A stretch of 64,000 nucleotides of DNA, taken from positions 321 through 64,320 of the forward strand of contig DATLAJ010000108.1 of NCBI GenBank assembly GCA_035527515.1, given 5' to 3'. A program made the translations under genes and the position numbers. Position 1 is the stretch's first letter. Every line of letters begins with the position of its first letter. Source of the stretch: a bacterium. GTDB lineage: Bacteria > B130-G9. The notes under the pieces are model-generated. The model worked only from the letters and a program-made list of their open reading frames with translations. It was not told the DNA's origin and made no database searches. Shown piece after piece: positions 1-64,000 of the stretch.

Positions 1-9
1 GAGAGTGAG

Positions 10-1368
10 ATGGATATCGACATCAAGCTGTTGCAGTTTGACTGCCAAAACGCCCTGGCGGATGTGGTCGGCAGTCTCAATGGTATCGAGCGTGAAGAGC
101 TGGATGAGTTTGCGAAAAAAAGAGGAAACAAGGCAGCACGTGCCATAATGAACAGGCGTGTGGACCTGAAGCTGGCATTTGCTGACGCCGTGCATGATCA
201 CGAGAGCATCGGAGCAGCCAAGTCCCTTGCCAAGCGGCTCGCGGGAAGGTTCGACAACCTCGTGATTATCGGCATCGGCGGCTCCGCTCTGGGCAACACT
301 ATGCTCCACTCGGCCCTGCTTGATCCCCTGCACAACTTGAAGACAACCGAGCAGCGAAATGGCAGTCCCAGGTGGTTTGTGCTCGACAACGTCGATCCTG
401 ATTGGACATCCGCGCTTCTCGAGACGCTAGACCTGTCAAAGACGCTCTTCGTCGTAACAAGCAAGTCGGGCACGACGCCTGAGGCCATAGCGAACTTCGC
501 CATCGCCTACGGGCGACTTCGCGGCGCGGTCGCTCAATCCGACGTCGCATCACACGTCGTAGCCATCACCGACCCTGAGAATGGCTTCCTGCGGCGGCTG
601 GCCAAAGACGAGGGTTTCAAAACACTCGCCATTCCGCCCAAACTCGGCGGCAGATTCTCCGTGCTATCGCCGGTCGGCCTCTTCCCCGCTGCGCTATGCG
701 GTATCGGCGTTGAATCGCTCTTGATGGGAGCTCGTCGGATGCTGGAAGGCTGCTACGACCGAGGCGTAGTAACCGACAGCCCTGCCTATCTCGCCGCCCT
801 GGTCTATTACCTGGCGGACACGACCAAGGGCAAGCACATCAACGTCCTATTCCCCTATAGCTCGCGGCTGGCTGCGTTCTCGGACTGGTTCGTCCAGCTT
901 TGGGCGGAGAGCCTTGGCAAAGCCGCAAATCGCGATGGCATGACGGTCAATGCCGGTCAGACACCGCTTGGCGCCATCGGCGCCACGGACCAGCACTCGC
1001 AGAATCAGCTCTTCATGGAAGGACCCGCCGACAAGATAATAACGTTCGTTGACGTCGAGCGGTTCAAACAGGACTGCACCATCCCTGACGACTTTCAGAA
1101 TGACCCACAAGTGGGCTACCTTGCCGGCCACTCGCTCGCCAAACTGCTCAGCGCAGAGAAAAAGGGCACTGAACTTGCGCTCAAAGAACGCAAGAGACCA
1201 ACGTGCTCGATCAAGCTCCCCGTTGTGGATGAGGCCACCGTGGGGCAGCTCATCATGATGTTCGAGATGGCGACCGCCTTCGCCGGCGAGCTCTACAACA
1301 TCAACGCCTTCGACCAGCCCGGAGTGGAATTGGGCAAGAAGATCGCCAAAGACCGCCTGCGCCGTTAA
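10..1368 (+). CDS. pgi: Glucose-6-phosphate isomerase (short PGI type)
   Basis: 452-aa ORF. SIS-domain motifs 'LVIIGIGGSALGN' and 'FVVTSKSGTTPE', and C-terminal 'NINAFDQPGVELGKK', as in phosphoglucose isomerases. Confidence 0.9.
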   Translation: MDIDIKLLQFDCQNALADVVGSLNGIEREELDEFAKKRGNKAARAIMNRRVDLKLAFADAVHDHESIGAAKSLAKRLAGRFDNLVIIGIGGSALGNTMLHSALLDPLHNLKTTEQRNGSPRWFVLDNVDPDWTSALLETLDLSKTLFVVTSKSGTTPEAIANFAIAYGRLRGAVAQSDVASHVVAITDPENGFLRRLAKDEGFKTLAIPPKLGGRFSVLSPVGLFPAALCGIGVESLLMGARRMLEGCYDRGVVTDSPAYLAALVYYLADTTKGKHINVLFPYSSRLAAFSDWFVQLWAESLGKAANRDGMTVNAGQTPLGAIGATDQHSQNQLFMEGPADKIITFVDVERFKQDCTIPDDFQNDPQVGYLAGHSLAKLLSAEKKGTELALKERKRPTCSIKLPVVDEATVGQLIMMFEMATAFAGELYNINAFDQPGVELGKKIAKDRLRR

Positions 1369-1556
1369 AGCAAGGCACGGATGATCCTGGGCGGAACATA
1401 TGTGCCGGTTGGTAATGCGGTTTGCCTACACTTCTCTGGCTGGTGAGGATCAGATCAAACTGGCATCGAGAGCGTTCAGCACCTTCGGTACCGGGCGCGA
1501 GTCAGTCTTGGATAATGTGATTGAAACCGGCTCCTCACATCGTGAGATGGGGGAGC

Positions 1557-1748
1557 TTAATCGTTTTGCTCGGCTTCCTTTTTCTTTGACGGCGAGGCCG
1601 TGAAACTCTCTACTAGCACCTCCAGCTCAGGCGCTTTTACGCGAGAGTCGATTCTGACGCGTGCGCCGCCCGAACGCCCAGAGGATCCGGGGGATTCCCG
1701 ATCTTCATCTCTGGCCTTGGTGGGGTGACCTTTATCATCCTGAACCAT
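1557..1748 (-). CDS. Small hydrophilic hypothetical protein (63 aa)
   Basis: In-frame ATG at 1748 inside the listed 1557..1856 ORF. It is preceded on the minus strand by AGGAGG (1755-1760) with a 6-nt spacer and lies 14 nt after the stop of the 1763..2323 gene. Ser/Gly/Arg/Glu/Lys-rich; no family recognised. Confidence 0.3.
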   Translation of the reverse strand: MVQDDKGHPTKARDEDRESPGSSGRSGGARVRIDSRVKAPELEVLVESFTASPSKKKEAEQND

Positions 1749-1762
1749 ACCATTCCTCCTAA

Positions 1763-2323
1763 TCACAACCTGCTGTAAGACAGCGCATAACTGATTACTG
1801 CCACAAGCAGCATAACCAAACCAATCAACACCGACAAGTACCCCTTTCGCGCCCATTTGACTTTCTGCTCCAAGGCGGCACGGTTTCGAGCCGTTGCCTC
1901 GGCAAGACGGCGGCTCACGGAATACAGACTGTCCACATATGTGTTCTCGCGAAAGTGGTCAATCAACTTCGTAGGGGGCAAAGAGTAAGTCGTCTGGAAG
2001 GACAAAGCCTTCCAAAAAAAAGCCACAGCGGCAACCAGAACGAGAACGGACATAAGGCTTATCACCGCCGCTAGCCGGGCGAGACTGGACTGCACGGAGG
2101 GTACCGACCACATCCTGTCAGTGGCCCCTAGAGAGAAACCCAACAGCACGATGCCCGCGGCCATAAACGCAGCCATCTTAGTGTAGAGTCGCTGCCAACG
2201 CTCAAGCTCAGAATTGAATAATTCGCGCAGAAGCTGGTAGAGGCCTTCGAACTTCTTGACGAAGTGCTCGTCACTCTCATCCTGACCCGGATAGATGAAA
2301 CCGTCATCAGTCGCCATACTCAC
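1763..2323 (-). CDS. Hypothetical membrane protein with three predicted TM helices
   Basis: 186-aa ORF. Hydrophobic runs 'MAAFMAAGIVLLGFSLG', 'LAAVISLMSVLVLVAAVAFFW' and 'YLSVLIGLVMLLVAVISYAL' are separated by polar helical segments. No family recognised. Confidence 0.6.
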   Translation of the reverse strand: MSMATDDGFIYPGQDESDEHFVKKFEGLYQLLRELFNSELERWQRLYTKMAAFMAAGIVLLGFSLGATDRMWSVPSVQSSLARLAAVISLMSVLVLVAAVAFFWKALSFQTTYSLPPTKLIDHFRENTYVDSLYSVSRRLAEATARNRAALEQKVKWARKGYLSVLIGLVMLLVAVISYALSYSRL

Positions 2324-2375
2324 TCCCCAGACAAATCACCCATTGCGACCCAGAACGAATAAACACACCCTAACA

Positions 2376-2404
2376 AGACTAACGCTAAACAGTTCGCTTG
2401 TCAA
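2376..2404 (-). promoter_or_regulatory. Sigma-70-like promoter TTGACA-N17-TAGTCT upstream of the 3-TM protein gene
   Basis: On the minus strand: TTGACA (2404-2399), a 17-nt spacer, then TAGTCT (2381-2376), about 50 nt upstream of the ATG at 2323. Confidence 0.4.
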
Positions 2405-2505
2405 AAATTTGTGCTTCGGGCGGTGGGAAACACTCTTAGACTATACTGCCGCGACTCACCTGCCAGACGGTCTGAAGCCTGTACTTAGGCCTGGAATGAT
2501 GGCCC

Positions 2506-3897
2506 TCACTCATACGTGGTGTCGATGTCCACCAGCTCCGTCTTGATGAGCTCGGCGTTGACGAAGGTGTCGTCGTCAAGATAGACGTAGGCGAGCAGGC
2601 GGCCCTTGTCGTCGAACTTGAAGCGCTTGGACTCCCTTAAATAGACCTTCTTGCCCAGCGTGAGCCTCTCGAGCAGGGCGGTAACCTCCGCCTCCTTGCC
2701 CGCAATCGGCCGGTAGCCGATCAGGTGGACCTTCGTCTCGTCGTCGAGCTCCAGAAGCCACGGACCGAGGATGAGCTTCACCTTGCGGAGCTCCTCTTCG
2801 GGCACGTTGCCAGCCCGAACCCGCGAGCCGTAGGTCTTCTTTCGCGGATCGACCTTCCGGGTCATCTGGACCACGTCCTTGAATATGTAGGGCAGCGCCT
2901 TGATTCCATTTGTGATGTCAGACCTGCCCGACTTGTCGGACTTATCATCTTGCTCGATGAACTCGAATCTGACGTCACCGCCGAAAGTGGCCACATCCCG
3001 GGCGCCGGTCTTCTGCTCGATAAGCGGGCGGTAGTCAGCGTTGATCTCGTAGCCGATCGAGCTGCGGTCCTGATTCTTGGCCGCGAGAGTCGTGGTGCCG
3101 CTTCCCAGAAATGGGTCGAGCACCGTATCGCCGACGAAAGTGAACATCCGGATGAGTCGCTTTGGGAGCTCCTCGGGGAACGGCGCGATGTGCTCAAGCT
3201 CGGGCGCCCTGCCCCCTTTTGGCCTCATCTCGCGCCCCGACACTGCTGGCGATTCGTCCCCAAACGGCGATGAGCTCTTTAGTGTCGGTGGTGGCTTTTT
3301 CTTGCCCGCCGAGCCGCGCGATATTCGCTCGCCGGGGAAGTTCCAGTGCCCGTAGAAGCACTTGTTCCAGTCAGTTAGGCTGAGCTTCGAGGCTTTTCTC
3401 GCCTCGTCCGAGACCTCGGGCGGCTCGCCGAGTTTCTTGAAGATGAGTATGAACTCGTAATCCAGCTTGATGATCCCGTTCCGGGGGTAGGGATAAGAGC
3501 CCATGATCGAGGCGCCGCCAGTGGTGTTGCAGGTCGTTACTTTTTGCCAGATGATCGCGCCCATGTAGTCTAGCCCCAGCGCCTCGCACATCCTGACGAC
3601 CTCGGTGCGGATTGGGATGACCTTGTATCTGCCGTAGTATGCGGCACGGGCGAACTGGTCGCCGATGTTGATGCAGAGTCGGCAGCCCTTGTGCAGGACG
3701 CGCTCGCACTCCTTCCAGACGAGGTTGAGGTTGTTGATATAGTCCTCGTAGGTGTCATCGAAGCCGATCTGGCCCTTGACGCCGTAGTCCTTCAGCTGCC
3801 AGTACGGTGGCGAGGTGATGATAAGGTGGACCGACTCGTCGGCCAGCTCCGTCATCGAGCGGCTATCGCCGAAGACTATCTTGTGCGTCGTTGGCAT
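2506..3897 (-). CDS. Beta-class N4-cytosine/N6-adenine DNA methyltransferase with a C-terminal staphylococcal-nuclease-like (apparently inactive) domain
   Basis: 463-aa ORF. Motif IV 'IITSPPYW' (aa 27-34) comes before 'HIAPFPEELP' and motif I 'VLDPFLGSGTT' (aa 259-269), which is the beta-class permutation. SPPY instead of DPPY hints at m4C. The C-terminal ~100 aa ('VHLIGYRPIAGKEAE...GRLLAYVYLDDDTFVNAELIK') resemble the SNase OB fold. Confidence 0.85.
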   Translation of the reverse strand: MPTTHKIVFGDSRSMTELADESVHLIITSPPYWQLKDYGVKGQIGFDDTYEDYINNLNLVWKECERVLHKGCRLCINIGDQFARAAYYGRYKVIPIRTEVVRMCEALGLDYMGAIIWQKVTTCNTTGGASIMGSYPYPRNGIIKLDYEFILIFKKLGEPPEVSDEARKASKLSLTDWNKCFYGHWNFPGERISRGSAGKKKPPPTLKSSSPFGDESPAVSGREMRPKGGRAPELEHIAPFPEELPKRLIRMFTFVGDTVLDPFLGSGTTTLAAKNQDRSSIGYEINADYRPLIEQKTGARDVATFGGDVRFEFIEQDDKSDKSGRSDITNGIKALPYIFKDVVQMTRKVDPRKKTYGSRVRAGNVPEEELRKVKLILGPWLLELDDETKVHLIGYRPIAGKEAEVTALLERLTLGKKVYLRESKRFKFDDKGRLLAYVYLDDDTFVNAELIKTELVDIDTTYE

Positions 3898-3989
3898 TGG
3901 TTACAATCCCCTGTGTCCGATAGAAGCACCACGATTCTAGCATTCTGTAGATTCCAACCACGGCAGTCAACAGGAGACCCAGATAAGAT

Positions 3990-4019
3990 TTGGGATGTGG
4001 AAGCGGGATTTGCTACAAT
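3990..4019 (+). promoter_or_regulatory. Possible sigma-70-type promoter TTGGGA-N18-TACAAT for the OPT transporter gene
   Basis: TTGGGA at 3990-3995 and TACAAT at 4014-4019, about 45 nt upstream of the ATG at 4063. Confidence 0.3.
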
Positions 4020-4062
4020 GGCTTTTCTCTTATGATTCATTTTGAAGCCAAAGGACGGGGCG

Positions 4063-5964
4063 ATGCAAGAGGATAATGAGCATATAAATCAGGACGAGCA
4101 GGAGTTCAAGCCCTACGTTCCAGCCGAGCGCATAGTGCCTGAGATGACCGTCAGATCAATCGTCTTGGGCGTCGTGCTGGGGATAGTGTTCGGGGCAGCC
4201 AACGCGTATCTCGGCCTGAAGGTCGGCATGACCGTCAGCGCCTCGATCCCCGTGGCAGTCATCTCGATGGCGATATTGCGCGGCCTGATGCGAGGCGGGA
4301 CTGTGCTTGAGAACAACATGGTTCAGACGATCGGCTCGGCCGGCGAATCGCTTGCGGCCGGCGTCATCTTCACCATTCCGGCGATGATTCTGCTCGGTAT
4401 TGGCGATGTTGGCCTCCTGAAGATCATGGTTCTCGCGCTCTTGGGCGGGTGGCTCGGCGTGCTGTTCATGATCCCACTGAGGCGCTATCTGATCGTCTCT
4501 CAGCATAAGAAACTGCCGTATCCCGAGGGGACTGCGTGCGCCGAGGTGCTCGTTGCGGGCGACATGGGCGGCGCAAAGGCCAAGAAGGTCTTCTTTGGCG
4601 TGGCGTGGGGCGCCATCTTCAAGTTCCTAATGGACCCTCACGGCCTCGCCATCTGGAAGGAGACGCCGAGCTGGCGGCTCCCCCTCCCGCAGGGCGCACA
4701 GGTCAGTGTCGAGACGCTCCCATCGCTCTTGGGCGTCGGGTTCATAATTGGCCCGAAGATATCAGCCTACATGCTCTCCGGAGGCGTTCTGGGCTGGCTC
4801 GTCTTCATCCCCCTGTTCTACGCACTGGGCTCACGCATCAACGAGCCGCTCTTCCTCGCGAGCGTGCCCATCAGTCAAATGGAGCCAATAGATGTCTGGC
4901 ACAACTACATCAGATACATCGGTGCGGGCGCGGTCGCGGTCGGTGGGATAATGAGCCTCATCAGGGCGGTCCCGACCCTCGTCGAGTCCGTGAAGCTGGG
5001 ACTGAGCAAGGCCTACAAAACACTCGGAATCGCCGAGACCAAGCGGACTGACCGGGACCTCTCGCTCAAGCTCGTCGCAGCCGTCGCGGTAGCGATGGGT
5101 ATAGCGATCTGGCTTCTTCCGCAGGTTGACATCGGCCTTGTCGGGGGGTTCCTGACGGTCATCTTCAGCTTCTTCTTCGTTACGGTCTCCTCCAGAATCG
5201 TGGGCATACTAGGCAGCTCCTCGAATCCCGCATCTGGCATGACGATAGCAACACTCTTGGGAACTTCGGCCATCTTCGTCCTGTTCGGGATCGATGGCAC
5301 GGCGGGAATGGCCGCGGCTCTCAGCGTGGGCGCGGTCGTCTGCATCTCGATCTGCATAGCTGGGGACACGTCGCAGGACCTAAAGACGGGCTTTTTGGTT
5401 GGGGCAACGCCGCGGCTGCAACAGATAGGGGAATTCTTGGGCGTTCTGACGGCTGCACTGTTCGTCGGCGGCACCCTGTTCATCCTGCACGAGGGATACG
5501 TCATCGGCTCGGCCGCGCTCCCGGCGCCTCAGGCAACGCTGATGAAAATGGTCGTTCAGGGCGTTTTCCAGGGCAGAATGCCGTGGACATTGATCATGGT
5601 TGGGGCATTCACCGCACTGGTCGTCGAGCTCTTCGGCATCTCCTCGCTCCCCTTCGCGGTCGGCCTCTACCTACCGCTCGAACTCACAACGCCAATCATG
5701 ATGGGCGCCCTTGTCAAGAGCGCAGTGGAGAAGACCAGGAATGCCAAACGGCTCAAGGGGCGGGGAGAGAGCGGGATATTGTTCAGCTCGGGGCTGATAG
5801 CAGGTGGTGCCTTGGTTGGCATTGCCTTCGCACTCATCGCATACTCCGGCGTAAAGACGGGCTTTGGCGGAGGCAACTGGATGGGCCCCTGGGCAGATCC
5901 TGTCTCAATGGCTCTATTTGTCGGGCTGGCCGTAGTCCTCTACAAAGCCGCCCGATCAAGTTGA
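4063..5964 (+). CDS. OPT-family oligopeptide transporter
   Basis: About 633 aa, polytopic. N-terminal 'LGLKVGMTVSASIPVAVISMAILRG' and the overall length and TM density are typical of bacterial OPT transporters. I prefer the ATG at 4063 (AAGGA upstream) over the non-ATG ORF start at 4042. Confidence 0.8.
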   Translation: MQEDNEHINQDEQEFKPYVPAERIVPEMTVRSIVLGVVLGIVFGAANAYLGLKVGMTVSASIPVAVISMAILRGLMRGGTVLENNMVQTIGSAGESLAAGVIFTIPAMILLGIGDVGLLKIMVLALLGGWLGVLFMIPLRRYLIVSQHKKLPYPEGTACAEVLVAGDMGGAKAKKVFFGVAWGAIFKFLMDPHGLAIWKETPSWRLPLPQGAQVSVETLPSLLGVGFIIGPKISAYMLSGGVLGWLVFIPLFYALGSRINEPLFLASVPISQMEPIDVWHNYIRYIGAGAVAVGGIMSLIRAVPTLVESVKLGLSKAYKTLGIAETKRTDRDLSLKLVAAVAVAMGIAIWLLPQVDIGLVGGFLTVIFSFFFVTVSSRIVGILGSSSNPASGMTIATLLGTSAIFVLFGIDGTAGMAAALSVGAVVCISICIAGDTSQDLKTGFLVGATPRLQQIGEFLGVLTAALFVGGTLFILHEGYVIGSAALPAPQATLMKMVVQGVFQGRMPWTLIMVGAFTALVVELFGISSLPFAVGLYLPLELTTPIMMGALVKSAVEKTRNAKRLKGRGESGILFSSGLIAGGALVGIAFALIAYSGVKTGFGGGNWMGPWADPVSMALFVGLAVVLYKAARSS

Positions 5965-5994
5965 GCAGAAAAGCCCACACAAGCGACGGAGCCG

Positions 5995-6297
5995 CTACGT
6001 CTTGTCGTCATCTTTGCCGAGCGGCCGAACTTTGATCGAGCTTCCGGGCTTGGCAACGTCCGAGAACCAATCGGGCACGCTTGAGCCGTCCGCGTCCTGC
6101 TGCCTTGCGGCATCTGTCAACGCCATATAGAACTGCCGAGACATATCGGAGAGCTGGCCCAGAGCCCGACCTATACCCCGCGCAACCCCGGGCAGCCTCT
6201 TCGGCCCAACGAACAGCAGCGCTATCACAAAGACTAGCAGAAGCTCCGTCAACCCAATGCCAAACAAGATCTTTCTCCTCTCGATGGTCGGAAACAT
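5995..6297 (-). CDS. tatA: Twin-arginine translocase TatA/TatB-family protein
   Basis: 'FGIGLTELLLVFVIALLFVGPKRLPGVARGIGRALGQL' is the TatA/B TM helix, hinge and amphipathic helix signature. The start is placed at the internal ATG (6297). Confidence 0.8.
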   Translation of the reverse strand: MFPTIERRKILFGIGLTELLLVFVIALLFVGPKRLPGVARGIGRALGQLSDMSRQFYMALTDAARQQDADGSSVPDWFSDVAKPGSSIKVRPLGKDDDKT

Positions 6298-6390
6298 GCC
6301 ACCGGGTTGGGCTAAATGCAAGCCAGAAGTCCGCCCCCCAGAAAACGCTTTTTTACAGCGGCCTCTTGTTCCGAAGCGCGGAGCAGTGCG

Positions 6391-6981
6391 CTATTCCTTG
6401 AGGCGCGATATTTTCTTCTTCACCTGGTCAGTGAGGCTGTCCAGGAATGAGTGGGCTTGGTCTGATTCCATCGTTGAGAGCTTGTCTGCCAGCACGTCTG
6501 AGAAACCTTCCTGATTCTCTTTAGGGTTCGTGCCCTCCGGAGTGACCGCAGCCTGTGCTTCCAGGGGCAGCGCCGCCCCTATGTCAGCCAGCAGCGCAAC
6601 CGAATCTGCGCCTACCCCGACGATCAGTGTTCTTCCGAGCACCTCAACCACGGCGATGTATTTCCTATCTACGATGTGCGTAACGCACAGGACAGTTGCC
6701 ATCTTGCCAGCCCCAAACCGTCGTCCCTTCAGAAACTTTCCCATGAAAAACCCCAGTAGGATGATCAGCCCGATAATTACGATAAGGACTATGAACATGC
6801 GGACCGACATCTCAGTGAAGGATGGGGCCTCCTTCGGGGGCGAGGGCGAGGGCGAGGGGGATGCTAGCTCATCCAGCGCATTGCCGAGGTATTCTCCCTG
6901 AGCCCACAAAGGGACGGGGAGAACCGAGGCCAAAAGCACGCCCGCAATGAGAATGAAACCTAAGTATGCCTTTCCCCGCAT
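6391..6981 (-). CDS. fliO: Flagellar export apparatus protein FliO/FliZ-like
   Basis: Signal-like N-terminus, an 'SPSPSPSPP' linker and a TM helix, then 'IVDRKYIAVVEVLGRTLIVGVGADSVALLADI', which matches the conserved FliO C-terminal core. It lies directly downstream of fliN. Confidence 0.6.
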   Translation of the reverse strand: MRGKAYLGFILIAGVLLASVLPVPLWAQGEYLGNALDELASPSPSPSPPKEAPSFTEMSVRMFIVLIVIIGLIILLGFFMGKFLKGRRFGAGKMATVLCVTHIVDRKYIAVVEVLGRTLIVGVGADSVALLADIGAALPLEAQAAVTPEGTNPKENQEGFSDVLADKLSTMESDQAHSFLDSLTDQVKKKISRLKE

Positions 6982-7017
6982 CGATGCTCCCCAGCAGAAA
7001 GTCGGGATAGAAATATC

Positions 7018-7338
7018 CTACCCCTCGAAAGGATCAACTATCTCCGCAATACGCAGACCGTAGGTGTCCTCAATGACCGATACTTCCACTTTCCCAAACG
7101 GCGCTCCGTTTATATTGAGGTCAAAGCTCTCGTCGACCGGCCTGTTGATCTCCAAAACACTGCCAACACTCAATTCTAACAGTTCCCTCACAGTAATGGT
7201 TGTCCGGCCCATTACGACCGAAACTGTAACAGGGACATCCGAGAGGAAACCCATTGAGGTCTGCGCAGCCTTGTCCGGTTTTCTGCCTATGGGTTCTGAA
7301 ACGGACACAGTCTCAGATGAGTGCAGAATCTTAGCCAT
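7018..7338 (-). CDS. fliN: Flagellar motor switch protein FliN (SpoA domain)
   Basis: 106 aa. 'VPVTVSVVMGRTTITVRELLELSVGSVLEINRPVDESFDLNINGAPFGKVEVSVIEDTYGLRIAEIV' is a canonical FliN/YscQ SpoA domain. Confidence 0.85.
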   Translation of the reverse strand: MAKILHSSETVSVSEPIGRKPDKAAQTSMGFLSDVPVTVSVVMGRTTITVRELLELSVGSVLEINRPVDESFDLNINGAPFGKVEVSVIEDTYGLRIAEIVDPFEG

Positions 7339-7471
7339 TATTCCGCCTCCGCTTCTGGCTCAACCGGCGCCTCGAAGCAGCCCAAACGCGGTGCGAAGGA
7401 CGTGCTGCCAGCGGGGTCTCCAGGGCAATCGGCTCGACCACAACGGTGCTCGGTTCGGAGCTCGAAACCTC

Positions 7472-8020
7472 TCATAGAATCTGAAATTCGGTGAAGTAGA
7501 CAGATATAACAACATTAACAAGACCAGGCAACTCGTTCAGTGCTTTGTTGATGTCGTCCTTGAGCTTCATCTTCCCATGTTTGGTTGACAAGGACTTGGC
7601 GCTTTTGGAGGACAATATCGTCAGTATGGCATCTCTTATCTGCGGCTCTTTGCTCTTTAGAAGCGGCTCCTGCTCTGCAATGCCGTAGCCCAGCGCTAAC
7701 GTGATCTTGAGATATGACCCGCTGTCCGCTAGATTGACAATGAACGATTTCAGTTCGTAGGTGCTAACCACCGTGGAAGCCGCTGGTGTCAAAGGCGCCC
7801 CGGACTCTTGCGGCTTGCTGGGCACCGTCTTCGAGGCGCCGCCAGTGTCGCTCGATTCCACACCATAGAGAAAATACAGAACACCTGCGGCAACACCACC
7901 AAACACGACAACGGCGATCATAAGAAGGATAAGTATCTTGACAATCGAGACTTTCTTCTTCGTCTCGCCTCCGCCCTGCTGCGACCCTACGCCTTGCGCC
8001 TGTCCGTTACTTTCCGCCAC
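7472..8020 (-). CDS. fliL: Flagellar basal-body-associated protein FliL
   Basis: Single N-terminal TM helix, then 'YELKSFIVNLADSGSYLKITLALGY...QIRDAILTILSSKSAKSL...VYFTEFQIL', the FliL family pattern. GTG start. Confidence 0.8.
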   Translation of the reverse strand: MAESNGQAQGVGSQQGGGETKKKVSIVKILILLMIAVVVFGGVAAGVLYFLYGVESSDTGGASKTVPSKPQESGAPLTPAASTVVSTYELKSFIVNLADSGSYLKITLALGYGIAEQEPLLKSKEPQIRDAILTILSSKSAKSLSTKHGKMKLKDDINKALNELPGLVNVVISVYFTEFQIL

Positions 8021-8098
8021 GATAATCAGTCTCCATAGCTATTTGACAAGTTACAGGTCGAAGATACCAGAAAGTTTATCTCGACACAAATAAACTTC

Positions 8099-8869
8099 TC
8101 AATCCCTATCGCCTGCATTACTAAGATAAGATTCCATCAGCGCATACCAGAACGATTCGGCGTCAGGCGGGTCAACAACGAAGATGTCAACTCGCCGATT
8201 GGCCCTTCTGTCCCTGTCATTTCGCTCCTTGGGACGTACCGGATTGTACTCACCAAAAGCGCCGACACAAGCGCCTCGCGGTGTGAAGGTTTTTTCTTCT
8301 AAAATGGTCTTCAGGACGCTGGTCGCCCTGTATGCTGAGAGGTCCAGGTTCGAGTTGAATCTCTGACCAACGACTGCTGTGCTGTCGGTGTTGCCCTCTA
8401 CCCTCACTGTCTTGGCAAGCCTTGTTGCGATGCCCGCTATCTTGTGAAGCAAGGGCCGCGCCGCCGGCTTGACCGCTACGGAGGCTGTATCAAACAGGAC
8501 GTCCGCCGCAAGGGAGACCTTTATCCTTCGCCCTGCCCGAGTGACTTGAGCATCGTCATCGAGGTCCTCAGCCGAAATGAATCTCTTGATCTCGTCAACT
8601 GCGGCTCGTATCTCGTCCGGCCGTATCACCAGACCGGGGTTCTCCGGCGCACCGGCCGAGCCGCCGCCTATGCCCAAAGTCCCGAGATTGAGAGCAGCAA
8701 ACTCATCCTTAAGCGCCTTCATCGCCTGGTGCAGCTTCTCGCTGTCTGTTGATGACATTGAGAACAGGAGCACGAAAAACGTCAGAAGCAACGTCATCAT
8801 GTCTGAGAACGTCAGCATCCAACGCTGGTCAACGCCTCCGCCCTCAGCCGCCCGTTTCTTCCTCGCCAT
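8099..8869 (-). CDS. motB: Flagellar stator protein MotB (OmpA-like C-terminal domain), canonical Asp present
   Basis: 'RWMLTFSDMMTLLLTFFVLLFSMS' is the MotB plug/TM segment with the conserved Asp. The C-terminal 'VRVEGNTDS...NLDLSAYRATSVLKTIL...RRANRRVDIFV' is an OmpA/MotB peptidoglycan-binding domain. Confidence 0.8.
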   Translation of the reverse strand: MARKKRAAEGGGVDQRWMLTFSDMMTLLLTFFVLLFSMSSTDSEKLHQAMKALKDEFAALNLGTLGIGGGSAGAPENPGLVIRPDEIRAAVDEIKRFISAEDLDDDAQVTRAGRRIKVSLAADVLFDTASVAVKPAARPLLHKIAGIATRLAKTVRVEGNTDSTAVVGQRFNSNLDLSAYRATSVLKTILEEKTFTPRGACVGAFGEYNPVRPKERNDRDRRANRRVDIFVVDPPDAESFWYALMESYLSNAGDRD

Positions 8870-9584
8870 CTCTCTCCTCTGAGTCTTTCAGCAAGCCCTG
8901 CACATCCCCTATATCTATCAGCATTGTTACCCTGCGATTGAACTTCTGCTTGTCGCCATCTTCGCTGGTGAGCGGATTGAATTGCCCATAGCCGTAGCTG
9001 GACAATTTGCCCGGGTCGATGCCGAAGTCTATCAAGAACCTCGTAACCGACAAGGCCCTTTCAATGGAGAGCTCCCAGCCCGAAGCGAACTGCGATGCCT
9101 TGATGTCCGACTCATCGCAGTGGCCCTCAACAATTGCACGGCTCTGAGACTCCTCGAGAAGGTCAGCCACCTTGGTCAAGAACTCTCTGCTGCCCTTGTT
9201 CAACTTCGCGGACCCGAGATCGAACAGCACTCGTTCAGCCGTGTCAATTCGTATGCCCTTAGAACTGTACTGCACACGGACCCCCTTGCGCGCCTGGCAG
9301 AATCTTGTGAACGCGCGAACCTTTTGCGCCCTCGATCTCGTCCTTGGGGTCTTCGACACATCCTTGGGGCTGCGAATTGAGGAAGCCCCGCCGCTCATGG
9401 GAAACAGCCCCAGCGAGCCGGAAACCCCAAATGTCCCTTGCAGCGATCCGATCGCCTTCTTGGACCTCTTCGTGTCAAATGACGAATATGCCACGAGCAG
9501 AATGAAGAAGGCGCACATTAGGATCATCAACGAGGTGAAAAGCGGCACCCAACCGGGAAGCTCTTGCGATTCCTCTTCGGCCAT
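8844..9584 (-). CDS. MotB-like stator paralog lacking the conserved TM aspartate
   Basis: 'GWVPLFTSLMILMCAFFILLVAYS' is a MotB-type TM segment with Ser where Asp is expected. The C-terminal 'AIVEGHCDESD...SGWELSIERALSVTRFLI...KFNRRVTMLI' is an OmpA-like domain. It overlaps the next motB by 26 nt. Confidence 0.75.
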   Translation of the reverse strand: MAEEESQELPGWVPLFTSLMILMCAFFILLVAYSSFDTKRSKKAIGSLQGTFGVSGSLGLFPMSGGASSIRSPKDVSKTPRTRSRAQKVRAFTRFCQARKGVRVQYSSKGIRIDTAERVLFDLGSAKLNKGSREFLTKVADLLEESQSRAIVEGHCDESDIKASQFASGWELSIERALSVTRFLIDFGIDPGKLSSYGYGQFNPLTSEDGDKQKFNRRVTMLIDIGDVQGLLKDSEERDGEEETGG

Positions 9585-9683
9585 CTTGGCTCCTATGCCT
9601 TTAGGGCATGACCCCTCTCAGTTCGATTGCGCCCAGCATCATGTCCGCCCGATGCAGAGCCTTATTTTCTCCCGTGCGTCAGC

Positions 9684-10481
9684 CTACTCGAAAGAGGTCT
9701 CGCGCTCTTTCGGCGGCAGGAACGTATTCAGCTTCTGCTCCACCAGCCGCGGATTGTCGCCGCTTTGGATCGACATGATGCCGGAGACTATCATCTCCTT
9801 CCGCAGCCTTTCCTCTTGAGACCTCTTCTTGAGCTTGCTGCTCAGAGGCACGAAGACCAGGTTCGCAAACAAGGCCCCGTAAAAGGTCGTTATCAACGCA
9901 ACCGCCATTGCCGGGCCGATGCTGCTCGGGTCATCCATTGACTGCAACATGAGAATAAGCCCGATCAGAGTGCCAACCATGCCGAACGCAGGCGCATAGC
10001 CGCCCATCGCCTCAAGTATCGAGGCACCGAGCTTGTGGCGGTCGGACAAGTAGTCCATCTCCGTCTCGAGTATCTCCTTTACGAGTTCCGCTTGAGTTCC
10101 GTCAACCGCTAGACCTATCCCCTTCTTCAAGTATTCGTCGTTTATCTCTTTTGATGCGCCCTCCAGCGAGAGCATTCCATCCCTTCTCGCCTTCTGTGAG
10201 AACGAGACCAGCTCCTTAACAAGGTCGTTGGGGGGCTTAACCCGAACGAAAAGGGCCTGCTGGACAACTCCTGTCAGACTCATCATATCCTTCAGTGGAA
10301 AACTGATAAACGCCGCACCCACCGTGCCACCGGCCACGATCAAGAAAGATGGTATATCGACAAAAGCTGTGATTGAGCCGCCAATCCCGAACAGGATGAG
10401 GCCGGCGCCAACCAATAGCCCCAAAATAGTCGCTATGTCCATAACCCCTGTCTGTTCCTGCCTTTCAGACTTACTTGACAT
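9684..10481 (-). CDS. motA: Flagellar stator protein MotA (MotA/TolQ/ExbB channel family)
   Basis: 265 aa with four TM segments. 'APAFGMVGTLIGLILMLQSMDDPSSIGPAMAVALITTFYGALFANLVFVPL' is the MotA signature. It is followed by the motB paralogs. Confidence 0.85.
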   Translation of the reverse strand: MSSKSERQEQTGVMDIATILGLLVGAGLILFGIGGSITAFVDIPSFLIVAGGTVGAAFISFPLKDMMSLTGVVQQALFVRVKPPNDLVKELVSFSQKARRDGMLSLEGASKEINDEYLKKGIGLAVDGTQAELVKEILETEMDYLSDRHKLGASILEAMGGYAPAFGMVGTLIGLILMLQSMDDPSSIGPAMAVALITTFYGALFANLVFVPLSSKLKKRSQEERLRKEMIVSGIMSIQSGDNPRLVEQKLNTFLPPKERETSFE

Positions 10482-10520
10482 CCAAGCACATAAAAAGGAA
10501 CTTTCAACATGCGCTCCTAT

Positions 10521-10547
10521 ATATCGTAACGGGTTGAGGTTTTCTTA
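10521..10547 (-). promoter_or_regulatory. Sigma-28 (FliA)-like promoter upstream of motA
   Basis: The minus strand reads TAAG-N15-TACGATAT, compared with the consensus TAAA-N15-GCCGATA(A/T). The -10 element ends 40 nt upstream of the motA start codon. Confidence 0.4.
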
Positions 10548-10650
10548 ACCGCACACGTTCGCAACCGACTGAACGCCTCAGCTGTTATTTAAGCGGGGAG
10601 CCAGGTTCGGACTGCTTGATATAGTCATATTGTTTGTAGATGGAGATAAG

Positions 10651-11070
10651 ATGTCTGTTGTCCTGAAAGAGTTTCAGGTCTCCACTAAGGGGTTCACGGA
10701 CGTCATAGATATCACCGACCATGTCAGAAGGGCTGTCTCTGAGGACAACATGCAAGATGGGATTGTAACGGTCTCAGTCGCTGGCTCTACCGCGGCTGTG
10801 AGCACTATCGAATTCGAGTCGGGCGCCGTTCAAGACCTCAGGGACGCGATTGAACGCATGGCGCCTTCTGATATACCATACGAGCACGATTTGAGATGGC
10901 ATGATGGCAACGGCTTTGCACACGTCAGGGCGGCCATGATCGGCAGCTCGCTCTCGGTGCCGCTTCACTCCGGCGGCCTTGTCCTGGGCACCTGGCAGCA
11001 GATAGTTCTTCTGGATTTCGACAACAGGCCACGCAGCCGGAGAGTCTTCGTTCAGATCACGGGCGAGTGA
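10651..11070 (+). CDS. yjbQ: YjbQ/UPF0047 family protein (secondary thiamine-phosphate synthase-like)
   Basis: 'GIVTVSVAGSTAAVSTIEFESG...HDGNGFAHVRAAMIGSSLSVPLHSGGLVLGTWQQIVLLDFDNRPRSRRV' matches the YjbQ family. The ATG at 10651 is preceded by GGAG. Confidence 0.85.
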   Translation: MSVVLKEFQVSTKGFTDVIDITDHVRRAVSEDNMQDGIVTVSVAGSTAAVSTIEFESGAVQDLRDAIERMAPSDIPYEHDLRWHDGNGFAHVRAAMIGSSLSVPLHSGGLVLGTWQQIVLLDFDNRPRSRRVFVQITGE

Positions 11071-11116
11071 GCTCCCGTCGCCGCTGCCATGCCCGCAACT
11101 CCGCTAGAAAGATAGG

Positions 11117-11142
11117 AAACTGCCTCATGGCGGAGGCAGTTT
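11117..11142 (+). terminator. Stem-loop downstream of yjbQ (possible intrinsic terminator)
   Basis: Perfect 10-bp stem, AAACTGCCTC-ATGGCG-GAGGCAGTTT, 47 nt after the stop codon. The only U-run is the TTT inside the stem, so termination strength is uncertain. Confidence 0.4.
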
Positions 11143-11257
11143 GCGGCGCGGCTTGTTCCTACGTCGGTTGTTTAATATCTTGAAATCTGTTTATGTTCAA
11201 TAAGTGCCAATACGATGCCTAATCGGGTTGGCTGCTTCAGAGGTGTAACTCAGAATA

Positions 11258-12127
11258 ATGGGCGACAAGAACGGGCTCAAGCGTAAGGAAGGGCCTCCCG
11301 AGGACATCCTCGGCACATACCTTGATGAGATCTCGAGAACACCCCTTCTCACAAGGGAAGAGGAGATCGAACTGGGCCGACGCGCAAGAAAGGGAGACAA
11401 GAGCGCCATCGAGCAGCTGGTCGAGGCAAACCTGCGCTTTGTGGTCTCAATAGCCAAGAAATACGCCAGTAGCCGAGTCCCGCTGCCTGACTTGATCAAC
11501 GAGGGCAACATAGGCCTCATCGAGGCGGCCAAGAGGTTCGATCCCAACAAGGCTAATCGCTTCGTCACCTATGCCAAATGGTGGATCCAGCAGGCCATCA
11601 GGTCAGCGCTGGCGGCGCAGGCCGGCGTCGTGCGCTTGCCCGTCAAGCAAACGATCAGACTGCGGGCGATTAAGAGGGCCTACGAATGCCTGCGGGACAA
11701 GCTGGATAGAGCTCCCGATGCACGCGAGGTGGCCGAATATGTTGGACTTTCTGAGGCGGAGGTCGAGACCCTTATGAGAGCGGCGGCTGACGCTATTTCC
11801 ATCGAATCATCAAAGGAGCAAGGGACGGACATCCTCGAGGCGAATCTCGACGACGCCGAGACATACGGTGAGAGCGAGATTGAGCGGGCGCTAATACTCC
11901 AAAGCTACACGGACCGACTTCGAGAGCTCATTGAGCAGCTGAACGAACAAGAGAAGAAGGTAATCACGCTCAGGTTCGGCCTCAAGGACGGCGTCAAGAG
12001 AAGCCTCGAGAGCATCGGCCAGGAGATGGGACTGAGTCGAGAACGGATCAGGCAGATCGAGGCAGCGGCCCTGCGCAACATGCGGTTCTACGCGAAGGAA
12101 AGGCACCTCGCAGTCGTCCTCAACTGA
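11258..12127 (+). CDS. Sigma-70 family RNA polymerase sigma factor (RpoD/RpoS-like, regions 1.2-4)
   Basis: 'YLDEISRTPLLTREEEIELGRR', 'LVEANLRFVVSIAKKY', 'DLINEGNIGLIEAAKRFDPNKANRFVTYAKWWIQQAIRSAL' and C-terminal 'ESIGQEMGLSRERIRQIEAAALRNMR' are regions 1.2, 2, 3 and 4.2. Confidence 0.85.
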   Translation: MGDKNGLKRKEGPPEDILGTYLDEISRTPLLTREEEIELGRRARKGDKSAIEQLVEANLRFVVSIAKKYASSRVPLPDLINEGNIGLIEAAKRFDPNKANRFVTYAKWWIQQAIRSALAAQAGVVRLPVKQTIRLRAIKRAYECLRDKLDRAPDAREVAEYVGLSEAEVETLMRAAADAISIESSKEQGTDILEANLDDAETYGESEIERALILQSYTDRLRELIEQLNEQEKKVITLRFGLKDGVKRSLESIGQEMGLSRERIRQIEAAALRNMRFYAKERHLAVVLN

Positions 12128-12205
12128 GCCTTCAACTGCATCCTGCGTCAATGCGTAATCAGAGAGCCGCCTGACCACGCCACCAGTGTGATATACTCCT
12201 CAACC

Positions 12206-13255
12206 ATGAAACGAATATGCGTGGTAACTTCTACTGTGCCTTTCGTCAGGGGCGGCAATGAGCTGCTCGCAGAGACATTGGTTCGAGAGCTTGTGCGATT
12301 CGGCCACCAGGCGCAGCTTTTGACCGTCCCGCAGAATCGGTTTGGGCGTCAGTTTTCCGCATATCTTGCTGCCTATCTGACTGATGTGCGCTTCGAGGGA
12401 TGCCCAGAGCGCGTGGACCAGGTGATCTCGCTGAAGTTCCCCAGCTTCGCGATTCGCCACCCTGTCCACGTCTGCTGGTTCAATCATCGGATGCGCGAAT
12501 ACTATGATCTGTGGGAGAAGTTCTCGGCCAGCTTAGTCTCCCAAAAGCAATTTCTTAAGGAGAGAATGCGCCGGGGACTACTACATAAGATCGACACCTT
12601 CCTGCTCAAGAAAAACGTCACGAAGCTCTACGCTCAGTCCAAGAATATCCAGCAAAGGCTCCTGCAATTCGGGAACATCCCATCAGAGGTCCTCTATCCG
12701 CCCGCATCGGACTTGCTCCGGTGCAGCAAGCACACGTTCGGCACATTTATACTCTCGCCAGCCAGGCTTGTTGAACTCAAGCGGCACGACCTACTCATAC
12801 GTGCTCTTGCCGACTTGAAAAAGCCGGGCGTTGACGCCATTATCGCTGGACAAGGGCCGCAAGAAAATGAACTCAAGCGATTGGCGGAGCAGATGGGACT
12901 TGGCAGCAGGGTCAAGTTTGTGGGCGAGATGAGCTATGACGATCTCAGCCGTTATTACTCCGAATGCCGCGCAGTTTTCTACGGCCCGTTCAACGAGGAT
13001 TATGGGCTCGTGACGCTGGAGGCAGGCAAATGCCATAAGCCCGTGATAACCTGCACGGATAGCGGTGGCCCGAAAGAGCTAGTAAGGGATGGCGAGACCG
13101 GTTTTGTCTGCCAGCCCAACGGACACGCGATCGCGGACGCAATAGACAGGCTCGCGTCGGACCTGAGCCTGGCGCGATCGCTCGGCGAGAGGGCATACGA
13201 GGCGTCATTGGAGCACAGTTGGGAGAACACGATCGAACAACTGGTTATAGTATAG
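12206..13255 (+). CDS. Glycosyltransferase, GT4 (group 1) family
   Basis: 'MKRICVVTS...' N-terminus and the C-terminal GT-B motif 'EDYGLVTLEAGKCHKPVITCTDSGGPKELVRDGETGFV'. Confidence 0.8.
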   Translation: MKRICVVTSTVPFVRGGNELLAETLVRELVRFGHQAQLLTVPQNRFGRQFSAYLAAYLTDVRFEGCPERVDQVISLKFPSFAIRHPVHVCWFNHRMREYYDLWEKFSASLVSQKQFLKERMRRGLLHKIDTFLLKKNVTKLYAQSKNIQQRLLQFGNIPSEVLYPPASDLLRCSKHTFGTFILSPARLVELKRHDLLIRALADLKKPGVDAIIAGQGPQENELKRLAEQMGLGSRVKFVGEMSYDDLSRYYSECRAVFYGPFNEDYGLVTLEAGKCHKPVITCTDSGGPKELVRDGETGFVCQPNGHAIADAIDRLASDLSLARSLGERAYEASLEHSWENTIEQLVIV

Positions 13256-13349
13256 ATGCGTGCTGCCGCGAAATTGATTTCGGTAGGTAGCCAGAACATG
13301 GTGTTCTGTGCATTCAATGAGGCCGATACTGATATATGTCTGACCTTGA

Positions 13350-14189
13350 ATGGCTATGAACGATGGGAGTAAGCCGAGGTCCATGCTGAAACCCACACGC
13401 GCCGTCCTGGCGGCTCTTATCATCACGAGCATTCTCGGCCTATGGTGCAATACCGGTGTCGCATTCGCTCAGGCGCCCGTTGCTCCACCCAAGGCGCCGG
13501 CCCCTCCTGCAGCGCCCGCTCCGTCCGTAACCCTGACGCTCGGCGATACCAGCTCGCCGGACACCATCGCGCTCACGCTAAAGCTTATGCTACTGCTGAC
13601 CGTGCTGACCCTCGCTCCGGCGATACTCGTGCTGCTGACCAGTTTCACCAGAATAATCATCGTCTTCCACTTCCTGCGGCAGGCTATCGGGACTCAATCG
13701 ACCCCTCCGAACACGATCCTCGTCGGGCTCGCCCTCTTCCTGACCTACTTCATCATGAGTCCCGTCATCAATCAGGTCTATTCCGACGCATTCCTGCCCC
13801 TTATGAACAATGACATAGGCTACCAGGAGGCTTTCAACGCTGGTATGTCGCCGATCAGGCAATTCATGCTCAAGCAGACAAAGGAAAAAGACATCGCGCT
13901 GTTCGTGCACTTGGCGAAGGAGAAACGGCCAGCCAAGCCGGATGATGTCTCCAACAAGGTTCTCGTGCCAGCCTTCGTGCTGAGTGAATTGAAGACCGCA
14001 TTTCAAATAGGGTTTCTTATCTTTGTGCCATTTCTCATTATCGACATGGTCGTCGCAGCCGTCCTGCTCTCAATGGGGATGATGATGCTGCCGCCTGTCA
14101 TGGTCTCCCTGCCCTTCAAAATACTGCTATTCGTGATGGTTGACGGCTGGTATCTCATCGTCGGCTCGCTCGCCCGGTCATTCCACTGA
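13350..14189 (+). CDS. fliP: Flagellar type III export apparatus protein FliP
   Basis: 'LTSFTRIIIVFHFLRQAIGTQSTPPNTILVGLALFLTYFIMSPV' and 'FLIFVPFLIIDMVVAAVLLSMGMMMLPPVMVSLPFKILLFVMVDGW' are hallmark FliP/SctR motifs. The N-terminal signal region is long and Pro/Ala-rich. Confidence 0.9.
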   Translation: MAMNDGSKPRSMLKPTRAVLAALIITSILGLWCNTGVAFAQAPVAPPKAPAPPAAPAPSVTLTLGDTSSPDTIALTLKLMLLLTVLTLAPAILVLLTSFTRIIIVFHFLRQAIGTQSTPPNTILVGLALFLTYFIMSPVINQVYSDAFLPLMNNDIGYQEAFNAGMSPIRQFMLKQTKEKDIALFVHLAKEKRPAKPDDVSNKVLVPAFVLSELKTAFQIGFLIFVPFLIIDMVVAAVLLSMGMMMLPPVMVSLPFKILLFVMVDGWYLIVGSLARSFH

Positions 14190-15917
14190 CGGCCTTTCTT
14201 TGGCCTGCTCGACAAGCCAATCATAGAGACCCCGACACGACGCCGAATTCGGCGACTGTCTGATCGCCCTGCCTGCCTCGTCAATGACGAGCTTCCGCGT
14301 CCGTGCATCGCCCAGGTAGCCAGCGAGATAGGCCGGATTGGCGACCGTAGGATCGATGAACCTATACTCGAACTGCCTGCGCACGGCTCGGAACTTATCG
14401 CTGCCATCAACGTAAACTGCGCAGATGTCATCCCAAAAGACGAGATGCCAGCCGTTATGACGCTTCCACCAGTCCAACAACCTCTCTGCTTTCGCCAAAC
14501 GCGGCGGCCTGGCGGCCGATCTGACCGACCGGGCTGAAAACTGCCGGCGCCTCGAATCGAACTTATAGTCCAAGACGGCGTAGTCTATCTGGTATTCGTC
14601 TGCTATCTGTTCGAATGGCTCTTTGGCGAACTTCTCCCACAGCGCTTTGTGCACCATGTTTCTACCGTCGATGAAGACCTTCCGGCCCGGATAGGTCCTG
14701 AAAATGATGTAGCCTCCGAACCTGTGCGAGTTATAGATATTGCCGTATATGTTGTGCTTGACAATGAAGTTGACGCCGCCAACCGGATATGCGCTGAGAT
14801 TGACTCCAACGCCCGGCACAAAAGCGGAGGGCTTGGCGAATATCACCACCATGCAAATCGCGGCAGCCCCTACCGCCGCAACTTGGAGGAGAAGGCGTGC
14901 CCGAGGTCGCGGCCGGACGTCCCGAGAGAACACCGACCATTGCGAGACTATGTGGCCGACGGCGGGAGTTACGATCAAAAAAAAGATGGGAACGTAGCGC
15001 CTCGCCATGATCGCCAGGAAGGATGCGAGCAGCAGGGTAACAGCGTCTCGTAAGCGCCATCTCCCGAAGCCCGCGAGAAAAACCGCCCAGACCAAGGCGA
15101 AGAGCGCCCAGAAGAGCTTGAAGCGAACGCCGGGCGGGGTCCACTCCATGACCGATACACCGCCCCCGGCCCCGTGCTCGGCAATGGCAGCTCTTGCGAA
15201 ATCGAGGATGCGCAGCCCGTAAGGGTTGATGAAGAGAGCGCCGGTTGAGGCGAGTGCGGCGAGAGCGAGCGTCCGCCTGCCGCCGTGGTTGGCTTTTGGC
15301 TTTGGTTGTTGGCCAAACTTGGTGGACACGAGGTCTGAGCCGAGCATCAACCAGAGGTAGGCCGGGCCGATGATGGCGCCCGCCTGCATGTTGGCCCAAA
15401 CGAGCGTCACCGGGGGCAGCAAGAGCAGCCATTTTGGCCTTCCGGTGTAGAAGAGCTCGAGCACAAGTAGGACAGCAGCGACGCCGATAAGATTAACTAT
15501 GTGAGGTCTCGCAAGGAACCTGAAGCGCGAGGCGCACGCGCCCAGGGCCACGAATGTGGCCGTTACGATCATGGCGCCGGAGCTGAGTCTCGTGCGAATG
15601 GCAGCGGCGAGCAGGACAAGCGTGAAGGCGGCGGCGACAATAATCGCCTTCAGGACGACTAGCAGGCCGAGTCCGAGATGGCGCCTAACGAGTTCGGCGA
15701 CCAGACAGAACAGCCACTCGTGCATCACCCACGGCTTTGCGAACGACGTGTAGGAGAACGGGTCGGACTTGGGCACTGCGCCCGTTTTGAGTATTAGATC
15801 GCCCGTCTTGAGAAGGAGCCAGATGTCGTAGTTTACGATGCGGAAGAGTCCCAGCGAGAACACAGCCACAAAAACAAGTGCGATCACCCAGGACTGCCGT
15901 CCTGCGCGGGCATTCAC
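14178..15917 (-). CDS. Large polytopic membrane protein, possibly a GT-C-type glycosyltransferase
   Basis: 579 aa with 10 or more TM helices, then a soluble C-terminal region ('GGYIIFRTYPGRKVFIDGRN'). The GTG start forms a GTGA overlap with the upstream gene's stop. The functional assignment is only by architectural analogy. Confidence 0.55.
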   Translation of the reverse strand: MNARAGRQSWVIALVFVAVFSLGLFRIVNYDIWLLLKTGDLILKTGAVPKSDPFSYTSFAKPWVMHEWLFCLVAELVRRHLGLGLLVVLKAIIVAAAFTLVLLAAAIRTRLSSGAMIVTATFVALGACASRFRFLARPHIVNLIGVAAVLLVLELFYTGRPKWLLLLPPVTLVWANMQAGAIIGPAYLWLMLGSDLVSTKFGQQPKPKANHGGRRTLALAALASTGALFINPYGLRILDFARAAIAEHGAGGGVSVMEWTPPGVRFKLFWALFALVWAVFLAGFGRWRLRDAVTLLLASFLAIMARRYVPIFFLIVTPAVGHIVSQWSVFSRDVRPRPRARLLLQVAAVGAAAICMVVIFAKPSAFVPGVGVNLSAYPVGGVNFIVKHNIYGNIYNSHRFGGYIIFRTYPGRKVFIDGRNMVHKALWEKFAKEPFEQIADEYQIDYAVLDYKFDSRRRQFSARSVRSAARPPRLAKAERLLDWWKRHNGWHLVFWDDICAVYVDGSDKFRAVRRQFEYRFIDPTVANPAYLAGYLGDARTRKLVIDEAGRAIRQSPNSASCRGLYDWLVEQAKERPSVE

Positions 15918-16912
15918 GGTTGCCCCCTCGAGAGCCTCAACTGCTCAATGAAGGCCTCAATCCGGAGCCGATTAGGCGCAGAAAGCGGCCCCGGGTAGTT
16001 GCCCTCGATCGAGAGAACCGGCACTAGCAGCTTTCTTCTCAGGATCAGGTCCTCGATCTGGCGAAAACAGAACGCCTGCGCGTAGTGGATGATCCCGTCC
16101 AGCCGCCTTACACGTATCTGCTCATCGATGTCGGCAATGCGGCCAAAGACGTCGTAGGGGTAGGTGTAACGAGAGTACTGCTCAACTATGCCCTCCACCT
16201 CTTGCAGCATCGCAAACTGCCGCTGCACCTCGTTGAACACAACGTTCGCTCCATTCCTCTGGACGAAATCATAGATATCAACGTTGATCGGAGGCACACC
16301 CACAAAACCAAGCCTAAGCGCTGACTCGAAGCCGTCCGGCGTCTCGCTACGTGACGCATCCCGCAAGAGACCGTCAAGATAAGCCTCGAACGCGACGGGA
16401 TCGCCCTGCATGTCGCTCGAGGAGACAAGTGCGATATGGTTCTTGAGCCCAGAGAACTTCCCCTCTCGCCACGTCAGCTCGTCGATGAGTCGCAGCTTCT
16501 CGCGAACGGAGGACAGGCGAATGCGCTCCCGCTCGGCCTGCTCCACATCAGTGCCAAGGCGCCGGCAAAAAACGTCTATCTGCTCGGCAAGCAGTCTTCT
16601 GTCGCGACCGTAGGGATATGAGAATGGTATGACCTTCACGCCGGCGAGCTGGAGCGTCTCCGCGAGCGCTTGTGTGTTGCTGCAATCGCCTTGGGACACG
16701 GCCACTACGGTCTTGATGCCTTCAGACAGAACCGCCCCGTATATACCCTTGACCCAGCCGCACACAGTGACCGGATAGCCGTCCTTCTCAGCCCGCTCTA
16801 TGAACTTATTGCGGTCGGGGTGGCCGATGAACAGGTTGTTCAGATCGACCGGAGTGTGGCCAGCGGCAAAGATCGCCTCGACGGGCACAGTCGTTGTTAT
16901 GCCGATCATCAC
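15914..16912 (-). CDS. 2-hydroxyacyl-CoA dehydratase (HgdB/BcrB-like) family protein
   Basis: 332 aa. 'MIGITTTVPVEAIFAAGHTPVDLNN...VTVCGWVKG...SQGDCSNT' resembles the D-component dehydratase/reductase family. Assigned from memory of the family pattern. Confidence 0.5.
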   Translation of the reverse strand: MMIGITTTVPVEAIFAAGHTPVDLNNLFIGHPDRNKFIERAEKDGYPVTVCGWVKGIYGAVLSEGIKTVVAVSQGDCSNTQALAETLQLAGVKVIPFSYPYGRDRRLLAEQIDVFCRRLGTDVEQAERERIRLSSVREKLRLIDELTWREGKFSGLKNHIALVSSSDMQGDPVAFEAYLDGLLRDASRSETPDGFESALRLGFVGVPPINVDIYDFVQRNGANVVFNEVQRQFAMLQEVEGIVEQYSRYTYPYDVFGRIADIDEQIRVRRLDGIIHYAQAFCFRQIEDLILRRKLLVPVLSIEGNYPGPLSAPNRLRIEAFIEQLRLSRGQP

Positions 16913-17033
16913 GTAACTAACCCATCCTCAGTCGGAAACAATGCACCTCGGGCGACAGACCTGGGCCAAAAGAATAGGAGCGTGCATAGTAATTCCGCGT
17001 TTTAGGCTCCAGATCAACCGTATGCGGCCACTG

Positions 17034-18491
17034 TCAAAACGCCGAGAAGTGAAATGGCGCAGAATCCAACGAGAGCTCCTCGCCCGTGATGGGATCGATG
17101 AGCCGCGCGAATATCTCGTATTCGCCAGGCCCCTCGGTCCCGGCGAACGTGTATTCATAGACAGAGACAACCGCGTCGGCTTCGGGCCCGATCGTGAAGA
17201 TTGAGCAGGGGTCCAGAACCGACAAATTCTCGCCGTTCGGGCACCTAACCCAGACCTTTGCCTCAACCGAGACTTCCTGCTCGCCAGTGATAACATGGGC
17301 GGAGACGACGATCGTCCCGTGCATTTTGAAAGAGTCGTCATTCAGCACAAGCTCTGCTGAGACGTCGGCCACTGACTTGCCCTGCTTGCCCCGGAGATAA
17401 AGCAGCGCGTTCGAGCCGTCATCCGTTGTGTCCTCGCCAGAATACACGATATACACATACTCAGAATCGGCGGCCATGGCCGTCATTCTTGAGGCAAGCG
17501 ACCACTGCCCATACCTTGCGATCGGGATGTTCTCCGAATGCCAGCCCAGACCGTCCCTGAAGGCATATCTGGTCTTGTCCTCCTGCGTATAGGACTGGAC
17601 ATGGGCTATCTGAGCCGTGTATGACCTGCCAGTGCCGATCTGTGCCCATATCCCGCCGTCCTCGACAGGCTCTATGTCCCAACTCTGCCCGCTCTTGGTC
17701 CCATAGAATAACTTTGAAGAGAGCGGCGGCGGCCCGTCCAAATAAGCGAGGCGCATGCTGTCCTGATCGTCTATGGTAAGGGAGTCCCAGAGCCCAATCA
17801 CGCCATAGGCGGGAGACGCAACCAGCTCCGAGTGCCACTCGTCATCGACAAACGAGGCGCACATCAGCTCTCCGTCCCGGTCGAGGTATGCAATGTGCGG
17901 CACATAGGAGGAATCGACTACGATTCCGGTGACCTCGTCAGCATCGGCCTGGAAAACGCTGCTTTGCCAATAGCTGCCTGTTCTCCAGAGATATTGGATC
18001 GACGCGTTGGCGTAGCTGAAAGCGACATGCACGTTGTCGTCCCCATCGATGAAGATCAGCGGAGCGCCGTGCTGCATTTCAAGAGCCGGGCAGTCAGAAA
18101 TATCCCAGAACCAGCCATTGAAGACTGCTAATTGGGGTGGCTCAACAGCATAAGTCGAATAGGCGATGACCGGCTCCCGGTCGCTGTTTACGGCGATGTC
18201 CGGACGCGTGCCGGAGAGCATCTGCAGCTCATCAACCGTCTCAGTCGTCCAGCTTCCCGAGACGTTTGACGCGTAGGCAATCACAGAAGACCCGAATTCC
18301 GGGGCATACAGGTAGGCGACATGTAGGCCGTTATCCCTGTCGATAAGGACAGATGCGTAATAGTCGCCATCTCGCTGGTCAATCACAAAGGGTGTGGACC
18401 ACTCGGCGCAGAAGCCGGCCGCAGCGGTGAGAACAAGGCCCAAGAAAACTAGACAGGTTGCCGCAAAATAGGGTGCTTTTCTGGCGTTCAT
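17034..18491 (-). CDS. Secreted repeat protein (beta-propeller-like repeats plus C-terminal Ig-like module)
   Basis: Signal peptide 'APYFAATCLVFLGLVLTAAAGFCA'. A recurring '..H(V/I)AY..' strand motif (HVAYLY, VIAYST, HVAFSY, HIAYLD, RLAYLD) suggests blades. Confidence 0.6.
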   Translation of the reverse strand: MNARKAPYFAATCLVFLGLVLTAAAGFCAEWSTPFVIDQRDGDYYASVLIDRDNGLHVAYLYAPEFGSSVIAYASNVSGSWTTETVDELQMLSGTRPDIAVNSDREPVIAYSTYAVEPPQLAVFNGWFWDISDCPALEMQHGAPLIFIDGDDNVHVAFSYANASIQYLWRTGSYWQSSVFQADADEVTGIVVDSSYVPHIAYLDRDGELMCASFVDDEWHSELVASPAYGVIGLWDSLTIDDQDSMRLAYLDGPPPLSSKLFYGTKSGQSWDIEPVEDGGIWAQIGTGRSYTAQIAHVQSYTQEDKTRYAFRDGLGWHSENIPIARYGQWSLASRMTAMAADSEYVYIVYSGEDTTDDGSNALLYLRGKQGKSVADVSAELVLNDDSFKMHGTIVVSAHVITGEQEVSVEAKVWVRCPNGENLSVLDPCSIFTIGPEADAVVSVYEYTFAGTEGPGEYEIFARLIDPITGEELSLDSAPFHFSAF

Positions 18492-18705
18492 TTAAGTTCC
18501 TCCACGGAATCTACGAAATAAGTATTGATGAATTACTGAGGGTACATCGGGTTTGGATGTTATGCGAAACCAGAGCTCATGACAAGAAGCCGTATGTGCA
18601 CCGGCGCCTCGGCGGCCAGGAGTTATTCAAACATTGCCGCGATGGACCGTCGTCGGCCCGGCTATATTGCGATCCTTGTCCTGACAGTGCAATGAGGAGA
18701 CAGAG

Positions 18706-20913
18706 ATGAGAAGGATTCTTGCGTTTTGTTGGGCAGTGGTCCTTGCGTTCGCAGTTCTCTCAACGGGACTGGCATCTGCCAGCACGACCTATTACGTCAA
18801 CAGCACGATCGGCGATGACACAAACGACGGCTCGCGCAGCGCTCCGTGGAAGACTATCTCCCACTCTCTCGCCAACATAGGTGGGGCGGACCCGAGCCGG
18901 CCTGCGAGGCTTTCGATAGCCTCCGGCAACTACTCATCGTCAGCGAACGGCGAGACGTTCCCGCTCGAGGTTAGGAGCTACGTTACGATGGTCGGGATGG
19001 GCCCCGAGTCAACGGTGCTCGACGCTGGACTGAGCGCTCCGCACGTCATCTTTGTGCAGAATGCCCAGTCAGTTACGATCGAGCGGATAGCACTGACGCA
19101 GGGCGCAGCGACCGGTGATTGGCCGGACGCGTGCGGAGGCGGCATCTGCGCCATCAATTCGGATATTACGGTCCGAAGCTGCAAGATATACAGCAACAGC
19201 GCCACCGTGGTCGATAAGCACGGCGCAGGAGCAGGTGTTTACCTCTACGGCGATTGCTCTCCGCTGATCGAGGACTGCCAGTTCGTGCTCAACACAGCGA
19301 CCGCCGGCGGTGCGGGCATCTGCTGCGAATACTACTGCTCGCCTACGGTCATAAACACCACGTTCGACCGAAACACCGGCGCCGCTATCTACGCCTTTAG
19401 GTGGTCTGATGTTAAGGTCAATAACTGCTCGTTCACCGAGAATACTGGCGGGATGATACTGGAGGACTTCTCCACCGCCCACGTTGAGGCGTCGAGCATC
19501 TCCAGAAACAGCGCCGACAGCGGAGCCGCCATCAATTGCCTCCACCATTGCCAGATAACGCTTGAGTCTTGCACGCTTTGGTCAAATGTGGCGACCGGAA
19601 GCGGCGGGGCTATCTTGTGTGAGCGGGACGGTAGGTGCAACATTACCGACTGCGAGCTCTCTCTGAACACCTCGGGCCAGGACGGCGGTGCGATATGCTG
19701 CGTTGGCTCTACCCTTCAACTTCTGGACTCGGACGTAACGGCCAACTCGGCAAGAGGCCAGGGCGGTGGCGTTTTCTGCGGTCAAGATTCCGAGGCGACA
19801 ATTGACGAGACCAACATAGCTGGAAACGATGCCGCATGGGGCGCCGGGGTGGCGTTCAGCGATAACACCGGCGGCAACATAACATCCTGCAATTTCACCA
19901 AGAACAGCGCCTCGTCCGGTGGCGCTGCAGTATTCTGCCAGAACTACTCTTCCCCGAATTTGCTCCATTGCAGAATAATGGATAACGTGGTGGCCGGAGA
20001 TGCACCGCTTGGCGGAGCGGGTCTCTATTGCGAGTATTGCTGCGACCCTAACCTCAACAACTGCTTGGTCGCGAGAAACGACTCCCAAGTCCCCGGCGCC
20101 GGTATCTATTCCAACGAGTATTGCAGCCCCACGTTGACCAACGTTACCGTCTGGGACAACACGGCCGCCTCAAGCGCAACAAGCATCTTTTGCGATAGCT
20201 ACTCAGAACTCTCACTTCTAAGCTGCATTGTGTGGGGCGGGGAGGACGGGATCGCAACGCTCGGTGAGAGCGAGGTCCAGGCCTCATACTCCTGCGTATT
20301 CGGCGGATACTCCGGGCCAGGAACCAACAACATCGATCAGAACCCACGCTTCGCCAGCGCCTCGGATGCACGAGGCGACTACTACCTAAGCGCTGAGGCC
20401 GCAAAACAGAAGGAGGATAGCCCCTGTATTAACGCAGGATTCGGCTTCATCGAGAACGCCTCTGGCGGGCTTTCGTTCCGCACCACCCGAACGGACGACG
20501 GGTTTGACGCGGACGAAGTTGACATGGGCTATCACTATCTTACGAGCATCGCGGACATCAAATGCTACCTCAACGCCTCGCAATACCGCGTTGGGGACAC
20601 GTTTGACCTTTCCATTCGTATCGCCAATCCGTCGGATGAGAGCACCACCGCCGACGCTTACATCGCTATCGTAAGCCCGACAGGGCAGATATTCTGCGTC
20701 GGTGATACGGCTTTTGGTCCCGGCCTGTTCCCATGGGTCGCGGGCTTTGAGATGCCGGGCGATTATCTCTTCGGGCCGGCGAGCGTTCTTGCGTTTCAGG
20801 TTCCGCAAGGATGTCCGGTGGGAACGTATCTGGCCGCGGCCGCGCTTTTCATCCCAGGTAGCATGACACAGATGAGCGAGATGAGCCTGGTTGGCTTTGA
20901 GATGCTCGACTGA
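18706..20913 (+). CDS. Secreted right-handed parallel beta-helix protein with Pmp-like GGA(I/L/V)/FxxN repeats
   Basis: Signal peptide, then 'YYVNSTIGDDTNDGSRSAPWKTI' (a DUF1565-like cap). About 14 tandem 22-25-aa turns follow (e.g. 'GGAILCERDGRCNITDCELSLNTS', 'GGAICCVGSTLQLLDSDVTANSA'). The tail 'NIDQNPRFAS...GDYYLS...SPCINAG' is typical of the class. Confidence 0.8.
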   Translation: MRRILAFCWAVVLAFAVLSTGLASASTTYYVNSTIGDDTNDGSRSAPWKTISHSLANIGGADPSRPARLSIASGNYSSSANGETFPLEVRSYVTMVGMGPESTVLDAGLSAPHVIFVQNAQSVTIERIALTQGAATGDWPDACGGGICAINSDITVRSCKIYSNSATVVDKHGAGAGVYLYGDCSPLIEDCQFVLNTATAGGAGICCEYYCSPTVINTTFDRNTGAAIYAFRWSDVKVNNCSFTENTGGMILEDFSTAHVEASSISRNSADSGAAINCLHHCQITLESCTLWSNVATGSGGAILCERDGRCNITDCELSLNTSGQDGGAICCVGSTLQLLDSDVTANSARGQGGGVFCGQDSEATIDETNIAGNDAAWGAGVAFSDNTGGNITSCNFTKNSASSGGAAVFCQNYSSPNLLHCRIMDNVVAGDAPLGGAGLYCEYCCDPNLNNCLVARNDSQVPGAGIYSNEYCSPTLTNVTVWDNTAASSATSIFCDSYSELSLLSCIVWGGEDGIATLGESEVQASYSCVFGGYSGPGTNNIDQNPRFASASDARGDYYLSAEAAKQKEDSPCINAGFGFIENASGGLSFRTTRTDDGFDADEVDMGYHYLTSIADIKCYLNASQYRVGDTFDLSIRIANPSDESTTADAYIAIVSPTGQIFCVGDTAFGPGLFPWVAGFEMPGDYLFGPASVLAFQVPQGCPVGTYLAAAALFIPGSMTQMSEMSLVGFEMLD

Positions 20914-20952
20914 GGAACGCGGGATTGGTGTTTCAGACCTGGACTATCACTT

Positions 20953-21194
20953 TGTAGGGGCAGGCCTTGTGTCTGCCCGAATAGATAGATGGGTGGAGAC
21001 AAGCCCCGCCCCTACACAACCTCAGACCCGACTTATTGGACAGCCTCCACGAACCGCCCTTAAGGTGCCCGATCGGATTAGACCAGAGCGATTCACAAAA
21101 TCGCCCGATCCTATTGACGCAACCGGATTTACCCAAAGCTGTTTGGCAGGCATCATAAGAAGGGCTGGGCAAGCACCGGGCCCCTACACGACCT
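20953..21194. repeat. Intergenic GC-rich repeat/hairpin cluster
   Basis: Hairpin GGGCAG-N9-CTGCCC (20958-20978). Inverted pair TGTAGGGG (20953-20960) / CCCCTACA (21010-21017). A 15-nt direct repeat GCCCCTACAC(A/G)ACCT at 21008-21022 and 21180-21194. Hairpin GCGAT-N7-ATCGC (21088-21104). Confidence 0.55.
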
Positions 21195-21214
21195 GCTGCG
21201 CTTGAAGCCCCCGG

Positions 21215-22738
21215 TTACTTCGGAACCATCGGATAGTGGATGGGCCTGCCCGCTGTGCTGTTGCAGGTTGCTCTTTCCGCCTCGGCGAAATCTGCGATGT
21301 TTGTGTCGTTCAGGATATGAGGCGTCAAGAAAATGACCATCTCGGTCTTTCTAGTAGAGCGCTTGGTCATTCTGAACAGCCGACCTATGTATGGTATGTC
21401 CCCGATCACTGGGATCTTGTAGGTTAGCTCCTGAGTGTTGTTGAACATCAGCCCGCCGATCACGATCGTCCGGCCATCCCTAGCCCTCGCGTAAAGATCG
21501 CCCTCTCTTCGGTTGGTCTGCGGTTGCCCTCCAACAGTCCCAATCACAGTCTCGATGCGAGGCTTAACCGACATGGCCACGTAGCCATCGGAGGATATCT
21601 GCGGCGTGATCTCCAGTCGTGTTCCGACCTCGCGCCACGCCACTGTTGGCCTATACTCTGTGTAGGCGATGCCGAGCGGGTTCACGTCCGTAACCTTCAC
21701 GTATTCTGTGTATGGTATGTTGGTGTATATGTCGAACTTAGACGTCCTCCGGTCCATCGCGACAAGCTTTGGTGAGGATATCATCTCGACATCGCCCTGC
21801 TGAGACAAGGCCATCAAAAGCATCTCCACATGATCGTTGCTGAGGCCAGCGGCGATGACCTGCCCCCCTAGATAGCCTGTGAGAAACGTCATCGCTGTGC
21901 CACGCAGGTTGGACCAGCCAGATAAATCAACATCTTTGAAGGTCCAGTCGATCCCCATCTCGTGGTCGCTGTCCAGCTGCACCTCAAACAGCTCGACCTC
22001 TATCTCAACTTGCGGAGGCTTCACATCGACAGCCCGTATATACTCCTCAACATAGTTCGCTACCGTTGGATCACAGTTTATGAGCGTCAGCGTCCGTGAA
22101 GGCATGTCAGTAAGAACCAGGCCACGTCCAGCCAATATATCCTCGACCTGGGACTTGATGTCCAGAATGGGTGCCTGCTTGATCCTGAAAACCTTGATCG
22201 GCTCGCCAGGTGTGATGATAAGGAACTTGTTGTCTATGCGCCACGAATAGCCAAAAGACCTAAGAACAATGTCAAATATCTCCTCGAGCGTAACGCTTGA
22301 GACGTCCAATGTAATCGTGCCCTGGAGCCGCTGTGGGATGATAACGTTCAGGCCCTTGCCCTTGACCAAAGTCTGGACAACATCCTGCAGCTGTGCGTCC
22401 TGAACCTTTATGTCGAACCGCTGCTGAAGCACAGACGGAACCGGCGACTCGGGAGCCTCCGCCAGCGAGAGCGCCTCGGAGACGTCCGCTAGATTAAGGG
22501 TCTCCAAGACGGTCATATCCTCAAGCTCTGGTTCATCTGACTCGGTGCTCTCAGTAGCAACCGTTGGCTCCTCAACTACAGCCTCTGCCTCGCTCGTGGC
22601 AGGTCCCACCGCAGGGGCACGCATCATCGCACACCCCGAAAGCGACACAAGCATCAAAACAAGAGAAAGAATAGCGATTGAGGTCGCCCCCATTACCCAT
22701 CCGTTCTTCACATCAGCCTCCCGTATGACAAACATCAT
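21215..22738 (-). CDS. pilQ: Secretin (PilQ/GspD family), probable lipoprotein
   Basis: C-terminal secretin core 'VIGGLMFNNTQELTYKIPVIGDIPYIGRLFRMTKRSTRKTEMVIFLTPHIL'. The N-terminus has the lipobox 'LSGC'. Confidence 0.9.
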   Translation of the reverse strand: MMFVIREADVKNGWVMGATSIAILSLVLMLVSLSGCAMMRAPAVGPATSEAEAVVEEPTVATESTESDEPELEDMTVLETLNLADVSEALSLAEAPESPVPSVLQQRFDIKVQDAQLQDVVQTLVKGKGLNVIIPQRLQGTITLDVSSVTLEEIFDIVLRSFGYSWRIDNKFLIITPGEPIKVFRIKQAPILDIKSQVEDILAGRGLVLTDMPSRTLTLINCDPTVANYVEEYIRAVDVKPPQVEIEVELFEVQLDSDHEMGIDWTFKDVDLSGWSNLRGTAMTFLTGYLGGQVIAAGLSNDHVEMLLMALSQQGDVEMISSPKLVAMDRRTSKFDIYTNIPYTEYVKVTDVNPLGIAYTEYRPTVAWREVGTRLEITPQISSDGYVAMSVKPRIETVIGTVGGQPQTNRREGDLYARARDGRTIVIGGLMFNNTQELTYKIPVIGDIPYIGRLFRMTKRSTRKTEMVIFLTPHILNDTNIADFAEAERATCNSTAGRPIHYPMVPK

Positions 22739-22860
22739 CTTCTATTCCGCCCTAAACGAATTCCTCATTCCCGTTACCCATATACTACCCAAAATGCGAC
22801 GCCCGTCAAAACATTCCCGACCAAGCACTCCCATCTTGAACGCATATCCCACAACCACGT

Positions 22861-23772
22861 TTACGACTTCGCCGCGGCCTCCTGCTTGGTTTCCGAACCC
22901 CATGTGCCTCCGATCGGGAAGTCGTAATCAAGGTTGATCAACAGATTGCGGATGGTTACGACCTCAGGAAGTATCCTGATGATCCTGATCCTCTGAGACA
23001 CTTCTTCTGCGCCTCTTGGGCCGCCAGTCGGTGTTGAGAACTGGATGTCCTCCCCCTCTGTGACTACCCATTTGATGCCCTCAGATAGCGGCAATCGTTG
23101 GATTACTGCCCACGACTGCTTGCCGCTATGCATTATCATAGCCACTCGAACCGGCGGCTCGCCGCGAACATATAAGAGGTTTCTCTGGACTTGCTGCGCG
23201 CTCGCCTCAGGCTTCTTGCGCAGAGCGGCATTTATGGTTGTGATCTCTTCAAAATCGCTGAACCCTTCCGGGACCACAAGGTCCGTAACGTAAGGGTTAT
23301 AGCCCTCCTTCCTCAGCTCCACCAGATACTTGCCAGCCGGAAAACTCACGGGAACCAGCCAGTCGGTCTGCTTTGGCATCAATGTATTATTGATATAAAT
23401 CTCTGCACCGCCGGGGCGTGACCTTATGAATATCTTGCCCAGTCCCTCATATTTACGCTGAAATGGCGACCTGGAAGTATCCCTGCTCGCGGCCGCAAAC
23501 TCCCCCATCCATTTGGCCTCAGCCTCGCCTGGTCGAGCTACTGCCGATACCGCCGAGGCGGCCGCCTGGCCAGACACTTCAAGCCCAACGTCCCGCGTGG
23601 GCACCTCAACATCCAACTCAGGAGCCGTTTGGACAGCGGTCTTAGCTATATTGGTCTCACTGGGGCCCTTGTGCCGCGATACCCTCTCCACGATAAACGG
23701 AATCAACTGCCATGCGAGAACAAGAACGGCCAAAGCGATGACCACACCCATAAACCACTTATTCCTGAGCAA
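22861..23772 (-). CDS. TM-anchored PEGA-domain protein, in the position usually held by PilP
   Basis: N-terminal TM helix. 'SRPGGAEIYINNTLMPKQTDWLVPVSFPAGKYLVELRKEGYNPYVTDLVV' is a PEGA domain. Confidence 0.6.
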   Translation of the reverse strand: MLRNKWFMGVVIALAVLVLAWQLIPFIVERVSRHKGPSETNIAKTAVQTAPELDVEVPTRDVGLEVSGQAAASAVSAVARPGEAEAKWMGEFAAASRDTSRSPFQRKYEGLGKIFIRSRPGGAEIYINNTLMPKQTDWLVPVSFPAGKYLVELRKEGYNPYVTDLVVPEGFSDFEEITTINAALRKKPEASAQQVQRNLLYVRGEPPVRVAMIMHSGKQSWAVIQRLPLSEGIKWVVTEGEDIQFSTPTGGPRGAEEVSQRIRIIRILPEVVTIRNLLINLDYDFPIGGTWGSETKQEAAAKS

Positions 23773-23843
23773 ACCCTATTCCTCCCAGATTAAAGGGCGC
23801 CATATTTAAGGACCTCAAATAGTTGCCCTCACGAGCCCCGATA

Positions 23844-24488
23844 TTAGAACCCAGCATTCCCTACGCCCCCTGACGAAGCCGACTCAGCCGCTGCGCCCTT
23901 GAGCTGATACGTCTCCATCTGCATGTCCACGCGCAGCCCAGGAATCTCATACTCCCCGCCTTTCTCCTCCGCAGTCAGCCGGCGAGCGTCAATCCACTTG
24001 ATATTCACGAGCCTGTCCAGATAGCCTAAGCCCTCGAGAAACTTCACCAAGTCCTTGAACCTACAGTCAACGTTGTTCATCCTGATAGGAATGACATAGA
24101 ACGGGAGATCGCTCCCCGGCAAAGTGTGCTGGTAACTGTCCATCTGCTCGATCGGAAGCTGATTGATACTAGCTCGCTGGGCGGTTGAGGCAAACTGCTC
24201 CAGAAGTGCCGGAAGGTTGTAATCAACGGGTACCTTGAGCATCAAGACTTTTGCCTCTTCCTTCATCCTTGCCAGGAGCAGTTTCTTTTCCGTCAGGTGC
24301 GAGATGAGTTCCTTTGCCTTTTCGATCCTCACCTGCTCTCGCCCCGTCTTGACGCGGAGCTCCTTCGTTTCCTGAATGATGGGATTGAATAAACCAAAGT
24401 AAACTATCACAAGAAAAACAACCGCCACGCCGGCAACGATACCGATCCTCGCGCCCGCTGGAAGCTCGCCGAACCGCCCTAGTACCAT
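23844..24488 (-). CDS. pilO: PilO-like pilus assembly protein
   Basis: N-terminal TM helix, a coiled coil, then 'VPVDYNLPALLEQFASTAQRASINQL', which is the PilO architecture. It lies between the pilM/N fusion and the secretin. Confidence 0.6.
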   Translation of the reverse strand: MVLGRFGELPAGARIGIVAGVAVVFLVIVYFGLFNPIIQETKELRVKTGREQVRIEKAKELISHLTEKKLLLARMKEEAKVLMLKVPVDYNLPALLEQFASTAQRASINQLPIEQMDSYQHTLPGSDLPFYVIPIRMNNVDCRFKDLVKFLEGLGYLDRLVNIKWIDARRLTAEEKGGEYEIPGLRVDMQMETYQLKGAAAESASSGGVGNAGF

Positions 24489-24520
24489 ATCATACTACCC
24501 CACTATGACTAAAGTAAATC

Positions 24521-26302
24521 CTATCCCTTCGTTCTGACCTTGTCCCAGAACTGCTGCCCCTCAAGCTCGCAGCGTATCTCGAATTTCTGCTTATACGTGC
24601 CAGGCACAACATCAGAGTAAATGGTCGTAAGCGCTTCGGTAAAGAGCTTCTCGCCCTTTGCCGCCCCCTTGGTGGATGCTAAGAGCGGCTCGGCCTTGAC
24701 CCGCTCCACGGTCTCCCTGCTTGGCTGCAAATACGCCTCCTCGAAAAACGGAGACTCCGTAAGCCTATCAACGAATCTCGCGATCCTCTCCTGAAGCGCT
24801 ACCTGTGAATCGTCGTAGGCATAGCCAATAATCAGAGCTTCCCATTTGGCGCTGCTCTCGACGCCCGGCCCCGCACCCCGGCCCCGACGACCTCGGCGCC
24901 CCGTGCCTCTCTCTCCAACGCGGTTGATCTTCACGGTCTCCACATACATGTTGGCCGAGACAAGCGTCGCCAAGTTCTCATATATGTCAGGCCAAAGCGG
25001 CTCGTTCTCGGTGAGCTTGGCCAGAAGGCCAGAGTAACTCTGGAACCGCGCAATCTGCCCGTTGACGCCTTGGAGCTCATCCAAGGCAGGTTTGAGCTCC
25101 TCGTAGTTCCCCTTCTCTACCTCGTAATTCTTCCTCGCTTTCCCCAGATCGTCACGGAGAAACAGGTAAAACAGGCCAATTATGGCAAGCACAACAACAA
25201 CCAAACCCGTATAGACGAACCGCTTGACCGCCACAAAGGCCTGGGCCTTTATCTCGGACGGGAGCAGGTTGATCCTGACCAGCTTGGGCGGCTCCAGCGC
25301 AAGACCTAAACAACTTGCAAACCGAGGCGCAAGAGTCTCTAGCTCCGTGGACTGAGAACCCAAGCCCTCCAGATTGAGACCCTCCAACGGGTTGAAGAAC
25401 TTGATCTCGACGTCCTCGAGCCCCTCCGCCAAGAACTCGTCAATTCGCGGAAGCCGAACCCCCTCGCCCGAAACGTAGAGCTTCTTTACGATATTGCCCC
25501 TGAACTGCTGCTTGTAATACAAGAAAGAACGCTTCAACTCCGTCGCAACTCGCTGCAAGGCAGGAATCTCTTCGATTGAGCTCGGCCCACCGGCAACACC
25601 GGGCCCGAAATCCATTTCCGCTTCGTCCTCGCCCTCCTCGAAGGCGGTCTTCATGTCATCGTAACCGGTGAAAATCTCCCTTTGGAAGTAGAGCGTCTCA
25701 TTCCCAAAGATGAACATTGTGCTTATGTCTCCACCGATGTCGATCAGCGCGACCGCCTCGCCACTCGACCAGACCCCCGAGCGAGACAAAGATGCGTATA
25801 GACCGCACGAAGGCGCTGCGATAGCCGCTGGGAGTATCCCAAAAGTGCGCAGGACGTTGATGTTCTCATACACCAAGTCCCGGTTGGCGGAGACGATCAT
25901 CACCTGCTGCTTGTCCTGACCCCGCTCACGAACCATCCGCAACAGCGAATAGTCAAAGATGAGGTCCTCTATCGGAACCGCCGCATCCTTCCGAACCTCG
26001 CGCTCAACTACACCCGCTACCTCTTTCCGAGGCATCGGTGGAAACGACAGGATCCGAGTCCGGACGTCCCGACCCCTGACAAGGCTCACAACGCTCTCGA
26101 ACTTCTTTCTCGGTGGCAGGCTAGCAATCGCCTCCGAAAGCGCCTCGGTCTGAGCTCTCACAACCTCGTCCGGAGACGGCTTCTCCTTGAACTCCAAGTT
26201 CGAGACACCAAAGGCCCTGACCAAGGGCTCCTTCCCTGGCTCGATCTCTACTACCTTGACCGAGCTGGAATCAATATCGATGCCGATAACAGTCTTTGCC
26301 AT
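24521..26302 (-). CDS. pilM: PilM-PilN fusion protein (actin-like ATPase fold plus PilN TM/periplasmic part)
   Basis: 'KTVIGIDIDSSSVKVVEIE' is the PilM N-terminus. Around aa 345, 'VRINLLPSEIKAQ' followed by the TM helix 'YTGLVVVVLAIIGLFYLFL' is the PilN signature. Confidence 0.8.
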   Translation of the reverse strand: MAKTVIGIDIDSSSVKVVEIEPGKEPLVRAFGVSNLEFKEKPSPDEVVRAQTEALSEAIASLPPRKKFESVVSLVRGRDVRTRILSFPPMPRKEVAGVVEREVRKDAAVPIEDLIFDYSLLRMVRERGQDKQQVMIVSANRDLVYENINVLRTFGILPAAIAAPSCGLYASLSRSGVWSSGEAVALIDIGGDISTMFIFGNETLYFQREIFTGYDDMKTAFEEGEDEAEMDFGPGVAGGPSSIEEIPALQRVATELKRSFLYYKQQFRGNIVKKLYVSGEGVRLPRIDEFLAEGLEDVEIKFFNPLEGLNLEGLGSQSTELETLAPRFASCLGLALEPPKLVRINLLPSEIKAQAFVAVKRFVYTGLVVVVLAIIGLFYLFLRDDLGKARKNYEVEKGNYEELKPALDELQGVNGQIARFQSYSGLLAKLTENEPLWPDIYENLATLVSANMYVETVKINRVGERGTGRRGRRGRGAGPGVESSAKWEALIIGYAYDDSQVALQERIARFVDRLTESPFFEEAYLQPSRETVERVKAEPLLASTKGAAKGEKLFTEALTTIYSDVVPGTYKQKFEIRCELEGQQFWDKVRTKG

Positions 26303-26363
26303 ATCCTATGACCTCGGTTATTGCCCTAAATCACGGGCATCAATCAATCAAAGCCAGTCTATA

Positions 26364-27098
26364 CTACTTATATGCCTCAGTTGCGGCAATCGGGTACCAC
26401 CAACTCTTCCCGTAATCTGTGCCAGCTATCAACAGCACTATGTCGTCGCCGTTCTCAGGATATAGCTCGCTATCGCTCTTCATCTTCGGCGTGCTGCTCG
26501 GAACAACATCGGTATGCCGCTGATCCCGTCCCTTACTTGCTATGAAAACCCTTGCCGGCTGGATGGGAACGCTTATATATCCCCCACCCGCCTCGCCCTG
26601 CATCGGACTGTCCGAATCAGGATCAATATAAACCACATAGTAGCCCGAGTAGGACATATACGCGTACTCGTTGCTCCAACTGTCTGCGTAAAGACCACCA
26701 TCTGTCTCTGACTCAGTAGTCGCATACGGCCCGTTCCAGCCCATCCCGGTCGATGCGTCGTAGCTCGGCACCGGAACAGCATACAAATACGACTGCCCGC
26801 TGCTGTCGCATGGCAGCAAGTAACCATAGCTCGTCTTAGTCGCCGCAAGCATCTTCAAGCCAGAATAGACATTACTCCCGTCAGACACCCGCGTCGGAGG
26901 CCACTGGTTCACATCCCGGTAATAATTCACGGCCGCTTCCCGAATGTGCGCCATCTCCTCTCGCGTGGTCGACTCGTTCGCATCGTCCAAAACGTTGAAA
27001 ACCAGTGGCGTTATGACGCCAGCCAAGAGCGCTATGATCGCTATCACAACGACCATCTCGATCAGTGTGAAACCTTTTCCGCTAAAATCTCGCAGCAT
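26364..27098 (-). CDS. Prepilin-type (GspG-like) pseudopilin
   Basis: Leader 'MLRDFSGKG' followed by 'FTLIEMVVVIAIIALLAG'. Later 'GWNGPY' and 'DSWSNEYAY' recall the GspG 'DPWGNPY' motif. Confidence 0.8.
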   Translation of the reverse strand: MLRDFSGKGFTLIEMVVVIAIIALLAGVITPLVFNVLDDANESTTREEMAHIREAAVNYYRDVNQWPPTRVSDGSNVYSGLKMLAATKTSYGYLLPCDSSGQSYLYAVPVPSYDASTGMGWNGPYATTESETDGGLYADSWSNEYAYMSYSGYYVVYIDPDSDSPMQGEAGGGYISVPIQPARVFIASKGRDQRHTDVVPSSTPKMKSDSELYPENGDDIVLLIAGTDYGKSWWYPIAATEAYK

Positions 27099-27181
27099 AA
27101 CCTTACATCCCATCATCGGTTAACACCTCATCTCGCACTAACCGGTGCCCGACAACCGAAAGACATATATTGTTATCCGTT

Positions 27182-28396
27182 CTATTTCTTGATGAATGCG
27201 ATCATTCCATAAAGAGGCAAGAACACCGACAGCGCAACCGTCCCCACGATCAAACCCATTGACACGATCATCAGCGGCTCGGCTATCGCGAAAATCCGCC
27301 TGATTGTGTAGGGAACCTCCTTGTCGTAGTAATCGCTCACCTTCTCCAAAGTCATGTCGAGCTCCCCAGTCTCGTCACCAATCGCCAGCATCCGCAAAAC
27401 CAGCGAAGGGAACTCCCCGCTCTCCGCAAGCGCCTCGGGCATGGACCCACCGGCGCGAATTCTGTCGTGTGCCTCTCTTATGACCCGGCCCAAAATCACA
27501 TTGCCGATGACTTGCTCGACGATCCTTAGACACTCCGTAATCTCAACACCTGCACGATACAACGACGACATTGTATGGGAAAACCTGGAGAGCGCAACTT
27601 TTCTTATTAGCGTCCCAAACAGCGGCAGCTTCAGCTTGAACGCATCCCAGATTCTACGGCCGCTTTTGCTCCTCTTGATCACTATACGGAAAGCTATGAA
27701 TAGCCCTATCAGCGCAATAATAAGATAAAACCCGTAGTGAACCATAAAACCGCTTATGCCGATAACGATCCGCGTCGGAAGCGGCAGCTCCACATCAAAC
27801 TTACTGAAAATCTTCGCGAACCGCGGTATCGGAAAAACCAACAGAAACACGACCACGGCAGTGACAACGAACAAGATAACCACAGGATAGGCCAGTGCCT
27901 CGCGAATCTGCCCTTTCAGCTCCTCCTGCCACTCCAGATATGGCACAAGCCTCTCAAGAACCTCGTCAATACGACCCGTCGCCTCGCCCGCGCGCACCAT
28001 GCTGACGTAAAGCTGGTTGAACACTGTGGGATGGACTGACATCGCATCTGCCAGCATAGCGCCGTTCTCTACCTGGCTTGTTATATCGTGAATGATCCGC
28101 TTGAAACCCGGCTTCTCGGTCTCACGCGTTAAGTCCTGCAAACCCGTGAGAAGAGGCACCCCAGCCGAGATAACCGTCCCAAGGTGGATAGTGAACGTGA
28201 TCAGGTCTCGCGCCTTAACCTTAACTTTTTGGGCCTTGCGCTTCTTGGCATCTTTGCCATGTCCCTTCGATACTTTCGTAACTACGTAGCCAAGCTCACC
28301 TAGCCGCTCTACTAGAACCCCTGAGTTCTCTGCCTCCAGGACGCCTTCTGTCTCGCGGCCCGAAGCATCTCTCGCCTTATACGAAAATACGGGCAA
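27182..28396 (-). CDS. pilC: Type IV pilus/T2SS platform protein (PilC/GspF family)
   Basis: 404 aa with the duplicated GspF domain pattern ('LSRFSHTMSSLYRAGVEITECL', 'LAIGDETGELDMTLEKVSDYY') and three TM segments. Confidence 0.9.
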   Translation of the reverse strand: MPVFSYKARDASGRETEGVLEAENSGVLVERLGELGYVVTKVSKGHGKDAKKRKAQKVKVKARDLITFTIHLGTVISAGVPLLTGLQDLTRETEKPGFKRIIHDITSQVENGAMLADAMSVHPTVFNQLYVSMVRAGEATGRIDEVLERLVPYLEWQEELKGQIREALAYPVVILFVVTAVVVFLLVFPIPRFAKIFSKFDVELPLPTRIVIGISGFMVHYGFYLIIALIGLFIAFRIVIKRSKSGRRIWDAFKLKLPLFGTLIRKVALSRFSHTMSSLYRAGVEITECLRIVEQVIGNVILGRVIREAHDRIRAGGSMPEALAESGEFPSLVLRMLAIGDETGELDMTLEKVSDYYDKEVPYTIRRIFAIAEPLMIVSMGLIVGTVALSVFLPLYGMIAFIKK

Positions 28397-28416
28397 ACCT
28401 TCCTCGCTCAGTCTTT

Positions 28417-30189
28417 TTAGAACTCTACCTCTGCCGAAAGCAGAGTAACTCTACGAACCTCATCAATGGTCGTTATTCCATTCAGAACCTTGTTCATCCC
28501 ATCCGTAAACATCGAGTGCATCCCGAACTTCCTCGCTGCTCGCCTGATGTCCTCGATCGACGCACGCTGCTCCGCCATAGCCTGCATTTTCTTGTTCATA
28601 ACGATCATCTCAAATATGGCTATCCGGCCCTTGTATCCTGTGTGGTTACAGTAGCTGCAGCCCTTGCCTCGATAAAGCGTCAACACCTGATCCTTCCGCT
28701 GGATGGCCTCCTTGTCCTGAACGATCGATTCAAGCGCGTCCAGCCCGAGTGTCCCCTCTACGGCCTCCTTGTGAAGCGAAAGCAGCCTCAAATCCTGCTC
28801 ACTAGGCTCATACGCCTCCTTGCAGTTGGGACATATCAGCCGCACCAAGCGCTGGGCCATGATCCCGAGAATTGACGACGAAACAAGAAACGGCTCGATC
28901 CCCATATCCGTCAGCCTCGGCAAAGCGCCAGCCGCATCGTTCGTGTGCAACGTGGACAGCACCAAGTGGCCTGTAAGAGCCGCACGCACGGCAAGCTCCG
29001 CTGTCTCATCGTCTCTGATCTCTCCGACCAGAATAACGTCAGGGTCCTGCCGAAGCATTGAACGCAAGCCCAAGCCAAACGTGAAGCCTGCTTTGGGGTT
29101 GATCTCCGACTGCTGGATTATCGGAAGCTGGTATTCGACCGGGTCCTCAAGCGTAACAACCTTCCTCTCAAGCGTATTCACGTGGGAAATGGCCGAATAA
29201 AGGGTTGTAGTTTTCCCACTTCCCGTGGGGCCTGTAACGAGGATAATCCCATAAGGCATATCTAGCAGCGCCTCGAACTCGTTCCGCTCGTGTTCAGGAA
29301 ACCCCAGCTTCACTAAATCAAGCTGCAGCGTTGCCCGGTCAAGCAGCCTCAAAACCGCGTTCTCACCGGTTACCGTGGGAAATACGCTCACCCGGATGTC
29401 GATCTTCCGCTTCCCCACCGAGAACCCGATCTTGCCGTCCTGAGGAATACGACGCTCGGCAATATTCAAGTCCGCCATGATCTTGATTCTCGAAATGATA
29501 GACTCCCTTAAGTCCAACGGTATAGTCTTTCTCTGGTGCAAAATCCCGTCAATCCTATACCGAACACGCATCAGCTTCTCGTCAGGCTCAAAATGAATAT
29601 CAGTGCAGCGCTCATGAACGGCCTGGACTATAATCCTATCTACTAACTTGATGATCGGTGCCTGCGAAGCGGCCTCTTCGATCTCTCCAAGGCCAGCCTC
29701 GCCACGCCGCCTCATCGTATCTTCGGCCATTTTCATGCCTTCATCAATAATATCCTCTACGTCCTCATCGCTGCCGTAGAACTTATCGAGCGCCTTCTCC
29801 AAATCTTGCTCCGTTACCGCCACAGGACGAATCTGCAAGCCGGTCCGACGCTCCAACCCGTCAATAATGTTCACGTCATACGCGTTCACCATCGCAACGG
29901 TCAGTGTGAAATCATCTTTCGAAAGAGGCAATATGCTATGCGCTTTGCAGAAATCGGTCGGCACCAGTTTGAGCACGTCCTCTCCGATATCTGCCGCGCT
30001 TAGATCGATCTCGGAGCGACCTCCCTCGCCAGAAAGCGCGTTGACAAGGTCGTCCTCCGAAATGAACCCAAGGTCGAATAATATCTGACCAAGCAGCTCC
30101 CCTGTTCGCTTCTGTTCACTCAGAGCCAACTCAAGCTGCTGGTCATCTATTAGACCAATCTCTCTTAGCTTCTCCCCTAACAGCGCCAT
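28417..30189 (-). CDS. pilB: Type IV pilus/T2SS assembly ATPase (PilB/GspE family)
   Basis: Walker A 'VTGPTGSGKTT', Asp/His boxes, a tetracysteine 'CPNCK...CSYCNHTGYKGR', and an N-terminal GSPII_E_N/MshEN-like tandem 24-mer. Confidence 0.9.
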   Translation of the reverse strand: MALLGEKLREIGLIDDQQLELALSEQKRTGELLGQILFDLGFISEDDLVNALSGEGGRSEIDLSAADIGEDVLKLVPTDFCKAHSILPLSKDDFTLTVAMVNAYDVNIIDGLERRTGLQIRPVAVTEQDLEKALDKFYGSDEDVEDIIDEGMKMAEDTMRRRGEAGLGEIEEAASQAPIIKLVDRIIVQAVHERCTDIHFEPDEKLMRVRYRIDGILHQRKTIPLDLRESIISRIKIMADLNIAERRIPQDGKIGFSVGKRKIDIRVSVFPTVTGENAVLRLLDRATLQLDLVKLGFPEHERNEFEALLDMPYGIILVTGPTGSGKTTTLYSAISHVNTLERKVVTLEDPVEYQLPIIQQSEINPKAGFTFGLGLRSMLRQDPDVILVGEIRDDETAELAVRAALTGHLVLSTLHTNDAAGALPRLTDMGIEPFLVSSSILGIMAQRLVRLICPNCKEAYEPSEQDLRLLSLHKEAVEGTLGLDALESIVQDKEAIQRKDQVLTLYRGKGCSYCNHTGYKGRIAIFEMIVMNKKMQAMAEQRASIEDIRRAARKFGMHSMFTDGMNKVLNGITTIDEVRRVTLLSAEVEF

Positions 30190-30370
30190 CTCTCGAATAC
30201 CTCTATCTCAAGGTCAAACTCTTATACTTGCGGCAAAACTACCCGCCTACACCACACCAGCAATATCCCTAATAAACAAACTATTATTGCGCCCGGCGCC
30301 TCTACCGCGACCAAGCACCACAGCCCAGAGGCGCCGGCTTGTCAATTCAACAATATCTGACTCTCACACC

Positions 30371-30991
30371 TTACATGGTGCGGTAACCAATGTCGTCAAA
30401 ATGTGTCTCCGTTGCCCAAATCGGCGTTTGGACCGCAAAGTCCGGGCCAGCGCTCAAACACCAAACGTTGCTGCGCGTGCCTGTTTTCTGCTGGCTAGAC
30501 GGCCCGTAATCGAACGCCCCAACTGACACGACATACTTGTAAGCCCAAGGATCGTCGGTCACGTAGGGCAAATAAGGTCCATTCCAACCGTGAGACATAA
30601 AGCCACCCTCGGTCGCCGCTCTCTTATACCTATAAATATAGGTATTCTGATCCGGATTACCGTTGGTTACCAAATGGAAATACATGTCATCGGACGTATT
30701 GCCCCAAGAGGACTGAGCGTCCCCCTCGAAACGCGGCATGTCGCCCATATTCCCATAAAGGTAATCGATATCCGCCTCCGTCTGATACTGCGAGAAATAC
30801 GGCCAAGTTCCCGTATCCTTGTGGAACAGCAAAAGCGCGGTTGAAATGTTGCGGCAGTCACCAAGCGCTCTGGTCTGGTTTGCCTCGTCGATATACTTAA
30901 AGATCAACGGGGTCAGGATACCAGCTAGCAAGGCGATAATGGCGACAACCACAACGACCTCGATAAGGGTAAATCCCTTCTTGTTCATCAT
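30371..30991 (-). CDS. Prepilin-type (GspG-like) pseudopilin, first gene of the pilus operon
   Basis: The minus strand has GGGAGGTGAG directly before ATGATG (30991). 'MMNKKG' is followed by 'FTLIEVVVVVAIIALLAG'. 'GWNGPYLPYVTDDPWAYKY' and 'LSAGPD' are GspG-like. Confidence 0.85.
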   Translation of the reverse strand: MMNKKGFTLIEVVVVVAIIALLAGILTPLIFKYIDEANQTRALGDCRNISTALLLFHKDTGTWPYFSQYQTEADIDYLYGNMGDMPRFEGDAQSSWGNTSDDMYFHLVTNGNPDQNTYIYRYKRAATEGGFMSHGWNGPYLPYVTDDPWAYKYVVSVGAFDYGPSSQQKTGTRSNVWCLSAGPDFAVQTPIWATETHFDDIGYRTM

Positions 30992-31348
30992 CTCACCTCC
31001 CTCACTTCCAAATTTTTCCATCACTCCGCGGCCATGCTTGGTATGACTCTCAGGAGTGATGATACCAATTGAAAATTGATTTCTCATTTATCACTATCCC
31101 AGTGTATAAGAACCCTACAACACATACTCAATAGGAGTCAACCCCCTTTTCACATTCCTAAATGCCCGTGTAAACATGCCAAATGTAGCGACAAATGGCA
31201 AGCCCCACAACAATCCCAATATGTAGTATGCTCTCCCCACTACTACACTCAATACTGGCACTTGACCCGCAAACATGAGTATATATACAAAATAATGGCC
31301 AGCACAATCTGCCCTTTGCAACCATGACAACCAATAAAGGAGCAAAAA

Positions 31349-31927
31349 ATGAACAACCAAAACTCATTCAATACTAAACCTCAACCCAGCCAAGACCAGA
31401 TTCTGGTTATGATCATAGACCATCAGGAAAAACTCCTCCCACACATACTAGGACATGAGAGCATCCTGCAAAAGGTCTCCAGGCTACTCAAGTTCTGTAG
31501 CCTGCTGTCGCTTCCGATCACTGCTACTGAGCAATACCCGGCCGGGCTCGGCCCCACCGTGGCGCCGATCGCAGACCTTTTGACCGGCCACGTCTCGACC
31601 TTCCATAAGACCACCTTTTCGTGCATGAAGGACGAGCGTATCTCACAGCACCTAAGCGGCTCCGGCCGGCGTTGCGTGGTCATTTCTGGCATCGAGACTC
31701 ACATCTGTGTCCAGCAAACTGTCTGTGACTTGCTCGCCGCATCATACTGCGTCCACGTTCTCGCAGATTGCGTTGGCTCTAGGTCAGAACTTGACCACGA
31801 TACAGGCCTTGAGAGGATGCGGAATGCGGGGGCGACCGTATCCACGCTCGAGGCGTTCATGTTTGAGGTCCTCGGTTCATGTAAGCACCCGCTCTTCAAA
31901 CGATTCCTTAGCGAGATTATGAAGTAG
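31349..31927 (+). CDS. Isochorismatase-family cysteine hydrolase
   Basis: 'LVMIIDHQEKLL', 'VVISGIETHICVQQTVCDLL' (catalytic Cys context) and 'GATVSTLEAFMFE' match the isochorismatase/YcaC-like fold. Confidence 0.8.
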   Translation: MNNQNSFNTKPQPSQDQILVMIIDHQEKLLPHILGHESILQKVSRLLKFCSLLSLPITATEQYPAGLGPTVAPIADLLTGHVSTFHKTTFSCMKDERISQHLSGSGRRCVVISGIETHICVQQTVCDLLAASYCVHVLADCVGSRSELDHDTGLERMRNAGATVSTLEAFMFEVLGSCKHPLFKRFLSEIMK

Positions 31928-32106
31928 GCGCCCGCGACTGACGTCTGAGCATTCTCGCTCTCTGCTCTTCTGCCCTGAGCAAGGACTGACAGCTGATGGC
32001 GCACCCCTGAACGCAAACTTCGCCGACCCAGCCGGACCTCCCACCAAACAGCGCGCCTCCCAGCCTGCCATCCGCCTCGAAGACAAGCGCGGAAGGACGA
32101 AAACGG

Positions 32107-32137
32107 TTGCAGCTCGAATGCCCTGAAGGGGTATAAT
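32107..32137 (+). promoter_or_regulatory. Possible promoter (TTGCAG-N19-TATAAT) for the cyclase-like gene
   Basis: Perfect TATAAT at 32132-32137, 87 nt upstream of the ATG at 32225. The -35 is weak and the 19-nt spacing is non-optimal. Confidence 0.3.
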
Positions 32138-32224
32138 GCGAAGAGCTGTGGGCACTGGCCCAATATAAATATCTCAAGACGAAAACCGTGGAGTAGTTTA
32201 GCATTTGACCAAGGAACCGGAGCA

Positions 32225-33043
32225 ATGGCCGAATACACGAAAGCTGTCGTAACCTTCATAGATATTCTCGGATTCAAAGAGCTTGTGAGGACCCGGACGT
32301 GTGATGACATCAAGCGGATCCTGGGATTCTTCAGCCAAGTATCTCATGAAGCCAAGCTCGATGCCGGCATCCCGGGAATGTGGGAATCGACATTTGTTTA
32401 TTTCTCCGACTCGATAGTCAGAACAGTAAGAAACATAGACGACAGAAGCAAGCACAGCCTGACTGAAGATTTTTACTTTGAACTCCATGCGTTGAAACAC
32501 ATTCAGTGCAATCTTCTCTTGGAAGGGCTGGTCATCAGAGGAGCGATAACTGTCGGAGACATATTCGCCGAGGGTAAGATCGTTTTCGGGCCAGCGCTCA
32601 TCCGGGCGTGTAAACTTGAATCGGAAGTGGCCGAATATCCCCGGGTGATCATTGACCAAGGCGCATTTGACGAGCTCGACAGAAGTGAGTGGTTCCACGG
32701 AGCGATTGAGAACTACGCAAGGATGTGGGATGACGGTGTACTATTCGTGGATTATCTGCGTGGGCATCTGAATGAAACGGCACAGTCCGGCCCCTCCCTT
32801 GGAATCCCTTTCAGAGCGGGGATTGAGCCTATAGTCCGCCATCGTAAGCTTGTCGAAAGCAACCTGAGGAAGTTCGCGCAAAACCCCGCAATCCTAGAGA
32901 AATACAGGTGGTTGGCCGACTACCACAATTCATTAGTAACAATGATCTCAGAGTCAGGCGAGAGCTTCTTTGAGATCTGCGAAACGTCCCAAGACGAATT
33001 GCTGGTCCAGGATGAGGATATTGTGAAGCTACATGAACCATGA
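32225..33043 (+). CDS. Palm-domain nucleotidyl-cyclase-like protein (class III cyclase / GGDEF / Cas10-mCpol superfamily) with a helical C-terminal extension
   Basis: Ordered motifs: 'AVVTFIDILGFKEL' (Asp13), 'FVYFSDSIV' (Asp62), 'IRGAITVGDIF' and 'FGPALIRACKLESEV'. They parallel class III 'FxDIxGFT', 'GD', 'RIGIHTG' and 'VNxAARLES'. Assigned by eye only. Confidence 0.55.
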   Translation: MAEYTKAVVTFIDILGFKELVRTRTCDDIKRILGFFSQVSHEAKLDAGIPGMWESTFVYFSDSIVRTVRNIDDRSKHSLTEDFYFELHALKHIQCNLLLEGLVIRGAITVGDIFAEGKIVFGPALIRACKLESEVAEYPRVIIDQGAFDELDRSEWFHGAIENYARMWDDGVLFVDYLRGHLNETAQSGPSLGIPFRAGIEPIVRHRKLVESNLRKFAQNPAILEKYRWLADYHNSLVTMISESGESFFEICETSQDELLVQDEDIVKLHEP

Positions 33044-33176
33044 GGCAATCGCTGTAACGAGAGCTGTGTCTGGGAGGCTGAACAGGACGAGTATCCTAGG
33101 ATGAGGACGTTCGCAAGGGAGTATGATACCTTTCTGAGGTGATAAGATAATCCTGGCAAGAAGGAGGACACAGGCT

Positions 33177-33863
33177 ATGGGTGTTGATCAGAAAATCATC
33201 GATGAGGCTCTGAAGCAGATAGACTTTGCTCTTGAGGAGGTAAGCAGAGCCGGTTCCTCCCTGCGCGACGACTATCCGGACCTTGATATGCAGCCGAGAG
33301 CAGAGTTTGTCACTCTAGTCGTGGCAACGATTGAGCGATTTGCCCCCCCTGGGAGCGTCCATAGAAGGAACGCTGAGATGGCTATTAGGCATTTCCCCGA
33401 GGGGAATCGCTATTTCCTGTCAGAAGCAATCGGAACTCTGAGGGCGTTACGTGCCGATTATGAAAAGGGCTACTTGGCGGAGATTCACGAGCTCATTCAT
33501 GGAGATCTCTTCTCTGACTTTCTGGAGCAAGCTGAATATCTTCTCGAGGAGACCTGGAAAGATCCTGCGGCAGTCATCGCCGGCGGAGTCCTTGAAGAAC
33601 ACCTCAGGAAACTTTGTCAGAAGAATGGCATAGAAACCGTAGCCCCAGACAAAAAGGGAAAGATGCAGCCAAAAAAGGCGAGTAGAATGAATGATGAGCT
33701 GAAGGGCAAAGGTGCTTATGAGAAACTCGGCCATTCGCAGGTGGACAGCTGGCTCAAGTTGCGCAACCTCGCCGCCCATGGGAAATACCACGAGTATGAC
33801 GACAAACAAGTTGGCATTATGATCAGCGGCATCCGGGATTTCATTGTTCGTCGTCCAGCATGA
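33177..33863 (+). CDS. HEPN-domain protein (Rx4H motif), putative RNase effector
   Basis: 228 aa, all-helical. The C-terminal 'SWLKLRNLAAHGKYHEY' is an R-x4-H HEPN motif. The preceding 'DPAAVIAGGVLEEHLRKLC' helix is typical of DUF4145/Abi-type HEPN domains. Confidence 0.55.
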   Translation: MGVDQKIIDEALKQIDFALEEVSRAGSSLRDDYPDLDMQPRAEFVTLVVATIERFAPPGSVHRRNAEMAIRHFPEGNRYFLSEAIGTLRALRADYEKGYLAEIHELIHGDLFSDFLEQAEYLLEETWKDPAAVIAGGVLEEHLRKLCQKNGIETVAPDKKGKMQPKKASRMNDELKGKGAYEKLGHSQVDSWLKLRNLAAHGKYHEYDDKQVGIMISGIRDFIVRRPA

Positions 33864-34083
33864 ATTCGCCATTGCTTCTAGCTTGTCTCACCCGTCCAGA
33901 TCTTCGCGTCTGATGCATGATAATTCGCATTTTGGCCTCTTAGCGCATTCAACAACGGAGACAACGGCATGAACCGGAAGCGAATCTCAAAGGGCTTCTT
34001 CGTCTGGGCTTATGCGCTGAGCGTTGCGCTTTCTCTCGTAACTTCCGTGCTGTGGCCTCGATTCGTAGAGCGAGAACACCCCT

Positions 34084-34548
34084 ATGTGTGGGTGTATCTG
34101 TCCGCTATCTCCGGTGTCGCCTCTCTTCGCGTTGGTGGTTTTCGTGGTCTTTGTTTACAGGGTCTGGAAGGCCATTCAGGATGGGCACGCCCGGACAACC
34201 GCCGGAAAGGCTGCTGGATTCCTATTGATACCGTTCTTCAATATGTACTGGCTGTTTCAGGCAATATGGGGATTCGCCAAGGACTACGACCGATTTCTGG
34301 ACCGCAACGAGTTCAGCGCCTCGAAGCTCCCTGAAAAACTCTACCTCGCGTTCTCGATCCTCATCTCGACGAGGTGGCTCTACAGAACCGTCGCGACCTT
34401 GAAGCCAATACCCGGAGTCGGGTGTCTATTGGGGCCTTATTCGTATTTTCTCACCATCCCGACCTATATTCTCGGGATAATCGTCATCTACAAGAGCTGC
34501 AACGCGGTGAACAGCCTGCCAGAGCCAGCTGAAAAACGAGCTTCATGA
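34084..34548 (+). CDS. Small polytopic membrane protein (DUF4328-like loop motif), possibly the 3' part of a frameshifted gene starting at 33969
   Basis: TM-rich 154-aa ORF with 'RVWKAIQDG...GFLLIPFFNMYWLFQAIWGF'. The ORF 33969..34334 in another frame supplies a better RBS (GGAG) and an N-terminal TM helix. Confidence 0.45.
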   Translation: MCGCICPLSPVSPLFALVVFVVFVYRVWKAIQDGHARTTAGKAAGFLLIPFFNMYWLFQAIWGFAKDYDRFLDRNEFSASKLPEKLYLAFSILISTRWLYRTVATLKPIPGVGCLLGPYSYFLTIPTYILGIIVIYKSCNAVNSLPEPAEKRAS

Positions 34549-34599
34549 GGCGAGCTCGGCACGTGCGAGCCGACGATTTCCGGCAACCAGCAGAAGCAG

Positions 34600-37158
34600 T
34601 TACGCGGCCGGAGGCTCTCCGTCTCGGCCGCAGCACTTCTTGTATTTCTTGCCGCTGCCGCAGGGACAGGGGTCGTTGCGGCCAATCTTGCCGTGTTGCT
34701 TCTGCATTCTTACCAGCTGTTTCTTTGAGGCGCCTTCCTGCCCCTTTGGACTGACATCTGAGGTCTGGACTGGACGACGGGCGGGCCTGCGGGACGGCCG
34801 CCTTCCTGTCTCAGGAGCCATCTGAAGCGTCATAACGTAAAACACCGAGCTCCGGGCGATGCCCGACATCAACCGCTCAAATAGATCGAAACTCTCCCGC
34901 TTGTACTCGACCAACGGATCAACCTGTGCGTAGCCGCGAAGCCCAATCCCCTCGCGAATGTGGTCGATCCCAAGAAGATGGTTCTTGAAGTCCCGGTCGA
35001 TCACCCTGAGCATGATGAGCCGACACAAGACCCCCAGCTCCTCCCTTCCGATCTCCTTCTCCTTCTGTCTAAAGCCATTCCTGACGGTTTTGATCAGAAT
35101 CTCCCTGAAATCCTCATAATCGTACTTCGCCGGGTCGAGCTCCCCCGTCAGGTCTATCCCTAAAGAGCCACGCATCGCACCAACCAGCGCCCGAACATCC
35201 CACTCCTCTGGGTCCTTCTTGCGGTCAGCGTGCTTGGCCAAAATGTCATCAACTGACTCTTCGGCAAAATCCATGAACTCCTCCTCGGCCTTGCCAAGAA
35301 GGATTCGCCGCCGCAGATCATATACGATCTCACGTTGACGGTTCATGACATCGTCATACTCCAGAAGATGCTTTCTTATCTCAAAGTTCTGCGCCTCGAC
35401 CCGCTTCTGAGCTGTCTCAATCGCCCTCGTCAGCAACGGATGCTCCAGCCGCTCGCCGGGCTCAACCTTCAGCCGCAGCAACAGCGACTTGATGCGGTCT
35501 GCGCCGAATATCCTGAGGAGATCGTCCTCAAGCGACAGAAAGAACTTCGAGGAGCCCGGGTCCCCCTGACGACCAGCTCGACCACGCAGCTGATTGTCGA
35601 TGCGCCGTGCCTCGTGCCGCTCAGTCCCGAGCACGTGAAGCCCGCCAAACTCAGCCACTCCCTCGCCCAACACGATGTCCGTGCCCCGGCCCGCCATGTT
35701 CGTCGCTATCATTACCGCCCCCTTTTGGCCTGCTTCGGCAACAATCTCAGCCTCCTTCTCGTGGTGCTTCGCGTTCAGCACCGAGTGCTTGATCCCCCGC
35801 TTCTTCAACATCCGGCTCAACCGCTCCGATTTGTCCACCGAAGTCGTCCCAACAAGAACAGGCCGACCGTTCTCATGAAGCCCCTCTATCGACTCCACGA
35901 CCGCCTCGAACTTCTCCCCCTCCGTCAAATAAATCGCGTCCGGCTGACTGTCCCTGACCAGAGGCCTATTCGTAGGAATCACCACAACCTCGAGCTTGTA
36001 TATCTTGTAAAACTCCGACGCCTCAGTGTCGGCGGTCCCCGTCATCCCAGAAAGCTTTTCATACATCCGGAAATAGTTCTGGATCGTGACGCTCGCCAGA
36101 GTCTGGTTCTCGCTCTCAACGCGAACGCCCTCCTTCGCCTCCAATGCCTGATGAAGACCGTCCGAATACCGCCGGCCAGGCATGATCCGGCCCGTGAACT
36201 CGTCAACTATGATGACCTTTCCATCCTTCACCACGTAGTCAACGTCTCGCTTGAATAAAAACCGTGACTTAAGCGCCTGGTTGATATACGAAAGAAAATC
36301 CATCTTCTCCGGCGCATACAGGTTATCGATCCCAAGCTGCGTCTCTATCGACTTTATCCCTGCCTCCGTCAGCGTTATACTCCGAGCCTTCTCGTCAACC
36401 TCGAAGTCCCGGTCCTTGTGCAGACGACGAACGACCCGGTCCGCCTCGTAGTATCCTGTGGTCGATTCCTCTGATGGCCCAGAGATAATGAGCGGCGTTC
36501 GCGCCTCGTCTATCAGGATGCTGTCCACCTCATCCACGATCGCGAAGTTGTGGCCTCGCTGGACAAACTCACTCACGTCGTGCCGCATGTTGTCCCGCAG
36601 ATAGTCGAACCCAAACTCGCTGTTCGTCCCGTAAATAATGTCGGATTGGTAGGCGGCCAAACGATCCTTATACTCCATATCGTTCTGAAGCGCAGCGACC
36701 GAAAGCCCTAGCGACTCATAAACCGGGCCCATCCAGACCGCGTCCCTTCTCGCAAGGTAGTCATTCACCGTAACGATATGCACGCCCCTGTCAGTAAGTG
36801 CGTTCAGATACGCTGCGAGCGTCGCCACGAGCGTCTTGCCCTCCCCGGTCGCCATCTCCGCTATCTTGCCCTGATGAAGCACAATCCCGCCGATCATCTG
36901 CATGTCAAAATGGCGCATACTCACCGTCCGCTTCGCCGCCTCCCTGACGACGGCGAAAGCCTCCGGCAAGATGTCATCGAGCGTCTCGCCATCACCCAGC
37001 CGGCCACGAAACGCATCCGTCTTCGCCATCAGCTCACTGTCCAAAAGCTGCGAGATACCCTCCTCCAGAGAATTGATCTCGTCCAAAGCCTGGGACATCC
37101 GCTTCAGGACCCGCTCGTTCCGAGTCCCGAAAACTTTGCTTAAAATGGCGCTAAACAT
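34600..37158 (-). CDS. secA: Preprotein translocase ATPase SecA
   Basis: 852 aa. 'MATGEGKTLVATL' (Walker A), 'VDEVDSILIDEARTPLIISG', 'TNMAGRGTDI' and the C-terminal zinc finger 'CPCGSGKKYKKCCG'. Confidence 0.95.
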   Translation of the reverse strand: MFSAILSKVFGTRNERVLKRMSQALDEINSLEEGISQLLDSELMAKTDAFRGRLGDGETLDDILPEAFAVVREAAKRTVSMRHFDMQMIGGIVLHQGKIAEMATGEGKTLVATLAAYLNALTDRGVHIVTVNDYLARRDAVWMGPVYESLGLSVAALQNDMEYKDRLAAYQSDIIYGTNSEFGFDYLRDNMRHDVSEFVQRGHNFAIVDEVDSILIDEARTPLIISGPSEESTTGYYEADRVVRRLHKDRDFEVDEKARSITLTEAGIKSIETQLGIDNLYAPEKMDFLSYINQALKSRFLFKRDVDYVVKDGKVIIVDEFTGRIMPGRRYSDGLHQALEAKEGVRVESENQTLASVTIQNYFRMYEKLSGMTGTADTEASEFYKIYKLEVVVIPTNRPLVRDSQPDAIYLTEGEKFEAVVESIEGLHENGRPVLVGTTSVDKSERLSRMLKKRGIKHSVLNAKHHEKEAEIVAEAGQKGAVMIATNMAGRGTDIVLGEGVAEFGGLHVLGTERHEARRIDNQLRGRAGRQGDPGSSKFFLSLEDDLLRIFGADRIKSLLLRLKVEPGERLEHPLLTRAIETAQKRVEAQNFEIRKHLLEYDDVMNRQREIVYDLRRRILLGKAEEEFMDFAEESVDDILAKHADRKKDPEEWDVRALVGAMRGSLGIDLTGELDPAKYDYEDFREILIKTVRNGFRQKEKEIGREELGVLCRLIMLRVIDRDFKNHLLGIDHIREGIGLRGYAQVDPLVEYKRESFDLFERLMSGIARSSVFYVMTLQMAPETGRRPSRRPARRPVQTSDVSPKGQEGASKKQLVRMQKQHGKIGRNDPCPCGSGKKYKKCCGRDGEPPAA

Positions 37159-37412
37159 CCCAAAACCACCTCACTAATCCCCCACAGGGGAACGCCACTG
37201 ATAGTAACTGCGCTATTATACTATGTCCCCTCAAAAGACCAATCGCCATAATCACTGCAAAACGCATCAGTCGAGCGGTTCCCATGCTTGGACTGTAGGA
37301 TGGCCTTTTCAGCCTGACGGCGCTTGAACTTGCAGGCTCCCATGATACGCACTACTGCATATAGTGTTCAGCTGACGCTCAGTCTCTGCCGATTCTCGAG
37401 GAGAAACAGCAA

Positions 37413-37622
37413 ATGCCAAAGGAGAGCATCTCCCAAGTAAAAGAGTCACCGGAGGGCGGCTATGAGGCGTGGGCTCTCGGCCATTCGATCTTCACGGAGG
37501 CGGACAACCTGGAAAAGCTGAAAGAGAGGGTCGCGGAGGCAGTCCGCTGTCATTTCGATGACGACGAGATGCCAACCGTCATCCGGTTACATGTGATTCG
37601 CAGGGAGGTCCTGACCCCGTGA
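37413..37622 (+). CDS. HicB-like antitoxin (DUF1902 type, often mis-annotated as '2-oxoisovalerate dehydrogenase')
   Basis: 69 aa. 'PEGGYEAWALGHSIFTEADNLEKLKERVAEAVRCHFDDDEMPTVIRLHVIRREVL' matches the short HicB-like family from memory. It is followed by a hicA-like remnant with a GTGA overlap. Confidence 0.5.
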   Translation: MPKESISQVKESPEGGYEAWALGHSIFTEADNLEKLKERVAEAVRCHFDDDEMPTVIRLHVIRREVLTP

Positions 37623-37763
37623 GGCTCCCCAGGGGAGTTAGCGGGCAGGAGTTGGCGAGACTCCTGGCAAGGTTGGCTATCGGCCCAACAGATACTGACA
37701 GATATTGCAGCCCGTATCGAGATCGACAAGGCGGAACTTATCGAGCGACTTTGGGCCAGGTGA
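37619..37763 (+). pseudogene. Decayed hicA-like toxin gene (internal deletion plus frameshift)
   Basis: Frame A from the GTG at 37619 gives 'RLPRGVSGQELARLLARL', a HicA N-terminus. From about 37683 the +1 frame gives 'QQILTDIAARIEIDKAELIERLWAR*', a HicA-like C-terminus with its stop at 37761-37763. The central 'GSH' catalytic part is absent. Confidence 0.4.
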
Positions 37764-37819
37764 GTCAAGGGGCCAGCCCTGTCGTCCCAACCCTCCAGAG
37801 GCTGTCCGCCAGGCGCCTT

Positions 37820-38050
37820 TCAAGACACGCCGACTCGTTCGACCGCGAGGTTCTCGAACTGCATTAGCGGCTGGTCCCCCGCGAATCTCAGGTATTCATG
37901 CGCGGAAAGTATCTCAATCCCCACGATTCCACCCTTAGAGTCGCAGTCGATCGCAACGTCCTCACTCAGGCGCAGCGTCGTAACCTCCTGCTTGCCCTCC
38001 ACGAACCGGAGGTAAACTGCATCGACCTTAGGATCATAACTTACTCTCAT
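37820..38050 (-). CDS. DUF2283-family protein (putative antitoxin partner of DUF4258)
   Basis: 'MRVSYDPKVDAVYLRF...VAIDCDSKGGIVGIEILSA' is the typical DUF2283 pattern. Confidence 0.8.
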   Translation of the reverse strand: MRVSYDPKVDAVYLRFVEGKQEVTTLRLSEDVAIDCDSKGGIVGIEILSAHEYLRFAGDQPLMQFENLAVERVGVS

Positions 38051-38061
38051 CAGCGCCCCTC

Positions 38062-38328
38062 CTAGAAATAGAAAGCATAAACCGTAACCACGACTAATCT
38101 CTCCTTCTCCTCAACAACAATGGGAACCACTTGCTTGACCGCATAGTATTTCCCGCCCCAACGCCTGTTGAAGTCGAAGTTGAGCCTGAACGACAGTCGT
38201 CCTTTTTTTGCAGGGACTCTTTCGCCCTTATCAATAGCCTCTAGCACCTCGTTCTTGCTTATACCTCTCTCCTCTATCTGCCTTAAAGCATGATCGGACA
38301 AGACAGTTCTTTTCTCAACCATGACCAT
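38062..38328 (-). CDS. DUF4258-family protein (putative toxin)
   Basis: 'LSDHALRQIEERGISKNEVLEAIDKGE...VVVTVY' is the typical DUF4258 pattern. It lies 11 nt upstream of the DUF2283 gene. Confidence 0.8.
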   Translation of the reverse strand: MVMVEKRTVLSDHALRQIEERGISKNEVLEAIDKGERVPAKKGRLSFRLNFDFNRRWGGKYYAVKQVVPIVVEEKERLVVVTVYAFYF

Positions 38329-38620
38329 CCAATGGTTGCTCTATCCCACACCGAAGAAGACGCCTGTTCTGCCTGCAAACATAGCAGAAAGAGCCAGATT
38401 GTCCAATGCGCCAGGTCTATACCGAAAAGGCCCGAGCAACGTGGCTATGTATGTGGCTTGGTCCTATTCCCACACCCTATTATTTCGGGCGTTATGTCGT
38501 GAACCCCAAAAGCGGGCATGGCGCCCAGAATGTCTTTTATATCTAGCAGGGAGTGAACCACAGACACACGGAGCTCTCTCCTTGGTGTGTCTTCGTGTGT
38601 TTCGTGGACGGGGCGGGCGG

Positions 38621-39553
38621 CTATCTCCTGTCGAGCATGTAGTAGATGGGGTTTTGCGCTTTGCCGTTGATCCGGACCTCGTAGTGCAGGTGAGGCCCCG
38701 TGCTTCTGCCCGTGGAGCCAACCTGCGCGATGACATCGCCCCGCTCGAGCCGGTCGCCGCGCTCCCGAGTTAGCTTAGAGCAGTGGGCATACCACGTTGA
38801 GAAGCCGTTCCCATGATCGACCTCAACAGCATAGCCCCAGTCCGAATACCACCTCACTCTCGCGACTACGCCATCAGCAGTAATGCAAACAGGCGTGCCT
38901 ACCGGGCAAGCGATATCGACGCCATGATGGAATGCCTTTCGATGAGTGAATGGGTCCCGCCTGTACCCATAGCCAGACGACAGCCATCCGCCATCAATCG
39001 GCGTTATCGATGGAATCGAGGCTAGGAGTTTCTTGTGCTCATTAAGGTATGACATGAGCAGGTCCGCCCGTGCGCTCTGACGGTCCAGGTTCGCCTCGAG
39101 CATGCCCAGCTCGTCCGAGATCTCCCCCAAAAGCTCCTTCTGTTTACCATTGTAGTAGCGCGAGAAAGCGTCCGAATGCCGACCGCTGTCAGGCCCACCA
39201 ACAGCCAGCTCGCCGTCCAGACCGATCATCGTCTCGATCTGGGCAGCCTTAGTGTCAACCCTCGAGACCCGCATCTTCATCCGGTCCACATCGCCCAAAA
39301 GCTGCGCCATCTGCCGGGTAGATACACCTTCTGACCTGAGTCGAGCGACCTGCGCCTCAACCTGCGCGATCCGCTCCCTCGCAATCAGCTGCGCCCTGAC
39401 AAGCAGCCCAACGCCCGCTATGGCTGCCAACAGACAAGCCAGAACCAGTAGTATCCACCCACGCCTGAGAAGAACAGTCCGGACATGGGACCTGGCGTCC
39501 GGAATTATCATCACCGTGTAAAAGCGGCTACGCACTATCCTGCGACTCCACAC
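38621..39553 (-). CDS. M23-family peptidoglycan metalloendopeptidase with N-terminal TM helix and coiled coil
   Basis: 'FHHGVDIACPVGTPV', 'GYAVEVDHGNGFSTWYAHCS' and 'VGSTGRSTGPHLHYEVRINGKAQNP' are the LytM/M23 motifs. Confidence 0.9.
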   Translation of the reverse strand: MWSRRIVRSRFYTVMIIPDARSHVRTVLLRRGWILLVLACLLAAIAGVGLLVRAQLIARERIAQVEAQVARLRSEGVSTRQMAQLLGDVDRMKMRVSRVDTKAAQIETMIGLDGELAVGGPDSGRHSDAFSRYYNGKQKELLGEISDELGMLEANLDRQSARADLLMSYLNEHKKLLASIPSITPIDGGWLSSGYGYRRDPFTHRKAFHHGVDIACPVGTPVCITADGVVARVRWYSDWGYAVEVDHGNGFSTWYAHCSKLTRERGDRLERGDVIAQVGSTGRSTGPHLHYEVRINGKAQNPIYYMLDRR

Positions 39554-39796
39554 ACAAATAAAACATCAAGGCATCCCACCCTATTTATCACGGACAACAA
39601 GCACCCTCCTTCTGCATAAACAGCCTACACAGAGCAAAGCCAGCAGAACTCAAGTTGTTGAATATGGCGAATCGGCCAACTTAAGTCAAGGCCTCGTGCC
39701 ATTTCTAGCTATCGTTTACTCTTTTGCACAAGAATAGGCGAAATCTTGACCAAACGCGGGAGGCCGTCCGCTCGATGCATGAGGCGGACGTCAGTC

Positions 39797-40762
39797 CTAA
39801 TCGAGCTCGTAGTCCAGTAGCTCCAAAGTCCCGAGGCCATAAAAGGATGCAGAAAAACTCCCCTTGACAAGCCCAACGTCCTTGGCAAACCAAAGGTCTC
39901 CCGTGACAATATCAAACAACGTCCCAACTTGAAGGCGCCAACAATCCTCAAAATCACCTGCCAGAACGCTTACGTCCTCCTGACCCTCCACGGTAACCGT
40001 CGCCGTGATCGGCAAGCCTTCGGCAGTAAACTGAACTGTCCAATGGTCGCCCTCGTCAAGGTCAGCAGGTAGAATCAGCTGGTCATCTGAGCAGCTCGAA
40101 TCGCCATCGATAATCACGTCGCGGACGTAGATGTCGCCACCGTCGTCCAAGAAAATCAGCTCGACGTCAGTGTCGCCCTCCTGAAAAACGTGGAACTCAT
40201 AGATGTCCCCATCCGCCTGCGCATCCTCAACGACAGCGGTGCCCTGGCCACTCTCTCCACTGCCCTCGGCGAAATAGGTCCAACTGTAACCTTCCGCCAA
40301 AGGAAGATAGTCGTTTCGGCTTACTATCTCCACGCCTCCCGACTCAAACGAGAAGCTGCACTGGGCGATCTGGCTCTCAACAGTATAGGTATCCCCCGAG
40401 AGCACGGCCGCCTTCAGAATGTAGTCTGCCTCCGGGACGCCCTCCGAAAGCGAGACCGAGAACACCATCACATCGGACAAGCTGGCTCCCGCAGGGCAGT
40501 AAGCTGATATAAGAGGCGCCGCATCCGTGCTCAGACCAGGCAAAAACAATAGAACACCACCGTAGTCGATGGCCACATAAAGCTGCGCATTGAAGCCATC
40601 GCCCAAATTCTCCAGCGACACATAGACTTCAAAAGTATCCCCAGCGTGATAGACCTCCTGATTCGTGTCTATCGCGAGGTCAACGTGTTCTGCAAACAGA
40701 GCCTGCGCCGACGACAGCAGGACAATCGCGAAGAGAACTGCCAATAACCTAAGCCTACTCAT
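39797..40762 (-). CDS. Secreted hypothetical protein with N-terminal Ig-like 'GDT' module
   Basis: The ATG at 40762 is preceded by GGAGGGTGAGG. Signal peptide 'MSRLRLLAVLFAIVLLSSAQALFA'. No enzyme motif recognised. Confidence 0.6.
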   Translation of the reverse strand: MSRLRLLAVLFAIVLLSSAQALFAEHVDLAIDTNQEVYHAGDTFEVYVSLENLGDGFNAQLYVAIDYGGVLLFLPGLSTDAAPLISAYCPAGASLSDVMVFSVSLSEGVPEADYILKAAVLSGDTYTVESQIAQCSFSFESGGVEIVSRNDYLPLAEGYSWTYFAEGSGESGQGTAVVEDAQADGDIYEFHVFQEGDTDVELIFLDDGGDIYVRDVIIDGDSSCSDDQLILPADLDEGDHWTVQFTAEGLPITATVTVEGQEDVSVLAGDFEDCWRLQVGTLFDIVTGDLWFAKDVGLVKGSFSASFYGLGTLELLDYELD

Positions 40763-40907
40763 TGCCTCACCCTCCAAAGAAAACGATCAATGCTCAAACA
40801 TGACGATCATCTATGGTTCATCATCCATAGAGTTTTAATCAGCCCCGCACATTTGTCAAGCTCGGCTCCCGCCAAGAGATGAATACGGAGCAAAAGCCAG
40901 AACTACT

Positions 40908-42218
40908 TCAAAGCGCATTCTTGCCCTGAGGCAGAAACTCCGCCTCAATGCGCTGAAGAAGCAGCTTAGCTGCAAGGGCGTTCCCATTCGCGTTCCAGTG
41001 CATATCGAACCTGAAGTGCAAGCACTGGCCCTTCGCGGCGAGGCGCCGTGCCTCGCTCCGAAACACGTCAGTCGGCTTCATGCAGGGGATAGAGAGTTTC
41101 TCACAGATGGATTTCACCCTCTTGCCTGGCTCGTCGAGGTCAAAGAGCTCATCCGTAAGACCATAATTGCGCTTGGTCCCCTCAATCCCGTCTTCTTCCA
41201 CGCTCCCCTTGTCAGGGATATAGAAAACCAGCAGTCGGCCCCCGTTCGCCTCGACCGATCTTCTGAGCCTCGCCAGGATAAGTTCGGTTACTTGCCAGGC
41301 GTATTGAATCTCTGACGGTGGGCTCTTATACCACACCTTGTAAACGTCTGGCAGAGGCGCGGCCGGGGCGCTCTCGTCCAGGACGAGCAGGCCGCTCGCC
41401 GCCGGCCCGCTGGACTTTCCCAAGCCGTGGGAGAGCCCGAGCCAGACCGCGGCCCTGTTGAGCCACGAACTGCCTTTGATCCGCGACCTCACGAAGGAAT
41501 AGATACGAGAGTGCTCATTGAGCCATTCCTTGACCGACGCGACCGAAAGCTGCTGGCGAGGCATTTGCGGGCCAGTCTCTTCTGGAAACACGTCCGCCCG
41601 TGGAACAGGCGAGTTCGTAAGCACCAGCTTCTCGTCCTCGAGCTTGAATAGCGGCTTCGGCTTCGGAGGGTATTGATCTCGCGTGTTGAACCAAACATCG
41701 TTCAAGCAGAAAAGAAGCACCACGAGGTCCGGATGATACTTGTGGCCCTCGGTCTCGTAAAACAAAAGCTCCTGGTCTGTGCTGTAGGCCGCGGTACCGC
41801 CGTTGATCACGCGATACTTCCGGCCATCGTTTCTTCCGTTCAGAGCATCCTGAAGCAGGTTTGTGAAAAGGTCCTTAAGCTCAACCGCATAGCCCTCGGA
41901 GAACGAGTCCCCGAGGCAGAGGATTCGGTATTCGTTCTCAGGCTTCTCATACGGACATTCCGGCCCCCTTAGCCCCTTAGAGTTGATCTTCTTGTAAACC
42001 GTGTATTCAGGGCAAACAAACCAACCCTCTTTGCCAGGAATCTTGCTCCATCCCACCTGGGGATTATATTGATAAAACTGCGTTCCCGTCGGCGGAACAG
42101 TCGGACCCGATACAATATGCAGAACTCCCTCTGCAAGCGACAGCGCCACAACGAGGGCCGCCATTGCCAGCAACAGATTGACCGCTGTGCGCCTCATAGG
42201 GCCAAGATACTTGCTCAT
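40908..42218 (-). CDS. SGNH/GDSL-family hydrolase (N-terminal TM anchor)
   Basis: Block I 'ILCLGDSFSEGY', block III 'VLLFCLNDVW', block V 'RFDMHWNANGNALAA' (DxxH). Confidence 0.7.
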   Translation of the reverse strand: MSKYLGPMRRTAVNLLLAMAALVVALSLAEGVLHIVSGPTVPPTGTQFYQYNPQVGWSKIPGKEGWFVCPEYTVYKKINSKGLRGPECPYEKPENEYRILCLGDSFSEGYAVELKDLFTNLLQDALNGRNDGRKYRVINGGTAAYSTDQELLFYETEGHKYHPDLVVLLFCLNDVWFNTRDQYPPKPKPLFKLEDEKLVLTNSPVPRADVFPEETGPQMPRQQLSVASVKEWLNEHSRIYSFVRSRIKGSSWLNRAAVWLGLSHGLGKSSGPAASGLLVLDESAPAAPLPDVYKVWYKSPPSEIQYAWQVTELILARLRRSVEANGGRLLVFYIPDKGSVEEDGIEGTKRNYGLTDELFDLDEPGKRVKSICEKLSIPCMKPTDVFRSEARRLAAKGQCLHFRFDMHWNANGNALAAKLLLQRIEAEFLPQGKNAL

Positions 42219-42362
42219 CGCTTCACCTGCCTCGCAAACAATGAATTGAGTGAGACTGCCATGACAACAGGCTATTCAGCTCCAATTCTCAAGTCAAGCG
42301 CCTGAAAGGAGGAGTTCTCGTAATCGTGCCCGGGCCTGCCCAACTGACGGCGTTCTTCCCGC

Positions 42363-42585
42363 ATCCCCGCAAGGGGATTAAGTTGAGTAGCCGTAGGCGC
42401 CGGCCGCAGGCCCAGCCTACGGACAGGTGGCCCCAAACCTCCTGAAAGGCGACCTCAACGGGGTCGAACGATGTCGTTGCTCTGTCCATTTGTTCGACCC
42501 CGTTGGGGTCGCCAAGACGGATTTGGGCACGCCCGTAACCCCACGTTGCACGTGGGGCTACTCACATTCAGCCCCGTTGGGGCTG
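42363..42585. repeat. Array of short GC-rich hairpins (REP-like) in a divergent intergenic region
   Basis: Perfect stems: ATCCCC-GCAA-GGGGAT (42363-42378), CCGTAGGC-N16-GCCTACGG (42391-42422), CGACCCC-GTT-GGGGTCG (42495-42511), CCCCACG-TTGCA-CGTGGGG (42539-42557), CAGCCCC-GTT-GGGGCTG (42569-42585). There is also a degenerate copy at 42450-42466. Confidence 0.6.
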
Positions 42586-42884
42586 GCGGCGTCCAGCTCG
42601 CCGATTCCAGTTCTCGCACACCCAAATCACCGCCTTGCGGCCTGCAACCCAACACTCCTCTCCCCAAAAATGCGAAAACTCCTGCCTGAAAGAGCGCTCC
42701 CAAGAGCTCGGCGCCCAATCAGTTGAAACGGCTCGCCTCGTCAAGTAGGATGATGATTGTTTCTAGTCTCGCCGGACATAGGCGGTGGGCGCTGGAGTTG
42801 ACCTAAAAAGCTTCGTAAAGCATGGATCAGAATGGAGAGCCTTCACATCCGGCAAGTAGTAGCCACAATAAGGAGGTCGCTTAC

Positions 42885-45605
42885 ATGAGGCGCAAGATAT
42901 TCCCCATTATCTTAACTCTCTTGGTCACGTTTATGACGTTACTCCCGAGCGGTCTATCTTGGGCGAGGCACTTCAGGCTCCTCGCCTCGGGTGAGGGTTC
43001 CGAGAACCATTTTGGGGTGGCGCTATCCTTCCCCTACAAGGGCTCCGAGTCGCGGTATGGCCGCATATTGCGAGATCAGGCGTTCGAGCTTGGCGCCGCT
43101 TGGTTCATCGTCTCCCACTGGGACACTCCGCTTTCGTGGGCAGCGATGCAGGGCCAAACCAACGTGTCGGGGCAGCCGGTCTTCTCCGACGTTGACAACG
43201 AGACGCTCGAGACATTCAAGGAATGCCACGACCGTGGGGTCAAGACGCTCGTTACGCTGTCGTTCAGCAATCCGCTGTTCTATCCGGACTGGCTCTACAC
43301 TCCGGACGCGTCGAGTTCGTGCGACGGCGAGCAGAGATGGTGCTTCTACGTTCGCTCGGCCGACGATCCTGGCGGCAGGACCTCCTACGACGACGAGGAC
43401 CCCGACATAGGCCATATCGAGACGACCTACATCTGCGCGGAATGGCTTGCGAGATTCCTCAAATACTGCAAGAAGGTCGCGGAATACTACGGCCAATACG
43501 TTGACGGATGGATGGTCTGGGAGGAGGAGAACTGGGTCCCCAGCGGCAGTTCCAACGAACAGAGCTGCCTCTGCAAGTCGGAGTTCTGGAGACCGTATCC
43601 GCCTTATGCAGGCGAGGAGGACTGGAGGAAGATGACAAGGCTCTACGCTGAGATGCTCTTTAACGCGGCTCCTCTTATGAAGCGCCTTACACCTCACGCT
43701 AAGTTGCTGTTCGGCGCTACCTGCGGCTGCGACGTGCCTTACGTTGAGGCGGTCGTCCAGCAGATGGCGGCGTTAGGTGCAACGCAGGAGTTCTTCAGGA
43801 CCTACATCGATGGCTATGGTTTCCACGGGTTCCGTTCTGGCGTCTGGCGTTCGGCTGCGGAACGGTATCTCGGGGCGCCCGAGCTTGAGGTCCCCTCGCC
43901 TCATCAATACGCGCCGGACGATGACGACTACGGGCTATGCTCGATGTTCACTCACTACGCGAGCCTGGGGGCGCCGACCCAGGGTTTCTTGAAGCAGGTG
44001 GGCGACCTCAGGGCGAGAATCGGGGCGGTAACCGGTCAGGAGCCTGGCTCGATAGAGCTCTACAATACGGAGGACTGCGCTCCGTTCCACTACAATGACC
44101 CGTGCGGAGACCAGATGCGCGGCTTCGTGAGAATGGCCAAGTATCTCTCCCGATCAGACATGACCTGCTATTACGCCAACGTGCACGTTACGCACTGGCA
44201 GCTGCAAGAGGGTGATGCGGGGGCAACTGGCGCGGACTACGGCCTAATCAATAGGACGCACACGAACTCCGGCTGCACTCTCACCCCCGACAGGCCCTAC
44301 ATGTTGCCGGAGCTCCGCAGGGAGGCATACTACACGTTCCAGATGGTCGCCAGCATCTTCGACAAGACGCTGTCGCGCCTCGATCCGACATCGATTGGGG
44401 TTACTCTTTATGACAGGGCGCCTGACGAGACGCCGTTTTCGATCGGCTACCAGCCAAAACCCGAGCGTTCGGACGTTGCCACCGGCCAGCAGGAGATCGC
44501 TCTAATGCTGCACGTGCCTACGGCGGACCCGACGCGTCAGGGAGAGATACTGGTCTCGGACTGGAAAATGACTGATTTCCCGCTTGCGATCGGCAGCAGC
44601 TATCACAGCGTGCCCGGATTGACCCACGTAACGACAGACGAATCGACGAATCCCAACACGATGCCTGCATGGGTCAAAATAGACCTCGCCGCGCCTGAAC
44701 TGAATTACGACACGACTGTCCCGCCCGAGGTCTGGGAGGTTAGCACATTCCCCCAGGGCGACTTTCACACTCTCGACATATCCTGCCCCGAGAGGCCGCT
44801 TACCTACGGCGTTGACGCACAGAATCCAACCACGATAGTCATCGAGAAGACTACGGTCTCCGACTATGTGAACGTCATCGAGATCGCGCCAGCGCAATAC
44901 CCGGCATTCAATGTCGCAGGCACGCTGGACTCATATCTCAAGGTCAGCCCCGACGGCGGCATCACAGGCAACATCGCAGTCGTGGCGCTGCCCTATGGCC
45001 CATCCTTTATAGATGTCATCAGGGCTTTTTACTCAGACATTGACCTGTCGGTCTCCTTGAACGACCGCGGCGAGGGAGACGATCCTACGGCTCGCGACGG
45101 CATCTTCACGGCCAAACTAACGGCTCCGGGAACAGAGCCCGGCCCAGTAAGCAGCCTCATCGCTGACGGAGCGAAGCACCCGATAGTGTTTGGGGCCGGC
45201 ATCTCACAGAACGCGATGTTTGCGGCCGAGAGCGGCAGTTTCGTTGTAAGAGCCTACGTGTTTGACGGCGATAACCCGGCCGACCCGGGTGCGATCGCAT
45301 CTTGCAGTGCGAGAATCCCCGGAACTGCTCTTACCTTCCCTATGGTGCGGATGGCCGCGAGTTTGGGGGGCCTCGAGTCTTATGAGTGGTCAGCGAAAGT
45401 TCAGTTCGACGATCTGTCGGGCGTCGCCACGGGGCTCTATCTGGTTGAGGTGATAGCGACGGACAGCGAAGGCCTCAAGAGCGTGCCCTGGCCGCACATC
45501 CCGACCGGAGACGGCACATACATCGAGGGACTCTACTTGAACCTCCGCGTCAAGGGCCGCAGCGGCAACCTCGTGCGCTGCTGGCCGGAGCTCAGGCTCA
45601 ACTAG
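42885..45605 (+). CDS. Large secreted protein, possibly a glycoside-hydrolase-like TIM barrel with C-terminal beta-sandwich domains
   Basis: The ATG at 42885 is preceded by AAGGAGG. Signal peptide 'MRRKIFPIILTLLVTFMTLLPSGLSWA'. 'GWMVWEEENW' loosely resembles a clan GH-A 'NEP' strand. The function is speculative. Confidence 0.55.
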   Translation: MRRKIFPIILTLLVTFMTLLPSGLSWARHFRLLASGEGSENHFGVALSFPYKGSESRYGRILRDQAFELGAAWFIVSHWDTPLSWAAMQGQTNVSGQPVFSDVDNETLETFKECHDRGVKTLVTLSFSNPLFYPDWLYTPDASSSCDGEQRWCFYVRSADDPGGRTSYDDEDPDIGHIETTYICAEWLARFLKYCKKVAEYYGQYVDGWMVWEEENWVPSGSSNEQSCLCKSEFWRPYPPYAGEEDWRKMTRLYAEMLFNAAPLMKRLTPHAKLLFGATCGCDVPYVEAVVQQMAALGATQEFFRTYIDGYGFHGFRSGVWRSAAERYLGAPELEVPSPHQYAPDDDDYGLCSMFTHYASLGAPTQGFLKQVGDLRARIGAVTGQEPGSIELYNTEDCAPFHYNDPCGDQMRGFVRMAKYLSRSDMTCYYANVHVTHWQLQEGDAGATGADYGLINRTHTNSGCTLTPDRPYMLPELRREAYYTFQMVASIFDKTLSRLDPTSIGVTLYDRAPDETPFSIGYQPKPERSDVATGQQEIALMLHVPTADPTRQGEILVSDWKMTDFPLAIGSSYHSVPGLTHVTTDESTNPNTMPAWVKIDLAAPELNYDTTVPPEVWEVSTFPQGDFHTLDISCPERPLTYGVDAQNPTTIVIEKTTVSDYVNVIEIAPAQYPAFNVAGTLDSYLKVSPDGGITGNIAVVALPYGPSFIDVIRAFYSDIDLSVSLNDRGEGDDPTARDGIFTAKLTAPGTEPGPVSSLIADGAKHPIVFGAGISQNAMFAAESGSFVVRAYVFDGDNPADPGAIASCSARIPGTALTFPMVRMAASLGGLESYEWSAKVQFDDLSGVATGLYLVEVIATDSEGLKSVPWPHIPTGDGTYIEGLYLNLRVKGRSGNLVRCWPELRLN

Positions 45606-45623
45606 CCCAAGAATCGCCTCTAA

Positions 45624-46670
45624 CTAATCCGGACCAGATTGACGCTCTGCTCGCCAAACGTCTGGCCAGCGCTCGCGGAAGTCCTCGTTAATGACCGACA
45701 GATCTGGCCGCATCGTGATCCGCGCCGCGTAGAAATCAATCGAGTCGCTGAGAGCGTAGCTCAGGTCCTGCCACTGAACACGGACAATATCCCCGTCATC
45801 AATCGCAAAGACCCACGGAACGATGCAGGCCGAAAGGAACTCCCGGACGGTCTTCGTTGACTTGGACCTCTCGACAGCGAGCGAGGATGCGGACTTCGGA
45901 AATGTCCGGATGGCCCGCGGCTGGCCCACGCGCGAGTTCAGCCAAAGCAGCCGGAACCCATCAGGCACGGCGCATACAGCGAGCCATTCAAAGGGCGAGA
46001 AGTCGGCGGGAAATGCCCGAACGTCGGCCGCTGCTGGGACAAGCCCCAGTGCTATGCGCCTCACCTTTCTCTTCTGCAAGTAGCACAGGCACAGATAGAG
46101 AAGGCCAAGTATGGCGCCTGCGAGCGCGAGGCCGAACCTCAGCGGGCCGGCAAATGTCGAGACAACGGCCGCCAGAACGCCAAGCCGCATCATGGGGGCC
46201 TTGATGGCGCTGTGAAGCTGACAGACTGTGCAGACCCGGAGCGACTTCTCATGACATCGCGCGTGAGAGGTCTTGGGGTTCAATCCTAACAGAAGGCTGC
46301 CGGTGAGCATCCGTCTCGAGAAGGGCCAGAACACCATCGCCCCGGTGCCGTGCATGATAAGGTCAAGGACGCAGTGGCTCGCCCCGGCCACGAGCGCGAC
46401 CAGATAGCTTTCCCAGAAACCGATACCGGGGAAGATGAGACATCCCAGCCATGCGATGACGAAACCGGCGGCCGCCACGCTCACGAGCGAGTGCGTAACG
46501 CTGTGGTGATACTTCAAGAAGTAGATATTCTTAAAGAATTTAGTAACGAAATCCAGGTCTGGCACGACGGCCGCGGCAGATGCGATCGCAACCCTGGGCA
46601 ACGTCGCATCAGGCCCCGGCAAGAGATTCGTTACCACAATTCCCCAGACGACATGCGAAACCGGATCCAT
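45624..46670 (-). CDS. Membrane-bound metal-dependent hydrolase (YdjM/DUF457-like) with C-terminal extension
   Basis: 'MDPVSHVVWGIVV...VVPDLDF...YHHSVTHSL' matches the YdjM-type N-terminus. Several TM helices follow, then about 130 aa of soluble tail. Confidence 0.6.
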   Translation of the reverse strand: MDPVSHVVWGIVVTNLLPGPDATLPRVAIASAAAVVPDLDFVTKFFKNIYFLKYHHSVTHSLVSVAAAGFVIAWLGCLIFPGIGFWESYLVALVAGASHCVLDLIMHGTGAMVFWPFSRRMLTGSLLLGLNPKTSHARCHEKSLRVCTVCQLHSAIKAPMMRLGVLAAVVSTFAGPLRFGLALAGAILGLLYLCLCYLQKRKVRRIALGLVPAAADVRAFPADFSPFEWLAVCAVPDGFRLLWLNSRVGQPRAIRTFPKSASSLAVERSKSTKTVREFLSACIVPWVFAIDDGDIVRVQWQDLSYALSDSIDFYAARITMRPDLSVINEDFRERWPDVWRAERQSGPD

Positions 46671-46742
46671 GGCCGAAAGGCTTATCAGACACAGATGCCG
46701 CCGTCAAGCACATACCGCGAGGCGCAGAATGTTGGCCTTGCG

Positions 46743-47138
46743 CCTCGGCGCTATCGGGCCGCGCCCGAGGTCGCTTGAGCGCGGGTGCGATTCTGGATTG
46801 TAGGTGGAGTGTCGCACTGACCTCGGCCGCGTTTTAACGCGGCGATATAGATGGCTCTCATTATCCTAACACCCGACTTCGAGTCGGGTGGCTTCAGAAG
46901 GCGAGGCGCCTCCTCCTCCCTCCCAGAATGCCCATGTACAGGGAAAGGATGAGGAGAGCGGTCGCGTGCCCCAGGCCGCCCCGAATGAATTCGGGGCTTA
47001 CGATCATGATAGCCTTCTCGCATCGCCTCGACTGAAGTCGGGCGATGAGGCAATGTGCAACTCATGCGTGTTGCAGACCGCGACCTGGGCGGCATCTATG
47101 TAGCCCTCATCGCATAAGCGCTGGATTACCTACAATCC
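46743..47138 (+). other. Highly structured intergenic region (candidate leader or ncRNA) upstream of the PPDK-like gene
   Basis: Perfect or near-perfect stems at 46826-46843, 46870-46890, 46978-46997, 47021-47047 and 47057-47074. Long-range pair GGATTGTAGGT (46795-46805) / ACCTACAATCC (47128-47138). Mutually exclusive pairing of 47041-47050 with either 47021-47027 or 47105-47113. Confidence 0.4.
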
Positions 47139-47227
47139 TGGGTCAAACCCATAGGTGCAAGGTGATTGATCATCGGGTCAAGCTCTGTTTTGATTATCGA
47201 GGCGCACAAAGATGATGAGCGCTTGAG

Positions 47228-50026
47228 ATGGCTTTGCGGACGAGACGAGGGCTTTACAGGCCAATCGTGAGCGGAATGGGCGACTTCGATCTTGTGAGAT
47301 TCTATCAGGGTATGCCTGAGGGTTACCTGGAATGCGACGAGCGACGACGCATCGCTGTACTTGGCGCGAAGGCGGCTGGCCTCGTGCATCTATGCGAGCT
47401 TGGGATGCCATGCCCAGACGGTTTCGTCATCCCCACTTCGGTAACCGACGAGTTCAACAGATTGAACGCCGGAGTGCTCTCGGAAGTCGATTCATCAAAC
47501 CTGCCGCCCAGCGCCGTGATGGAGCGACTGTTGCTGCCCGATAGTCTGTGGGAAGGCATCGAAAGGGGCATCCATTGGATCGAGAAGAAGAGCAACCTGC
47601 TATTTGGAGAGGTCGGGCGCCCGTTGCTTGTCTCGGTCAGGTCAGGCGGGACGGTCTCGCTGCCCGGGCTCATGGAAACCATCTGCAACGTGGGCCTCAG
47701 GAGGAAGATGTTTGGCCAGCTGGCTGACGCAGACGGACGGCAGAGATTCCTGCTTGACTCCTTCCGAAGGTTCATCGAGGGCTACGGCAGCGCGGTTTAC
47801 CGGATCAAGAGAAGACAGCTCAGGGACATACTTGGGGATCAGGGCCGCAACAGACCTGATTCTTTGGCGAAAGCGATCGATAAATATCTGGCAATTTGCC
47901 CAGTCCCCGATGACCCCTGGCTTGCGCTGCGCAGGTCCGTGATAGCAGTGATGCTGTCGGCAAGGACCGAGGAGGTGCGCGAGTTCATGCGCACCAACTA
48001 CATTCAGGAGCCTGTCAAGACCGCGGTAACCATTCAGCGAATGGTGTTTGGAAACCTCGATGCCAGGTCCGGCAGTGGCGTCGTGTTCAGCAGGAATCCC
48101 TCTACCGGCCAGCCTGCCGAGGCGCCGGGGAAAACACGACTCTTCGGACAGATTATCGTGCAATCACAGGGGGACGACGTCGTCAGGGACCTGGGCGAGG
48201 CGGGTGCCGTGAAGGACCTCCACTCGGCCTATCCTGACATCTGCAAGAGGCTCGCCGAGATCGCCCGGAAGCTGGAGAGCGTGTCTGGCTACGTTCAGGA
48301 TATTGAGTTCACGATTGAATCTGGGAAGCTCTATCTTCTTCAGGCAAGGCCGGCCAAGATGGCACCTGCTGCTTTCTTGCGGGCACAGCTGGACATGATT
48401 GAGGAGGGCATCGCATCCGATACTGACGTCATCGCCAGAACAGACCCGAGGCAGCTCGAGCAGGTTCTCTCGGCTACCGTAACCTGCACGCCTCCGGGCT
48501 CAATGAAGTTGATCGGCGAGGGCAGCCCGCTCGTGCCGGGTTACGCGACCGGCAGAGCTTGCTTCAACATTGACGAGATTAGGCAGTTCAAGTCCAAAAA
48601 CGAGCCGGTCATTTTCTGCTGTGCTCGATTACTTCTATCAGACATGGCAGCCGTGGAGGCTGCGGATGGGATCATCTCCTCGCAAAGGAATGTGCTCTCG
48701 CACGCAACGCTGAACGCACGCTATCTTGGTCGGCCAAGCATCGTCAAGGCGAAGCTCGAGATCGACCCCGTGGCCCGCACCATCAAGTATGGAGACAGTG
48801 GGATACGACCTGGGGTCCTGCAACAGGGCGACATCGTCTCAATAGACGCTCACCACGGGCTTATCTACGAGGACCAGATGGAGATCCGCATTTCTGGCAT
48901 CAAGGACCCGCTGGCAGAGCGCTTCTGCGAGCTTGTCGCTAGGCACAGCGACATAAAGGTCTATGCCCAGGTGGAGGATTATGAGACCTATGCAACGGCC
49001 AAGAGGCTCGGTGCGGACGGCGTGGCCAACTTCCGAAGTGATGTCCTTTTCTTCAAGAAATCGGTCAACTTCGCGCTATGCGACTTTGTGCTTAGCGTAG
49101 GCACGCCAGACGAGCCACGAGCCCGCAAGCGGCTACACTCACTGCTAAAGAGGGATTTCCTGCGCGTGTTTCAGACCATCGATGAGAACTACATCGCGAT
49201 CAGGCTCTGCAAGCACACGATATATGAGTATTTCCCCAAGGAGCGGTTCGATGTCATCAACCTCGCCAAGTATATCCTGAGTGCAAGGAATGGCGAGGCT
49301 CTAGAGGCCAAAGATGTGGGTCTGAGCAGCCGCCAGATCGAGAAGATGGTGAGAATAATCAGAGAGCACAAGAGACGGCAGGAGGACTACAACCCGATCC
49401 TGGGCAGGCGGGGCGTGCGGCTGGCAACGACGCTCCCACAGATTTACGAAATAGAGATTAGGGCGATACTCTCCGCCATGCAGAAGATTCAGTCTGAAGA
49501 CAAACAGATGCACGTCGAGATACTTGTGCCCTATATATGCGTTGTGGGCGAGCTCCTTTACGTGCGAGACCTCACCGACAGGATCGCGTCCGAATTCGGT
49601 CAGGCGGACCTTCACTACGATGTGGCGCCAATTGTGGAGATAAGTGGGATCGCTTTCGAGATGGACAAGCTCGCTCCCCACACCAACCTGGTGGTGATCA
49701 GGTCCGACAAACTAACGACATCCACGCACCACATCGTCCGGGAAGATGCCAGGCAGTTCCTCGGTGCATACGTTGACCGGGGCTGGTTCTACGGGGACCC
49801 GTTCAGGGTGATACAGAAAAGCACGGAGAGAATCATTAGGCACGCGGTCGAGGCCGCCAAAAGCGTCAATCCAAACATACGCATACTTGTGGCCGGAACC
49901 CACTGTTCAAACGAATACAGCCTCCGCAGGCTGCTTGACCTCGGAATCACCGAGATATGCTGCCCACCGATCATGGTCCCAGTCGCAAAGCTCATCGCAG
50001 CCAAAACAAAGAGGACAACAGCTTGA
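47228..50026 (+). CDS. Pyruvate,phosphate dikinase (PPDK) paralog with conserved ATP-grasp/His domains and a divergent C-terminal domain
   Basis: 'LLVSVRSGGTVSLPGLMETICNVGL', 'IQRMVFGN...SGSGVVFSRNPSTG', 'QDIEFTIESGKLYLLQARPAK' and 'LSHATLNARYLGRP' are PPDK-like. C-terminal motifs are altered, as detailed in the finding for this gene. The start may instead be the ATG at 47276. Confidence 0.75.
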   Translation: MALRTRRGLYRPIVSGMGDFDLVRFYQGMPEGYLECDERRRIAVLGAKAAGLVHLCELGMPCPDGFVIPTSVTDEFNRLNAGVLSEVDSSNLPPSAVMERLLLPDSLWEGIERGIHWIEKKSNLLFGEVGRPLLVSVRSGGTVSLPGLMETICNVGLRRKMFGQLADADGRQRFLLDSFRRFIEGYGSAVYRIKRRQLRDILGDQGRNRPDSLAKAIDKYLAICPVPDDPWLALRRSVIAVMLSARTEEVREFMRTNYIQEPVKTAVTIQRMVFGNLDARSGSGVVFSRNPSTGQPAEAPGKTRLFGQIIVQSQGDDVVRDLGEAGAVKDLHSAYPDICKRLAEIARKLESVSGYVQDIEFTIESGKLYLLQARPAKMAPAAFLRAQLDMIEEGIASDTDVIARTDPRQLEQVLSATVTCTPPGSMKLIGEGSPLVPGYATGRACFNIDEIRQFKSKNEPVIFCCARLLLSDMAAVEAADGIISSQRNVLSHATLNARYLGRPSIVKAKLEIDPVARTIKYGDSGIRPGVLQQGDIVSIDAHHGLIYEDQMEIRISGIKDPLAERFCELVARHSDIKVYAQVEDYETYATAKRLGADGVANFRSDVLFFKKSVNFALCDFVLSVGTPDEPRARKRLHSLLKRDFLRVFQTIDENYIAIRLCKHTIYEYFPKERFDVINLAKYILSARNGEALEAKDVGLSSRQIEKMVRIIREHKRRQEDYNPILGRRGVRLATTLPQIYEIEIRAILSAMQKIQSEDKQMHVEILVPYICVVGELLYVRDLTDRIASEFGQADLHYDVAPIVEISGIAFEMDKLAPHTNLVVIRSDKLTTSTHHIVREDARQFLGAYVDRGWFYGDPFRVIQKSTERIIRHAVEAAKSVNPNIRILVAGTHCSNEYSLRRLLDLGITEICCPPIMVPVAKLIAAKTKRTTA

Positions 50027-51405
50027 CAGCTCGCAGCCCAAGAGAAGAGCTCCGACAGCTCGTCAAGCGATATAGCCCGTTTATGGAGGCGAACAAGAAA
50101 GCTATCAGAAGCCTTGACGAGCTCGGCAAGATGTTCTCCAAGATGACGCACGTCGTTGTCCGCTCCAACGAGCCGTTCAGCATTGAAAACGTGGTCCATC
50201 GATGCAGCAAGAAGCAGAGCCTCGAGGAGATCTGCGCCAAGCTCAGCAGGCGGCTCCTGTCGTGTATGTCCAGCATCAATCTGCTAATAGAGACATACGC
50301 AGAGATCGGCGAGGCCGACACGAGCGAGATCAGGACGACCCTAGCGAACATCAGGGAGAAGTTCCTCTCCCACTTCTGGTTTCTCAAACGGATTCTTCTG
50401 TTCAACCTGTGCGACGACGTGATGTATTTCTCACAACACAGGAGGGCGTTGGGTCTTTTGACCGAGATCAGGCCCAGCGTAACCAAGTCGCTTCGGAATC
50501 CGAGGGAGGATGGCTTGGCCTCAAGCCTAAGAAGTGTCAATGAGGTCGTGCGATACCTTCACCAGAAGGGCGAGGATGCGTTTTTCGCCCGGGCGAGGGA
50601 GATGGGCGCCTCGCGGACGTTTGCGCTTGGGAACGACAACATGTTAAATCTTGTTGACCTCGACAGGCTTTTAGGAGATCGGCAAGCAGCGAAGAGCTCG
50701 CCCGTGCAGACGCTTAACGAGCCGGTGATGAGCGCGCTGCTGAGGCCCTACAAGGCGGGTGTAAAGGGCGAGGGCGCCGAGATACTGAACGTAGTTAAGT
50801 TCCGGGATATGATCGACACTCAGCTCGAGCTCGGCCTGCACAAGGCCAGACTGAGGAGCAGAATCAGCGCCAAGTCAGGCTCCAAAAGAAGCTTCATATC
50901 GCTGTCGTACTTCGAGCCGTTTCAGGCGCTTGTGTCCCAGACGCTCGGCCAGCGCGTCCGTTATTTCTCCGGCATTCTCTCACGCCTCAAGTTCACTGTG
51001 GAGACCGATTTCATCACATTCCTCAGCGCGAGCTTCTCGGGCGGCGCCGGCAAGTGCAAAAAAGTGCTTAGCGAGCTCGTGCGAGCGATGATCTCGCTCA
51101 AAGACCTTGACGAGCTCCTCTCCCAGCCGGGCAAGACGGAACAGGCGATCTCGCTCTTCTGCCAAGGAGTGAGCAACGTTCACGGCTACTTCAACGCGCT
51201 GAGGTGCCTCGAGCTTGCCATCTCAGACCAGATCACCCCCGAATCGCTGCAAATGATCTTGAGGCAAGAGGAGCTCAACCGAAGCGAGATGGACCTGCTG
51301 CTGAAGCATGACTTTCCGAAGATTGCGGCGAGGCCCAACGTTAGGCGCGAAACCACCGCCTCGCTGCGGCGTGCTCTCGATCAGATGAGGGACAGCCTCA
51401 GCTAG
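50023..51405 (+). CDS. Hypothetical all-helical protein, translationally coupled to the PPDK paralog
   Basis: The ORF frame is open from 49957. An in-frame TTG at 50023 overlaps the PPDK-like TGA stop (TTGA). The next ATG codes 'MEANKK' at about 50083. No family recognised. Confidence 0.55.
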   Translation: MTARSPREELRQLVKRYSPFMEANKKAIRSLDELGKMFSKMTHVVVRSNEPFSIENVVHRCSKKQSLEEICAKLSRRLLSCMSSINLLIETYAEIGEADTSEIRTTLANIREKFLSHFWFLKRILLFNLCDDVMYFSQHRRALGLLTEIRPSVTKSLRNPREDGLASSLRSVNEVVRYLHQKGEDAFFARAREMGASRTFALGNDNMLNLVDLDRLLGDRQAAKSSPVQTLNEPVMSALLRPYKAGVKGEGAEILNVVKFRDMIDTQLELGLHKARLRSRISAKSGSKRSFISLSYFEPFQALVSQTLGQRVRYFSGILSRLKFTVETDFITFLSASFSGGAGKCKKVLSELVRAMISLKDLDELLSQPGKTEQAISLFCQGVSNVHGYFNALRCLELAISDQITPESLQMILRQEELNRSEMDLLLKHDFPKIAARPNVRRETTASLRRALDQMRDSLS

Positions 51406-51439
51406 TCCATCCCAGCGTCAGCCAGGTGCTTCAGCGCTG

Positions 51440-52291
51440 CTAGACCAGACAGAGCGTCAATACTCCAGCGGCGAGGCAATAAAGACCGAACAGATGCAGC
51501 CTGCCCCGGCTGACGATACGCAGAAGGACTGCTATTGAGACGTAGCCAATCGCAAAAGCGGCAAGGAATATCAAGACCATTTCCAACGCGCCCTGGGTGC
51601 TCAGAGCACGAGCGATGTCGCCGAACTCGAGCACGAAGGCGCCAGCTATGGCCGGTATCGATAGCAGGAAGGAGAAACGGGCCGCGAAATCCCGCCTGAG
51701 GCCGAGGAATATGCCGGCGGCGATCGTGAAGCCGGACCGCGAGATGCCTGGCGTTATGGCCAGAGCCTGGGCAATCCCGATGAGAAAGGCGCTGAGCAGC
51801 CAAGTGTGCCAGACCGTTCTCTCGCCCTGCTGGGCCAGTCTCGTCAAAAGGAGCACAGCAGCAGTTACAAGAAACATCGCGCCAACCACCTTGACGCTCG
51901 CGAACACCCGCTCAATCGTATCCTTGAAGGCAAGGCCTATGACTGCGGCGGGGAGCGTCCCGACTACGATCATTGCGAGGATGCGCTGATATGACAGCCT
52001 GCCATGATCATCCTGCGGCGGCAGCGCGATGAACAGTTTAGAGGGCCTCCTGACGACGCTCGACAGCGTCTTGGGAGACAGGATGCGGGCAAACATTACC
52101 AGGTCCTTGCGGAAGTAGATCAGAACCGCTAAAAGCGTCCCCAAATGGGCGATTACGCCCATTGGAACCATTGACTCCACTGCGGCGCCAAAAAGCTTGT
52201 GAAAGACAGCTAAGTGGCCGGAGGAACTGACCGGCAAGAACTCGGTCAAGCCCTGGAGCGCCCCGAAAAGCACCGCTTTGATAAGGCTCAC
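51440..52291 (-). CDS. uppP: Undecaprenyl-diphosphate phosphatase
   Basis: 'AVLFGALQGLTEFLPVSSSGHL' and 'PGISRSGFTIAAGIFLGL' are the BacA/UppP signatures. Confidence 0.9.
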   Translation of the reverse strand: MSLIKAVLFGALQGLTEFLPVSSSGHLAVFHKLFGAAVESMVPMGVIAHLGTLLAVLIYFRKDLVMFARILSPKTLSSVVRRPSKLFIALPPQDDHGRLSYQRILAMIVVGTLPAAVIGLAFKDTIERVFASVKVVGAMFLVTAAVLLLTRLAQQGERTVWHTWLLSAFLIGIAQALAITPGISRSGFTIAAGIFLGLRRDFAARFSFLLSIPAIAGAFVLEFGDIARALSTQGALEMVLIFLAAFAIGYVSIAVLLRIVSRGRLHLFGLYCLAAGVLTLCLV

Positions 52292-52644
52292 AAGAACGCC
52301 TCCTGTGTAGGTATCACGGGGCCTCTGGACACAACGTCTCCCGTTTGTGAGCGCCGGTCGGAATGGTTCTTCCCATGAATGCTCTCCCTCATCTGCTCTG
52401 GTTCATTTCTGTTGCTTGAATAAGGGCATCCGGCCACCGCGGACGAAAGAGGCGTCAAGGGACCGCACACCAAATGTGCCTTGGATATTGCGATCATTCT
52501 GTGTGGTCGCTACGACTAACCTCTTGTCTTGACAGCAAGCATGCTCACGCTTAGTTTAGTGTGTTAGGATTTCGCTGGAATTATATAGCATATTAGCAGG
52601 ATGACTCCCGGCAGGTCAACTGGGCGGGGGCGGAGGTAACCTTG

Positions 52645-53685
52645 ATGTTTCAGTGGCTTTTTTCATTCTTCTCAAACGATCTGGCCATCGACCTGGGCAC
52701 AGCCAACAGCCTCGTTTACATGAAGAATCGGGGCATAGTGCTCAGCGAGCCATCCATCGTGGCGATTCAGCTCGATACCCATAAGGTCCTGGCGGTTGGC
52801 AAAAAGGCGAGGGAGATGGTTGGCAGAACGCCGGAGAACATACTCGCGATAAGGCCCTTGAGGGACGGCGTTATATCGGACTTCGAGGTAACAGAGAAGA
52901 TGCTTCGGCACTTCATCGGCATGGCGCACGGCGGTGGGGCAATCTCGAGGCCCTTCATCAGGCCCAGGATAATCGTTGCGGTGCCTTCGGGGATTACCCA
53001 GGTTGAGCGCAAGGCCGTCATCGAGTCGGCAACGAAGGCCGGGGCGGCAGAGGTTTATCTGGTTGAGGAGCCGATGGCGGCGGCCATCGGGGCAGGGCTG
53101 CCGATCGAGGAGCCAATAGGCAACATGATAGTCGATATCGGCGGCGGGACGACGGAGGTGGCGGTGATCTCACTCGGCGGGATGGTGTTCAAGCAGTCGC
53201 TTCGACTCGGAGGCGACAAGATGGATGACGACATCCAGCAATATATCAAGAGAAAACACAACCTACTGATCGGGCAGCGGATGGCTGAGTATGTGAAGAT
53301 ACAGGTGGGCTCGGCCTATCCGCTTCAGAAGACGCTTTCGGTCGAGATTCAGGGTCGAGACATAATAAGAGGGGTGCCGAAGCGCATTACGGTTACCGGT
53401 GACGAGATACGAGAAGCGCTGAAGGACACGGTAGATTCGATCGTGCATTTGATACGGCAGGCGCTTGAGAAAACGCCTCCGGAGCTTTCAGGAGACATCG
53501 CCGAGCGCGGTCTGACGATTTCAGGGGGCGGCTCACTGCTGAGGAATCTCGATCTACGCTTGAAGGACGAGACAGGGCTGCCTATCAAGATATCAGAGGA
53601 CCCGCTCACATCAGTGGCGCTCGGTGCAGGCCGGATGCTGAACAACCCCGACCTTCTGCGCAAGGTGTCGGCGATGTCAAGATAG
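52645..53685 (+). CDS. mreB: Rod-shape-determining protein MreB
   Basis: 'NDLAIDLGTANSLVYM', 'VEEPMAAAIGAGLPI' and 'MIVDIGGGTTEVAVISLGG'. The ATG at 52645 is preceded by GGAGGT. Confidence 0.95.
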   Translation: MFQWLFSFFSNDLAIDLGTANSLVYMKNRGIVLSEPSIVAIQLDTHKVLAVGKKAREMVGRTPENILAIRPLRDGVISDFEVTEKMLRHFIGMAHGGGAISRPFIRPRIIVAVPSGITQVERKAVIESATKAGAAEVYLVEEPMAAAIGAGLPIEEPIGNMIVDIGGGTTEVAVISLGGMVFKQSLRLGGDKMDDDIQQYIKRKHNLLIGQRMAEYVKIQVGSAYPLQKTLSVEIQGRDIIRGVPKRITVTGDEIREALKDTVDSIVHLIRQALEKTPPELSGDIAERGLTISGGGSLLRNLDLRLKDETGLPIKISEDPLTSVALGAGRMLNNPDLLRKVSAMSR

Positions 53686-53702
53686 CCGACCAGGGACGAG
53701 AC

Positions 53703-54557
53703 ATGCCTGCTTTCGCTAGTAAACACGGAACTCTTGTGTTGCTAGTAACCTACATCGCATCGTCAATCTACTTGCTCTCGTTGGACATTCGCAATCCTGA
53801 CCGGACGCTCATCGTCGAACGTGCCGTTATGGCCACATTCGCTCCGCTGCAATCCACCTGCGCGACGGTCTGCGAATTCATCGGGGATACGTTCCACACA
53901 TACGTCGATTTCGTCAACACCAATAAACTGAACGCAGAGTTGAAAAGGAAGGTCTCACGGCTTGAGGCCGAGAAGGCCAAGCTGATGGAAGCCGCCATTC
54001 AGAACGAGCGCCTCAGGAAGATCGTCAAGCTCGACGAGTCGAGGCGCTTCGACTCGCTTGTCTGCTCTGTGATAGGTGTTGATCCGTCCAAGCTCTTCAG
54101 CAGCGTGTTCATAGACCGGGGGTCTTCAGACAGCCTTAGTAGGAACACGCCCATCATCACTTACGATGGTGTCGTAGGCAAGATCGTTAAAGTCTCAAGC
54201 CACGTTGCACGTGTTCAGCTCTTGACGGACGCGAGGTCCAGCATAGCGGTGCTGGTGCAGCGGTCGAGGGCGCCGGGGATACTCCAGGGCACCGGCACGA
54301 ACCTCTGCGAGATGGTCTATATCGACGCGGCGGCAGATATAAGAACGGGCGATACGCTGCTGACCTCGGGATTCGGCGGAGTTTTCCCACGCGGCCTGAG
54401 GGTCGGAAGGGTTCGCTCAGTTGTTAAAAAGAAGGGGGCGCTGACCAAGAGCGCTAAGGTCTCCCCCCTTATCAATGTTCACCAGCTGGAGGAAGTTCTC
54501 GCACTGGTGGCGGAGCGAAAGAGCGAGCTTGAAAAGATCGAGAGGCAGCAGTGGTAG
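53703..54557 (+). CDS. mreC: Rod-shape-determining protein MreC
   Basis: N-terminal TM helix, coiled coil 'LNAELKRKVSRLEAEKAKLMEAAIQNERLRK', then 'PIITYDGVVGKIVKVSSHVARVQLLTD...SGFGGVFPRGLRVGRV'. Confidence 0.85.
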   Translation: MPAFASKHGTLVLLVTYIASSIYLLSLDIRNPDRTLIVERAVMATFAPLQSTCATVCEFIGDTFHTYVDFVNTNKLNAELKRKVSRLEAEKAKLMEAAIQNERLRKIVKLDESRRFDSLVCSVIGVDPSKLFSSVFIDRGSSDSLSRNTPIITYDGVVGKIVKVSSHVARVQLLTDARSSIAVLVQRSRAPGILQGTGTNLCEMVYIDAAADIRTGDTLLTSGFGGVFPRGLRVGRVRSVVKKKGALTKSAKVSPLINVHQLEEVLALVAERKSELEKIERQQW

Positions 54558-56923
54558 CGAAGCGTGGGTCAGGTAGGGGCAGAAAGTTGATCAAAACGCT
54601 GGCGTGGCTCATCCTAATTATGGTGGTGCTTGGGGCCGTAGCCGGCTTTGCTGTGTATTCAAGACTTGCATCCAACCTCCCATCTATCGAGATACTCGAC
54701 GATTTCAGGCCGAGCCTCGCCTCACTGGTCTATGACGGCAAGGGCGACAAAGTGCACGAGTTCTACATTGAGCGACGAATATGGACGCCAATCGAGAGAA
54801 TCCCCAAACTCATGCAGCAGGCGATCATCGCCGTGGAGGACGCGAGGTTCTACTCACACGGCGGCGTCGATTGGCTCGGCATCCTTCGCGCCATGTGGGC
54901 GAACCTCCGCAAAAGACGCATCGAACAAGGCGCAAGCACAATCACCCAACAGCTGGCGAGGCGACTCTTCCTAACGCCTGAAAAAACTTACAAGCGAAAG
55001 ATAAGGGAGATAATCCTCGCCTGCCAGATCGAGAAGAAGCTGGCCAACAAGCAAAGGATCCTGGAGTACTACCTCAACGAGATATATTTTGGGTCCGGCG
55101 CCTATGGCGTCGCGGCCGCAGCACAGGTGTACTTCGGCAAGCCGCTGCAGGAGCTCTCCATGCCTCAGTTCGCCCTGCTTGCCGGTCTGCCTCGCGCACC
55201 GAGCAGGTATTCACCGCTGAGGAACCCGTCCCTGGCTCAGAGACGACGGAACTTCGCTATCCGGCGAATGGCGGATGTGGGGCTCATCTCCGAGCAACTC
55301 TGCCGCGAGGCGACCGCAACCCCTCTTAATACTGTCGACCCGGACAAATCAATGAAGACGACTTGCGGAGCTTGGTTCTTCGAGCACATCCGGCGCAGCT
55401 GCCTTGAGATATTCAAGGCGCCATCGGAGAAATTAGAAGACGAGAATGAACAGGAAACGGAGACCATGCTTTTTGGGGCTTCTCCCGCAGACATGGTCTA
55501 TCGCGATGGCCTGAACATCTATTCGACGATCGATATGAGGCTTCAGTGTGCGGCTGAGAGTGCGCTTGACAGGGGGCTGAGGGAGGTGGACAAGCGGGAG
55601 GGTTTCCGCGGACCCGTTGAGGGCGGCAAGCTCGACGATGAGCTCGACAGGCAGCATATAAGGCCGGGCCTTATCACCCTGGCCACGGTGACCGGAATAA
55701 CACCCGAGGCGATTGCCGTCACGTTTGGCAAGGACATTCAGGGAACAATAGAGAAGAGACATTTCAAATGGGCTTTGAACAAGACGCACGAGCTTCTTAT
55801 AGCCACGGGCTCCGTAATTGAGGTCAAGGTGCGAGACAGCTTTCATGCCGATGACGAGGGTCCCGTCCCGCTCAGTCTGGACCAGGAACCTCTGGTGGAA
55901 GGAGCTTTAGTGGCAATAGACCTCCACACTGGTTATGTGAGGGCGATGGCAGGAGGCCGAAGCTTCAAAACAAGCGAGTTCAACAGGGCTATCCAGTCTC
56001 GCCGGCAGCCGGGTTCGGCCTTCAAACCTGTCATCTACACCACGGCAATAGATTCGGGAATGATCCCAACCGACATAATACTCGACGTTCCTGTCTATAT
56101 GGACGAGGTAGATACAGTCTGGAAGCCGGATAACTACGGCGAGCAAGTCTTCGGCCCAGTTACGCTTCAGACTGCGCTTGAGAAGTCCAAGAACCTTGCC
56201 ACGATTAACCTGATCAAGAGGCTAAGCCCCGGGCTCGCTCTTCACTACGCCCGGCTGCTCGGCATCAGATCAGACCTTGAGCCGGTCCTCTCGTTGGCGC
56301 TCGGCTCAATGGGCGTCAGTCTCCTGGAATTGACAAGCCTCTACGGCGTGATTGCGACCGAGGGCAAGCGATTTACACCAGTTTTCATCAAGGAGATAAC
56401 CGACCGGTCTGGGCAGCCGCTCTATGGTCAGGAGCCGGATATGGAGCAGGTTCTCAGTCCGCAGACCGCCTACGTTATGATCCACATGCTAAAAGGAGTC
56501 ATCCAGCGCGGCACTGGGATTAGGGCAAAGGAGCTGGGCCACAACCTCGCGGGCAAGACTGGCACAACGAACGATTTCGCCGATGCGTGGTTCGTTGGTT
56601 TCAGCCCCAACCTCGTTGTGGGGACTTGGGTAGGTTTCGACGAGCTAAAGCCAATCGGCAAGGGCGAGACTGGCGCGAGGGCAGCGCTTCCGATCTGGAT
56701 TGAATTCATGAAAGATGCGTTGAAAGACGAGCCTGAAGATGACTTCCCCGTGCCTGAAGGCATCGTGTTCAGGACGGTTGATTCCAAGACCGGGGAACTC
56801 GCCACTGACAAGACAGCCGACGCGATAATCGAGGCGTTCATCAAAGGCGCCGAGCCGCTTGAGCACACGGCATCCACTTCGCAAAGGGCGCTCCACTTCA
56901 GCGAGATCGACGCGGGGCTCTGA
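54551..56923 (+). CDS. mrcA: Class A penicillin-binding protein (PBP1A; glycosyltransferase plus transpeptidase)
   Basis: GT51 motifs 'EDARFYSHGGVD', 'GASTITQQLARR' and 'KRKIREIILA'. Transpeptidase motifs 'SAFKP' and 'KTGTTND'. Confidence 0.9.
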   Translation: MVAKRGSGRGRKLIKTLAWLILIMVVLGAVAGFAVYSRLASNLPSIEILDDFRPSLASLVYDGKGDKVHEFYIERRIWTPIERIPKLMQQAIIAVEDARFYSHGGVDWLGILRAMWANLRKRRIEQGASTITQQLARRLFLTPEKTYKRKIREIILACQIEKKLANKQRILEYYLNEIYFGSGAYGVAAAAQVYFGKPLQELSMPQFALLAGLPRAPSRYSPLRNPSLAQRRRNFAIRRMADVGLISEQLCREATATPLNTVDPDKSMKTTCGAWFFEHIRRSCLEIFKAPSEKLEDENEQETETMLFGASPADMVYRDGLNIYSTIDMRLQCAAESALDRGLREVDKREGFRGPVEGGKLDDELDRQHIRPGLITLATVTGITPEAIAVTFGKDIQGTIEKRHFKWALNKTHELLIATGSVIEVKVRDSFHADDEGPVPLSLDQEPLVEGALVAIDLHTGYVRAMAGGRSFKTSEFNRAIQSRRQPGSAFKPVIYTTAIDSGMIPTDIILDVPVYMDEVDTVWKPDNYGEQVFGPVTLQTALEKSKNLATINLIKRLSPGLALHYARLLGIRSDLEPVLSLALGSMGVSLLELTSLYGVIATEGKRFTPVFIKEITDRSGQPLYGQEPDMEQVLSPQTAYVMIHMLKGVIQRGTGIRAKELGHNLAGKTGTTNDFADAWFVGFSPNLVVGTWVGFDELKPIGKGETGARAALPIWIEFMKDALKDEPEDDFPVPEGIVFRTVDSKTGELATDKTADAIIEAFIKGAEPLEHTASTSQRALHFSEIDAGL

Positions 56924-56926
56924 TCG

Positions 56927-57214
56927 ATGGCTAAAGGGAGAAAGATCAAAAAAGCGGCCGCTCTTGCCTACGACCACAGGGGTCCAGAGGCGCCGAGGCT
57001 GATTGCGAAGGGCAAAGGAGACCTGGCGGAGAAGATCATAAAGCTTGCCAAGGAACACGACATAGCGATTAAGGAAGATGCTGACCTGGTCGAGGCGCTG
57101 ATGCTGCTGGACCTGGAGGAGGCGATTCCAGCCGAGCTCTACAAGGTCGTGGCGGAGATACTCGCCTTCGTGTATTCTCTCAATCAAAAATGGAAACAGC
57201 TCAATCTGGGATAA
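56927..57214 (+). CDS. FlhB C-terminal-domain-like protein (YlqH/FhlB family)
   Basis: 95 aa. 'AAALAYDHRGPEAPRLIAKGKGDLAEKIIKLAKEHDIAIKEDADLVEAL...IPAELYKVVAEILAFVY' closely follows the stand-alone EscU/FlhB-CTD homolog pattern. Confidence 0.8.
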   Translation: MAKGRKIKKAAALAYDHRGPEAPRLIAKGKGDLAEKIIKLAKEHDIAIKEDADLVEALMLLDLEEAIPAELYKVVAEILAFVYSLNQKWKQLNLG

Positions 57215-57264
57215 ATGTAGGATTGCTCGTTGTGTAGTTTGGCTAGAGTGGAAGGAGATTAAAA

Positions 57265-57900
57265 TTGGACGAGCGTGGCATCAAGGATTCTCTTATAGTG
57301 GGCGAGCAGGAGCGGCTATGTGAGCTCGTCAGAAGCGCGCTGGAAGATGGCGACTCGGCGAAGGCGATTCTGGACGTGATGATCGAGGGTATGGGTGTCA
57401 TCGGCGACCGTTTTCAGAAGAAAGAGATATTCATCCCAGAGGTCCTGCTAGCGGCAAGGGCGATGACCTCTGCGACGGAGATTCTGAAACCCATTCTCGC
57501 CGAGTCCGGCAGCAAGCCTCTCGGGACAGTCATAATCGGGACGGTTCTAGGCGATCTGCACGACATAGGTAAGAACATAGTCGGGATGATGCTCAAGGGG
57601 AATGGGTTCGAGGTGATAAACCTGGGCCGGGACGTCGCGCCGGAGAAGTTCGTTGAGACCGCGAAAGAGAGCGGCGCAAAGGTGATTGGGCTGTCCTCGC
57701 TCGTAACGACATCGATGCCGCAGATGAAGCGGACGATAGAGCTTCTGAGGCAGGAAGGTCTGAACGGAAGTGTCGCTGTCATGGTGGGCGGCGCCCCGGT
57801 AACGCAGGAGTTCGCAGATTCGATCGGCGCAGACGGCTACGCGGACGACGCTCCCGGAGCGGTCCAGAAAGCCAAGGAGTTCCTACAAATTGAACAATAG
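57265..57900 (+). CDS. Cobalamin-binding corrinoid protein (B12-cap plus Rossmann B12-binding domain)
   Basis: 'GTVLGDLHDIGKNIV' is the DxHxxG motif, followed by 'GLSSLVTTS' and 'VMVGGAPV'. There is an N-terminal helical cap. TTG start. Confidence 0.8.
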   Translation: MDERGIKDSLIVGEQERLCELVRSALEDGDSAKAILDVMIEGMGVIGDRFQKKEIFIPEVLLAARAMTSATEILKPILAESGSKPLGTVIIGTVLGDLHDIGKNIVGMMLKGNGFEVINLGRDVAPEKFVETAKESGAKVIGLSSLVTTSMPQMKRTIELLRQEGLNGSVAVMVGGAPVTQEFADSIGADGYADDAPGAVQKAKEFLQIEQ

Positions 57901-58801
57901 ACTCTCGGAGCTCCTTGCCAAGAAGACGCTGCTCATCGTTGACGGCGCGATGGGGACGATGCTCCAGAGCGCTGGGCTCGGCGTCGGAGAGTGCCCCGAG
58001 CTTTGGAACATCAATCGCCCAGACAGCATTCGGCAGATCCACGAGGCGTATCTCAACGCTGGCGCGGATGTGATCCTTACGAACACTTTTGGCGGCTCCC
58101 CAAAAAAACTGTCCATGTTCGGCCTAGCGCATCGGGCAGTGGCGATAAACCGCGCAGGTGCACAGCTTGCGGCGCAGGCTCGTGAATCTTGTGGCAGATA
58201 TAAAGCAGCTCTCATTTTCGGCAGCGTCGGACCCACGGGCGAGCTTCTCGAGCCGCTCGGCACAGCAACCCTCGAGGCGATGATTGAGCAGTTCGCAGTT
58301 CAGATCGAGGCGCTTGTAGAGGGCGGCGTTGACGCGATCATGGTCGAGACGATGATCTCGCCGGAGGAGGCGATTGCCGCCGCCAGTGCTGGCAAGACCG
58401 TCCAAGAGTCGCTCCCAATCGTCATCAACCTCACATACGAGCCCACGCCTCGCGGGCCGCGAACGATGATGGGCACGAGCCCTGAGCGGTTCATCCAAAT
58501 GCTCTCGGAGCAAGGCGTGAACGTGGATGGCGTTGGAACTAACTGTGGGACAGGCGCGGATGACATGGTCTCGGTCGTCTCGGCGCTTAGAGGCTGCACC
58601 GACCTGCCGATCGTCGCGTATCCAAACGCTGGGATGCCGAGGATGCAGGACGGCATGGCCGTCTATGACGAGTCGCCGGAAGCATTCTCCGAGAAAACCG
58701 CCAAACTCGCCGATGCGGGCGCGACGATGATCGGCGGCTGCTGCGGGACAACGCCGGAGCACATACAGCACCTATGCAGGAGGTTGGCCAATGTCCGCTA
58801 G
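57890..58801 (+). CDS. Homocysteine S-methyltransferase domain protein (MetH Hcy-binding module)
   Basis: 'LLIVDGAMGTML', 'ILTNTFG' and 'IGGCCGTTPEHI' (zinc-binding Cys pair). TTG start overlapping the corrinoid gene by 11 nt. Confidence 0.8.
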   Translation: MNNRLSELLAKKTLLIVDGAMGTMLQSAGLGVGECPELWNINRPDSIRQIHEAYLNAGADVILTNTFGGSPKKLSMFGLAHRAVAINRAGAQLAAQARESCGRYKAALIFGSVGPTGELLEPLGTATLEAMIEQFAVQIEALVEGGVDAIMVETMISPEEAIAAASAGKTVQESLPIVINLTYEPTPRGPRTMMGTSPERFIQMLSEQGVNVDGVGTNCGTGADDMVSVVSALRGCTDLPIVAYPNAGMPRMQDGMAVYDESPEAFSEKTAKLADAGATMIGGCCGTTPEHIQHLCRRLANVR

Positions 58802-58872
58802 ACCAGAAACCGACAACGTCATCGACGTCCCCATCCTCGAACAGCCACTGAGGACACAGTCCGGGGCTTAAG

Positions 58873-59538
58873 ATGCGCCTCAATAACCGCTTCGTCCTTG
58901 CCACGGCGCCTCGCCTAATAAGCCTGCTGGTCAGGTTACTCGGCCGGACGATAAGATTCTCTACGGTAGGGCTCGAGAAGATAGATGACAGATGGCGTCA
59001 GAACCTCCCTTCCATCTTCGCTCTGTGGCACCAGCGCCTCCTGATGATGCCACTGGCCTACGGGGGCAACGGCCTTTATGTCCTGATCAGCAACCACCGA
59101 GACGGTGAGCTCATAGCCCGAGCGGTCTCGCACCTGGGCATCCACGCCATTAGGGGCTCAGCGACAAGGGGAGGAATAACGGCCTTCAGGCAAATGGCAC
59201 AGGTTCTGCGCACAGGCAAAGATGTGGCCATAACGCCTGATGGGCCACGGGGACCCAAGTGGAAGGCCCATAAAGGCGCCATTGTTCTGGCCAAGCTGGC
59301 CAGCGTCCCGATCTTCCCCGTTACTTACGCCTGCTCGAGACAGAAGGAGTTCAATAGCTGGGACAACTTCATTCTTCCCGCCCCCTTTGGTCGAGGCGCA
59401 TTTGTATCCGGCGAGCCGATTGAGGTCCCGAAGGATGCGGATGCGCAGACCATAGAATCGCTCAGGCAGCTTCTCCAGACAAGATTGATTGAGATAACGA
59501 GGCAGGCCGAGGAGCTCGTGCGTGGCAGGGCTTCTTGA
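58873..59538 (+). CDS. DUF374-family (lysophospholipid acyltransferase-like) protein
   Basis: 'WHQRLLMMPLAY...SNHRDGELIARAV..LG...IRGSATRGG...GKDVAITPDGPRGP' is the DUF374 pattern. This family is commonly found upstream of waaA. Confidence 0.8.
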   Translation: MRLNNRFVLATAPRLISLLVRLLGRTIRFSTVGLEKIDDRWRQNLPSIFALWHQRLLMMPLAYGGNGLYVLISNHRDGELIARAVSHLGIHAIRGSATRGGITAFRQMAQVLRTGKDVAITPDGPRGPKWKAHKGAIVLAKLASVPIFPVTYACSRQKEFNSWDNFILPAPFGRGAFVSGEPIEVPKDADAQTIESLRQLLQTRLIEITRQAEELVRGRAS

Positions 59539-59604
59539 CAACCTCTGTGCCCCACGGGAGCACGTGAGCCTGGTGGATGTCTGCCAGCATACGGATGACG
59601 CAGC

Positions 59605-60918
59605 GTGATCTTCATCTACAACCTTCTTCTCCATACTGCCCTCATTGTTCTCTCGCCAATTGCCGTTCCCATTCTGCTCTGGTCGCACAAACACAGGGCA
59701 AACCTGTGGGAGCGGCTCGGCCTCATCAGGCGCCAAGCAAGGGCAGCGCTTGCGAGCCTCAGCCAGAGGCCGATCTTGGTCCATGCCGTCTCGGTCGGCG
59801 AGGTTGGCGTGGCGCTAGAGATCATCCAGCACCTCAAGAAACTCGGTCTGCCAATAGTTCTCTCGACAATCACGACAACTGGGCAAGCATTTGCCCAGGA
59901 ACGGCTGGCAGACGATGTCATCACGCTCTATCTGCCCCTCGACCTGCCATTCTTGATGAGGCGCTTCCTGCGGCGGACAAACCCACGCTCCGCGATAATC
60001 GTGGAGACGGAGCTCTGGCCGAACTTCATCAATGAGGCTAGCAAGAGCGGCATACCGGTCGCGCTGGTCAACGGGCGCATCTCGGACAAGTCTCTTGGCC
60101 GCTACTGGCGAACACGACTGTTATGGCGACGTATCCTTCCCAAACTGACCGCGGTCTTGGTCCAGTCGGAGCAGGACAAAAGAAGGTTCGCCAGCATCGG
60201 CGCCCCGGAGCGCAATCTGGAGGTCGTCGGGACGGTGAAGTTCGACGTATCCCCGCGAGAGCTCACCGCCTCAAAGAGACAGCACGCTGCGAGATCGTTC
60301 GGCCTAGACGGATCGAGGACGGTGATCGTGGCCGGCAGCACGCACCCCGGGGAGGATGAGGTGGTCCTCGAGACCTTCGCGTCACTGAAACGAGAACGTC
60401 CCGAACTTGCGATGATCATCGCCCCAAGACACGTCGAGCGAGGGCCCGAGGTCGGTCAACTAGCCGCTCAAAACGGCCTGTCTTACGTCCTGAGAAGCAA
60501 GCAGGGCACATCTTATTCGGGCGACTTCGACGTTCTCGTCCTCGACACTATCGGAGAGCTGGCGCGGGCCTACCAGACCGCCGCGGTAGCCTTCGTCGGG
60601 AAAAGCCTCAGTAACAAGTTTCGAGGCGGGCACAATCCGATCGAGCCGGCGGCCTGCGGCGTCCCGACCGTATTTGGGCCCAACATGCAGAACTTCCGGC
60701 ACATCGCCGCAACGTTGGTTTCCAGCGGGGCCGCGATTCAGATTGATAACTCAGATCAACTGCTGGGAGTGATCTCCGAGGTGCTGAAATCTCCCGAAAA
60801 GCGGGAGCAGATGGCGAAGGCCGCAATAAAGGTCATCCAGGCCAACCGAGGCGCGACGGAGAGGACCGTGGCTATTCTTGAGCGTTCGGGCTTCTTCAGA
60901 GAGGATAGGCTCCAGTGA
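59605..60918 (+). CDS. waaA: 3-deoxy-D-manno-octulosonic acid (Kdo) transferase
   Basis: 'IYNLLLHTALIVLSP', 'VHAVSVGEVGVALEII', 'ETELWPNFI' and 'GGHNPIEPAACGVPTVFGPNMQNF' are WaaA/KdtA motifs. Confidence 0.9.
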   Translation: MIFIYNLLLHTALIVLSPIAVPILLWSHKHRANLWERLGLIRRQARAALASLSQRPILVHAVSVGEVGVALEIIQHLKKLGLPIVLSTITTTGQAFAQERLADDVITLYLPLDLPFLMRRFLRRTNPRSAIIVETELWPNFINEASKSGIPVALVNGRISDKSLGRYWRTRLLWRRILPKLTAVLVQSEQDKRRFASIGAPERNLEVVGTVKFDVSPRELTASKRQHAARSFGLDGSRTVIVAGSTHPGEDEVVLETFASLKRERPELAMIIAPRHVERGPEVGQLAAQNGLSYVLRSKQGTSYSGDFDVLVLDTIGELARAYQTAAVAFVGKSLSNKFRGGHNPIEPAACGVPTVFGPNMQNFRHIAATLVSSGAAIQIDNSDQLLGVISEVLKSPEKREQMAKAAIKVIQANRGATERTVAILERSGFFREDRLQ

Positions 60919-62114
60919 GGTCCAGGCCGGCCGCATCGCTTGCCTCGCGCTTGAAGGCTGTGCTGCTCGCTCGCCTCGACCCGGGCCTCGCCATGCCAGT
61001 TGAGGCGGACGAGAACGCTCGCATATTGCCGCAGTCACACAGTTTCCTAACGACGGCCGTCCTGGGTCTGCTGGAGCCATTCTCGGTCGCCTACGGTGCT
61101 GGAGTAATGACCAGGAATTGGCTCTACAAGACCGGAAAACTGAAGACACACCGGCCGGCGTGTCCAACGGTCTGCGTGGGCAATATCACGGCCGGGGGCA
61201 CTGGCAAGACGCCAGCCGTCATACTTGTCTGCCAACTCCTCCGAGAGATGGGGAAGCGCCCGGCGGTGCTCTCGCGCGGCTATGGCCGCAGTGAGCGAGC
61301 GGTGCGAGTTCTCACGGCAGCCGAGCTCGAAGCCCTTGGGCCGAGACAGTCGCTCGCCCGCTTTGGGGACGAGGTGTTGACCATTGCGGGCCGCCTGCAC
61401 GATTTGCCCATCGTTGTGAGCGCAGACAGGGCAGCCGCGGCAAGGGCTGCATGTGAGACCTTCGCTCCTGACGTGCTCGTCATGGATGACGGGTTTGGCC
61501 ACCTGCGGCTGCAAAGGGACCTAGACATCCTGATGTTCGATGCGAGGTGGCCATTCGCCAACGGGCGCCTGCTCCCGCGAGGCCTGCTTCGAGAGCCGCT
61601 GTGGGCCATTGAACGGGCGAAGGTGGCCATAGTCTCCCGGACAGACCAATGCAGCCCTGAGGAGCTGGCAGCGACAGACGAGGCGATCCGCCGGCACAAC
61701 CCCGACATCACACTCATCCACTCCGTCCATCGCCCCACCGGACTCACGCGCATCTCCGACCAAGAGACGCTGCACTTGAACCATCTCAGCGCAAAGAAGG
61801 TCCTGGCCTTCTGCGGCATCGCACATCCCAAGAGCTTCTTCTCAACGCTCTCAAGGCTCGGCGCAGTGGTGACCGGCGTGCCGTTCCCCGACCACCACAT
61901 CTTTACAAAAAGGGAGATAGCTCGCCTCGTTGGTCGCCGGCACTCGGGCGGCTTCGATCTCACGGTGACAACTGAAAAGGACGCGCCACGGCTCTTCAAC
62001 CTATCGCGGGACGAGTCTCAGGAGGTTTTCGCTCTCGCCGTGGAGATCCGGCTCCTCCAAGATGGCGTTGAGAGGCTGCAAGAGGCACTGGCGCACGCGA
62101 TTGATAAGGTCTGA
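60915..62114 (+). CDS. lpxK: Tetraacyldisaccharide 4'-kinase
   Basis: P-loop 'VCVGNITAGGTGKTP', 'AVLSRGYGR', 'MDDGFGH' and 'TTEKDA'. A 4-nt overlap with waaA. Confidence 0.9.
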   Translation: MRSRPAASLASRLKAVLLARLDPGLAMPVEADENARILPQSHSFLTTAVLGLLEPFSVAYGAGVMTRNWLYKTGKLKTHRPACPTVCVGNITAGGTGKTPAVILVCQLLREMGKRPAVLSRGYGRSERAVRVLTAAELEALGPRQSLARFGDEVLTIAGRLHDLPIVVSADRAAAARAACETFAPDVLVMDDGFGHLRLQRDLDILMFDARWPFANGRLLPRGLLREPLWAIERAKVAIVSRTDQCSPEELAATDEAIRRHNPDITLIHSVHRPTGLTRISDQETLHLNHLSAKKVLAFCGIAHPKSFFSTLSRLGAVVTGVPFPDHHIFTKREIARLVGRRHSGGFDLTVTTEKDAPRLFNLSRDESQEVFALAVEIRLLQDGVERLQEALAHAIDKV

Positions 62115-62193
62115 ATGAGGTTGGCGCCTTATCGGCGCCGTTGACCACGTAGGACAATCAAGCTACGACAGGCTCTCCAGTGTCGCGGCTAGT

Positions 62194-62673
62194 CTAGTCT
62201 GCTCGCCCGGCCCCGACCAGGATAGCGTTCAGGTTCGAGGGAACACGATGCCAGACCCGGTCACGGCGCTCCCATCGTTCGGTAACGACATTGGTAAGCG
62301 AGGTTGGGATGAGGGGAATGCTATACTCCAGCCAGACCTTGACCTCGGCTCGCTTTGAGTCTGTCTTCAGCTCAAGCCCTCTGATCTCGAAGCGCTCAAT
62401 GGACACCTGCGGGGCGACCGGGTCTCGCCTGCTGGCCTCGCCGCCTGACTCCTTTGCCTCGACTGAGGCGCAGCACTCCTCGGTATCCTGCCAGACTTTA
62501 CCTGCGACCCTCGCCTTCCAGTAAGCATTGACGCACGCCTTGAGCGAGTCGTATGCCGCCTGCCGCCTGTCCGCATCGCTCTGACAGCCCGGCAGAAGCA
62601 GCGAGGCCAAGAATAAGAAAAGGAGGGGACCGGCAAAGACCGATCCCCTCCTCGGTAGATTATCGTATTTCAT
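62194..62673 (-). CDS. Hypothetical lipoprotein
   Basis: Signal peptide plus lipobox 'LLLPGCQSD'. The small mixed alpha/beta body may be NTF2-like. No family recognised. Confidence 0.55.
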   Translation of the reverse strand: MKYDNLPRRGSVFAGPLLFLFLASLLLPGCQSDADRRQAAYDSLKACVNAYWKARVAGKVWQDTEECCASVEAKESGGEASRRDPVAPQVSIERFEIRGLELKTDSKRAEVKVWLEYSIPLIPTSLTNVVTERWERRDRVWHRVPSNLNAILVGAGRAD

Positions 62674-62685
62674 CCGAACCTAGCG

Positions 62686-64000
62686 TTACGGCCTGATCTC
62701 CATCGACGGAATGTCCGAAACAGCTATTATGTTCCAGGTGGTACCTGGCTCGACAAACGCCGCCGCCCAATAGTATGTGCCTTCCAAGCCGCCCGTCTCT
62801 GGTATGGGCATCAAGAGCAACGGGAATGGGTCCTCATGACCACCTGGCACGTAGCCTGACCAATAAGGTGTGGAGACAACCCACGGATTTCCGCTGATAC
62901 CGTTTATGAACAAGTAGCGGTTACCTGGGATCTGGACAACGATGTAAAGGTCAACGTAAACTGGGACGTCGCCCATATTAGTGTAGCCCACGCTGACCTG
63001 GAGCGTGTCACCCGGATGGAACATGTAGCCATTGAGCTCGAGCTCGATGTCCAACGTCGCCATCGCCCAAGTTGAATGGGCAAGCTCGGACACATTTCCA
63101 ACATTGTCCACCGCCTCATACGCGACCTTGTAGGTGCCTGGCACCGCTATCTCGAAGTCGCCTGCCCAGTAACCGCCGACCAACCTCGTAAGCGCGATAG
63201 GCGCCGCCGAAGAGGCGCTCGTGAATGGCTCTGCGCCCGGATCATAGCCCTCAGGCATCACTAGAGCATAGACCTGCGAGACCATGACGTCATCCTCAGC
63301 ACGGACCCAGAAGTCAACAGTCGTAGGAGTCGCGCCGCTGTCCGCAAAGGTCGTGCCCTCCGCGTAGTCGATTATGACCGGCGCCATGTCGCCCCTGATC
63401 GTCCAGCTTCCGATGCTCGTGGCCGGCGCTAGGCCAGCGTTATCGAACATCATCGGCTCCTGTGTCTCATGGAGGACCTTGGCCGAGTCGTAGGCCATAT
63501 CGAAGGCAGCGTCGATACTCTTATCAGAAGCGATCGCGGAGAAGAACTCAGCAACGAACAGGTCGCCGTTCTCCGTGCCCGGGTCCGGATATGTGTAACC
63601 ATCGGGCTCCGCGGCCGTGGAGATGAACACACTATCATTCATCGCGCCAAGATACTCCGCAAACCGCTGCGAAGCGTCGAAGGCCATAACACCAACTGTC
63701 TTCATCGCCGGCGCAAGGCTCTTCAACATCTCGACATCGCTGCGCAGCTTCGCATTCGACAAGTGATCCGCCACTTCCAGAGTAAAGAACGCACCCTGGT
63801 CTGCGGACTGGCCCATCATAACCAGATACAGAGTGCTGGGCGCGTTGCCCGCCTGAATCCTATCGATAAGCTCCGTGATGACGTCGTCATAGCCCGTCTC
63901 GTTGCACGGCCCATCCGCATACTTCGACTGCTCCATGCTGGTCAGATAGTAGATGTCATCATGGCTCAGACCTCTTCTCCGGAGAGTCTCATAGACGAAC
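62686..64000 (-). CDS. Hypothetical secreted protein, 5'-partial (reading frame open to the window edge), with C-terminal Ig-like 'GDT' module
   Basis: The frame stays open upstream of the listed ATG at 63936 ('FVYETLRRRGLSHDDIYYLTS-MEQ...'), so the gene probably begins beyond 64000. The C-terminal ~110 aa are homologous to modules in three other secreted proteins in this window. Confidence 0.6.
   Translation of the reverse strand, partial: FVYETLRRRGLSHDDIYYLTSMEQSKYADGPCNETGYDDVITELIDRIQAGNAPSTLYLVMMGQSADQGAFFTLEVADHLSNAKLRSDVEMLKSLAPAMKTVGVMAFDASQRFAEYLGAMNDSVFISTAAEPDGYTYPDPGTENGDLFVAEFFSAIASDKSIDAAFDMAYDSAKVLHETQEPMMFDNAGLAPATSIGSWTIRGDMAPVIIDYAEGTTFADSGATPTTVDFWVRAEDDVMVSQVYALVMPEGYDPGAEPFTSASSAAPIALTRLVGGYWAGDFEIAVPGTYKVAYEAVDNVGNVSELAHSTWAMATLDIELELNGYMFHPGDTLQVSVGYTNMGDVPVYVDLYIVVQIPGNRYLFINGISGNPWVVSTPYWSGYVPGGHEDPFPLLLMPIPETGGLEGTYYWAAAFVEPGTTWNIIAVSDIPSMEIRP

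Follow-up and report, generated by a model that had tools for sequence, protein, structure and literature searches.

PPDK (pyruvate, phosphate dikinase) is a textbook swivelling-domain enzyme. The stretch of DNA that we analyzed, hereafter the window (64,000 nucleotides, to which all positions below refer), encodes a PPDK-like protein. An initial annotation described it as a diverged PPDK paralog that can probably still autophosphorylate from ATP but is unlikely to form PEP, and that may instead phosphorylate a different acceptor or the product of the coupled downstream gene. To what, then, does such a protein pass its phosphoryl group, and is it a PEP/pyruvate enzyme at all?

The reading frame at 47228-50026 on the forward strand is uninterrupted, and its translation contains 932 amino acids. 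Since homologues of 914-924 amino acids begin at Met17, translation probably starts at position 47276. The gene and its domains are laid out as follows.

47276 to 50026, forward strand: PPDK-like gene, likely start ATG 47276 (Met17), with the frame open from ATG 47228
47276 to 48427, forward strand: ATP-grasp (PPDK_N) domain, residues ~17-400
48500 to 48892, forward strand: swivelling phospho-His domain, residues ~425-555, with invariant catalytic His492
48908 to 50023, forward strand: remodelled TIM barrel (PEP-utilizers_C), residues 561-932

An Rfam scan of the upstream region (46500-47400, E <= 1) gave no match, and no conserved leader emerged when the upstream regions of five loci were aligned. 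A 'structured' upstream stretch, considered as an RNA leader, proved to be a dispersed repeat, and the small upstream ORF of two other loci (L007 and L008) had no homologue in the source genome.

PF01326, PF00391 and PF02896 all scored above their gathering thresholds, in the PPDK order of ATP-grasp, swivelling His and TIM barrel, and the homologous mobile His domain and PEP-utilizers_C barrel assign the protein to the PEP-utilising enzyme superfamily (PPDK/PEPS/Enzyme I). It aligns end to end with PPDK (EC 2.7.9.1; TIGR01828; C. symbiosum 1KBL/1DIK, maize 1VBG), with all three domains matching in kind and order at ~30% identity (E = 2e-102 over the full length). This architecture and alignment would suit a second isozyme, that is, a genuine PPDK (or PEP synthase) whose active site is unusual. 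Against that reading, however, its score on TIGR01828, the equivalog model for PPDK, was 518.7 bits, far under the cut-off of 843.45.

We compared the protein with canonical PPDK in two independent alignments: one by HMMER against C. symbiosum PPDK (1KBL/9PZL) and one by MAFFT of 26 sequences, including 15 canonical PPDKs. The equivalents of the nucleotide-site residues Lys22, Arg92, Asp321, Glu323, Gln335 and Arg337 and of catalytic His455 are kept relative to 1KBL and the 15 canonical PPDKs. All checked ATP-grasp residues and the catalytic His are thus present, as expected from the annotated retention of these two domains. The annotation had drawn on four motifs: LLVSVRSGGTVSLPGLMETICNVGL (residues 133-157), SGSGVVFSRNPSTG (residues 281-294), DIEFTIESGKLYLLQARPAK (residues 358-377) and LSHATLNARYLGRP (residues 490-503), the last of which includes His492 (nucleotides 48701-48703). 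The Gly-rich phospho-His loop, GGMTSH in PPDK, is RNVLSH here, and the regulatory Thr is therefore lost; in the clade of homologues to which the protein belongs, the loop reads (R/K/E)N(V/M/I)(L/T)SH and not GG(M/R)T(S/C)H.

In the barrel, both alignments reproduced the C-terminal register that had initially been drawn by eye: FFSFGTNDLTQ pairs with LVVIRSDKLTT (N768D, D769K), GICGEHGG with LVAGTHCS (C831A), and NPMLGHRGCRL with NPILGRRGVRL. The register was also correct for the pairing of GLCRTEHMF with VANFRSDVLF, but this replacement, initially listed among the losses, does not remove a functional residue: Arg561 is kept there. Also kept are Arg617 (in AIRL) and Glu745 (in VEI), and the fixed changes extend beyond those first listed to D620K and the phospho-His loop, so that D620K and D769K together bring two lysines into the pyruvate/PEP site. 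In the numbering of the present protein, the kept residues are R603 (R561), R659 (R617) and E804 (E745), and the changed ones are K662 (D620), D827 (N768), K828 (D769) and A889 (C831). We take Cys831 to be the acid/base for the enolate and Asp769 to be a Mg ligand, and R561, R617 and E745 to be phosphoryl and Mg ligands of the PPDK barrel; the roles of the PPDK active-site residues reportedly come from Herzberg et al. 2002 and from Enzyme I structures. A literature search by residue name for PPDK active-site mutants found no open paper. Among the catalytic Cys, Arg, Glu and Asp residues on which the initial annotation turned, the Cys and the Asn-Asp pair are lost, as it held, but Arg561, Arg617 and Glu745 are kept; the pyruvate site has therefore been remodelled rather than erased.

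Across all 12 members of the clade, with identities as low as 41%, these substitutions vary little or not at all, which is far from a chance pattern. The pattern of kept and changed residues holds against 15-110 canonical PPDKs: D620K and the GG-to-RN change are found clade-wide, and Asn768, Asp769 and Cys831 have given way to Asp, Lys and either Ala or, in some members, Ser. The 12-member clade is monophyletic (SH-like support 100), and its stem measures 1.42 substitutions per site, more than any other internal branch (median 0.083). The PPDK-like protein thus belongs to a distinct, long-branch clade of the kind that the initial annotation had envisaged. At 51 sites the clade has one fixed residue and canonical PPDKs another; 37 of these lie in the TIM barrel and only 5 in the ATP-grasp domain, and yet the barrel is the best-conserved domain inside the clade, with 149 of its 372 positions at least 90% conserved. 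We found dN/dS values of 0.09-0.13 in each domain of the PPDK-like protein and of 0.09-0.18 in the product of the adjoining gene. Judged from these sequences, the new residues are fixed under purifying selection and not a sign of decay.

A canonical ppdK was also found elsewhere in the source genome, where the other copy scores 1382 bits on TIGR01828, and in all sister genomes. In each of the seven genomes of the phylum (Coatesbacteria-type MAGs), a single canonical PPDK (1374-1402 bits) is accompanied by a single paralog (434-518 bits; the copy that scores 434 is cut short by the end of its contig). The PDRP regulatory protein (PF03618) had no match in the source genome, which is 95.6% complete. 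The presence of a true PPDK in every genome, the extremely long stem branch and the replacement of Cys831, Asn768-Asp769 and Asp620 in all members make it very improbable that the paralog is a second PPDK or PEP synthase isozyme.

We next consider the downstream gene, which we call the partner.

50023 to 51405, forward strand: partner gene, ~460 amino acids, whose TTG start overlaps the TGA stop of the PPDK-like gene (TTGA)
50161 to 50217, forward strand: partner N-terminal motif RxNEPFxxENxxHRCxKK, residues 69-87 in the numbering of a 482-amino-acid ORF
50488 to 51258, forward strand: alpha/beta core domain of the partner, residues ~178-434, from a domain family not yet described

Ahead of the partner's TTG, at ~50011, is a GAGGA Shine-Dalgarno sequence. 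In each of the eight contig contexts that we read (the window, L005, L007, L008, L009, L010, L016 and L030), several of which have unrelated neighbours, the partner stands directly 3' of the PPDK-like gene, the two overlapping slightly or nearly abutting. The coupling to a downstream gene noted at this locus therefore extends to every contig context of the clade that was read, and all seven genomes of the phylum carry both genes. RNA was represented by one 257-nt contig from one metatranscriptome run, which spans 49831-50087; elsewhere there was no cover, which is uninformative either way. The partner had no Pfam or NCBIfam match, PADLOC matched neither protein, and an ESM Atlas search by features with the partner gave no usable match. 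The RxNEPFxxENxxHRCxKK motif is invariant in the partner clade and was found in none of 27 distant homologues, and is thus limited to the partners that are associated with the barrel.

The complex of the two proteins was modelled without the ATP-grasp domain because of a 1000-residue limit. The prediction scored 0.63 (runs 0.60-0.67), and the best control scored 0.00; as high a score was obtained for 58 of 80 solved complexes and 2 of 110 mismatched pairs, counts that are only rough because our analysis used its own alignments. The runs agree in at least 53% of contacts, with a partner pLDDT of at least 78. The predicted interface is the catalytic face of the barrel (R603, D605, F609, H663, E667 and residues 838-861, 894-895 and 913-914), which is met on the partner side by residues 69-87, the N-terminal motif, and 137-159. 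On the barrel, the interface is enriched in clade-invariant residues (19 of 34, vs 109 of 372; Fisher p = 6e-4); on the partner, enrichment was not significant (9 of 26 vs 100 of 460; p = 0.086). In the models, the His domain made no confident contact with the core domain of the partner. This controlled prediction supports binding of the partner to the PPDK-like protein.

The partner core points to relatives in another architecture. We built a family profile from only the 15 standalone distant homologues and found that, at Z = 1.8e9, it has three matches: partner residues 178-434 (E = 2e-26) and the C-terminal domains of P0154, a fusion protein with ATP-grasp and His domains (E = 6e-43), and of its neighbouring paralog in L015 (E = 3e-40). 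Four residues, R199, H202, H295 and R333, are invariant in 25 of 25 aligned family sequences; the partner combines these Arg-x-x-His ... His ... Arg positions with its significant profile match. A direct hhalign comparison of the partner clade with P0154 was weak (probability 33%), the strong link being transitive through intermediate homologues. An ESM Atlas shape search gave TM values of 0.37-0.55 to 'PEP synthase (fragment)' clusters, a lead only, which the sequence profiles later backed. Some PEP-synthase-like proteins thus carry a partner-core-type domain in place of the TIM barrel, after the ATP-grasp and His domains. The P0154 C-terminus, used in a word-based search, added just one further fusion, P0155. 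Long proteins that resemble the partner, as fused forms would, were also sought, and none was found, which is weak evidence. P0128 (1060 amino acids, 18 matched stretches, spurious Pfam rows) appeared to be a repetitive or compositional artefact and was set aside.

P0154, its neighbouring paralog and P0155 share with the partner a homologous domain that has the same invariant Arg/His positions, joined to the same kind of ATP-grasp/His module as at the present locus. They differ in being single chains with the barrel replaced, whereas here the partner is separate and the barrel kept; in an N-terminal half that is PEPS-like and not PPDK-like; in lacking the NEPF/HRCxKK docking motif of the partner clade; and in being followed, each of them, by an LMWPc or PTP/DSP phosphatase gene, which is not so at this locus. 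More broadly, fusion relatives of the partner domain adjoin protein-phosphatase-family genes and a receiver domain.

In structure comparisons, the partner core matched no solved structure. The full-length model had no PDB match in Foldseek at E <= 0.001, and a VIA wide search returned only coiled-coil look-alikes for its N-terminal helices. For the core model (pLDDT 84), the best Foldseek matches were RecJ/DHH proteins (E = 0.011, TM < 0.2), the VIA wide search listed C-terminal helical rows alone, none of them at Z >= 8, VIA on the Foldseek top 1000 reached a maximum Z of 6.8 (T4 MotA C-terminal domain), within background, and a profile search of PDB sequences yielded only noise (E = 0.57). 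No RPH row appeared in Foldseek or VIA, an absent or weak match that is compatible with that fold, and we do not claim the core fold as new.

In RPH/HpeHI/phenylphosphate synthase-type dikinases, the ATP-grasp and swivelling His domains feed a non-barrel acceptor domain, which can be a separate polypeptide (PMC12167813, PMC4844700). In that type and here alike, a hydrophobic residue takes the position of the Thr that precedes the catalytic His: Met in the RPH/HpeHI type and Leu in the present protein. The RPH/HpeHI type, however, has no TIM barrel, uses an acceptor domain of the rifampin-binding type and keeps a Gly-rich T/SxxGGxxxH loop, whereas here the barrel is present and the loop changed.

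Could the remodelled barrel itself be a second catalytic site? It might serve another small-molecule acceptor that needs no enolate protonation (e.g. a hydroxyl, carboxylate or phosphate), with the partner regulating it, delivering substrate or stabilising it. In the PPDK/Enzyme I mechanism, Cys831 serves a step peculiar to pyruvate, and its loss would remove just that step. The retention of invariant R561, R617, E745 and NPxxGRRGVRL, the conservation of IRSDKLTTSTH and VAGTHCxNEYSL as strictly as an active site, and the standing of the barrel as the best-conserved domain are all consistent with such a role. However, the predicted partner helices cover R603 and the surrounding face, and would therefore occlude substrate and docking of the swivelling domain; one Mg ligand, D769, is now Lys; and the Arg/His pocket of the partner and its fusions to ATP-grasp and His domains would be left without a role. 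We regard a barrel site for another acceptor as possible but unlikely.

A precedent for a third reading comes from Mycobacterium tuberculosis, in which VadK (Rv1127c), derived from PPDK, evolved into an autophosphorylating regulator (PMC13400623). Its operonic partner, Rv1126c, is so tightly bound that its removal took a 2 M NaCl wash (PMC13400623). Like VadK, which keeps the ATP-grasp domain and catalytic His without PEP/pyruvate chemistry (PMC13400623), the present protein keeps both and has an operonic partner; association is reported for VadK (PMC13400623) and predicted here. By analogy, the protein could be, as proposed for VadK, a pseudoenzyme or regulatory histidine kinase that autophosphorylates or just binds nucleotide and controls its partner or other proteins by binding, with no net transfer to a metabolite. 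The loss of the regulatory Thr and Gly-rich loop, and the signalling-like surroundings of the fusion relatives, would fit. VadK, however, is without the entire barrel domain, which here is kept, rebuilt and conserved: our protein is not truncated and scored 295.4 bits on the VadK-type model (NF004531 / PRK05878), against a cut-off of 456. Uniform purifying selection on all three domains and strict conservation of the phosphate-binding Arg pair in the barrel likewise argue against a purely regulatory kinase, which we consider improbable.

Taken together, the alignments, the clade, the linkage to the partner, the canonical ppdK and the predicted complex support the initial view of a diverged PPDK paralog that is unlikely to form PEP and may act on another acceptor or the downstream product. 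From PPDK the protein is set apart by N768D, D769K, C831A/S, D620K and the RNVLSH loop, by its separate clade, its obligate coupled partner gene and its coexistence with a true PPDK; what it shares are the ATP-grasp catalytic residues, the swivelling His and barrel R561, R617 and E745. Because the ATP/phospho-His machinery is kept, the pyruvate site is rebuilt and the partner is constant, the pair is probably a new two-protein phosphotransfer system. The account that we favor, with modest confidence, is that the protein is an ancient, neofunctionalised PPDK paralog that forms, with an obligate second protein, a phosphotransfer module, and is not a PEP/pyruvate enzyme.

In this module, the PPDK-like enzyme would autophosphorylate His492 from ATP; since the Gly-rich loop has changed from GG to RN, this step is assumed and not certain. 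The rebuilt, more basic barrel face would serve mainly as a docking site for the acidic, clade-specific N-terminal motif of the partner, and the swivelling phospho-His would donate its phosphoryl group to the partner's core, in a pocket of invariant Arg and His residues. Small molecules, polymers and proteins are all candidates for the final acceptor, which could be the partner itself. R561, R617 and E745 are invariant and would be needless in a mere docking platform, and the barrel may therefore still catalyse a transfer and retain some catalysis, as far as residue conservation can indicate. More tentatively, and with a good deal less confidence than we place in the module itself, we propose that swivelling-histidine dikinases may have a hitherto overlooked kind of acceptor or catalytic domain in the partner core, which would substitute for the barrel in PEPS-like fusion proteins that are paired with protein-phosphatase-family genes, and would dock in trans, by a dedicated motif, on a fossilised PPDK barrel at the present locus; together with the fusions, it might define a new ATP-driven, reversible phosphorylation of a protein or polymer and not of a central metabolite.

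The known departures from PPDK, to our knowledge, have no barrel: VadK has lost it, and RPH, HpeHI and GWD lacked it from the start. Here, unlike in those departures, the barrel is kept, its catalytic face is rewritten and it is predicted to hold a partner protein. Members of the clade are annotated in one case as 'pyruvate, phosphate dikinase' (by JGI) and otherwise as 'hypothetical protein'; labelling the paralog as the former would mislead metabolic reconstructions. The partner brings with it an undescribed domain family, without Pfam, NCBIfam or PDB match, that is tied genetically to ATP-grasp/His modules in two architectures, and the pair is universal in a candidate phylum without cultured members. 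If our reading is true, these proteins would illustrate a route from an active site to a protein-docking site, with the upstream ATP/His machinery reused.

The PPDK-like gene and the gene for its partner directly downstream are arranged as follows.

47228-50026, + strand: PPDK-like gene, an open frame of 932 codons
TTG 50023, + strand: start of the partner gene, its TG common with the TGA stop of the PPDK-like gene (TTGA)

Pfam domains of the PPDK-like protein follow the PPDK order, from PPDK_N through the PEP-utilizers mobile domain to PEP-utilizers_C, and the NCBIfam PPDK equivalog TIGR01828 matched it end to end with a score of only 518.7 bits, where the curated cut-off is 843.45 bits. Translation probably starts at ATG 47276, because homologues, which are 914-924 aa long, begin at Met17.

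The HMMER alignment to C. symbiosum PPDK (1KBL, 9PZL and others; E = 2e-102) covers residues 44-927, and aligning the protein by MAFFT with 10 members of the clade plus 15 canonical PPDKs gave the same columns. The C-terminal register, which the initial annotation had set by eye, was right: both methods found the N768D, D769K and C831A columns (C. symbiosum numbering). The proposal that the protein keeps its ATP-grasp and phospho-His domains agrees with the alignments, in which nucleotide-site residues Lys22, Arg92, Asp321, Glu323, Gln335 and Arg337 are kept, as is the catalytic His455 (His492 here, nt 48701-48703). In the barrel, Asn768 is replaced by Asp and Asp769 by Lys (IRSDKLTT), Cys831 by Ala or, in some clade members, Ser (VAGTHC), and Asp620 by Lys; the Gly-rich loop GGMTSH reads RNVLSH. 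The claimed loss of canonical PEP/pyruvate-site residues thus stands for Asn768, Asp769 and Cys831 and fails for Arg561, Arg617 and Glu745, which are kept together with the NPxxGxRGxRL motif, as NPILGRRGVRL had been read. In established PPDK and Enzyme I enzymology (Herzberg et al. 2002; Teplyakov et al. 2006), the pyruvate enolate receives its proton from Cys831, and Mg is held by Asp769 together with Glu745. The loss of Cys831 and Asp769 argues against PEP/pyruvate chemistry in the PPDK-like protein.

A canonical PPDK is present elsewhere in the genome, as the initial annotation proposed to check, on contig C35 (1382 bits), and the genome also holds an Enzyme I-like gene. Each of the seven phylum genomes in the GTDB set carries one canonical PPDK (1374-1402 bits) and one paralog (434-518 bits, the lowest score belonging to a copy cut at a contig end); the named records of this phylum are Candidatus Coatesbacteria MAGs. 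Among 5.8 billion proteins, the paralog clusters comprised only ten representatives, at 42-96% identity, below which identity fell abruptly to ~30% and the matches were ordinary PPDKs. FastTree, run on 67 sequences, grouped all 12 clade members together (SH-like support 100), on a stem of 1.42 substitutions per site that was the longest internal branch (median 0.083). We found 51 columns that are fixed both in the clade and, with another residue, in 110 canonical PPDKs; the barrel contains 37 of them, the His domain plus linkers 9 and the ATP-grasp domain 5. Within the clade, conservation is highest in the barrel (149/372 positions at least 90% conserved), and dN/dS against two relatives is 0.09-0.13 in each domain (Nei-Gojobori). 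Together, the long stem, the barrel-biased fixed changes, the conservation within the clade and the low dN/dS carry the signature of a paralog whose function changed and was then held fixed, not of decay.

The initial annotation had asked whether this clade always carries the downstream partner, and we found the partner in all eight contexts read and in 7/7 phylum genomes. In the window and seven other loci (L005, L007, L008, L009, L010, L016 and L030), the PPDK-like gene is followed by a homologue of 450-466 aa that overlaps it slightly or nearly abuts it, and in several of them the pair lies among unrelated neighbours. In the window, a GAGGA sequence lies ~8 nt 5' of the partner TTG. A 257-nt contig from one soil metatranscriptome run, identical to the window, spans the stop/start junction (49831-50087), a weak hint of co-transcription given that RNA libraries can carry DNA. 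The partner had no match in Pfam, NCBIfam or PADLOC. Two lineages that are more distant have a small ORF (L007:7612-7998, 128 aa; L008:7648-8004, 118 aa; 49% identical) abutting or overlapping the PPDK-like start; this possible third component has no Pfam match and no homologue in the window's genome.

Upstream of the PPDK-like gene, 46781-47156 is a 376-nt dispersed repeat without an Rfam match. The genome holds ~5 near full-length copies (74-84% identity) and ~25 partial ones of this densely structured segment, and in contigs from two other metagenomes 46780 is followed immediately by 47157, leaving the site empty in related populations. The segment looks like a MITE-like insertion rather than a dedicated leader or riboswitch. 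Further upstream, beyond a YdjM-family gene, 42822-45605 encodes a protein of 927 aa that lacks a Pfam match and has a hydrophobic segment at its N-terminus; L005 and L008 have a ~900-920-aa gene, also without a Pfam match, at the same position.

We co-folded PPDK-like residues 425-932 (His domain and barrel) with partner residues 23-482, using the clade alignment for each. The complex scored 0.63 (0.60-0.67 in three runs), a mark reached by 58/80 solved complexes and 2/110 mismatched pairs (approximate counts, own alignments used), and the best of three controls scored 0.00. The runs shared at least 53% of contacts, with partner pLDDT of at least 78. We know of no complex like this one, so recall from solved structures is unlikely. 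Confident predicted contacts on the enzyme (R603, equivalent to R561, D605, V606, F609-K611, H663, E667, 838-861, 894-895 and 913-914) form the C-terminal barrel face, which in PPDK is the PEP-binding site and the dock of the phospho-His domain. Predicted contacts on the partner are 71-87, an invariant RxNEPFxxENxxHRCxKK motif, and 137-159. Clade-invariant residues are enriched on the enzyme interface (19/34 vs 109/372, p = 6e-4) and not significantly on the partner interface (9/26 vs 100/460, p = 0.086). The NEPF/HRCxKK motif occurs in all partner-clade representatives and in 0/27 distant homologues, which have no barrel-bearing neighbour. Chemically, the two Asp to Lys changes in the barrel would suit a face turned towards the acidic motif of the partner.

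We searched 1.8 billion representatives exhaustively with a partner profile, which returned four close partner clusters and ~26 distant proteins whose match is confined to the middle of the profile (positions ~150-390). Among the relatives are PEP-synthase-like fusion proteins in which a partner-like domain replaces the TIM barrel.

L015:2666-9335: two tandem fusion paralogs, one of them P0154
L037:580-4582: one fusion

P0154 (863 aa) has PPDK_N at 125-437, the mobile His domain at 473-541 and a partner-like region at its C-terminus; PEP synthase models match its N-terminal half as far as position ~466 of 798, and the partner-like domain therefore occupies the expected place of the barrel. Compared directly, the partner and P0154 are only weakly linked (hhalign probability 33%, E = 4.5e-4). 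When we made a profile from 15 standalone distant homologues alone, it matched P0154 at 614-857 (E = 6e-43), its 901-aa neighbouring paralog (E = 3e-40) and, at 178-434, the partner of the window (E = 2e-26; Z = 1.8e9 for all), making a strong sequence case for homology through intermediates. R199, H202, H295 and R333, invariant in 25/25 aligned family sequences, fit a putative phosphate-handling pocket. The core domain model is confident (pLDDT 84, pTM 0.83), and no solved structure stood out in structure and profile comparisons. A phosphatase-family gene lies 3' of each of the three fusion genes (LMWPc twice, PTP/DSPc once), which suggests a kinase-phosphatase cycle; a receiver domain precedes the fusion paired with PTP/DSPc. 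At L012:5028-7689, a metallophosphoesterase gene directly precedes the gene for a standalone distant partner-core homologue (562 aa), with an NTP_transf_2 nucleotidyltransferase gene upstream.

As far as sequence can establish, the ATP site and the catalytic His of this locus are intact, its barrel site is rebuilt without pyruvate-specific residues, its partner is obligate and coupled, and the partner core is homologous to the barrel-replacing domain of other ATP-grasp/His proteins. We propose that ATP would phosphorylate His492, that the partner would dock on the barrel face, and that the swivel domain would bring the phosphoryl group into the pocket of the partner core. The main rival is that the swivel domain instead passes it to a new substrate in the barrel, where the phosphate-binding arginines and one metal ligand survive; on the predicted complex, the partner covers that barrel face. 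Envelope- or glycan-type neighbours in different loci (BacA, PMT_2 glycosyltransferase, GT2 and CapD-like genes) are loose hints of an acceptor linked to envelope or glycans.

The closest characterised precedent for a PPDK leaving central metabolism is VadK of M. tuberculosis, an autophosphorylating protein that has lost its barrel and with which a partner encoded in the same operon is tightly associated (PMC13400623). In the small-molecule dikinases HpeHI (two-component) and RPH (fused), the ATP-grasp/His module serves a separate acceptor domain, and the Thr before the catalytic His is dispensable (PMC12167813). Unlike VadK, the PPDK-like protein retains a conserved, rewritten barrel, and the locus differs from all of these in joining that barrel to an unrelated partner domain. 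We therefore rate the locus as one of the swivelling-His dikinase kind, with an undescribed partner domain family attached.
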